NCBI RefSeq assembly: GCF_902652985.1
Contig: NC_047020.1
Coordinates: forward strand, 5,456,001-5,520,000
Direction of reading: 5' to 3'
Length of the DNA: 64,000 nt
Origin: Pecten maximus
Taxonomy: Eukaryota
Below, piece by piece: positions 1 to 64,000 of the stretch. The translations under genes were made by a program, and so were the position numbers. Within the stretch, counting starts at the first letter, position 1. Each line of letters opens with the position of its first letter. The notes below the pieces were generated by a model that saw only the letters and a list, made by a program, of their open reading frames with translations, was not told the origin of the DNA and made no database searches.

Positions 1-12616: not shown

Positions 12617-13866
12617 GGGGGTCCCCGTGATTTCGTGTACGCCGCACCCGGTTCCGGACCCGATCCCCGTACCAGGAATATTGATATTATTTTTTTCTCG
12701 ACAATGGCTCAATGAATAAATCTCATGTTTGTCTTATAAATCCTGATTAATATTTGAAAAATCTGACATTTAAAATAAAATGGAACTAATACCTACAACT
12801 TTAGTAATCGTCGATTTACATTTTTCAGAGTGTGATTTTGTGTACGCCGCACTCAACCGTGAAAAGTTACGGTTTTTGACTGTTTATTCGTAAACAAGGG
12901 TTTATTTTTATGATATTTTCGATTCAATACATTAAGTAAACCCAGTTGTTGATACAAATATAAGTTTTAATTACAAAAACTACTTATTTCATTTCAAATC
13001 TTGCCTTTTTTAGATCGCGGCGAACCCCCGTGATCATCGCCGCGATCTAAAAAAAAAAAAGGGCAATGGATGGTTGTGATCGGACATTATGTCAAGTGTA
13101 AATTCAATTCTATCTAATCAGTTTCCAACAATAAATGGATTTCAGGATACTCTATTAGCTCCAACAAAACGTGAAAATGGATCATGGAAAAACAGTTCTT
13201 TGTTTAAATCAACATCTTTTCCTTCTGGGCAAATACATGTACACCACAATGGTAAAGATCACTGGGTAACATCTGTTCAGACATCAGAAAATGCAGTTTA
13301 TGTTCTTGACAGTTTACAAAACTCAGTTCCACTTTCAGATTCTCTTCAGATCCAGTTGTCATCTATATATGGAAAAGGTAATAATTTATTAGTTAAAATT
13401 CCTGATGTTCAGCAACAGAACAACAGTTTTGATTGTGGTTTATTTGCTATAGAATTTTTGGTAGAGTTCTGTTTTAATAAGTTCACTGGTTCTAAGAAAA
13501 TCGAGTTCTGTCCCCAGTATCTCCGTCCTCATTTGATTAGCTGTTTAGAAAATAGATCATTCAAACCATTCCCTAAAATTCAATGTAAGGTTTGCAGTAA
13601 TTCTAAAATCAAAACTGTCAAGGTAGAATTCAACTGTTCTTGTGGCAAACCTGATTGCCGTGTTTGTCGTTCGATTAGCGACTCATTTATCGAGCTTTAA
13701 AAAACATCATTCTTATTTGTTTTTTTCAAATGAAAATGGTGTTTCGACATGTAATAACACCCATTATTGCATAAAACACTGAGAAATAACACATTTATAA
13801 TCAATAAACACCTTTAAAACCCATTCAGGTCCAGATTCAGGTCCATTCATGTCTTTAGGAGGACCC
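12617..13866 (+). mobile_element. 1.25-kb DNA-transposon derivative with 9-bp TSD carrying a Ulp1-like protease ORF
   Basis: gcataactc at 12608-12616 and 13867-13875. Ends read gggggtcc...ggaccc. The subterminal motif gtgatt.[ct]gtgtacgccgcac occurs twice. Confidence 0.75.
13089..13700 (+). CDS. Ulp1/SENP-like (peptidase C48) cysteine protease fragment, transposon-borne
   Basis: Motifs HW (DHWVTS), DSL (YVLDSL) and Q.N..DCG (QQQNNSFDCGLFAI) in the expected order, followed by a Cys-rich, possibly truncated PHD-like tail. Confidence 0.7.
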   Translation: MSSVNSILSNQFPTINGFQDTLLAPTKRENGSWKNSSLFKSTSFPSGQIHVHHNGKDHWVTSVQTSENAVYVLDSLQNSVPLSDSLQIQLSSIYGKGNNLLVKIPDVQQQNNSFDCGLFAIEFLVEFCFNKFTGSKKIEFCPQYLRPHLISCLENRSFKPFPKIQCKVCSNSKIKTVKVEFNCSCGKPDCRVCRSISDSFIEL

Positions 13867-14643
13867 GCATAACTCCTGTCGTACCATGGTTGGCAAAATA
13901 GTTAAAGATGAATGGTTCTAAATATTTGGCAAAAAAATCTTGGAAAAAATAAAGAAATGAATGAAATAAAAATGGTATGCTATTCTGTTTAAATTGCCTT
14001 TTTGTAACAATGACATCCAAATAACCTAATCTTCGACTTTTTGAAGGTGGCGACATGGAACACAATTGAAATATGAAAAACCATCTGGTATGTGTATTTT
14101 TTTTTTTTTTTTTTTAGTAATAGCAGGTCAAAGGTTACTACTGGAAAGGTCAGCAGGTCCATAAATTAGCAATTGAAAGGGCTTAAGACAAAGAACACGC
14201 ATATCAAATCTGAAAGCTCTATCTGATATATTATAAGGTTAACAAAGTGTGGCCACCGGTAAGGTTAAGTTTTTTAAAAGGTCAAAGTTCATGGCCAAGG
14301 TCATGCAGGAGATCTGCAAATTTAGCTCTAATGGAAATTAAGATATTGTCACAAAGAACACACATGTGAACTACCTAAGCTGCATCCTCATTATTATTAA
14401 TTAACGTTAATTAAACAGTATAAATACTTTAATCTAGCTAACCGACTACAGCAAAATAGCAAAGTAGTTCACCTCGGAGACAATGTAGACAATGGTTGCT
14501 GCATAAAGGATAATGTTGATGGGATCTTTTAAGATGAATTAAGGACTTGAAGCATTATATTTTAGTCACAGATGATTGATGGATGAAGTCATATAACATT
14601 CTTGGATTTGTTGAGATATTGTAAAATGTAATTTGCATTCAAT

Positions 14644-15350
14644 TTTTAGGTCACCTGAGACAAAGTCTCAAGTGACCTATTCTAATCGCCTTTTGTCCAT
14701 CGTCGTGCGTCGTTGTTGTGCGTCCGTAAACAATTTACATTTTCGACTTCTTCTCTAAAACCTCTAAACCAAATTCAATGAAATTTGGCAGGAAGCTTCT
14801 ATGGCTAAAGGTCAACCAAAATTGTGAATTATATGGTCCCCACCCCCAGAGGCCTGAGGGACAGGGCTTAAAATGGTAAAATTGACTAAAACTTCAAAAA
14901 TCTTCTTCTCTACTCTCAGATATTGTCGAATTGAACACTCTTCATAGATGGAAGAGTCTTAAGGTGCTTTACCAAAATTGTGAATTTCATGACCCAGGGG
15001 TCTCACATTTGCCTCTGGGGAGGGAGTAAACTTTACTATAGTTTATAGGGAAATCACATTTTTGACTTTTAGTTGTTGGATTTGGAATGGAATTCATTCT
15101 AATTTGGTTAACGTTATCAGCTTGGATGACAGTTTGATGGTGTGTACATGTTGGTCCTGACTGACCCCCAGGGGCTGATGAGCAGGGCTGAAAAGGGTCA
15201 AATTGACTGAAATTTCAAAAATCTTCTTCTCTACTCTCAGATATGATGGAATCAAATACTCTTCATATATGGAAGAGTTGTAAGGTGCTTTACCTAAATT
15301 GTGAATTTCATGACCCTGGGGTCTCAGGTTTGCCCCTGGGGAGGGCGTAA
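14644..15350 (-). mobile_element. pearl/CvA-type element in reverse orientation
   Basis: Hairpin taggtcacctgag...ctcaagtgaccta, then a cgtc microsatellite, then internal repeats (cttcaaaaatcttcttctctactctcagat twice). Confidence 0.75.
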
Positions 15351-15369
15351 GATTGTCCATTGAATTAAC

Positions 15370-17040
15370 TTGGCGTCCACCATTGAATGATCTCTATAGG
15401 TTCCATGTCAGATTGATCTTCTCTCTATTTTTCCCTTCCTCTTACTAATCTATGTAAATTTAGAAACATCCCTCCAGTACTTTTCAAACAAGGGGAACCT
15501 ATATATGAAATTTGAGATTTTGCTAAAATAGCCATGTTGTATTCCGATCAGTCCCAAATTAAAATATGCATAACTAGGAACCAAGGGCAACCTACATATG
15601 AAATTTGAGAAAGATCCCTTCAGTACTTTCTGAGAAATAGCGATAACAAACTTCAATTGTCAAAATCCAAGATGGCTGCCTGTCGGCCATGTTGTTTTCT
15701 GATCGGTCCCAAAATGCAATATGCATAACAAGGGACCAAGGGCAACCTACATATGAAATTTGAGAAAGATCCTTTCAGTACTTTCTGAGAAATAGCGATA
15801 ACAAACTTCAATTGTCAAAATCCAAGATGGCTGCCTGTCGGCCATGTTGTATTCCGATCAGTCCCAAAATAAAATATGCATATCTAGGAACCATGGGCAA
15901 CCTACATATGAAATTTGAGAAAGATCCCTTCAGTACTTTCTGAGAAATAGCGATAACAATCTTCAATTGTCAAAATCCAAGATGGCTGCCTGTCGGCCAT
16001 GTTGTTTTCCGATTGGTCCCAAAATGCAATATGCATAATTAGGGACCAATGGGAACCTACATATGAAATTTGAGAAAGATCCCTTCAGTACTTTCTCAGA
16101 AATAGCGATAACAAGAATTGTTTACGGACGGACAGACGGACCACGGACGCAAGGCGATTTGAATAAACAAGAGATCCCAGAGGGATCTTGGCGCCCACCA
16201 TTGAATGATCTTCATAGGTTCCATGTCAGATTGATCTTTTCTCTACTTTTCCCTTCATTTTACTAATCTGTGCAAATTGAGACATCCCTCCAGTACTTTT
16301 CAAACAAGGGAATCCTAGCTATATAAGAAATTTGAGATTTAACGATAATGGCTGTTTGTTTGCCAGGTTGTTTTCAGGACAGACTGGTCCAAAAATGCAA
16401 TACAAGGGACCAAGGGGAACCTACTTATGATATTTGAGAAAGATCCATTCAGTACTTTGAGAAATAGAGATAACAAACTTCAATTGTCAAAATCCAAGAT
16501 GGCGGTCTGTCGGCCATGTTGTTTTCCAATTGATCTCAAAATGCAATATGCATAACTAGGCACCAAGGGGAACCTCCATATGAAATTTCAGAAAGATCCC
16601 TTAAGTACTTTCTCAGAAATAGCGATAACAAACTTCAATTGTCAAAATCCAAGATGGCTGCCTGTCGGCCATGTTGTTTTCAGATTGGTCTCAAAACGCA
16701 ATATGCATAACTAGGCACCAAGGGGAACCTTCATATGAAATTTGAGAAAGATCCCTACAAAACTTTCTCAGAAATAGCGATAACAAACTTCAATTGTCAA
16801 AATCCAAGATGGCTGCCTGTCGGCCATGTTGTTTTCGGATTGGTCTCAAAACGCAATATGCATAACTAGGCACCAAGGGGAACCTACATATGAAATTTGA
16901 GAAAGATCCCTTCAGTACTTTCTGAGAAATAGCGATAACAAGAATTGTTTACGGACGGACGGACGGAGGGACGGACGGACCACGGACCACGGACGCAGGG
17001 CGATTTGAATAGCCCACCATCTGATGATGGTGGGCTAAAA
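15370..17040 (+). mobile_element. Head-to-tail dimer of a pearl/CvA-type element with ~155-bp internal repeats
   Basis: ttggcg.ccaccattgaatgatc occurs at ~15370 and ~16188. Repeated unit aaatttgagaaagatccc...caagatggctgcc. The second copy ends with (ggac)n and hairpin agcccaccatc..gatggtgggct. Confidence 0.8.
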
Positions 17041-18739
17041 AATGTGCATCTTTGTTGTAGCAGTATGTGTGACTAAATAAAGTGAAACTTTTTTTGCTAC
17101 AAAGCGTATGGCTTCTCTACAGCAAAACTATATTGTGTACACTGTAATATATGTATATAAATTTACATACAAAAGCTGCAGTATTACAACACCAACTATA
17201 TTCAAAAGGTCGCTCATTTTGTAAGGGAAATTAACTTCTTGTGAAGAAATAACAATAGAACAGACATAAACTAACAGTGCTGTCTTCTGTATGCGACTGA
17301 GGATTCAAACTTACTGAAAAATCTTTTGTACAAATACATCACTTTGTGTACAAAAACACAATGATACATAAAAGAGTTCATAGAATTGTTTATTTCACTT
17401 TACTACTCATGACATCTTATGTAAAAGTGCATGCACGTTCGTAATCAAATGACATGATCTAATTCGCATCAAACTGAGGGATTATATCAAACATACACAC
17501 ACATATTTACACAATATATGTAGATATACAACCATCATAACGTATAAATACTAGTGTTGTTTAGTATATGTACATGTATAGTTTGTAAACATCATGCCAA
17601 ATTACTAACTAAACTGTTCAGTGTATAAAACATTACACTCATCCTTAAGCCCTCCTCTAGCACTGCATGACTCACAATATATGACAGATGAAAGTACCCA
17701 GTCCATAATATAGATACCCAAGAGTTTTGATGAATCAGTAATATACAGGCTGTAGGTTTCAAAATGTAAATAAAACACTGATAGTTGAATTTTTTCAGGT
17801 TTTACACATGATCTATTCAAAGTCATAATCTACTTAATTAACAGATATACATGTACACTATATCACTTGTCTATATGCAAAAAATATAATTTGTTTGCCG
17901 ACATCAAAAGATGCACACTTTCACATCAAAAGAAATAAATGGAGTATTATTGTATAAATTAAAGACAGATCTTCGAAGACATGGATTCTGTTAAGCATAT
18001 CAACATATATTTGTTACCCTGACTCTCTATGTGAATATAAATTAAGTCTTTCTAACTGTTTCTCTGGAATATTGCTATAGAAACAAGCCAGTCAACTGTC
18101 AAATCTGACTCTTAATAGACTGTAGTCATGAAATGGCCTGTATTTAATTATTTTGACTATATTTTTTACCCAAGGTGTTTGGATCATCACGAGCATGCAA
18201 TGTGATAAATTGTTTTCCAAGGCCACAGCATAAAAGCATTAAACATTTATATACTGTAGCACTGCCATTTCTGATGTCTTACAATTGGTCAATTATCTGA
18301 AATATAGCACTGTGAACATACTCAGATATTACAATTAAAATACATTACACATTTTCAGGTAGTGCATATACATACTGTACATGTACTTTTGAGAGTTATA
18401 TTATACGGATTAAGCTTCGGCATGGTGCTTCACTGGACTGATTTTAGCTTGCCAATATCTGGTTTTGTACCATTTGCATTTATAGATAGACAATATAATT
18501 ATCTTGTTATCTGGACCTTGTAATGTTTGCTACAACTTTCTTCACATTATATATTCTGAATATGGAAATTCATGGGTAATTAATGAGATATATGTTCTAG
18601 GAGAAGGTAAATATAAGGCAACTCAAACTAAGTGATTGGGTACTGTATAATAGGAAACGTTTGTGTGTACTTCCTTTTGTGGTTTTGGAACTTTCAAATT
18701 ATTTTGTCGGTACAAACTTTCGTGCAACAGTTATATAAC

Positions 18740-19833
18740 AACAAGGACCAAATGGGCCCGAATCGCTCACCTGCAATGCAGTGATCTTTTCATATATGGA
18801 TCCTGCAGTTATTTGAATGTATGCTACAGGACCAATATAATGTCTCTCAACACTGGCTATTCAGAAGTCATTTAAAGATTTAAGCATACTTGATCGACCT
18901 GACCTTGAATGTGAGTCGGGGTCATTCATTTGAACAAACTTGGTAGCCCTTCACCCCAGCATGCTACAGACCCAATATCAACTCCCTGGGACGCTTGCAA
19001 CTTGGTTATTGAGAAGAAGTTGTATAAAGATTTTAGCCTTTTTGACTCCTGTGAGCTTGAATGAAGGTCAAGGTCATTCATTTGAACAAACTTGGTAGCC
19101 CTTCATCCCAGCATGGTACAGACCCAATATCAACTTCCTGGGACTCTTGGTTATTGAGAAGAAGTGGTTTAAAGATTTTAGCATTTTTTTAATTATGTGA
19201 CCTTGAATGAAGGTCAAGGTCATTCATTTGAACAACCTTGGGAGCCCTTCACCCTAGCATGCTACAGGCCAAATATTAGGTCTCTGGGACTCTTGGATAT
19301 TGAGAAAAAATTGTTTAAAGAGTTTAGCCTTTTTGACTCCTGTGACCTTGAATGAAGGTCAAGGTCATTCAATTGAACAAACTTGGTAGCCCTTCACCCC
19401 AGCATGCTACAGACCCAATATCAACTTCCTGGGACTCTTGGTTATTGAGAAGTTGTTTAAAGATTTTAGCCTTTTCGACTCCTGTGACCTTGAATGAAGG
19501 TTAATTAAGGTCATTTATGTGAACAAACTTGGTAGCCCTTCACCCCAGCATGCTACAGACCCAATATCAACTCCCTTGGACTCTTGGTTATTGAGAAGAA
19601 GTCGTTTAAAGATTTTAGCCTTTTTGACTTCTGTGACCTTGAATAAGGTCAACTTTATTCATTTGAACAAACTTGGTAGCCCTTCACCCCAGCATGCTAC
19701 AGGCCCAATATTAGGTCTCTGGGCCTTTTGGTTATTGAGAAGAAGTTGCTTGAATGGAAAAGTTGACGCCGGACGGACAGCCGGACGCCGCATCACGGCA
19801 TAAGCTCACTTGCCCTTTGGGCAGGTGAGCTAA
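18740..19833 (+). mobile_element. Complete pearl/CvA-type (Helentron-like) element with about 6 internal ~147-bp repeats
   Basis: 5' aacaag...gctcacctg, 3' ggac microsatellite and hairpin agctcacttgccc..gggcaggtgagct, which also complements the 5' subterminal motif. Confidence 0.82.
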
Positions 19834-21468
19834 TAATACATAAAATAAATATTCACGGTTCCATAGCAACCATGAAAACAAAAGTTCAAACACAACGAAC
19901 AACTATCCATGAAAACGACAAAAGGTTATATACCACAAACGTTTCATTTTATACAGTATCAAAAACAACTCAAAATTGTTACCCTAAATTCCATCCCGAG
20001 TGTTTAAATTCATCCATCTGTTTAAGGGACAGATTCCAGCTTTTCCCAAAAAATCATGACAAAAAAGCGAATGATGAATTCCACCAAAAGCTTTATGGTA
20101 ACACTGTTACAGATACTCCTATTCTGGTAGTTAAGAGTCCTGTATTACTCAGACTGTTTGTCAACCAAATCATTAAACCATTACATAACATGTGTCATTG
20201 TAAATAGAATTGTCTATAAATTAGGAACAGGAAGTGCTAAATTAGTAATTATAATCACACAGGAAATAAAATCTCTGTACGGACATTAAATACATTTACC
20301 ATGTATACTCTTCCTGATGTGTAAAAAAATCAGAAAAAGTCATTATAAAAATTATAATTCATTGTAAAGTTCTCAAGTTTACACAATATAACATATATGC
20401 CTATATATAAATACAAAAAAATAAATGGTTTCTATTTTTCATGCATGTCAACAAAGAGCTTTTTAACTAGTAAAACAAACAATGGAGCTACACACATAGA
20501 TACATCCTATGGTAATGTACGACCAAATCAAAGGTAAAGTACAAGGAAATGTTAGAAACGTTAAGGTTATGTTGTAGAAATATTGTACTGTATGTACATG
20601 TATAGGTGGAGAGTTCCAGGTACAGTAAACGATTGGATAAGTATTTTCTTGGTCAAGCTATAGCTATATATTAGAATATATAGTCAGTGACATTAGAAAT
20701 GCATGTAGTCAAAAATTAAGTTTACATGCGTGATGACTACCTGTAGGCGACAACCTATTCCCAATTAATATGACATGCTTTCTCTGATGTTGTAACACTA
20801 CAAAAAAATAAACAATATAAATACAAAATATATGCATGTTTACATTGCATAGAATTTATAATTTACATATTCAAAATATCCAAACTTCTTTCATCACTAC
20901 CATATAAGGATTATACTCAATTCAGCACAAAGTTTAATCTATTGTAATCTGTCCCAATGTTACCTCAGTATTAGGACTATTTTGCTTTCAGTAAGGGAAC
21001 CATTGGCCCTGTTAGGCATGGGACCAATATAATTTGACCCTTTTTCCATGGTACCGGGACAAGAAAATTTGGCCCTGTTGCCTTAGTAATCAGTGTCGGG
21101 TTAGTTTGGTATGCTACATATGTAAGTATGGGAACAATCTGGCTATATGTTGACTCAAAGATCATAGCAATTTTTACACAAGCACTATATGTCAGAACAC
21201 AAAATCATGTAATGCGAACATTGGTTTGAATTCTGGTTGTACACAAGTACAGATTTTACACCACACCTACTTTCTGAACATTTGTCCAAGAAAACAATCT
21301 TGGCTAACAATAAATCCTGATTCAAAACAGATTTTGTTATAATGCTGATTAGTCTACAGAAATGTGAATACCACAGGATACAGGTTGATAAAGCTGATGA
21401 GATGTATATGCATGCATGTGATATGCTAATATTGTGAATGTCAATATGACACTGATTACATGTATATA

Positions 21469-23747
21469 TCACGTTGTAATACTGGCAAGGAGTTCTGTGT
21501 CCACATTGATATCCTCACGCCACACACTCGAGTCTTTTTGAAGCTTGTGTACTAGGATGACATGACGACGTATGGTGGAGATTGAGTTAAAGGCCTGGCC
21601 ACAAAGCTTACAGGAGTAAGGCTTCTCTCCACGGTGGATGATTTCATGGCGCCGAAGAGATTGCCGCTGAGTAAAACCTCGGCCACAGTGTCCACAGAGA
21701 AACTTCTTCTCTGAATGAATTGCCTGGTGGATGGTCATGCATGATTTCTGCTTGAATGCCTTACCACAGATTTTGCATACAAAGTTCTTGGCCGACGAGT
21801 GAATGAGTTTATGTGTGGCTAAAGATTTCTCATACCCAAACACTTTACCACACTGATCACATTGGTGGTCATAGATTCTCATGTGGATGATTTTGGTGTG
21901 TTCTTGCAATGCTGCTTTCGAGGAAAACGTTTTATGGCAAATATAACAAAAGTGCTTCACCTCTCTCACCTCCCGTTCAAACTCAGACTCAGGTTCGTGT
22001 TTCCGTCGAATGTGAGTTCGGAGAAGACTTGGGTTAGCAAAAGATTTATCACATACTGAGCAAGGGTACACAGGCTTTACATAGTTGGGTTCATGAGATT
22101 TTATATGAAGTTTTAAACTTGTGTTGACTTTATACCTCTTGCCACAAATGTCACAACTATATTTCGGTGGATTATGAATCAATATACGATGTCTCTTCAT
22201 ATCAAAGAGACTTGGATACAATTTTCCGCAAATATTGCAGTTTGTGGCCACATTTAGATGAGCTCTTCGATTGTGTGCATACAAACTTTTTCTATCCTTT
22301 GCTATGAAATCACAGTCTGGACATTTTATATTGGTATCAGGGCCTGTATTCTTTTTCGGCCGACCACGTTTTCTTTTTCCTTCTAGATATTCTTCTTTTA
22401 GTAAAGGCATTTTGCTTTTTTTCTTTTTAGTGAACCGTTTAGGTGGCCTTTCAACTCTTCTTTTCTTGTACTTCCTTTTCTTTACCTTTACTGAGAATAT
22501 ACTTTCTTCCGATTCCTCCGAATCAAAATTCTCAACATCTGCTGAATGTTCCGTATCAGAATCTAAATGATAATCTGCATCACTATGGTGAGGTTCAATA
22601 GGTTTACAATTTGCTTCATCATCATCTGGCTCACTTTTGTTATTTTGACTTTGCTTGTCACTTGTATCAAGATGAGATTCACTGATCGGTTCACTAACAG
22701 TCTCTGACATCCTTTTGTCCTTAGTATTATTTGGTGTTTCCTGAGATTTTTTTGTCACTGCTCCATCTTGTTCGTTTTCGATTTTCACTTCTGTCTGTTT
22801 CTCCTCCTTTCCGGTGATCTGAGAGGAAGTTGTTGGTCTTTGGCTATCAGGGCCTTCCTGAACTGCACTTATTTGGCTCAGTATATTTGTTACTAATTCC
22901 TTTCCTGGTAAACAGTGGCTAGATTGAGTTACCTCCCCTTGAGGTACAAGATTTCCTCCTGTAATGTTAGAAGAGGTTTCTAGTCTATTGATTGTCCCTT
23001 CTATACATGGTGTATTGCCACCTGTTGGTGTTGAACTAGTAGCAAGGGGAGGAAGCTCTAAGCTATCTGGGACATTCATAGGATTTTTGTCGTTCATATT
23101 GGCAGGTTGGGGGCCTACATTTGAATTATATGGTCTATCTACTATGTTTGCTGGGGTGTAAGATCTTTCCCTATTGTCAAAGTGTCTGTCCATCATGTTT
23201 CCTTGTGTATATGGTCCCATCCTCGGGTCATAATGTCTGTCCCCACTGTACCCATGTGTGTAAGGGCCACCTCTGGAATCGTAAAACTTATCTCCATTGT
23301 TCGTTGGCATGTATGAGGCTGTCCTGGGGTCTGTCATGTTACTAGCGTATAAATACCATCCACGGTTGTCGAAATTCCTATTACCTGCTGTGCCTGGTGT
23401 GTAGGGGCTGCTTCTGTTGTCAAAAAAACGATCGCCATTGTTGGCAGGTGTGTAAGGCCCAACCCTGGAGTCGTAGTAACGGTCAGCTGGGTTCCCCGAG
23501 GTGTAAGATCGATCCCCAAGATCCGCTTGGTCACGCATTACACCATGCCCATCCCGTAAACTTGGATCATTGATGTTTGTGTCTGGACTCATCATACGTT
23601 TGTTATGTGCAATCTTTAGGTCCTTTGCTGGTGAATAAGCACTGGATACCATGGCAACTGCACCATATATAGCCAAAGTATTTTCCAGCATACTATGGAC
23701 GAATGTCATCTGGGACCAGTCACCAACTATCTCAAAGTTACTGTTCC
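21469..23747 (-). CDS. C2H2 zinc-finger protein gene 2, coding exon 2 (9 fingers, AT-hook, Tyr/Asp/Arg repeats); predicted total 802 aa
   Basis: Acceptor ttttcag|GG at 23747 is in phase with exon 1. ORF 21469-23709 has nine C2H2 units and KRKRGRPKK. Confidence 0.9.
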
Positions 23748-23919
23748 CTGAAAAATAGACACAAGAATATGTAACTAAGGTCAGCTTTTTAGGTCAGGTT
23801 CGGGGGACTGCTGGTAGGATGTTTGCCTTAAGATTGAGAGGTCATGATCACTAGATTGAGGACCAGCACAGACAGGAAATGTGCAATATTTATATTTGTT
23901 ACATTTTTACCAGTGAAAT

Positions 23920-24050
23920 ATTGAAAATGATTCATTCTACAAAAGTGATATTTTTCAGAATATCTCGTGTGGCTAATATATTGATATTTTTTACTCGTGC
24001 TATGCACTCGTGAAAATATCAAAATATTAGCCACCTTCATGAAATATACC
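23920..24050. mobile_element. Palindromic non-autonomous element fragment in the zinc-finger gene 2 intron
   Basis: Imperfect hairpin gtggctaatat...gatatttt / aaaatatc...atattagccac. Confidence 0.5.
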
Positions 24051-24652
24051 TGGTATTACTAAAGGCACTGTTAGATATAAACAGAGAAACTTATATCTAT
24101 TGAATCTCCTGTGATATGGTTCAGTGCACACAAAAGATCTTGCAATAATTGGCATAAAAGTGTTAGAGGTTGAAGACATCCTCTCACCTGTGAGGAAACA
24201 CAGAAACAACATTGCATTCTTTCAACTCGGACAGTGCGAGAGGTAAAATAATCCTTTTTACACAAAACAGGCAGGGTCGACTCATACATGTATATTACGT
24301 AATTGGACACTTGGCCCAGACAAAACTTAATTAATGTACGTTATAGGTCTATATCTACAGTATACATACATTAATATAAACATGCACACGGTTCATTGAT
24401 ACATTTGCTGTCAATACCTACACACCCGGCCATCGATCACAATGATGATCATGGCCCCCGTCATTGATCAGTGAAAAGGCCAGTGCCAGCATTTCACTTA
24501 AGAATGTAGTTAAATGAGTCGATATACTAATATCCTGCCAGTGTCATGTACACACAGGTGCTACACAAACCATTTAGTATAGGAATATACAGTATACATA
24601 GCAGTCACACAAAAGTATGATCCAATCTATCCCTACAGGCCCCCACACGTAC

Positions 24653-24782
24653 CCTGGTTCACAATCCGAGTGCCCGTCTCTTCACAAACAGATTCCAGCA
24701 TTTCTATGAAGTTAAAATGCTGAGGAAATTTGGCGACAAAGTCATTGGATATAGCTCCAGTCACCCTAGAGAAGATGGCCAT
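24653..24782 (-). CDS. Zinc-finger gene 2, coding exon 1 (MAIFSRVTGAISNDFVAKFPQHFNFIEMLESVCEETGTRIVNQG)
   Basis: ATG at 24782 and donor CAGG|gtacgt (phase 1). The peptide aligns with residues 1-45 of gene 1 and the alignment continues across the junction. Confidence 0.85.
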
Positions 24783-25244
24783 GTTTTGACGTGACAGGCC
24801 TTTCCACAGACGGAACCTCCACCTGCCTCGGCAGTCGGGAAAGTAATTACATGGAAGGGGGACAACTCGTGCATCTAGGAAATTTTTAAGGAAGCATGCC
24901 CCAAACTTTGACGGCGACGTCGAAAAATGTTTGAAATTAGGTCTGACGGACATGTCATAGAAATTATCAATATAGATACATGCATTAATTGTTGGTGAAA
25001 ATTAAACATAGATTAAAAAAACAAAATAAAAAAAAGCAGTGCAACACTTAGCGGCAACTTTACGGGCTCACCGTACTCAAACCTGCTCTAATTACGTTAC
25101 TAAGAAAATATATATAATCATAATCATGCAGAGTCTCATAACTCGACATTTTTATTGCATATTATTATTATCATTAGTAGTAGTTTTCATATTAAACTAA
25201 TTGCTATTTTTAAAACTGGTTTTCTATGTCAAATATAGGCAGCA

Positions 25245-28200
25245 ACTGTCTCCCTGATACCCTCCCCATCTGTATCCCTGATACACAACCCCACCTGTCT
25301 CCCTGATACACTGCCACCACCTGTCTCCCTGATACACAACACCATCTGTCTCCCTGATACACAACACTATCTGTCTCCCTGATACACTGTACCCACCTAC
25401 AACCCCACCTGTCTCCCTGATACCCTCCCCATCTATATCCCTGATACACAACCCCACCTGTCTCCCTGATACACTGCCCCACCTGTCTCCCTGATACACA
25501 ACACCATCTGTCTCCCTGATACACAACACCATCTGTCTCCCTGATACACAACACTATCTGTCTCCCTGATACACTGTACCCACCTACAACCCCACCTGTC
25601 TCCCTGATACCCTCCCCATCTATATCCCTGATACACAACCCCACCTGTCTCCCTGACACACTGCTCCCACCTGTCTCCCTGATACACAACACCATCTGTC
25701 TCCCTGATACACAACACTATCTGTCTCCCTGATACACTGTACCCACCTACAACCCCACCTGTCTCCCTGATACCCTCCCCATCTATATCCCTGATACACA
25801 ACCCCACCTGTCTCCCTGATACACTGCCCCCACCTGTCTCCCTGATACACAACACCATCTGTCTCCCTGATACACAACACCATCTGTCTCCCTGATACAC
25901 AACACTATCTGTCTCCCTGATACACTGTACCCACCTACAACCCCACCTGTCTCCCTGATACCCTCCCCATCTATATCCCTGATACACAACCCCACCTGTC
26001 TCCCTGATACACTGCTCCCACCTGTCTCCCTGATACACAACACCATCTGTCTCCCTGATACACAACACCATCTGTCTCCCTGATTCACAACACTATCTGT
26101 CTCCCTGATACACTGTACCCACCTGTCTCCCTGATACACTCCCCCATCTGTCTCCCTGATACACTGCCCCCACCTGTCTCCCTGATACACTGCCCCCACC
26201 TGTCTCCCTGATACATTGCCCCAACCTGTCTCCCTGATACACTGTCCCACCTGTCTCCCTGATACACTGCCACCAACTGTCTCTCTGATACACTGCCCCC
26301 ACCTGTCTCCCTGATACACTGTCCCACCTGTCTCCCTGATACACTGCCCCACCTGTCTCCCTGATACATTGCCCCAACCTGTCTCCCTGATACACTGTCC
26401 CACCTGTCTCCCTGATACACTGCCCCCATCTGTCTCCCTGATACACTGCCCCAACCTTTCTCCCTGATACACTGCCCCATATGTCTCCCTGATACACTGT
26501 ACCCACCTTTCTCCCTGATACACTGTCCCACCTGTCTCCCTGATACATTTCCCCAACTGTCTCCCTGATACACTGCCCCCAACTGTCTCCCTGATACACT
26601 CCCCCATCTGTCTCCCTGATACACTGTACCCACCTTTCTCCCTGATACACTGTCCCGTCTGTCTCCCTAATACACTGCCCCCACCTGTCTCCCTGATACA
26701 CTCCCCCATCTGTCTCCCTGATACACTGCCCCAACCTTTCTCCCTGATACACTGCCCCACATGTCTCCCTGATACACTGTACCCACCTTTCTCCCTGATA
26801 CACTGTCCCACCTGTCTCCCTGATACATTTCTCCCAACTGTCTCCCTGATACACTGCCCCCAACTGTCTCCCTGATACACTGCCCCAACCTGTCTCCCTG
26901 ATACACTGTACCCACCTGTCTCCCTGATACACAACACCATCTGTCTCTCTGATACACTGCCCCCACCTGTCTCCCTGATACACTGTACCCACCTGTCTCC
27001 CTGATACACTGTACCCACCTGTCTCCCTGATACACTGCCCCCACCTGTCTCCCTGGTACACTGCCCCAACATGTCTCCCTGATACACTCCCCCGTCCGTC
27101 TCCCTGATACATTTCCCCCAACTGTCTCCCTGATACATTGCCCCAACCTGTCTCCCTGATACACAACACCATCTGTCTCCCTGATACACTGCCCCCACCT
27201 GTCTCCCTGATACACTGTTCCCACCTGTCTCCCTGATACACTGCCCCACCTGTCTCCCTGATACACTGTCCCCACCTGTCTCCCTGATACACTGCCCCAA
27301 CCTGTCTCCCTGATACACAACACCATCTGTCTCCCTGATACACTGCCCCCACCTGTCTCCCTGATACACTGTTCCCACCTGTCTCCCTGATACACTGTCC
27401 CACCTGTCTCCCTGATACACTGTCCCCACCTGTCTCCCTGATACACAACACTATCTGGCTCCCTGATACAACGCCCCCACCTATCTCAATGGTACACTCC
27501 CCACCTGTCTCCCTGATATACTGTCCCATCTGTCTCCCTGATACACTGACCAGCCTGTCTCCTTTATACACTGCCCCATCTGTTTCCCTGATATGCCGCC
27601 CCGTCTATCTCCTTGATACACTGCCCCCACCTATCTCCATGGTACACTCCCCACCTGTCTCCCTGTTATACTTTCCCATCTGCCGCTTCGATACTCTGCC
27701 CCATCTGTCTCCTCGATACACTGTTCCCACCTGTCTCTCTGATACACTGCCACAACTGTCTCCCAGTTAAACTGCCCCACCTATCTCTGTTATACACTGA
27801 ACACTGGCCCCAACCTGTCTCCCAGTTATACTGCCCCAAAACCTGTCTCCCTGATACACTGGCCCCACCTGTCTCCCTGATAAACTGCCCCTTCCTGTCT
27901 CCCTGATACACTGCCCCTACCTGTCTCCCTGATACATTGCCCCAACCTGTCTCCCTGATACACTGCCCCTACCTGTCACCCTGATACACTGCCCCTACCT
28001 GTCACCCTGATACACTGCCCCTACTTGTCACCCTGATACACTGCCCCACCTGTCTCCCTGATGCACTGTCTCCACCTGTCTCTGTGATGAACTGCTCCCA
28101 CCTATTTCCCTGATACACTGTCCCGTCTGTCTCCCTAATACATTGCCCCACCTGTCTCCCTGATACACTGTCCCAACCTTTCTCCCTGATACACTGCTCC

Positions 28201-29005
28201 CACCTATTTCCCTGATACACTGCCCCCAACTGTCTCCCTGATACATTGCCCAACCTATTTCCCTGACACACTGCCCCAACTGTCTCCCTGATACACTGCC
28301 CCAACTGTCTCCCTGATACACTGCCCCAACTGTCTCCCTGATACACTGCCCCATCTGTCTCCCTGATACACTGCTCCCACCTGTCTCCCTGATACACTCC
28401 CCTATCTGCCTCCCTGATACACAACCCCACCTGTCTCCCTGATACACGGTCTCCATCTGTCTCCCTGATACACTGCCCCAACTGTCTCCCTGATACACTG
28501 TCTCCACCTGTCTCCCTGATACACTGTCTCCACCTGTCTCCCTGATACACTGCCCCACCTGTCTCCCTTATACACTGCCCCCACCTGTCTCCCTGATACA
28601 CTGCCCCACCTGTCTCTCTGATACACTGCCCCACCTGTCTCCCTGATACACTGTCTCCACCTGTCTCCCTGATACACTGTCTCCACCTGTCTCCCTGATA
28701 CACTGTCTCCACCTGTCTCCCTGATACACTGCCCCACCTGTCTCCTTTATACACTGCCCCCACCTGTCTCCCTGGTACACTGCCCCACCTGTCTCCCTGA
28801 TACACTGTCTCCACCTGTCTCCCTGATGCACTGCCCCACCTGTCTCCTTTATACACTGCCCCCACCTGTCTCCCTAGGTACACTGCCCCACCTGTCTCCC
28901 TGATACACTGTCTCCACCTGTCTCCTTTATACACTGCCCCCACCTGTCTCCTTTATACACTGCCCCCACCTGTCTCCCCGATACTTTGCCCCACCTGTTT
29001 CCCCA
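25245..29005. repeat. ~25-bp minisatellite array (ctgtctccctgatacactgccccac) with a ~188-bp higher-order repeat at the left end
   Basis: Directly visible. It generates the spurious CIRETG/YQGDRW/VSGRQ ORFs. Confidence 0.97.
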
Positions 29006-29720
29006 ACTTTGACCGTTCCTTCTCAGTAGTCCTCCTCCATGTTATTCTTGGCCATCATTGTCGTCGCCATCAGGTCGAAGTAACTCTGGATCAGAATACA
29101 ATGTGACAGGTACATTAGGACGATTCCTGAATTGAGAGGGACTCATCTGACATCGTAATTAGGTTTAGTGTGTTTGGGTATAATTTCAATTACAGTAAAA
29201 CACGGTTATAACGAATCTCAGGGGACCAACTATATATATTTCCCATGAAATCAGAATAAAGCTAAAATGATTAAGCTTCCTCTACCTGGAGAGCTCATCT
29301 CAAGATGGATTAAAATAGTTTATTATACGATATCGGTACCTTACGCATCTCTTTGCCTTATTTTTTTTTTCATATTTGACAATTTTTAAATCGTTTTGGC
29401 CATCATTTTGCTTTTTTGTGACAAACTTGACAAGTACTGGCTTAAAGGAAAATTCGTAGTGCTTGTAGAGTAATCTTCATTTGCTGATTTCATTCCATCC
29501 TTTTGTATACATATATGTATAAAGTGAAACCGAAGTTAACTGCTTAGTCTCTCATCCAAAACAGATACAGGTTGGTGAAGGGTACAGGAGGAAAGGTTTT
29601 TGGAGAGATAGAGGTTACACAATGAGTGGTTGTTGGATATGGAATTTATTTCACACGAATAAGTTATTTTTTAAAAGTTACAAAAGACACGAGCTTTAGC
29701 AAGTGTCTTTTGCAACTTTT

Positions 29721-31107
29721 AACAAGAGCTGTTGGAGAACAGAATAGCTACTCTCGCATATGTTTGTCAATAAATAATTGAAATATATCAATTGTTATGG
29801 TTTCGCAAATTGCATCAATAATATTTATATTGTTTACTTGATCAGATTGTGTTTTGTGAATTCATGCAATTTTCAAAACCATACCAATTTATATATATAT
29901 ATAAATTATTTATTGACAAACATTCGGGAGACAAGCTATGCTGTTGTAGATTGAATAAATATATTAAATACAAATGTAATTGCTTTTGGACCTACATTTT
30001 TTTTTTGTATTTCTTCAATTTCTTGATAAAATATTATCCTTATGAGAGTTGTCTCCCTTGAAAAATATGGACTGGTATAAATTGTCTAATTAATGTGAGC
30101 GTTTTCACATTGTTTTTTTTTTCAGTTTCACTCCATAAAGGGATAGTGTGACTCCAGAGGGACTCTTTGACCAAATATCAGCACCCTAGTACAATCATAA
30201 AGTGATGTATTAATAGCTTTCAACACTTGCACAAAAATTTAAAAAATCTGTTTTTCCCCCCAAAAAATCTCTCAGTTTAACGTTGGCAAGGGATAGTTTA
30301 CCCCCCACAGGGAACCTAATACCATGTATTACTATGCCTTTCAACACTTGCAACATAAACTTAACACAAAGTCCAAAGATTTAAAAAAAAAACAAAAAAA
30401 AAAACACACAAATTTAAAAAGAAAAAAATCAAATTTGTTTAAAAAAGTTTTACTCCAGGAAGGGATTGTCTTACTCCATAAGGACTCTATTGCCAAATAT
30501 CAGCACCCCAGTACAATTCTAAAGTGATGTATTACCCCAGGGTAATACCTTTAAACACTTGCACCACGACCGCGGTGGCCGAGTGGTTAAGGTGTCCCGA
30601 CACTTTATCACTAGCCCTCCACCTCTGGGTTGCGAGTTCGAAACCTACGTGGGGCAGTTGCCAGGTACTGACCGTAGGCCGGTGGTTTTTCTCCGGGTAC
30701 TCCGGCTTTCCTCCACCTCCAAACCTGGCACGTCCTTAAATGACCCTGGCTGTTAATAGGACGTTAAACAAAATAAACCAAACAAACCAAAGACTTAACA
30801 CAGTAATATTCAGAATATTTCTGTGTTAAGTCTTTGGGTTTTTGGGAAAAAAACAGATTTTTGAAATTTTTTGGACCTAGAATAATTCTAGGTCCAAAAA
30901 ATTTCAAAACTCTGTTTATTTCCCAAAAAATCATTTAGTTTAACTCTGGCAGGGGAAAGTTTAACCCCCACAGGGACCATATTACCATGAATTACTATGC
31001 TTTTCCACACTTGCACCAAAAACTTAACATTTGAAAAACCAACGCCGACGCCGACGCTTGGGTGACAACATAAGCTCTCACTCTTCTTCGAAGAGACGAG
31101 CTAAAAA
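29721..31107 (+). mobile_element. pearl/CvA-type element nested in the palindrome
   Basis: Head aacaagagctgttggagaacag, tail (gacgcc)n plus hairpin agctc...gagctaaaaa. A related copy lies at 33732-34140. Confidence 0.7.
30568..30790 (+). mobile_element. tRNA-derived SINE with V-type core
   Basis: A box tggccgagtgg, B box gttcgaaac, core ggtttttctccgggtactccggctttcctcc, and (caaa)n-like tail. Confidence 0.88.
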
Positions 31108-31229
31108 ATAACTTACGAGTGTGAAATAAATTCCATATCTAACAATCACGAGTCGTATGACCTGTTTCTACCACAATAATATCGGCTTGAATCAAAGGGA
31201 AACGTGGCCAAGTATAATTTCGCCTATGC

Positions 31230-31893
31230 AAACTAGAACTGTCGCCAGGATGGCTGACTAATACCCCCGCAATCTGCAAGAGTCAATGGTGAATTGGAAC
31301 TCTTAATTAGAAGCTAACTAAGATAACCCAGTAATATAGTTACCAGTTGCCATAGCAACCATAATTTTGAGAAAAAGAAAGTAGCATGCACATCTACACA
31401 TGGTCCTATATATTTGTGTGACGTTTCATTGAAATTGGCCCTTCGATTTAGGAGTTGTCCGGACAAACTTAAAGTTATGGTTCTTATCGGAAAACCTGTT
31501 TATAGTGACCAGTTGCCATAGCAACCATAATTTTGAGAAAAAGAAAGAGGCATGCACATCTACACATGGTCCTCTATATTTGTGTGAAGTTTCATTGAAA
31601 TCGGCCCTTCGGTTTAGGAGGAGTTGTCCAGACAAACTTAAAGTTATGGTTCTTATCGGAAAACATGTTTATAGTGACCTGTTGCCATAGCAACCATAAT
31701 TTTGAGAAAAAGAAAGTGGCATGCACATCTACACATGATCATTAATATGTGTGTGAAGTTTCATTGGAATCGGCCCATCAGTTTAGGAGGAGTTGTCCGG
31801 ACAAAACGTGTCTACAGACAGACGGACGGACGGACAGACGGACGGACAACCTGATTCCAGTATACCCCCCTAACTTCGTTGCGGGGGTATAAT
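31230..31893 (+). mobile_element. pearl/CvA-type element with three ~170-bp internal repeats
   Basis: Head aactagaactgtcgcc..atacccccgc, tail (gacg)n plus hairpin tatacccccc..gcgggggtata. Confidence 0.8.
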
Positions 31894-32404
31894 AAAGTGT
31901 AGCGGTGACGTCCGGGACCCGGTGATGCGACGTCATTCGATTATTGATGACGTCAATAAGAATTGCAGCTTGGGTCAGTGTTCAAATTCTTGACAAATTA
32001 AAATTAAACAAAACAAATTACCACTAGTGGTATATAACATATATTTATCCAACAGTCAACACATTTATACAATGGCTTGAGAGTGGAATAAGACAGCGTA
32101 TTGTGGTAGAAAGAAGAATATTAACCTACCAAACACCCGTTATTCTATTTTGTTTTATCTACGACACAAAACTCGTCATCTATCTAATTCTAGGGCCACG
32201 TGGAGCTGACCGAGGTTAGATAGGAGAAAAAGGGACAAGTCTTCAAAAAGACAACTCCCACTATAAGATGGCCATATTTTAGATAAGCTTGATGTTCAGA
32301 CAACCACTAGCTGCTTGTAATACTTTGACAGAAATATTTTCGCCTGAGAGTTGCATGTGCTCTATTGTAAACTGAAACATTCAAGTGATTCTAATATTGT
32401 GATT

Positions 32405-32645
32405 AAAGTGTCATTAAAGTGTACACAGATCTGGATTGAGGACTTTATTCATTAAAGTGTACATAGATTTGGATTGAGGACTTTATATCGTCATTAAACT
32501 GTACATAGATCTGGATTGAGGACTTTATATCGTCATTAAACTGTACACAGATCTGGATTGAGGACTTTATTCATTCAAGTGTACACAGATCTGGATTGAG
32601 GATTTTATTCATTAAAGTGTACACAGATCTGGATTGAGGACATTT
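32405..32645. repeat. ~38-42-bp minisatellite, about 6 copies
   Basis: attaaagtgtacacagatctggattgaggacttta repeated. Confidence 0.9.
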
Positions 32646-32770
32646 TACAGCTTAGTTGATAAATGATATTTGGGAATTTACGTTTGCCATATTTGCAGCC
32701 ATTAAATATAGGGGGAAATCAATACATAGTAAATATTTACATGTACATGTATATACTGTATGCATGTATT

Positions 32771-33184
32771 TAAGCATTGAACTGCTTTCAGTTGGAAGTT
32801 ATGGGCTGATGAATGCCAACAGGACAAAGGCAAATTTAATGAAGCGCTCTAGCGCTTCATGTTGAATTTGCCTTTGTCCAGTTGGCATTCATCAGCCCAT
32901 AACTTCCAACTAAAAGCAGTTCAATGCTTATACATGTATTTACATTTGACAACGATTTTTAAAGACTATATCCAGGAATTTTGCTCCGACGATGAATGAA
33001 CAAATTATTATCGTCAAAGACGGAACAGCCTTTTCAACAGCCATCTTTCGTTATCGCCAACGTGACAATTATGACATCACTATATTAATGACGTCATAAT
33101 AAAGATTTGGAAGTTATGGACTCATAACTTCCAAGTGAGCTTGGTAAAGTTATATAGTGGGGATGCAGTGTAAATGTAAATATA
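32771..33184 (+). mobile_element. Palindromic non-autonomous element (160-bp terminal hairpin; possibly Crypton-like)
   Basis: 32771-32930 is a near-perfect palindrome (taagcattgaactgc...gcagttcaatgctta). An internal motif recurs as the small hairpin ttggaagttatg..cataacttccaa near 33107. Confidence 0.7.
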
Positions 33185-33731
33185 CATAAATGAACAAAAT
33201 GTGTTTGCTGCAGTCCTATTTTGTAATAATAATCACAAAACAACATTTAATTAGAAGATTTATTTTTTTTAAAATAATGCTTATCACATAATACATTATT
33301 TATGTATTTCATCAAAAATTAATTCTTCTTCCAACATCGGTATTTGTCACCATAAGTAAACTGAATAGTTAAGTCATAGACAAGCTCCAGGAGCAGGGGA
33401 TGTGATGATCCGCCGTGACGATGTGAGAACACAGGATTATTATGCACATTTGACATGTCTTCTGATATTATCCATGAAAACCAAGAATCTTATAAGACAA
33501 TGAACTGAGTTTGTCTTTTCGAAATATAAGTGTTCTTCACAATGTCATGATACTAATACAAATGGGAAATTCATGTACAATGTACCTGTATTTTTACACT
33601 ACTTTTTAGGCCAACCCTATTACCTATATAATTATTACTTTTCATTGATGCAGACAAACTGATTTGTCGATGCTTAATTGTATCATTTCAGGCTTAATGT
33701 TGACAAGCCTGCAGATGTTAATACAGGCCTA

Positions 33732-34140
33732 AACAAGAACTGTTGTAGAACAGCATAGCTTGTCACGCAAGTGTTTGTCAATAAATTATGAAAATATATA
33801 AATTGGTGTTATTTTGCATATTAAATAAATTGTAAAGTAATTATAAATTAATGTGTTATGCCTTTCAACACTTTCACCAAAAAAGTTTTGACATTTTTGT
33901 CAGCATAAAAAGTCAAAAAAATATTAAGAAACAGGTTCCCCCCCCCCCCCCCCCCCCCCTTTTAGTTCAACTCTAGGAGGGGATAATTATACAATGCTGT
34001 AGGGACCCTAATACACATGTACCAAATATCAAAATGTCTTTCACCTCTTGTACCAAAATGTTAATTGGTGTTATAACGCCAACACCAATGCCAACGTGAC
34101 AACATTTGCTTTCCCTCTTCTTCAAAGAGACAAACTAAAA
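33732..34140 (+). mobile_element. Degenerate copy of the 29721-31107 element
   Basis: Shared head aacaagaactgttgtagaacag and tail ctcttcttcaaagagac. Confidence 0.6.
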
Positions 34141-35867
34141 ACCTAAAAAAGTAAAATATATCACTAGGTGCATTCTTACGTTATTTCATAATCAAACAAC
34201 TCAGGGCTAGCGATCAAAATTTTGGAGTGTGGTAATCAAAAGCAACCCCATTAAAATAAATTAGTTTTAATATGCACTGAAATACCCAAACAAAATGGAG
34301 ACAGAAATTTAGTGTTTGAAAATTTGTAGTTTTGAGGACCATCAAGATAGAAATGAAACTCGATCGGTTCTCTTTAGTTTTTCGAGATGATGAAGTCTTG
34401 CATGAAAATTTTTGTAAATGACATCAACACTACGGAGGGGAGTGAGAAGAGTTCAGGATACCAATTATTTCCAATATACATTGTACCAAACGAACATAAA
34501 AAAGCAAATATATGGACAATAACAACCTTGTGATGTAAATATAAAATTTAGTACTGTACAGTGGGTGAATTTAACATGATTCTTTACTCAATACTTGTGG
34601 TATCATTTGAAAAGAGTGCAAACACAAAATTGCACAAATTAATTCTTGGTAATTTCAATTAATCCAATTTAATACAGTGTGTATTTAATATACATTTAAC
34701 GAGAAACAGTCACCTGTCCTGTACGACATGGAGATAATAATAAAGGCCCATCTCTTGGGACATAAGGAGAAACAGCAAAAATTAAAATAAAAAATAAAAG
34801 TATTAGGTAAAATTGTTATAATTCAACCCACAAAAAATGTCTGTCATGCAGTAACAACACTGTAACAGCAATAACAACCTTATGATAGCAATAACAACAC
34901 GCCTGGAAAAACTTCACCAGGCAAAACAATGGAATAATAAACAGCAAAAATCTTAATGAAGAGGAGAACAATTGGTAAATAATTTCAAAAAACAAAGATG
35001 AATGGAATTCTTGTAATAACCAGGTATGACTACAGGTCTACAATATCATGTTCGTACAATACACAGAAGTTTCATCAGATTCCCACTAATGTTTGATCAC
35101 ATTGTGTTCTTTCCATCTATATTGCCAAGAAATAAAGGATTGAAAATGATAAATCAAAGTACTGGGAGTACTGTGATAGTGTGCATAATGTTATGCTATT
35201 GCAGTGATTGGTTTGTGTAATATTCAGTTTCCACTGAGATTTTCTTCCTAAATGGGAAGAGACATGAAATTGACAGACATTTGCATTTTGAAGAAAAATT
35301 GAGAGAAGTGAAAATCAATTTGCAATCAGTTAAAAATGGGAATACTGAGAAAAAAAATCTCAACCAATATAATTTTATTATGTCTCCATTTCTATATTGT
35401 GTTTCATTGTTATACAAAAATGTAGCCTTATTTCTACGCTTAAATATGTCTCCATTCATTCATTAAATGCCAAACTAAACCACATGAATTTCAAATTATG
35501 TAATTCAAAATTTTTACAATGTAAACAAAATTTCCACAACATGTTTGAAATTCACACAACTTACATTATTTTTTGATGGTTATGATTTAAATTAGTTTTA
35601 CTTAAATTACATTTGCTTTGTACACCATATACAAGTTGATCCTACCTATTAGTTATTTAAGCTGGCTGAAGGATGATATAAAAACATTGGTACAATTGAT
35701 ACTGGAATGAACAGTTAATGTTTTTATGTGTTGTGATAACATTTGGTTGTACCCATTGATAATGTCAAACTTATTGAGACAGTTTTTCAAACCTGCATTA
35801 AATTATAAATTTCCATATAGCACTTGATTGCATTCCTTTACTGTTTTGACATTTGCATAAAATACAG

Positions 35868-36712
35868 CTTAGTGACTAGGCTATTACATCTAATATAGTC
35901 CTCCCCACACTGCTGAGTGACTAGGCTATTACATCTAATATAGTCCTCCCAACACTGCTGAGTGACTAGGCTATTACATCTAATATAGTCCTCCCCACAC
36001 TGTTGAGTGACAAGGCTATTCCATCTAATGTAGTCATCCCTACACTGCTGAGTGACTAGGCTATTCCATCTAATGTAGTCCCCCACACTGCTGAGTGACT
36101 GGGCTATTCCATCTAATATAGTTCTCCCTACACTGCTGAGTGACTATGCTATTCCATCTAATGTAGTCCCCCCCCACACTGCTGAGTGACCAGGCTATTC
36201 CATCTAATATATAGTCCTCCCTACACTGCTGAGTGACTATGCTATTCCATCTGATGTAGTCCCCCACACTGCTGATTGACCAGGCTATTTCATCTAATAT
36301 ATAGTCCTCCCCACACTGCTGAGTGACTAGGCTATTCCATACAATGTAGTCCTCCCACACAGCTGAGTAACTAAGATAAGCCTTTCAATATAGTCCTTCC
36401 CTCACAGCTTATAGTGACTAAACTATTCCATTTAATGTAGTCCTCCAAATGCAGCTACAAATGTAAGTGTCTAGGCTATTCCATCTAATGTAGCTCTCCT
36501 CACAAAGAGTGAATGGACATGTAGCCGGGAGCCCTCTCCATACAGCTGGGTGATTAAGCCTTTTGATCTAATGTAGCTGGGAGCCCTCTCCATACAGCTC
36601 AGTGATGAAGCAATTTGATCTAATGAAGCCGAGAGCCCTCCACATACAGCTCAGTGATGAAGCTATTTGATCTAATGTAGCCAAGAGTTCTCCCTACACA
36701 GCTGAGTGATTA
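35868..36712. repeat. 45-bp minisatellite, decaying rightwards
   Basis: agtgactaggctattacatctaatatagtcctccccacactgctg repeated. Confidence 0.92.
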
Positions 36713-37209
36713 AATTCTAGTTCTCCTCTCACACATATTGATACCTGTTTACTTTATTATATACACATTCTCCCAACTCTTTAACATCAACTGATTTACA
36801 TGTGTTTAAATGTCATATCTCCCTATTTCATAAATGGTCACAGAGCTGGACTCCCAACACTATATTCTACAACTATAAACTTTTCTTTAACAACCTTCGA
36901 TCAATATCAGATATTCCAGTGAGTATACAGTAATGTCAATATTTCGGCTGGGTTGTCACTTAGCCGTATACTATATACATTATCAATCAAGAACAAATAC
37001 AAAACAATTCTCAGGTACATCACTTGTTTGACAATCGTGTCACATTATTCAGGCTCGTGTTGACCTCATGGACAGGCGTGTCAAGGTCAAGGTCAAGATT
37101 GACAGGCAAGTCACAGAAGTCAAGATAAGGCAGTTCAGAGGTCAATGTCATAACTGACAAACATGTCACAGTGGTCAAAGTCCTTAAATTGGTGGATTGA
37201 TGTTACAGG

Positions 37210-37390
37210 TTACAAAGGTCGAGGTGTGTGGAGGCCCATAACATGGACCGTTAGTAGAGGGTCATGATTCACACCAGGTGGCGCCCAGTCTCCAAGTCCA
37301 GTTGGTGCACGGTCCATGCGATGAAGAAGTCGACGGGATAGATGGTAGGGGGCACTGCGCTCCAGTTGGCTTAGTATCATCAACACTTGT
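37210..37390 (-). CDS. CAPN15: Calpain-15 (SOL/SOLH) last coding exon
   Basis: ttctttcag|A, then QVLMILSQLE...GLHTPRPL*, matching the recalled CAPN15 C-terminus QVLVILSQLE...GLHGPRPL. Confidence 0.9.
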
Positions 37391-37485
37391 CTGAAAGAAA
37401 CATAAAACAAAAGCTATTTTTGATAGTTATAAAAAGTAGTATAGCATTGATATAGCTAACAGTGATGATCAAAGAGGCCTGATAC

Positions 37486-40400
37486 TAGGGATGTTTGTGT
37501 AGGAGAAGGTATTCGAGGAGATGTAATGATAAACAGTTCAGTTATAGTGATGTTCGTGTAGTAGGAGGTATTTCGAGGAGATGTAATGATAAACAGTTCA
37601 GTTATAGGGATGTCCGTGTAGTAGGAGGTATTTGAGGAGATGTAATATGATAAACAGTTCAGTTATAGGGATGTTCGTGTAGGAGGAGGTATTCGAGGAG
37701 ATGTAATGATAAACAGTTCAGTTATAGGGATGTTTGTGTAGGAGGAGGTATTTGAGGAGATATAATGATAAACAGTTCAGTTATAGGGATGTTTGTGTAG
37801 GAAGAGGTATTCGAGGAGATGTAATGATAAACAGTTCAGTTATAGGGATGTTTGTGTAGTAGGAGGTATTTGAGGAGATGTAATGATAAACAGTTCAGTT
37901 ATAGGGATGTTTGTGTAGGAGGTATTTGAGGAGATGTAATGATAAACAGTTCAGTTATAGGGATGTTTGTGTAGTTAGAGGTATTTGAGGAGATGTAATG
38001 ATAAACAGTTCAGTTATAGGGATGTTTGTGTAGTAGGAGGTATTTGAGGAGATGTAATGATAAACAGTTCAGTTATAGGGATGTTTGTGTAGGAGGAGGT
38101 ATTTGAGGAGATGTAATGATAAACAGTTCAGTTATAGGGATGTTTGTGTAGGAGGTATTTGAGGAGATGTAATGATAAACAGTTCAGTTATAGGGATGTT
38201 TGTGTAGGAGGAGGTATTCGAGGAGATGTAATGATAAACAGTTCAGTTATAGGGATGTTTGTGTAGTAGGAGGTATTCGAGGAGATGTAATGATAAACAG
38301 TTCAGTTATAGGGATGTTTGTGTAGTAGGAGGTATTTGAGGAGATGTAATGATAAACAGTTCAGTTATAGGGATGTTTGTGTAGTAGGAGGTATTCGAGG
38401 AGATGTAATGATAAACAGTTCAGTTATAGGGATGTTTGTGTAGGAGGAGGTATTCGAGGAGATGTAATGATAAACAGTTCAGTTATAGGGATGTTTGTGT
38501 AGGAGGAGGTATTTCGAGGAGATGTAATGATAAACAGTTCAGTTATAGGGATGTTTGTGTAGGAGGAGGTATTCGAGGAGATGTAATGATAAACAGTTCA
38601 GTTATAGGGATGTTTGTGTAGTAGGAGGTATTCGAGGAGATGTAATGATAAACAGTTCAGTTATAGGGATGTTTGTGTAGTAGGAGGTATTCGAGGAGAT
38701 GTAATGATAAACAGTTCAGTTATAGGGATGTTTGTGTAGGAGGAGGTATTTCCAGGAGATGTAATGATAAACAGTTCAGTTATAGGGATGTTTGTGTAGT
38801 AGGAGGTATTTGAGGAGATGTAATGATAAACAGTTCAGTTATAGGGATGTTTGTGTAGGAGGAGGTATTTGAGGAGATGTAATGATAAACAGTTCAGTTA
38901 TAGGGATGTTTGTGTAGGAGGGGTATTTGAGAGATGTAATGATAAACAGTTCAGTTATAGGGATGTTGTGTAGTAGGAGGTATTCGAGGAGATGTAATGA
39001 TAAACAGTTCAGTTATAGGGATGTTTGTGTAGTAGGAGGTATTTGAGGAGATGTAATGATAAACAGTTCAGTTATAGGGATGTTTGTGTAGCAGGAGGTA
39101 TTCGAGGAGATGTGATGATAAACAGTTCAGTTATAGGGATGTTTGTGTAGTAGGAGGTATTTCGAGGAGATGTAATGATAAACAGTTCAGTTCTAGGGAT
39201 GTTTTGTGTAGTAGGAGGTATTCGAGGAGATGTAATGATAAACAGTTCAGTTTTGGGGAGTTTGTTTTAAAAAGGGGGGTTTTAAGGAGTGTTGAAAAAA
39301 AGGGCAAAATTTTTGGGAGGGGGAGAAATTAAAAATTTATAAAGTTGTTGGGGATTTTTTTTGGGGAAAAAGAAAAATTTTAAAAAATTTGTTAGGGGTT
39401 TGGGGGAGGGGATTAAAGTAATAAAAAGTTGTTGGGTTTTTTTTTTGGGGGTTTTTTGGGGGTTTGGGTCCTTTTTTTTGGGAAATTTTTGTGGGGGGAT
39501 TGAGGAGATGTAATAAAAACTCTTATGGGTTTTTTTTAGAGGGGTTTGAGGAGATTTAAATGAAAAATTATTATAGGGGTTTGTTGAGGGGTTTTGAGGA
39601 GTTAATGATAAACATTCAGAAAGGGGTTTTTTAGTGGGAGGGGGGAGAATGGAAAAAATTTTTATGGGATGTTTGTGTGGAGGAGGATTCAAGATTTTAA
39701 AAAAAATTTAAAGGTTTTTGGTAGGGGAGTATTGAGGGATGTAATGATAAACAGTTCAGTTATAGGGATGTTTGTGTAGTAGGAGGTATTTGAGGAGATG
39801 TAATGATAAACAGTTCAGTTATAGGGATGTTTGTGTAGGAGGAGGTATTTGAGGAGATATAATGATAAACAGTTCAGTTATAGGGATGTTTGTGTAGTAG
39901 GAGGTATTTGAGGAGATATAATGATAAACAGTTCAGTTATAGGGATGTTTGTGTAGGAGGAGGTATTCGAGGAGATGTAATGATAAACAGTTCAGTTATA
40001 GGGATGTTTGTGTAGTAGGAGGTATTTGAGGAGATGTAATATGATAAACAGTTCAGTTATAGGGATGTTTGTGTAGTAGGAGGTATTTGAGGAGATGTAA
40101 TATGATAAACAGTTCAGTTATAGGGATGTTTGTGTAGGAGGAGGTATTCGAGGAGATGTAATGATAAACAGTTCAGTTATAGGGATGTTTGTGTAGTAGG
40201 AGGTATTTGAGATGTAATATGATAAACAGTTCAGTTATAGGGATGTTTGTGTAGGAGGAGGTATTCGAGGAGATGTGATGATAAACAGTTCAGTTATAGG
40301 GATGTTTGTGTAGGAGGAGGTATTCGAGGAGATGTAATGATAAACAGTTCAGTTATAAGGATGTTTGTGTAGGAGGAGGTATTCGAGGAGATGTAATGAT

Positions 40401-41272
40401 AAACAGTTCAGTTATAGGGATGTTTGTGTAGGAGGTATTCAAGGAGATGTAATGATAAACAGTTCAGTTATAGGGATGTTTGTGTAGGAGGAGGTATTCG
40501 AGGAGATGTAATGATAAACAGTTCAGTTATAGGGATGTTTGTGTAGGAGGAGGTATTTGAGGAGATGTAATGATAAACAGTTCAGTTATAGGGATGTTTG
40601 TGTAGGAGGAGGTATTCGAGGAGATGTAACGATAAACAGTTCAGTTATAGGGATGTTTGTGTAGTAGGAGGTATTCGAGGAGATGTAATGATAAACAGTT
40701 CAGTTATAGGGATGTTTGTGTAGGAGGAGGTATTCGAGGAGATGTAATGATAAACAGTTCAGTTATAGGGATGTTTGTGTAGGAGGAGGTATTTGAGGAG
40801 ATGTAATGATAAACAGTTCAGTTATAGGGATGTTTGTGTAGGAGGAGGTATTCGAGGAGATGTAATGATAAACAGTTCAGTTATAGGGATGTTTGTGTAG
40901 GAGGAGGTATTTGAGGAGATGTAATGATAAACAGTTCAGTTATAGGGATGTTTGTGTAGGAGGAGGTATTCGAGGAGATGTAATGATAAACAGTTCAGTT
41001 ATAGGGATGTTCGTGTAGGAGGAGGTATTCGAGGAGATGTAATGATAAACAGTTCAGTTATAGGGATGTTTGTGTAGGAGGAGGTATTCGAGGAGATGTA
41101 ATGATAAACAGTTCAGTTATAGGGATGTTCGTGTAGGAGGAGGTATTCAAGGAGATGTAATGATAAACAGTTCAGTTATAGGGATGTTTGTGTAGGAGGA
41201 GGTATTTGCGGAGATGTAATGATAAACAGTTCAGTTATAGGGATGTTTGTGTAGGAGGAGGTATTCGAGGAG
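37486..41272. repeat. 59-bp intronic minisatellite, about 60 copies
   Basis: gataaacagttcagttatagggatgtttgtgtaggaggaggtattcgaggagatgtaat repeated; garbled at ~39250-39740. Confidence 0.97.
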
Positions 41273-42661
41273 ACTCTGATACATGATTCTTGTCTATCAT
41301 TCCAGTCATAAGACGCTGATACATGTACAAGAAAGAAAATAGAAGTGAACTTGATGGAGTTCCCAACAAATATCACCAGTATGATAAAATGTGATAAAGT
41401 GTTCAGATCTGTCCATGATGATAATGCATGGCAAGGTTAATATAACTTGAGGCACACTTCATTGGTTAAAGTTTACCCAAACAGATATTTAACTTAAAGG
41501 TATATGGTCATTATAATTAACAAATAGCACAGGTAAGTGCACAGGTTTGACCTCAGTTTTTTTTTACAAAAAAAAAAAGAAAAAAAAAAGAAGAAAAACA
41601 AACCCACTTAAAAACTGTATATCAGATATTTGGATATAAACTCTAAACGATTTTAAGTAGTCTGCATATACTTCTTTGCTGTATGTGTTCTTGTTGGTTT
41701 GATCCCAGTTGATCCAGGAAACACTTCAAGTAATAATAATTATTCAAGTATCCAATTCCTGATATTACAGAAATACCCTTTAAATTACAGCTCAGGTCAG
41801 GACACTAGGAAGTAGAATTTTAACTCCAGGAAAATCATAGAGTTTACATGTACCCATGGCCTGACCATGGACAATATCTTCAGTCCAGTCTGTACAATGA
41901 TACTAGTTAATTAAAACTTTTTTCTGCACCTTCCTAGAGAGAGAGGGAGGCTGATAAACCCACATGTGTATCACGTCAGAATCATATACATTGTATAAAG
42001 CTTTGACAACTACATTGCATGGCTGTGATCTAGACAGCAACAATGCATCCTACATGATATTACCACTACACCTAATTTTGAGGGAATACTCTATTTCTAC
42101 TCATTCCACATAATATCTTTTTAATTTACTTTTATATAATTGTTCAAATGTAAAGCAGTTTACTGTCAAATATCAGTACTTTAGATTTTGTTGTACATCA
42201 ACAATGAAATTTGTTAACATTGCCATTTCTTAAATTCTGAATTATATTGGTTCTAATAAATTATATTTGTCAATGTTATCTATTGTCATGTTTTCTCTAA
42301 TAGAAAACACTTATGTTAATAATAATCATCTGAAGATATAAGAATTTATTATGCAAATAAAGCATGCATCTCAGTGGGGATGTTTGTTAACATTATTTGC
42401 ATGATAAACAATGTATGGCCATAGGTGCAAGGTTAAATGAAGGTTAATTTAACAAAAGGTGTCAGAATTTTAACCCAAGATAGTGTACCAGGACATTTTG
42501 AAAGAGAGGCATTTCTAAACAACAAATTAAGTCAGAAAAACTCTAAAATGCCCACACTGAAACGTGAACATTTTAAACCTAAATGTTTCATGGTAGTCCA
42601 TTATGAAATATTGACTGGCTGGGAGGGTGGAGGACAGTAAGACAATATGTATAGCCCATAC

Positions 42662-42840
42662 CTGTGAAGGGGAGGAATACAGTCTGCAGTCTTGAGAACT
42701 CCTCGGGTGGACACCACATTGGAACTTTCTGTGCAGTCACACTTGATGTGGAGACATCGGTCAGCATTTCTATTTTCCACCACAAAAAAGCCACCAGACC
42801 ATCCATGCATGAGTGAGTAAACTGTTACTGTGTCTCTTAC
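42662..42840 (-). CDS. CAPN15: Calpain-15 exon (VRDTVTVYSLMHGWSGGFFVVENR...NVVSTRG...PPLHR)
   Basis: Acceptor ccacag| and donor AG|gtatgg; 179 nt fits phases 0 to 2. SOL-homology domain motifs. Confidence 0.88.
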
Positions 42841-43085
42841 CTGTGGTGTACAAACAGGAGAAACACATGGCTAGTACGATATAACTCGCTTCTGTGATAT
42901 TACATCTAGGATCTGGGATGGTTGCCTTCATCTGTGTTATTGTATAATTATGTATTTGCTTCTGTGTAATATACCAACTCCAGTAATAATGTGATCAGAT
43001 TGTCTATGTTTATACTTATGTCCTCTGTCTGATATCAACATGGATTATATTCACCTACTCAAGTTTAGTACTCTGTACTCACACT

Positions 43086-45962
43086 CTACCATTTAACACA
43101 GTACTCACCAACTCCCATTTACTCACCCCAAACCACTGTACTCACCAACTCCTGTTTACTCACCCCAAACTACTGTACTCACCAACTCCCATTTACTTAC
43201 CCCAAACTACTGTACTCACCAACTCCTGTTTACTCACCCCAAACCAATGTACTCACCAACTCCCATTTACTCACCCCAAACCACTGTACTCACCAACTCC
43301 TGTTTACTCACCCCAAACCACTGTACTCACCAACTCCCATTTACTTACCCCAAACTACTATACTCACCAAATCCCATTTACTCACCCCAAACCACTGTAC
43401 TCACCAACTACCATTTACTCACCCCAAACCACTGTACTCACCAACTCCTGTTTACTCACCCCAAACCACTGTACTCACCAACTCCCATTTACTTACCCCA
43501 AACTACTATACTCACCAACTCCCATTTACTCACCCCAAACCACTGTACTCACCAACTACCATTTACTCACCCCAAACCAATGTACTCACCAACTCCCTTT
43601 ACTCACCCCAAACTACTGTACTCACCAACTCCCTTTACTCACCCCAAACTACTGTACTCACCAACTCCTGTTTACTCACCCCAAACCACTGTACTCACCA
43701 ACTCCTGTTTACTCACCCCAAACCACTGTACTCACCAACTCCCATCTACTCACCCCAAACCACTGTACTCACCAACTTCTGTTAACTCACCCCAAACCAC
43801 TGTACTCACCCCAAACTACTGTACTCACCAACTCCTGTTAACTTACCCCAAACCACTGTACTCACCAACTCCCATGTACTCACCCCAAACTACTGTACTC
43901 ACCAACTCCTTTAACTCACCCCAAACCACTGTACTCACCAACTCCCATACCACCCAAACTACTGTACCACACTCCTTACTCACCAACTACTGTACTCACC
44001 AACTCCTGTTAACTTACCCCAAACCACTGTACTCACCAACTTCTGTTACTCACCCCAAACCACTAACTCCCATTTACTCACCCCAAACTACTGTACTCAC
44101 CAACTCCTGTTTACTCACCCCCAACCACTGAACACACCAACTCCCATTTACTCACCCCAAACCACTGTACTCACCAACTCCCATTTACTCACCCCAAACC
44201 ACTGTACTCACCAACTCCCATTTACTCACCCCAAACCACTGTACTCACCAACTCCCATTTACTCACCCCAAACCACTGTACTCACCAACTCCATTTACTC
44301 ACCCCAAACTACTGTACTCACCAACTCCATTTACTCACCCCAAACTACTGTACTCACCAACTCCCATTTACTCACCCCAAACCACTGTACTCACCAACTC
44401 CCATTTACTCACCCCAAACCACTGTACTCACCAACTCCCCTTTACTCACCCCAAACCACTGTACTCACCAACTCCCATGTTACTCACCCCAAACCACTGT
44501 ACTCACCAACTCCTGTTTACTCACCCCAAACCACTGTACTCACCAACTCCCATTTACTCACCCCAAACCACTGTACTCACCAACTCCTGTTTACTCACCC
44601 CAAACCACTGTACTCACCAACTCCCATTTACTCACCCCAAACCACTGTACTCACCAACTCCTGTTAACTCACCCCAAACCACTGTACTCACCAACTCCCA
44701 TTTACTCACCCCAAACCACTGTACTCACCAACTCCCATTTACTCACCCCAAACCACTGTACTCACCAACTCCCATTTACTCACCCCAAACTACTGTACTC
44801 ACCAACTCCCATTTACTCACCCAAAACCACTGTACTCACCAACTACCATTTACTCACCCCAAACCACTGTACTCACCAACTCCTGTTAACTCACCCCAAA
44901 CTACTGTACTCACCAACTCCTGTTTACTCACCCCAAACTACTGTACTCACCAACTCCTGTTTACTCACCCCAAACCACAGTACTCACCAACTCCTGTTTA
45001 CTCACCCCAAACTACTGTACTCACCAACTCCTGTTTACTCACCCCAAACCACTGTACTCACCAACTCCTGTTTACTCACCCCAAACCACTGAACACACCA
45101 ACTCCCATTTACTCACCCCAAACCACTGTACTCACCAACTCCTGTTTACTCACCCCAAACTACTGTACTCACCAACTCCTGTTTACTCACCCCCAACCAC
45201 TGAACACACCAACTCCCATTTACTCACCCCAAACCACTGTACTCACCAACTCCTGTTAACTCACCCCAAACTACTGTACTCACCAACTCCCATTTACTCA
45301 CCCCAAACCACTGTACTCACCAACTCCTGTTTACTCACCCCAAACCACTGTACTCAACAACTCCTGTTTACTTACCCCAAACCACTGTACTCACCCCAAA
45401 CCATTGTACTCACCAACTCCTGTTAACTCACCCCAAACCACTGTACTCACTAACTCCTGTTTACTCACCCAAAACCACAGTACTCACCAACTCCCTTTAC
45501 TCACCCCCAACCACTGAACACACCAACTCCCATCTACTCACCCCAAACTACTGTACTCACCAACTCCTGTTTACTCACCCCAAACCACTGTACTCACCAA
45601 CTCCCTTTACTCACCCAAAACCACTGTACTTAACAACTCCCTTTACTGACCCCAAACTACTGTACTCACCAACTCCTGTTTACTCACCCCAAACCACTAT
45701 ACTCACCAACTCCCATCTATTCACCCCAAACCACTGTACTCACCAACTCCTGTTTACTCACCCCAAACCACTGTACTCACCATCTCCCATTTACTCACCC
45801 CAAACCACTGTACTCACCATCTCCCATCTACTCACCCCAAACCACTGTACTCACCAACTCTCATTTACTCACCCCAAACTACTGTACTCACCAACTCCTG
45901 TTTACTCACCCCAAACCAATGTACTCACCAACTCCCATTTACTCACCCCAAACCACTGTACT
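43086..45962. repeat. 37-bp intronic minisatellite, about 78 copies, two GTGAGTA motifs per unit on the sense strand
   Basis: tactcaccaactcccatttactcaccccaaaccactg repeated. Confidence 0.97.
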
Positions 45963-46240
45963 AGCCCGTTTTCGTTTTCCCTTATACATTGCCAGCTCCA
46001 TTACAGCATTGGCTAGTGCATACTGTGTACTCACCCCCTCCCGTTTTCCCTGATACATTGTACATTGCCAGCTCCATTACAGCATTGGCTAGTGCGTACT
46101 CTGTACTCACCCCCTCTCGTTTTCCCTTATACATGGCCAGTTCCATTACAGCATTGGCTAGTGCATACTCTGTACTCACCCCCTCTCGTTTTCCCTTAGC
46201 CATGGCCAGTTCCATTACAGCATTGGCTAGTGCGTACTGG
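45963..46240 (-). repeat. ~69-bp tandem duplication of the exon 3' end plus donor site
   Basis: YALANAVMELAM..GKREG|gtgagtac recurs, with GT donors at 46179, 46110 and 46034. Confidence 0.92.
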
Positions 46241-46334
46241 TACTTGGGATGACTTGTGTCCATTTCCTCCACCATTAGTGCCTTAGAGCTATGAACTGTC
46301 AACACGAATTCATGTTTCATCACTGGCTTTGTAC
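46180..46334 (-). CDS. CAPN15: Calpain-15 exon (TKPVMKHEFVLTVHSSKALMVEE...AKGKREG)
   Basis: ttttcag| and GGG|gtgagt; HSSK..MVE motif; phases consistent with neighbours. Confidence 0.88.
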
Positions 46335-46513
46335 CTGAAAAATAACAATTTCTATATTAGTACATAAACATGTAATATTATAAAGCTTATTGCATTTTAT
46401 TCCTTCAGAATTCTTTTGAGTGTACATCTGATGTACAAAGAAATATAGGTTCGAGCCAGTGAGATGGCAGTGCACTGTGTTAAAATGAATATATATAATC
46501 AATGCTGACTTAC

Positions 46514-46710
46514 TGAGTGTCCATAGATTGAAGGCTAGTGGAATGATAATGTATTCCCCTGGTTCCAGCATCTTACTGCAGCCAACAAAGCTTCGGATCT
46601 GTCGCTGGCTGCTCTCCACCAGGGGGCCAAATGCCTGGATGTTGTTTGTGGAGTCCCGCAATATCAGCACACACAGGTCAGATGGGTTCTTACTCTCTGT
46701 CTTAGTACTC
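46514..46710 (-). CDS. CAPN15: Calpain-15 exon (STKTESKNPSDLCVLILR...FVGCSKMLEPGEYIIIPLAFNLW)
   Basis: ccctgcag| and A|gtaagt; DLC.L and MLEPGEY motifs. Confidence 0.88.
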
Positions 46711-47195
46711 CTGCAGGGCAAAGGTAAAAGGTCAACAAACATGAAAGGTCAACAAAATCCAGTCTTAGTACTCCTACAGGGCAAAGGTAAAAGGTCATCA
46801 AATATGAAAGGTCAACAAAATCCAGTCTTAGTACTCCTACAGGGCAAAGGTAAAAGGTCGAGAAATATGAAAGGTCAACAAAATCCAGTCTTAGTACTCC
46901 TACAGGGCAAAGGTAAAAGGTCAACAAATAAGAAAGGTCAACAAAATCCAGCCTTAGTACTCCTGCATGGCAAAGGTAAAAGGTCAACAAATATGAAAGG
47001 TCAACAAAATCCAGTCTTAGTACTCCTACAGGGCAAAGGTAAAAGGTCAACAAATATGAAAGGTCAAGAAATACCAGTCTTAGTACTCCTACAGGGTAAA
47101 GGTAAAAGGTCAACACATACCAGTCTTAGTACTCCTACAGGGTAAAGGTAAAAGGTCAACAAATACCAGTCTTAGTATTCCTACAGGGCAAAGGT
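46699..47195 (-). repeat. 63-bp tandem duplication of the acceptor site plus first exon bases
   Basis: ttgaccttttacctttgccctg[ct]ag|gagtactaagac present about 9 times including the real site. Confidence 0.92.
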
Positions 47196-47928
47196 GAATC
47201 TCAGTCCTACCTTCAACATCTTAATCAGTAGGCCTGACTATTTTGGGGATTCTTCACTATTGTAATACTCTTACTGTTGGGTAATAATAGAATATATCAT
47301 GGGTGTATTCCATGGACAGGGATATCTCAACCCAAGTGTAAGAGTTTGGCCAGTCAGCACAATGCTTGACAAGTACTTGCCAGCCAAACTCATTAGGGTT
47401 GAGATATGCAAGCAAATGTAAGTTTTAATGAAACTTCTTTATCATACATTTACAATGCTCCTTGGAATGTGCATCAAAACTGATGACATGGTTACTCAAC
47501 GTAACATGATGGCTTTACATTGTTGTGAGTAGTGCCATATAATGACTGCCAGCTGTCTTTATACACACTGTGTAATATTGATATTGATTTATCTAATCCC
47601 CATTTTCCGCTATTGTGATTGTTTAACTAGTGTGCCATACTATCTCGATAGTATTGCAATACTATGGCCAACTTAACTCACCTTAGCTTACATTGCATTT
47701 CATTATTTGAATCGAGACAGAAACAATCTGTAATCAATCTAAAGTTTGATCTATTGTTACACTTCTATATTTCAGTTTTTTTTATTTAGATTAAATCAAT
47801 TATCAGATTAAGTGGATCTACGAAATCAAAAATCAGTTTTCCACATACATTGTAAATGATGACTGATAGTAGAAGTACTATAGGGAATGTGTTGGTAAGT
47901 ATGACCTCATCATTTACTGACAACATAC

Positions 47929-48090
47929 CTCATTCCCTCCTGGAACAGACCAATCTCCACCTCAGAGGTATAAAACACTGTTAGTTTCACCATTTTAAAA
48001 GGCTCTCTGGCATTGGATGGTAAGGTCCCATTGATCCTTGTCTCCCTCCACTCAGGTCGCACCTTACAGATGTCAATGCTGTCAAAATAT
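47929..48090 (-). CDS. CAPN15: Calpain-15 exon (YFDSIDICKVRPEWRE...EIGLFQEGMR)
   Basis: ttttgtag| and AG|gtatgt; 162 nt. Confidence 0.9.
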
Positions 48091-48210
48091 CTACAAAAAC
48101 AAATTGTGTCCTTCATGAAGAGATGATCATCAGATTTTTAATCTATTCTAGTTGACTTTTTTTTAGCAAGAGCAGTATTTATATCAGAGTTCTAAACTGA
48201 GTTTCCTTAC

Positions 48211-48372
48211 ATCATGAGATCAGTGAGGGACATCCAGAATATGCCTGCTGTGTCACCATGCAGCATTAGATCCTCCTTGGCATGAGAGCTGATGGTATCC
48301 CAGCAGGGTGAGTTATCACACCAGTCACCTTTCCAGGAGAACCGCCCCCATGGATTCCTCAGTCGCAGTAGC
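48211..48372 (-). CDS. CAPN15: Calpain-15 exon with the catalytic Asn (LLRLRNPWGRFSWKGDW)
   Basis: ctccag| and AT|gtaagg; 162 nt; calpain RNPWG motif. Confidence 0.93.
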
Positions 48373-49019
48373 CTGGAGACAAACAGCAATATTGGGTTGC
48401 AATGATTTTTTACATGCTTTTTATGATAAAATCAGCTTTTTCTATTTCTTCATTTAATTATAATATTGATAAGGAATTGCAGTATATTTGCCTTATGCCT
48501 AGCACTGTCTTAAATCTGTACAAAAGCCAATTAAGATCTGTTTAGTCCATGATTTATCATCAAGGCTTATCCTTCATTCGCTCGTTCGAAGTTCAAATGA
48601 TGCTAAATTTCATCAAAATAAAGTTTGAAGTTTTTTCTATCAGATAAATATCATTGTTATTGTATAGGTTTAATGGTATATAAGGGCACATGGGTACTCG
48701 AAAGACAGTAACTCTGACATTTACAGTGCAATTAGAAACCCCCACCTGGGGAATTCTCACCTGTTTACACCTGGAATCCTACGTCATTCTAATTTCAGTA
48801 AGAGTGTATATTTTTGACCCTACTTTTTATTCTCGTATATAGAAAGTGCCCATTTCATATAATATTTTCTCAGGAAAACAGCTAGGAACCAAAGAAACAA
48901 ATTTTCTTAAGGGACTTGGTTCAGGTGAAACACCAGCTGATTGGCTGATTTAGTTGTGCACATTCTTTTAGCCTATATACCCACCCTTGATCTATAAATC
49001 TTTTGCTACCTGGAATCAG

Positions 49020-50042
49020 TACAAACTGAGTCACTACTGACCTATTTCTTCTGTCCTTGACCTACCAACATCGTGATACCTAGAAGCTGTACAAACTGAG
49101 TCACTACTGACCAATTTTCCTCTGTCCTTGACCTACCAACCTCGAGATACCTAGAAGCTGTTTAAACTGAGTCACTACTGACCTATTTCCCTCTGTCCTT
49201 GACCTACCAACCTCGAGATACCTAGAAGCTGTTTAAACTGAGTCACTACTGACCTATTTCCCTCTGTCCTTGACCTACCAACCTCGAGATACCTAGAAGC
49301 TGTTTAAACTGAGTCACTACTGACCTATTTCCCTCTGTCCTTGACCTACCAACCTCGTAATACCTAGAAGTTGTACAGTCCAGCTGTCACTACTGACCTA
49401 TTTCCCTCTGTCTTTGACCTACCAACCTCGAGATACCTAGAAGCTGTTTAAACTGAGTCACTACTGACCTATTTCCCTCTGTCTTTGACCTACCAACCTC
49501 GTGATACCTAGAAGCTGTTTAAACTGAGTCACTACTGACCTATTTCCCTCTGTCCTTGACCTACCAACCTCGAGATACCTAGAAGCTGTTTAAACTGAGT
49601 CACTACTGACCTATTTCCCTCTGTCCTTGACCTACCAACCTCGAGATACCTAGAAGCTGTACAAACTGAGTCACTACTGACCTATTTCCCTCTGTCCTTG
49701 ACCTACCAACCTCGTGATACCTAGAAGTTGTACAGTCCAGTTGTCACTACTGACCTATTTCCCTCTGTCCTTGACCTACCAACCTCGAGATACCTAGAAG
49801 CTGTACAAACTGAGTCACTACTGACCTATTTCCCTCTGTCCTTGACCTACCAACCTCGTGATACCTAGAAGCTGTACAGTCCAGCTGTCACTACTGACCT
49901 ATTTCCCTCTGTCTTTGACCTACCAACCTCGAGATACCTAGAAGCTGTTTAAACTGAGTCACTACTGACCTATTTCCTTCTGTCCTTGACCTACCAACCT
50001 CGTGATACATAGAAGCTGTACAGTCCAGCTGTCACTACTTAC
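49020..50042 (-). repeat. 71-bp tandem repeat (about 14 copies) derived from the exon end and donor
   Basis: Unit contains GTCAAGGACAGAGGGAAATAG|GTCAGTAGTGAC versus the real GTCAAGGATATAGACGGAAATAG|GTAAGTAGTGAC. Confidence 0.92.
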
Positions 50043-50167
50043 CTATTTCCGTCTATATCCTTGACATCAAGGATGGAGTAGGAGTGTCTCGGTCTCAGTC
50101 CCACAGCCTCATAACCATCCTCATCCACCTTCATGTTCCCCCTCCACAGGATCCACCCATGAGGAAC
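50043..50167 (-). CDS. CAPN15: Calpain-15 exon with the catalytic His ([15 protein letters not shown]...[13 protein letters not shown]); 1-nt frameshift as written
   Basis: attgcag| and AG|gtaagt. Length is 125 nt where the phases require 126; the G-run at 50138-50142 is one base short. Confidence 0.88.
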
Positions 50168-50289
50168 CTGCAATGACAAGGCCAATCATGTTTGTTAGAA
50201 ATATATTTCTTCAAGGATCTTTTATGTTCACTCATCAAAATAGAAGTATGTTATAACTTCAAAAGGGTGCTAAAATATTAGATTACAAC

Positions 50290-51172
50290 CCTCTGGACTG
50301 TTAACCTCTGAACTGTTAACCTCTGAACTGTTAACCTCAGGACTGTTAACCTCTGAACTGTTAACCTCAGGACTGTTAACCTCTGGACTGTTAACCTGCT
50401 GTAGTGTTGACCTGCTGTAGTGTTAACTACTTGACTGTTAACCTCTTGACTGTTAACCTCTGAACTGTTAACCTCAGGACTGTTAACCTCTGGACTTTTA
50501 ACCTGCTGTAGTGTTGACCTGCTGTAGTGTTAACTACTTGACTGTTAACCTCTTGACTGTTAACCTCAGGACTGTTAACCTCTGGACTGTTAACCTCAGG
50601 ACTGTTAACCTCAGGACTGTTAACCTCAGGACTGTTAACCTCTGGACTGTTAACCTCTGGAGTGTTAACTTCTGGAGTGTTAACCTCTGGAGTGTTAACC
50701 TCTTGACTGTTAACCTGCTGGAGTGTTAACCTCTGGACTGTTAACCTCTGGATTGTTAACCTCTGGATTGTTAACCTCTGGACTGTTAACCTCTGGACTG
50801 TTAACCTCTGGACTGTTAACCTCTTGCCTGTTAACCTCAGGACTGTTAACCTCTTGACTGTTAAACTCAGGTCTGTTAACCTGCTGGAGTGTTAACCTCT
50901 GGACTGTTAACCTCAGGACTGTTAATCTGCTGGAGTGTTAACCTCTGGACTGTTAACCTCAGGACTGTTAATCTGCTGGAGTGTTAACCTCTGGACTGTT
51001 AACCTCAGGTCTGTTAACCACTGGACTGTTAACCACTGGACTGTTAACCTGGAGTGTTAACCTCTGGAGTGTTAACCTCTGGAGTGTTAACCTCTGGAGT
51101 GTTAACCTCAGGCCTGTTAACCTCTGGACTGTTAACCTCAGGACTGTTAATCTGCTGGAGTGTTAACCTCTC
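50290..51172. repeat. 15-bp intronic minisatellite (actgttaacctctgg)
   Basis: Directly visible; each unit carries the palindrome gttaac. Confidence 0.95.
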
Positions 51173-51301
51173 TATACACTCTGGCCTGTAAACATGATAC
51201 TGTTTTTTCTACCTTTTTTATCAAGTAGAACTCTAAATACCTGAAATCCTATGATACATTTAAGCAATAAATAAAATATTGAAAAAGTCATCAATGCTTA
51301 C

Positions 51302-51374
51302 CCTGCATCACGTGAACTCAGAAGGCGTGCCCAGATGAAGTTAGGATCAATGTCTTCCTCCCTTTGCTGGTTAT
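51302..51374 (-). CDS. CAPN15: Calpain-15 exon (DNQQREEDIDPNFIWARLLSSRDAG)
   Basis: tttatag| and GG|gtaagc; IWA..LSS..AG motif; phases 1 to 2. Confidence 0.88.
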
Positions 51375-51508
51375 CTATAAAATAATAAATTATTTCAGTG
51401 GCTAGCATGCTTCTACTGGTTATCTATAAAATAATGAATTATTTCAGTGGCTAGCATGCTTCAACTGGTTATCTATAAAATAATGAATTATTTCAGTGGC
51501 TAGCATGT
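51367..51508 (-). repeat. 49-bp triplication of the acceptor site
   Basis: ctggttatctataaaataat.aattatttcagtggctagcatg at 51367, 51416 and 51465. Confidence 0.92.
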
Positions 51509-51968
51509 GATTAAGAAATATGTGTAAATTCCATCAGTCATAATATACACAGGCTAATTATTCTATATACCTGTGTTTGAATAAATAATTTTCATAAACG
51601 AATGATTCATACATTTACAATATCCACTGTAAAATAGATTGAGGTGATAAATTAGACATTACATTATGTATATAGAAAACTTTATTAGATATAAACAAGA
51701 GGCATTATAATGCAATCTTATATCAACTTATTTCTAAATGAGATGAATTATGAGATTTATAAATGGTTGCCAATGATTACTACTTATTGATTTTAATTTT
51801 ACAAAATGAACTACCTGGTAGTTCCTCCAAAAATATCACAATCAACATCTTCAGAGTGGTTTTTAATTGGGTTTAATTATATGTTCAGTTATTTTTAAAT
51901 ACTGTATTTAGGACAGAATAACTGTTGATATTATAGTATACAACACCTAGGATTAGTGATTTACATAC

Positions 51969-52113
51969 CTTGAAGGTCAATATTCTCACATGGGGCACCT
52001 GTTAAGGTTGCTAGACCTTCTATGGTCTTTCCTGCAATTAATGCCTCATAGGATCCATGCAGTTTGGCCATAGCTTTCTCAATCAAGGGCACCCAGAGTT
52101 GCCTTCTTTTGGC
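51969..52113 (-). CDS. CAPN15: Calpain-15 exon ([25 protein letters not shown]...[12 protein letters not shown]); upstream exons lie beyond the window
   Basis: cttccag| and G|gtatgt; calpain LW..L.EKA.AKLHGSY..L motif. Confidence 0.93.
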
Positions 52114-53011
52114 CTGGAAGACAGAAATACCGGAAAACCACTTTATATTTGTAATAGTACATGTACAGTCCTTGTGAATAATTTACCAAAATCTTATCAT
52201 TAGTGAAAATAAAATCTGGTGCACACTACAATTTTATCTGAACAATATAGACTGATAAATTTTTTTTATCTGTTAAAGTCTAATATTAAATATTAGGCAG
52301 GTTTACACAGCAGATATGGGGCCTGCCTGTCATCCAAACACAGTCAATTTAACATACTGCATGGCTTCACTTGAAGCTTTTGGAGATTTATGCTCCTCCT
52401 TGCTGACCAGTACAGGTCATGCCAAGGCTAAATAAACTGTATCAAAGGACATCTCATGTCCGCTTGTCAACTGCACACATGTGCAAATATATACTCAAAG
52501 CACCTGCTAGTCTTTATGTTCTCTGTCTCTCAGATAAACAAACCTTATCAAAGCAACTTCCCAGTCTGAATGTAATGGGCACAGATAAGACTTGCATGCA
52601 GATATCATCTTGGGGGAATCTAATTACCCTTATCACCCAGTCTTGGCCAGTCTGGCTCTATCTATGACCTCCCTGACCCTACGGTTATCTATGAAGGGAG
52701 GTTTCACTCCTGCACCTAATTTACATATTCTAATTAAACAGCCCCTTACTAACAAGGTAAGGATGTCAAGAGATCCAATCAGAAGACCACGCTCGGTCAC
52801 ATGGCTAATGTCAATTTCTCCTCAGAAATTCTATCCAAATTGCCATTGTTGTTCTAACTGCTCGAACAAACAGTCATATTCCAAAACTCTCTGTGTTTTG
52901 TTGGCCTCTCTTCAGAGACTGCTACAACTTCATCCATTCACCGAAATTGTCACTACTTAACAGTTACATCCTCAGCAAGACATTCTTCTAAAACACTCAT
53001 CAGTTAAAGAT

Positions 53012-54310
53012 ATGTCAGGACGTGGAAAAGGTCAACCTCGTGGGCGCAAACGAAGGGCACCTGAAGACATTAATGACACTCTTAATTCTGCTGTCAGTAC
53101 GACAGGCGGTAATGACAGCAACTGGGACCCTAATAAGCCAGAAAACTGGACTATAGGTGAACTAAGGACACGACTGCTGGAGCAGAACATCAGACCACCA
53201 TGTGGTTTTACAAAAACAATGCTGGTCAAACTGTACAAAGAAAATAATACCAGTGTTAGTGATGGTAACAGTGATGTTACGCCACCTACTGAGAATGACC
53301 TTACACAGCCTGGCTACCACAGCAGGAATCTCCCGTCAAATGAGGCAATGAAGGCTCTACAAGCACATGTTACCAGGCTGGAGCAATTAATACTGTGCCA
53401 AAATACAGTAGCAGTCGGACAGGCCCCAGCTGTACCAGGTCATGTCCTGACTGCGACCTCAACAACCTCACCAACCTCACCGACCTTAGAGCCCCCAGCC
53501 ATAGCAGGAAGCATACCAAACAATTATGTGCCTCAGCCTGCTATCCTTCTACAACAGACAGGAATTTCATCAGAATCTCTGCCATCAATAGAAGTCGTAC
53601 CTCAAGCCATACGCCAGCAGATAACAGAAGGTAAGGACGTCAACTTAGCTCTACTATTACTGCCATCTTATGACTATGATTGCACTCGCTACAATCGATT
53701 CACTGAAGTTGGGGGGCGTACTGTCCCGCTCCAAACAGACCCACGTCTATGTAAATCTCTCACCCTCGGAGAGTTTGTCAAGGCCTTCTCGATATACAGG
53801 AGCATCATGTGCGAATATTACCCTAATCGCAGACAGGAGCTAGACATCTACGAGCGAGACATAGTAGAACTAGCCACAACATATCCTGGTCCTGTATTCT
53901 ATGAATACCATAAAGCTTTCGCCACTAGGGCCGCAGCACTATTACACCAGCGTGGCATTAAGGTCAACTGGGCGATTCGGGACAATCAACTTTACACCAC
54001 GATATGTTCCGGATTTCGGAGTAACAGCTGCAAACTGTGCAACAACATGAATCATACCGAAGACTTCTGTCCTCTCATTTTGAATGGACTAGGATCATCA
54101 GCAAAAAACCATAAAGGAAATAATAGGAATGGGGACAGCAACACGGACAGTAAAGGAAGGACCAGGGTCATTCACCATGGTAAAGAGGTCTGCAACAATT
54201 ACAACGACCAAGATGGCTGTAACCGTGACAATTGCCCCTACCTTCACATTAAGAAATCTTCAATGAAATCTGCTAAAACACATAAAACCAACGAATCAGC
54301 TAAACAATGA
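53012..54310 (+). CDS. Gag-like ORF1 with N-terminal SAP/LEM-like helix pair and C-terminal Cys/His motifs
   Basis: WTIGELRTRL...TKTMLVKLY; core GKDVNL..LL, FYEYHKAF; C-x2-C-x4-H-x4-C and CNNYN..GC....C.YLH. Confidence 0.85.
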   Translation: MSGRGKGQPRGRKRRAPEDINDTLNSAVSTTGGNDSNWDPNKPENWTIGELRTRLLEQNIRPPCGFTKTMLVKLYKENNTSVSDGNSDVTPPTENDLTQPGYHSRNLPSNEAMKALQAHVTRLEQLILCQNTVAVGQAPAVPGHVLTATSTTSPTSPTLEPPAIAGSIPNNYVPQPAILLQQTGISSESLPSIEVVPQAIRQQITEGKDVNLALLLLPSYDYDCTRYNRFTEVGGRTVPLQTDPRLCKSLTLGEFVKAFSIYRSIMCEYYPNRRQELDIYERDIVELATTYPGPVFYEYHKAFATRAAALLHQRGIKVNWAIRDNQLYTTICSGFRSNSCKLCNNMNHTEDFCPLILNGLGSSAKNHKGNNRNGDSNTDSKGRTRVIHHGKEVCNNYNDQDGCNRDNCPYLHIKKSSMKSAKTHKTNESAKQ

Positions 54311-55936
54311 CAAAAGGCTAACCTCCAGGATTTCAAGGCGTCAACTCCTATCAATATAGCAGCACTGGAGAGAGAACTAGAAAACCACCCTGATAAGAAC
54401 TTTGTGCAGTCTTTGATTTCTGGATTATCAGACGGCTTTGACACTGGAATGTCTGCATTACCAGAGACATCTCTAATCTGCAAGAACTTAAAAAGTGCCA
54501 CTTCTGAACCAGACATCGTCGATGAACTTATAACTAGCGAAGTTAACAAGAAATTCTTAATTGGCCCTTATACAGAACCCCCTTTTGATATATACAGGAT
54601 TAACCCAATTGGAATAGCGACAGGGAAGTACTCTGACAAGAAACGTCTAATCGTGGACCTTTCTGCCCCCCATGACTCCGAAGGTAACAGCATCAACGAA
54701 TTAATTGCTAAAGAGGAATACTCATTGTCGTACATTAGTGTTGATGACGCCATAAATCAAATCCAGCATACAGGAAGACACTCCAAGCTGTGTAAACTTG
54801 ACATAACAGATGCCCTTAAACTTATACCTGTTTCTCCAAAACTCTGGCCTTTCTACGGTATATGCTGGAAACAACAGTACTATTTTTATACCAAACTCAC
54901 TTTTGGGTGTCGTTCCAGTCCTAAGATCTTTGACCTTTTATCAACCGCTCTCTGTTGGATTTTATCAACTAACTATCAGATAGAATACATAATTCACTAC
55001 CTGGATGACTTTCTTACAATCGACAGACCAAATGTGGTAGCTGAACGAACAATGGCAATTTTGTCCAAGGTTTTTACAGCACTCAATATTCCAGTGTCTC
55101 CTCACAAAACATTGGGTCCATCTGAGAGTTTAGAGTTTCTAGGAATCACTCTGGACACTAGTAACATGGAAGCACGCCTGCCGGCAAATAAAGTGCAGAG
55201 AATAACTCAAACAATCAAATCTTTCTGTAAACGCAAAAAGGTCACAAAGCGCGAACTATTAAGCCTTTTGGGACATATGAACTTTGCTAGTCGGGTGATC
55301 ATTCAAGGACGCTCGTTTATATCTTATCTCTTAAATCTTGCCGCCTCAGTCAAACAGTTGCATCATCATGTACAACTTACTGGGGCCTGTCAGCAGGACT
55401 TATTTATGTGGTATACTTTCACAGATCAATGGAACGGAAATTCACTCTTCCTCCAGGAGACGACAACATTAGCTCACGATATAAATCTCTACACAGATGC
55501 AGCCGGAGGAATTGGATTTGGTGCTTTTTATGACGGTCAGTGGTTCCACGGTCACTGGCCACATCAAATATCCTTGAACAGTTCTGAAATGTCAATTGCT
55601 TTCATGGAATTATATCCTATCGTACTGGCCTGTATGATATGGGGACACAAGTGGTCAGGTCTCAGAATTAGACTACACTGTGACAATCAAGCAACTGTTG
55701 ATATCATCAGGAAAGGACGTTCTAAATGCGCTTATATCATGCCATTTATGCGACGTTTAACTTGGTGTACCTTTATCCACAACTTCGTTCTCACAGCCGT
55801 GCATATTCCTGGAAAACAGAATAATATTGCTGATGCCTTATCTCGTTTCCAGATGGACCGGTTCCACGACTTGGCACCAGCAGCAAAGAAGAGCCAAAAT
55901 CCCATTCCGGATTACGACAATGTGCCTCTATACTAG
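54311..55936 (+). CDS. Reverse transcriptase + RNase H, same frame as gag immediately after the TGA
   Basis: STPINI..LE.EL.NHPD..FV..L..GF, FGCRSSP, YLDDF, FLGI; RNase H TDAAG, ELYP, CDNQ, NNIADALSR. Confidence 0.92.
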   Translation, partial: QKANLQDFKASTPINIAALERELENHPDKNFVQSLISGLSDGFDTGMSALPETSLICKNLKSATSEPDIVDELITSEVNKKFLIGPYTEPPFDIYRINPIGIATGKYSDKKRLIVDLSAPHDSEGNSINELIAKEEYSLSYISVDDAINQIQHTGRHSKLCKLDITDALKLIPVSPKLWPFYGICWKQQYYFYTKLTFGCRSSPKIFDLLSTALCWILSTNYQIEYIIHYLDDFLTIDRPNVVAERTMAILSKVFTALNIPVSPHKTLGPSESLEFLGITLDTSNMEARLPANKVQRITQTIKSFCKRKKVTKRELLSLLGHMNFASRVIIQGRSFISYLLNLAASVKQLHHHVQLTGACQQDLFMWYTFTDQWNGNSLFLQETTTLAHDINLYTDAAGGIGFGAFYDGQWFHGHWPHQISLNSSEMSIAFMELYPIVLACMIWGHKWSGLRIRLHCDNQATVDIIRKGRSKCAYIMPFMRRLTWCTFIHNFVLTAVHIPGKQNNIADALSRFQMDRFHDLAPAAKKSQNPIPDYDNVPLY

Positions 55937-56931
55937 AACCAGCAGTGCGTGACCTATGGAATGCTGCAGTGGCTCATTCGACTAGAACTACCTACACATC
56001 AGGTGTTTCCTGTTTCAAGAACTTCATCCTCATGAATGGTATAAACGACCAAGCAAGTGTGTTTACCAACGTTACAGAAGAATTATTAATACTCTTCGTG
56101 ACTCATTGTTATCATAACCTCAGATTGAAATATTCTACAATTAAGCTGTATTTATACGGAATTAAGTTCCATTGTACTATGCAGGGGCTCAGCAACCCGC
56201 TTGTGAATACTCATGGGTTACCACTTTACCGACTCCAGACCATATTACGGGGATTAAAGAAACTACAGGGAACTCCGGTAAAACCTAGACTCCCCATAAC
56301 TTTCAACATATTGTCTAAGTTATGCTCAGCATTTCGACAGGGTGTTTTCGATCCTGCCACAGACACTACTATGGAGGCTGCCTGCTGTGTGGCCTTCTTC
56401 GCATTCTTACGGTGCGGAGAATTCACATGCACCACTAACACATTTGATTCTTCAATTCACTTGTGTATCAGCGACATTCAAGTAGCACCAGACAGTAACA
56501 GCATGACATTGCGCCTCAAGGCGTCCAAAACCGACCCCTTTCGTCAAGGAGTCACCATTCACCTGTTCCGCACCCATCACCATGTATGTGCTGTAGCCGC
56601 TGTCATCAGAATGCTAACAGAAAGATTCATGAATGGTTGTCGTCCTTCGGACCCCCTATTTTCCATTCATTCTGCTGCCTTGACTCGACATGTTTTCATT
56701 GACAAACTAAGACAGACCTTGATCCGACTAGGTCTAAATCATTCACTATACACAGGACATTCCTTCAGAATAGGAGCCGCAACTACTGCCGCCCAGTCAG
56801 ATGTCCCCGATCACCTCATCAAAGTGCTTGGACGCTGGCAATCGGATAGCTACTGTCGATACATCCGTACCCCTCATCATATTCTCCGGAAAGCTCAAGC
56901 AGAAATGTGCAAGATTTCACCTGATATTTAG
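55853..56931 (+). CDS. Tyrosine recombinase (no proximal ATG; predicted spliced exon)
   Basis: Catalytic set FLRCGE, SKTD, HSFRIGAAT, GRW.S..Y.RY; frame open from 55834. Confidence 0.9.
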
Positions 56932-57947
56932 TAGCCTAGTGGCTGCCTTCTGTGTTCAAGAGTGTCTAAGTGTGTACTCTTTATAGGGCGAGTATATCTA
57001 TAATGAGTACTAATTATTCCACTGGATTAACATGTATATTGATGTGCTAATCTGTCATCATTCACACAGGATTTATGTGCATATTCCATTGGATTTATAT
57101 GTGTGTAAATGTGCTTATCTGTCACCATTCAGATGGGATATATGTGTGTATTCGTTTAGGGCGAGTATATCTAAACGGTACTATTACGGCCCTCATACTC
57201 AACAACTAACAGAAACGAAGGTAACAGAACACATTCTGTAGCCATGCAGGCCAGCATTCTTGTAAGGATTACATCTGGACATTCCGAATTGGGATACAGA
57301 ACCGAACTAAATGTTTACTAGTCATTGACATTAGTACCCTGTTTTCTTTTACACCTAAGTACCTCTGAGGACAATAACTGTATTCGATACTGAGGCATTC
57401 TGCCAGAATTTGTCTATGACTTGCTGTATATCTTCTCAATTATGTCATATTCTCCCGGTGGCGCTGGGGATAAAGGTGTCTCATACCCTACATTCCCTCT
57501 TTGGGGTCCTCGTATCATCACATGCTTATAAACCATGTCTCTCATACTCCTTTGGGCCTATGGCAGTAAACTGACACCATGTAATAACATAATAACATGG
57601 ACTATTAATGATGCCAGACTACTGCTATACACCACAAATCGGTCAATCCAACCCCAGAACCAAGGGTTAGCTGGACTGCATACATCAACTCTATCTGGCC
57701 CAGGGTAAGACAGCAAGTCGAACCCCAAGCCTAAGTGATGTAACTCCCAACTCTTGCCGACTCCTGGACATTTGAGCGACCAGGCTATGGTACCCATGAG
57801 CTTCAGGTCAGCCATACCTCCAAGTCATGTTCTCAACGGGTTGTTGGCCATAGCTTTTCAGCACCATGCTCTTCAGCATTACGGGGTTCAAATAGCCCAC
57901 GGCTATACCCCACCCGGTCCAAGGGAGGTAACTGCTAAGGTGATATG

Positions 57948-59131
57948 TGTAATAGGGTGATTAATGTCATGCTTTATATAATTTGTATGTATATATTTTA
58001 TTGACTTGTGTTATTTATTTATTTGTGCCCATATTGTTCAGTGTGTGTGTGTAACAGAAGAGGTGTTTGTGTGTTATAGATTACAGGGAGTGATTATTGC
58101 TGACTTACCTGTATGTCTATTTTTAAGTTACCTTACCTGTATAGTTATATTTTTATACATCACATGACGTACATGTGATAGGTTTCTATACTTTTTATTG
58201 GTCAAGATATTATAATAGCCTTTGGTCAGTTTGGCGGGAATCTCTTTGTAAGGAAGTTAGTTCTCTACAGTCTGCCAAACTGATCAGACCTATACATATA
58301 TTGAGTCGGACATTTGTGACAAAGGACCGAAAGACAGAGAATTTATAGGTAAGTTATGGTTCTAGTGAATTATTACTGTTTCAATGTATTGTATCTAACT
58401 AGCTTATATTGTAGATTTGCTATGAACTTTATAAGTTTGGCATTTAAGTTAAATTATTATCTTTATTCAAAATCTCTATTTTGAATTGTAACTTTGTATA
58501 TACAGAGTAGTATTTTTCAGTAATATATATATATAAGTGAGTAATGGTTAAATTAATCTATTATATATGTACAGATCTGCAGTATTATTAGAAAGAACTG
58601 TTTTTATGCATTTTTTAGATTGTCATAAGAAACATGGAATACTGGTGATGATATGAGGTTGAAACGGCTCTGTGCCATACACAGGTGAATACCTTTTTAG
58701 TGTATTGTAATATTGTGTAACTTATTATGGGAGAATCCAGTTTGTTTATATATGTTGATACAAATCTCTTTATAGGTGATTTGTACTAGAGTAGATCTTT
58801 CGTCTCAAAGATAAATTTCATGTTAAATGTATATGATCTATATTTATTGTAATTTCAATAAGATAGTTGTAAAGATAATTATTACAAAGTTAATATCTTA
58901 GTTAAATGTAATTACATGTGTCCAGATAGCTTATATTTCGTGTTTAGCATAACTAGTGTGATTCGCTAGTTATCTCCCTTGATTGTATCTTGCAATGTAT
59001 GTGCTTTGTGTAATTTTAGTCTTTTATGTTTGTTACAGAGTGTAGGTGTTTTAACCTACTGAACTTGTCAAAATAAAGAACTCACGACAAACAAATCATG
59101 TCCAAGTGGTTATTTGATATCCCCGGTTACA
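57948..59131 (+). mobile_element. 5' LTR of a Ty3/Gypsy element
   Basis: Termini tgtaataggg...cccggttaca, AATAAA at 59072, followed by a PBS-like sequence. Confidence 0.8.
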
Positions 59132-59133
59132 TG

Positions 59134-59151
59134 TGGAGCCCCCAGTGAGGA
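59134..59151 (+). promoter_or_regulatory. Primer-binding site, possibly tRNA-Thr
   Basis: TGGAGCCCCCAGTGAGGA 2 nt after the LTR. Its complement TCCTCACTGGGGGCT-CCA resembles recalled invertebrate tRNA-Thr 3' ends; identity unverified. Confidence 0.6.
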
Positions 59152-60479
59152 ATATTCATCGACAGTACAAGCGTCACCGACTGTGTTTCAGACAGTGTGT
59201 TTCACGTGTGTATATTCAAGCGTCCATAGGACGGAGACTCAATTTATGTCATTCTTGCTGAGATGTGCTGCCCTGCTTGATCCAATCACTTTAGTGATTC
59301 AGACTTTCCAATATGGCGGCATATTGTGTGTTTTGAAATTCTATGGATAGTTATTTTGGAAATTTTGGCGTTTCCAGCTGAAGAACAAGGTAATTCGTAG
59401 TATTTGCTGACAATAAACATTAATCAGAAATTGCAGAAGCTGTGTTTACTTGAGACATTGTTTGCCAGTTCGTATTTATATTGACATTTGGTTCGAATAA
59501 TATTGACATTTGTTTTCACGTCGTTTATAATAATTTGCATGTGATCCCAATTTGTTAATTTATTGATATGGGGCATGTAACGTTGAAGTTGATATAGAAT
59601 TGTATTGAATATAGTTGTATTTTCTTGTAGATTTGATTGATTGTGTTCATATTTATTTTTTGTTTGATTATATCACTGGTATTTCATATTTTTTTATAAA
59701 TTCACTTAGGAAAATTCTTAGAGTTAGAAGAAATTGGCTGTATTTTTTTGATACATTTCTGTTGTAATTCACGCTTGTATTTCTCCCTTCTGCGGTAGAT
59801 AGCAAGACAGTGACTTAGACCTGACCGCGACTGATTGTTTTTTTTTGTGTGCTTTATTTTTTGTTGGAATTGGATTAGATTGTCTTATTGAATTTTCATA
59901 ATAATTTTGTTTATTTTTGTTTATTTTTTTTGTTTCAATTCATATTTACTCCGAAATTTGACAATTTTTTTTTTTCATTTTTTTCTCCCTTATTTAAAAT
60001 TTTCAGATTAGTTTCTACTTTAGATTAAATTAGTTGTTATTCTTAGTTAGTTGTTACTCGCAACTAGTCATTATAATTAGGATTTAATCTTAGATTCTTT
60101 GAGTGGTTTTTGTGTGTGACTGTGTTGTCTGTGGGCTTTATTTTCTGTTTACAGTGTTTACTTAAATTTACTTTGATATAAACATTGTTGCTGTTGATAC
60201 TGAATATACCAATCCTTTATTCAGACAGGTAAGTATCAGATACTGTGCATGTCTACATAAGTAGAACTTGTCTTTTGCTTGATATTTTTTTTTCAGGATT
60301 GGACTTTCATTTATTTCAGTATTTTGATTTATTTCAGCATTTAAACTATATCTTCTTGCATCTTATTTGAATTTTGTTTTTCACAAATTTTGATTCTGTT
60401 TGAAAACCTTTGTTTTCAATTGTGACTTTTGATGTTCATTGTTTGGTTATTTGCACTGTGTATAACTATTCCATACATT

Positions 60480-61670
60480 ATGTCGGACTTGGATGAGATG
60501 ACAGAGGAGGAAGTGACTAAGTTGGTAGCACATTTTAAGACGATGAAGACCAAACCGAAGCTTGATTCCCTTGCAGATTTTCAGGCATGGATGAAAGATC
60601 GGGTTTTGAAAGATGTGGAAAGCAAGGAAGATAGCAAGGCAAGCGTGAAGCAGGAGATTCAGACGCAGTATACTACCTCTGCCATTCAGCATTTCCCCAA
60701 GATTTCACATTTCTCGGGTGACAAGGACAAGAAGGATGTTCCCTATGATGTGTGGAGGAAAGAAGTTGAGTGTATAATTAGAGAAGGGCATCCTGAGCAT
60801 GCAGTAGCACAGGCTGTCAGGAGTTCACTGAAGGGAGAAGCTCTTAGAGTAAGATCTATTCTGCCAGCATCCGTCACAACAGGAGAAGTTATTGCGAAGA
60901 TGGATAGCATATATGGAACGGTGGTGAAGTGTGAAATGTATCTTGCAAAGTTTTTCAGTGCTCGACAGGAATCTGATGAAAGTGTGTCGTCATGGAGCTG
61001 CCGACTTGAGACGTTACTCTCCAAAGCTGTAGAAGGTGGACAAGTTGATGCCAGAAAGACTAATGATATGCTGTGCACTATGTTGTGGCAGGGTCTTCGG
61101 TCTCCATTGAAGGATGTGACTGCACATTTGCTGGATCGCAACAAGGTCTTTGATGAGCTTCGAATTGCCATACGTAGGTTCGAGGAAGATCAGAACCAGA
61201 GGACTACAGAGGACAAGACAACCAAGAAACAGGTAGCTAAGTCTATGGCAGCTGTTGACACCCCTTCAGCTGAGGAGGGAGGACTGAAGGAGATTAAGGG
61301 GATTGTACAACAGCTGGCTGCGGATGTCAAGGCACTTAAGGAGGGAAGTCGGGAAAAACAGAACAAGCCGAAGAAGAATAAGATGTTTCAGCAGAGGGAT
61401 TTCCAACGACCTCAGAATCCTCAGCATCCCTACGACCAGTCTAGAGGGAATTATTTTCAGCCTCAGCAGGTATATCAGAATCAACCGAACTCTGGCTACA
61501 ATCAACAGGAACCTACTGCTGCCATGGACAATGACCAGGATAGCAGAGAAGAGCCAGAATGCTATAGATGTCATCAGAGAGGGCACATTGCATTGGGATG
61601 TCGGGTTAGGTTGGATCATACCAGGAAACCTTTAAACTCCCAGTGGCCATCATCAAGGGGGGGACGATAG
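60480..61670 (+). CDS. Gypsy Gag (PNMA-like capsid, CCHC knuckle)
   Basis: PKISHFSG, SSLKGEA, ARQ..DESVSSW..RLE, CYRCHQRGHIALGC. ATG 60480 preferred over the TTG start at 60429. Confidence 0.9.
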   Translation: MSDLDEMTEEEVTKLVAHFKTMKTKPKLDSLADFQAWMKDRVLKDVESKEDSKASVKQEIQTQYTTSAIQHFPKISHFSGDKDKKDVPYDVWRKEVECIIREGHPEHAVAQAVRSSLKGEALRVRSILPASVTTGEVIAKMDSIYGTVVKCEMYLAKFFSARQESDESVSSWSCRLETLLSKAVEGGQVDARKTNDMLCTMLWQGLRSPLKDVTAHLLDRNKVFDELRIAIRRFEEDQNQRTTEDKTTKKQVAKSMAAVDTPSAEEGGLKEIKGIVQQLAADVKALKEGSREKQNKPKKNKMFQQRDFQRPQNPQHPYDQSRGNYFQPQQVYQNQPNSGYNQQEPTAAMDNDQDSREEPECYRCHQRGHIALGCRVRLDHTRKPLNSQWPSSRGGR

Positions 61671-64000
61671 GCCATAATGGACGACGGAACCAGACCATCA
61701 GACAACCTCCAGATTTACTTGGACCACCTACCGAAGCCACCATTTTCATTGACAGATTCCAGACTAAGGCCCTTTTGGATTCAGGCTCTACCGTGTCTAC
61801 AGTAAGCCGTAACTTCTACGACAAACATCTTAGTCACCTTGAGTTAAAATCTTTGGATACTGTCCTGAAGGTGGAGTGTGCTGATGGCCAGGATTTGCCA
61901 TACCAAGGACTCATAGAAGTGCCTATCAGTCTGGAGGGAACAGGTCTCAGCGATGAAGATAACAGGATTGAGAATGGTATCTTCCTTGTGGTTCCGGATA
62001 GCCCCTATAACACCACAGTACCTGTACTTGTGGGAACCAACATTTTGACTGTGATGCTACAACGCGTAAGAGATGAATATGGACGGACATTCTTACAGAA
62101 AGCAAGACTCATAACACCTTTGTACTTGGCTTTCAGATGTATGACACTGCGGGACAAGGAGTTAGAGAAGCACAATCATCGTCTAGCTGTTGTTAGAAGT
62201 GCTGAAGATAAACCAGTAACCATACCTGCTAACTCTGAGGTAACCGTAGATGGGTTCACTAAGAAGAATTTAGCCTACCCCAGTGTTTGTGCTCTTCTTC
62301 AACCAACTCCAGGATCCTGTATACCAGACGACTTGGATATTACCCCATCTCTAGTTCCCTATCACTATGATAGTAAGGGAATTGTCAAGGTTCACATCAC
62401 CAACCTATCTACATCAACTGTAACGATACAGCCTCGAGCTCTACTATGTGAGATGCAGCCCGTTACAGTTGAGGATATCACCAAGGAGACAGAGGTGAAT
62501 TCTTCAGAGGATGTGCTGGAGAAAGTAGAGTTATGTACAGAGGGATTGTCAGAGGAGGAGATAGTTAAAGGGAGACAATTCTTGGAGCAACATCGCCATA
62601 TCTTCTCTACTGGTGATACAGACTTAGGCCATACATCATTAGTAACTCACAGGATTGAGCTTACTAATGACATACCCTTTAAACAGAGATGTCGACGTAT
62701 TCCACCGTCAATGTTTGACGAAGTGAGGACCCATTTACATCAGTTACTAGCTGCTGGAGTCATTCGTCGCTCACATTCCCCATGGTCATCGAATGTTGTA
62801 CTTGTTCGGAAGAAAAATGGAAAGCTACGTCTTTGTGTGGATTACCGTCAGTTAAATGAGAGGACTGTCAAAGACGCTTATGCCTTACCACGCATTGATG
62901 AGACTTTGGATTCGCTTGCTGGTAACAAATTCTTTTCAGTTGTGGATATGAAGTCAGGATACCATCAGGTTGAACTTCATACAGAACATAAGGACCGTAC
63001 CGCTTTTACCGTAGGACCATTTGGGTTCTACGAGTACACCCGTATGCCCTTTGGATTGGCGAACGCCCCGGCAACCTATCAACGGCTGATGGAAGAGGCA
63101 TTGCAGGGATTACATACAAAGATTTGCTTTGTTTACATTGATGACGTGATAGTGTTCTCTGGGACTTTTGAGGATCACCTACAACGCCTAGAGGTGATGT
63201 TTAAGCGCTTAGAGGATTGTGGGATGAAGCTTGCACCAGACAAGTGTTCTTTATTCCGTCGCAAGGTGAAGTATGTGGGCCATATAGTGTCAGAGCATGG
63301 AATAGAGCCGGATCCCGAGAAGATTGAGAAAGTGACATCATGGCCACGTCCCGAAAATTCTGACGATGTGAGAAAATTCCTGGGTTTTGTCGGATACTAC
63401 CGCCGCTTCATCAAGAATTTTTCACGCATAGCCCGACCTCTTACTATCCTTATGACCCCACCTGAAAAGAAGAGAGGACGGAAGCCTAAGAAGCAGGACC
63501 CAGGCATACATCCCTGGATATGGGAAGACGAACAAGAAGAGGCTTTTCAGGAGCTCAAGACAAGTCTTACTGGACCACCAATTGTAAGTTATCCTGACTT
63601 TTCGAAGCCTTTTGTTCTCCACACGGATGCCTCTGGATTAGGATTGGGTGCCATATTATACCAGTACCAGGATGATGTAAAGCGGGTGATAGCATATGCT
63701 AGTCGAGGATTGACTAAAGCTGAGAGACGTTACCCAGCGCACAAAATGGAGTTCCTCGCTTTGAAATGGGCAGTTACAGACAAGTTTTCGGACTACCTCA
63801 TCGCCTGCCCTTTCACTGTCATCACGGACAACAATCCTCTGACATATGTGTTGTCTTCTGCTAAGCTTGATGCTACGTCACAAAGATGGATAGCAGCGTT
63901 GGCCAACTATGATTTCGACATCCAGTACAGACCCGGTATCAACAATGCTGATGCTGACAGCATGTCCAGACACCCTTCACTCAGCGCAGATTCAGAGATG
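61631..64000 (+). CDS. Gypsy Pol (protease, RT, RNase H), -1 frame to gag, runs off the window
   Basis: ALLDSGSTVS, LRLCVDYRQLN, MPFGLANAPATYQR, YIDD (63134), LHTDASG, TDNNPL, NADADSMSR. Frame was checked at the slippery site, YIDD and the window end; missing from the ORF track, consistent with no stop before 64000. Confidence 0.93.

Follow-up and report, generated by a model that had tools for sequence, protein, structure and literature searches.

Within a 64,000-nucleotide window of the king scallop Pecten maximus genome (NCBI RefSeq assembly GCF_902652985.1, contig NC_047020.1, positions 5,456,001 to 5,520,000 of the forward strand) lies a copy of a young Ngaro-like tyrosine recombinase (YR) retrotransposon with an intact 5' end and a truncated 3' end, encoding Gag, a reverse transcriptase (RT)/RNase H Pol and a recombinase whose reading frame overlaps pol. 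The coordinates of its features are collected in Table 1. At least 13 other copies at 99-100% identity span the same interval. In comparison with a full sibling copy (L002), in which the 606 bp of A1 recur 100% identical after B1 as A2 and the 473 bp of B1 recur 100% identical as B2, the window copy stops 74 bp before the end of B1 and lacks A2, the 61-bp spacer and B2.

Table 1 Features of the Ngaro-like element, in window positions (a slash in a motif marks the exon/intron boundary)
Feature	Position	Strand	Description
Element copy	52273..57947	+	5' end intact, 3' end truncated
A1 split direct repeat	52273..52878	+	606 bp, the 5' leader
Gag ORF	53012..54310	+	432 aa, ends in TGA, in frame with pol; CCHC knuckle and CCCH finger near the C-terminus
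Coding part of exon 1	53012..53630	+	Gag codons 1-206 plus the first base (G) of codon 207
Basic NLS-like stretch	53012..53071	+	MSGRGKGQPRGRKRRAPED
Helix-extended loop-helix module, SAP/LEM-like	53132..53251	+	Gag residues 41-80; predicted fold
5' splice site	53628..53636	+	AAG/GTAAGG, within ATAACAGAAG/GTAAGGACG; last exon base 53630; phase 1, splitting Gly codon GGT of E-G-K-D-V-N-L
Predicted intron	53631..55852	+	2222 nt; the gag C-terminal 226 codons, the TGA and RT/RNase H up to ADALSRFQ
Pol ORF	54311..55936	+	RT and RNase H, 541 codons, stop TAG; no methyltransferase domain
Candidate branch point	55828..55834	+	TGCTGAT, A at 55833, 19 nt before the acceptor
Pol/YR overlap	55834..55936	+	103 nt; YR frame opens at 55834 straight after a TGA created by GC-TGA-T
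Pyrimidine-rich tract and 3' splice site	55835..55852	+	...TCTCGTTTCCAG/; TTATCTCGTTTCCAG/ ends at 55852, inside the RNase H codons A-D-A-L-S-R-F-Q, ending the pol codon for Q
Coding part of exon 2	55853..56931	+	AT completes GAT (Asp), then 358 YR-frame codons and TAG; R, K, HxxR, W and Y catalytic residues
GTG codon in the YR frame	55945	+	Listed by an ORF caller
First ATG in the YR frame	56032	+	
B1 split direct repeat	57549..57947	+	First 399 of 473 bp present

Assignment of the element to the Ngaro-like group rests on several features. A Pfam search of Pol returned RVT_1 (E 1.9e-10, above the cut-off) and no other family, and as Pol ends 27 codons after ADALSRFQ there is no methyltransferase domain following RNase H, which distinguishes Ngaro from DIRS1-like and PAT-like elements. 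The RNase H C-terminal motif ADALSR is shared with all relatives. The recombinase has 4121 homologues and in a 37-sequence alignment R156, K195, H272, R275 and W298 are invariant and Y306 near-invariant, although the Pfam Phage_integrase score of 17.9 bits is below the cut-off of 27.1. For the window's Gag no Pfam family was found at E<=0.01, while UniRef names a 97% identical protein a C3H1-type domain protein.

The recombinase frame lies -1 to pol and has no usable start codon, as initiation at its first ATG would remove the invariant residues T13, Y17 and G20 of the YR N-terminus. An earlier note had proposed that splicing from a donor inside gag to an acceptor in the RNase H codons produces a Gag-YR fusion, and its coordinates, phases and arithmetic proved correct to the base. 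Translation of the two joined exons gives an open product of 565 aa plus the stop, with the junction ...RQQITE/DGPVPR. The donor is the best-scoring GT in the gag ORF and is intact in all 23 sibling copies read. The candidate branch point is plausible but is not conserved as such, with relatives carrying GCT, GCG, GCA or AGT followed by GAY at this position.

In order to determine whether public annotations contain the predicted junction we looked at RefSeq gene models. Three P. maximus models (XP_033730321.1, annotated as an uncharacterized protein, XP_033724728.1 and XP_033728625.1), each of 565 aa, carry the junction (...QQIIE/DGPVPR) and one maps exactly to GT-AG on a sibling copy (L003), with exon 1 of XP_033730321.1 identical in arrangement to that of the window copy. 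Homologous two-exon models from Mytilus trossulus, M. californianus, Mizuhopecten and Argopecten (two families) map to the same architecture, with a phase-1 donor, an acceptor right after AD.LSR[FLS]Q and GT-AG introns of 2298-2378 nt, and models from Haliotis, Ylistrum, M. galloprovincialis and M. edulis show the same junction peptide. For one further model no exact two-exon solution was found because the copy at its locus differs from the modelled one, and its sites were read from a PWM scan instead. The RefSeq models may however rest partly on ab initio prediction or on protein-to-genome transfer between annotations and are therefore not fully independent of the splice signals themselves. 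No fusion ORF from a Logan or ENA read assembly appeared among the hits of searches made exon by exon or with public protein ids, a 526-aa candidate on a 1664-nt ENA contig proving to be a full Gag. Neither was an intron-less genomic copy found among about 33 copies, the exon-1 end and exon-2 start being 2215-2224 nt apart in the young copies and 1449-2450 nt apart in the older ones, with a single old copy in which about 160 nt separate them, which is not an exact intron loss.

In order to address conservation independently of gene models we grouped the YR proteins into 40 families (<70% identity), mostly from 80 metagenome loci chosen without reference to gene models, and scored splice sites with PWMs whose values are generic. 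The best acceptor lies at a pol-codon boundary in 31/36 families in comparison with 24% in 312 control zones (p 6e-15), and acceptor scores have a median of 4.1 against 1.3 in controls (p 2e-14), although part of the pyrimidine tract is forced by the conserved L-S-R-F codons. The best gag donor is phase 1 in 25/30 families against 53% in pol and YR control ORFs (p 6e-4) and scores higher than in pol (p 9e-4), and the top donor and top acceptor are in frame in 22/30. The pair of sites is conserved in position and phase, more than by chance, across families sharing only 35-50% YR identity. A relative 75% identical at the nucleotide level from another sample also keeps both sites.

The earlier note had suggested testing whether particular codons are used specifically at the two sites, and this test comes out in favour with a refinement. 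The acceptor is a pol-frame CAG in essentially all relatives, and among families with Q two codons after LSR 16 use CAG and 1 uses CAA, against a 55% CAG background (p 6e-4). The Gly of the gag motif is GGT in 12/20 families against a 30% background (p 0.004) and the following codon is AAG or GAG in 13/17 (p 0.007). Families lacking this donor have another strong phase-1 G/GT donor some tens of codons upstream, so phase is conserved while the donor site turns over. Of the outcomes that the note had named as refuting, free synonymous variation at the sites and a conserved start codon for YR were not found as a general pattern, with a Met upstream of the conserved YR N-terminus in only about 11/36 families. 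The pol-to-YR frame relation is -1 in 35 of 36 families with a usable motif while the gag-to-pol relation varies, which is exactly what a fixed splice phase predicts.

Taken together the element probably makes its recombinase from a spliced RNA. In this model the full-length RNA encodes Gag, and Gag-RT/RNase H would follow if the single in-frame TGA is read through, while a fraction of the RNA is spliced, removing the gag C-terminal half and all of RT/RNase H. Translation from the gag AUG then yields a protein consisting of the Gag N-terminal 206 aa, with the basic stretch, the SAP/LEM-like module and a low-complexity linker, fused in frame to the complete recombinase. That the splice occurs in vivo and that it is partial are inferred, as is the suggestion in the earlier note of a switch between a replication and an integration mRNA. 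If correct, the splice would give these elements a retrovirus-like two-RNA programme, explain the fixed -1 frame relation without frameshifting, show that many uncharacterized proteins of about 525-600 aa in mollusc RefSeq annotations are transposon recombinase fusions, and define a full-length protein for biochemical study of eukaryotic YR retrotransposition.

The SAP/LEM-like module, also proposed in the earlier note, has only weak though mutually consistent support. An NWT...L...I...L pattern is invariant among 7 families, a profile search gave a hit to the LAP2 LEM-like domain (E 0.12), and relatives gave weak Pfam hits to Thymopoietin (E 0.0056) and SAP (E 0.039). The AF2 model (pLDDT 86-91) predicts helices at residues 48-57 and 68-80, and the top Foldseek hits are SAP domains with probabilities of 0.85 and 0.75 but E values of 0.6-1.4. 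The basic NLS-like stretch is recognised from sequence only, although Arg/Lys-rich N-termini recur in relatives. That the N-terminal region brings nuclear or DNA targeting to the recombinase is an inference.

Of the alternatives, the one that survives best, though it is unlikely, is that the splice happens but the product is not the working recombinase, being instead a regulator, a dominant-negative form or a by-product, or that the signals are used by host gene predictors only. There is no functional data of any kind, and an RT-deleted subfamily carrying CAA instead of CAG at the acceptor still reached at least 9 copies, so the acceptor is not needed in cis for copying. Trans-complementation however explains this defective subfamily, the fusion keeps the whole YR including all catalytic residues and is the only complete open route to it in most families, and conservation across families of 35-50% identity argues for function. 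Production of a Gag-Pol-YR polyprotein by -1 ribosomal frameshifting, with the splice-like signals as by-products of conserved codons, appears less likely still. A -1 overlap of 79-217 nt is found in nearly all relatives, an arrangement classically read as frameshifting, but there is no X_XXY_YYZ heptamer in the overlap of this element and only 1/36 families has one, two recoding events in series (TGA readthrough and then a frameshift) would be needed, and neither the preference for CAG over CAA and for GGT over other Gly codons nor the excess of phase-1 donors in gag is explained. Independent translation of YR from the internal ATG, from a non-AUG codon such as the GTG or from a subgenomic transcript with its own promoter is very unlikely, as this element and 25/36 families have no Met before the conserved N-terminal motif and evidence for an internal promoter was neither sought nor found, although in about 11/36 families a Met lies 14-16 residues before the conserved N-terminus and many database ORFs start there, so some relatives may also use their own start.

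A broader reading, which we offer only tentatively, is that Gag(N)-to-YR splicing is the ancestral and general way in which the animal Ngaro-like clade expresses its recombinase and is the reason for the near-universal -1 pol/YR overlap, with the donor moving between two or more phase-1 Gly codons and the acceptor among pol-frame CAG codons 2 to 12 codons after LSR. The shared N-terminal module would then tether both Gag and the recombinase to DNA or chromatin, much as LAP2/BAF factors act on retroviral preintegration complexes.

The element shares with Ngaro elements, YR retrotransposons of the order DIRS (Goodwin and Poulter 2004; PMC9210276; PMC13465315), a Gag-like ORF, RT/RNase H without a methyltransferase, a recombinase ORF overlapping pol and split direct repeats A1...B1-A2-B2, of which the window copy itself lacks A2 and B2. 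The papers we read describe the ORFs only as overlapping and give no expression route for YR, and none mentions splicing of YR retrotransposons, in a reading that did not extend to key Ngaro papers such as Goodwin and Poulter 2004 and Poulter and Butler 2015; a conserved gag-to-YR splice is what is proposed here. Gag residues 41-80, predicted to fold as two helices around an extended loop, give weak profile and fold matches to LAP2/thymopoietin LEM-like and SAP domains, helix-extended loop-helix DNA or chromatin binders, with all matches below the curated thresholds, and a LAP2alpha-type domain is reported in Xenopus DIRS-like gag (PMC9210276). Alternative splicing also appears to create distinct RNA pools and set protein ratios in copia and BARE (PMC3735527), although those splices seem to remove pol sequence to make Gag alone, whereas the one proposed here removes the gag C-terminus and RT/RNase H to make a Gag(N)-recombinase fusion. 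In foamy viruses an enzyme of the element is likewise probably made from a spliced RNA rather than by Gag-Pol recoding, but foamy Pol is probably not fused to Gag and includes RT, while here RT stays on the unspliced RNA and only the recombinase is split off. The arrangement also resembles that of retroviral subgenomic mRNAs such as the env mRNA of avian sarcoma/leukosis virus, in which the 5' splice site appears to lie just inside gag and the acceptor at the end of pol, so that a short Gag-Env fusion is translated from the gag AUG and, splicing being partial, unspliced RNA remains both genome and Gag/Pol mRNA; here 206 Gag residues including a predicted folded module are carried over rather than 6, and the downstream gene is the integration enzyme and not an envelope protein.

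In the 918 Mb genome of Pecten maximus the window carries one copy of a retrotransposon for which we found at least 13 further copies at 99-100% identity together with an older set at 92-97%. The copy comprises a direct repeat (A1), a gag ORF with a CCHC knuckle and a CCCH finger, an RT/RNase H (pol) ORF (Pfam RVT_1 E 1.9e-10), a tyrosine recombinase (YR) frame that is -1 to pol, and a second repeat (B1). Gag and pol are separated by a single in-frame TGA (CAA TGA CAA), which implies readthrough for Gag-Pol. There is no methyltransferase domain and the catalytic R, K, HxxR, W and Y of the YR are present. Full sibling copies continue with the rest of B1, A2 (identical to A1), 61 bp and B2 (identical to B1), which is the split-direct-repeat layout of Ngaro elements, whereas the window copy stops 74 bp before the end of B1 and lacks A2, the spacer and B2, so that its ORFs are intact but its 3' end is truncated.

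Positions of the element, its reading frames and the candidate splice signals within the window
Feature	Position	Detail
Dense tandem arrays just upstream of the element	49000-51520	Units of 15, about 71 and 49 nt
Retrotransposon copy	52273-57947
Repeat A1	52273-52878	606 bp
Second perfect donor consensus in the A1 leader	52756/52757	AAG/GTAAGG, upstream of the gag ATG
Candidate acceptor before the gag ATG	52975/52976	CTTAAC ... CATCCTCAG/, 36 nt before the gag ATG
Gag ORF	53012-54310	432 aa
Private substitution	53625	ACA (Thr) where 22 sibling copies have ATA (Ile), 6 nt before the donor
Donor	53630/53631	AAG/GTAAGG, after the first base of gag codon 207
TGA between gag and pol	54308-54310
RT/RNase H ORF	54311-55936
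Equivalent of the deletion in the older subfamily	55065-55515	451 bp, inside RT
TGCTGAT, proposed as a branch point in the earlier note	55828-55834
Open YR frame	55834-56931	-1 to pol
Acceptor	ends at 55852	...TCTCGTTTCCAG/
First ATG of the YR frame	56032	30 residues into the conserved N-terminal domain
Repeat B1		Truncated in this copy
End of this copy	57947/57948

The earlier note had claimed that a donor within gag and an acceptor within the RNase H codons are joined to give a Gag-YR fusion, and every coordinate that it gave is right. Joining G with AT gives GAT in the YR frame and the product is 565 aa, whereas starting at the first ATG of the YR frame would remove the invariant residues T13, Y17 and G20. 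The second donor in the A1 leader and the candidate acceptor before the gag ATG could together form a 219-nt 5'-UTR intron, or the leader donor could serve as an alternative donor.

Among public gene models, a search with the YR part alone returned a 565-aa RefSeq protein of P. maximus that is 100% identical over the query and reads ...RQQIIE/DGPVPRLG..., exactly the predicted junction. Mapped on a sibling copy (L003) it needs one GT-AG intron of 2222 nt at the homologous positions, and the 90% cluster holds three such P. maximus models (XP_033730321.1, XP_033724728.1 and XP_033728625.1), all named 'uncharacterized protein'. A GenBank metagenome contig of 5875 bp ('invertebrate metagenome') carries this same element, with proteins P0122 and P0133 (PJE78264.1 and CI610_02804), the gag being 97% identical to that of the window and the YR falling in the same 90% cluster as the database protein labelled P0001, and here host (scallop-like) DNA is probably sitting in a metagenome record. 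Models of 525-602 aa with a Gag-type N-terminus (the NWT...L...I...L motif) and a YR only 42-49% identical to ours exist in Mizuhopecten yessoensis, Argopecten irradians, Ylistrum balloti, Mytilus trossulus, M. edulis, M. californianus, M. galloprovincialis and Haliotis cracherodii. All of these models, those of P. maximus included, may depend on the splice signals themselves or on protein transfer between annotations, so they are not proof of RNA. Genomic DNA was retrieved for five of the models from other species and each maps to a two-exon GT-AG structure with a phase-1 donor that splits a Gly codon (G/GTAAGG, G/GTGGGT or G/GTGAGA), an acceptor immediately after the RNase H motif AD.LSR[F/L/S]Q and an intron of 2298-2378 nt that contains the gag C-terminus and all of RT/RH.

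To obtain a sample not chosen through gene models we used a profile of 37 YR ORFs, which retrieved 80 metagenome loci with flanks and, together with the loci of the mapped models, these form 40 families at <70% YR identity. In 35 of the 36 families with a usable RNase H motif YR is -1 to pol, whereas the gag-to-pol frame relation is not conserved, with pol in frame 0, +1 or +2 relative to gag in related families. The candidate acceptor is always a pol-frame CAG but its position moves, lying two codons after LSR (LSRFQ/), four or five codons after LSR (LSRFNFQ/, LSRFNMLQ/) or nine to twelve codons after LSR (..LPSFQ/, ..FLLQ/).

Sites were then scored with generic splice-site weight matrices, which are a heuristic only. 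The best acceptor between the RNase H motif and the conserved YR N-terminus lies at a pol-codon boundary in 31/36 families compared with 24% in 312 equal-sized control zones inside pol (p 6e-15), and it also scores far higher than in the controls with a median of 4.1 versus 1.3 (p 2e-14). The best donor in the gag ORF is phase 1 in 25/30 families. As GTRAG in phase 2 creates stop codons the control ORFs (pol, YR) themselves give 53% phase 1, so the corrected p is 6e-4. The gag donors score higher than the best donors of the longer pol ORFs (p 9e-4) and the top donor and top acceptor are in frame in 22/30 families.

The earlier note had proposed testing whether GK is encoded specifically as G/GT AAG and FQ as TTY CAG, and we looked at synonymous usage at both sites. 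Background Gln usage in these elements is 55% CAG, and among families with Q two codons after LSR 16 use CAG and 1 uses CAA, that one having a second TTT CAG two codons later (p 6e-4). The Gly of the conserved gag motif G[KE][DF][VI][NE]L is GGT in 12/20 families against a 30% background (p 0.004) and the next codon ends in AG in 13/17 families (p 0.007). Families without GGT at that motif have another strong phase-1 G/GT donor some tens of codons upstream, often before a G..LP.F-like motif, and the Mizuhopecten and Argopecten gene models use a donor of this upstream kind, so the donor site turns over while its phase is kept. A relative with about 75% nt identity, from a Logan assembly of another sample, keeps both sites.

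Within the genome all 23 copies that could be read keep the donor, and the private substitution in the window copy leaves the donor consensus unchanged. The older RT-deleted subfamily (loci L017-L029, 92-97% identity, at least 9 loci) could be read at the acceptor in nine loci, several of which are overlapping fetches of the same insertions, and these share CGT>CAT, which breaks ADALSR (to ADALSH), and CAG>CAA, which removes the acceptor AG. This is one inherited event in a defective, presumably trans-mobilised lineage, which looks non-autonomous and to have lost pol function and the acceptor together, and it shows that the acceptor is not needed in cis for copying.

No intron-less copy exists among about 33 genomic copies, which fits a spliced RNA that is not copied but equally fits no splicing. 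An old copy (83-91% identity) on contig C5 (51283954-51284617, minus strand) has only about 160 nt between the equivalents of the exon-1 end and exon-2 start, a large internal deletion close to the predicted intron but not identical to it. With regard to translation of YR from its own start codon, a Met upstream of the conserved YR N-terminus occurs in about 11/36 families and many database ORFs start there, so some lineages may also use their own start, but this element and most families cannot. One Mizuhopecten gene model (protein P0089, 377 aa) reads from the RNase H end (ADSLSRLQMDRF...) straight into the YR N-terminus in one frame, so that in at least one family or copy pol and YR may be continuous, or the model hides a small intron. 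For -1 frameshifting, a canonical slippery heptamer occurs in the pol/YR overlap of only 1/36 families and not in this element.

The Gag N-terminal part that the predicted fusion would carry was also examined. Seven families share a basic N-terminus and a motif around NWT...L...I...L, a profile of which hits the LAP2 LEM-like domain (1gjj E 0.12, 1h9e E 0.67), and single members touch Pfam Thymopoietin (E 0.0056) and SAP (E 0.039). The signal is weak but all points the same way, to a possible helix-extended loop-helix DNA or chromatin-binding module, with AlphaFold2 giving two confident helices (48-57 and 68-80, pLDDT 86-91) around an extended loop and the two best Foldseek hits being SAP domains (probability 0.85 and 0.75, E 0.6-1.4). 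A LAP2alpha-type domain has been reported in Xenopus DIRS-like gag (PMC9210276).

Taken together the sites and the open fusion frame are confirmed, and comparative evidence and public models support the interpretation that the recombinase is made from a spliced RNA, which we consider likely although direct RNA proof is outstanding. In the literature on DIRS/Ngaro elements that we examined the ORFs are described as overlapping and there is no mention of splicing for YR expression, although this literature was incomplete and prior mention cannot be excluded. While a gag-to-YR splice may be new, the principle has precedents. Avian retrovirus env mRNA probably borrows the gag AUG through a donor inside gag, foamy virus Pol appears to come from its own spliced RNA, and the copia and BARE retrotransposons are likely also to splice their transcripts (BARE: PMC3735527).
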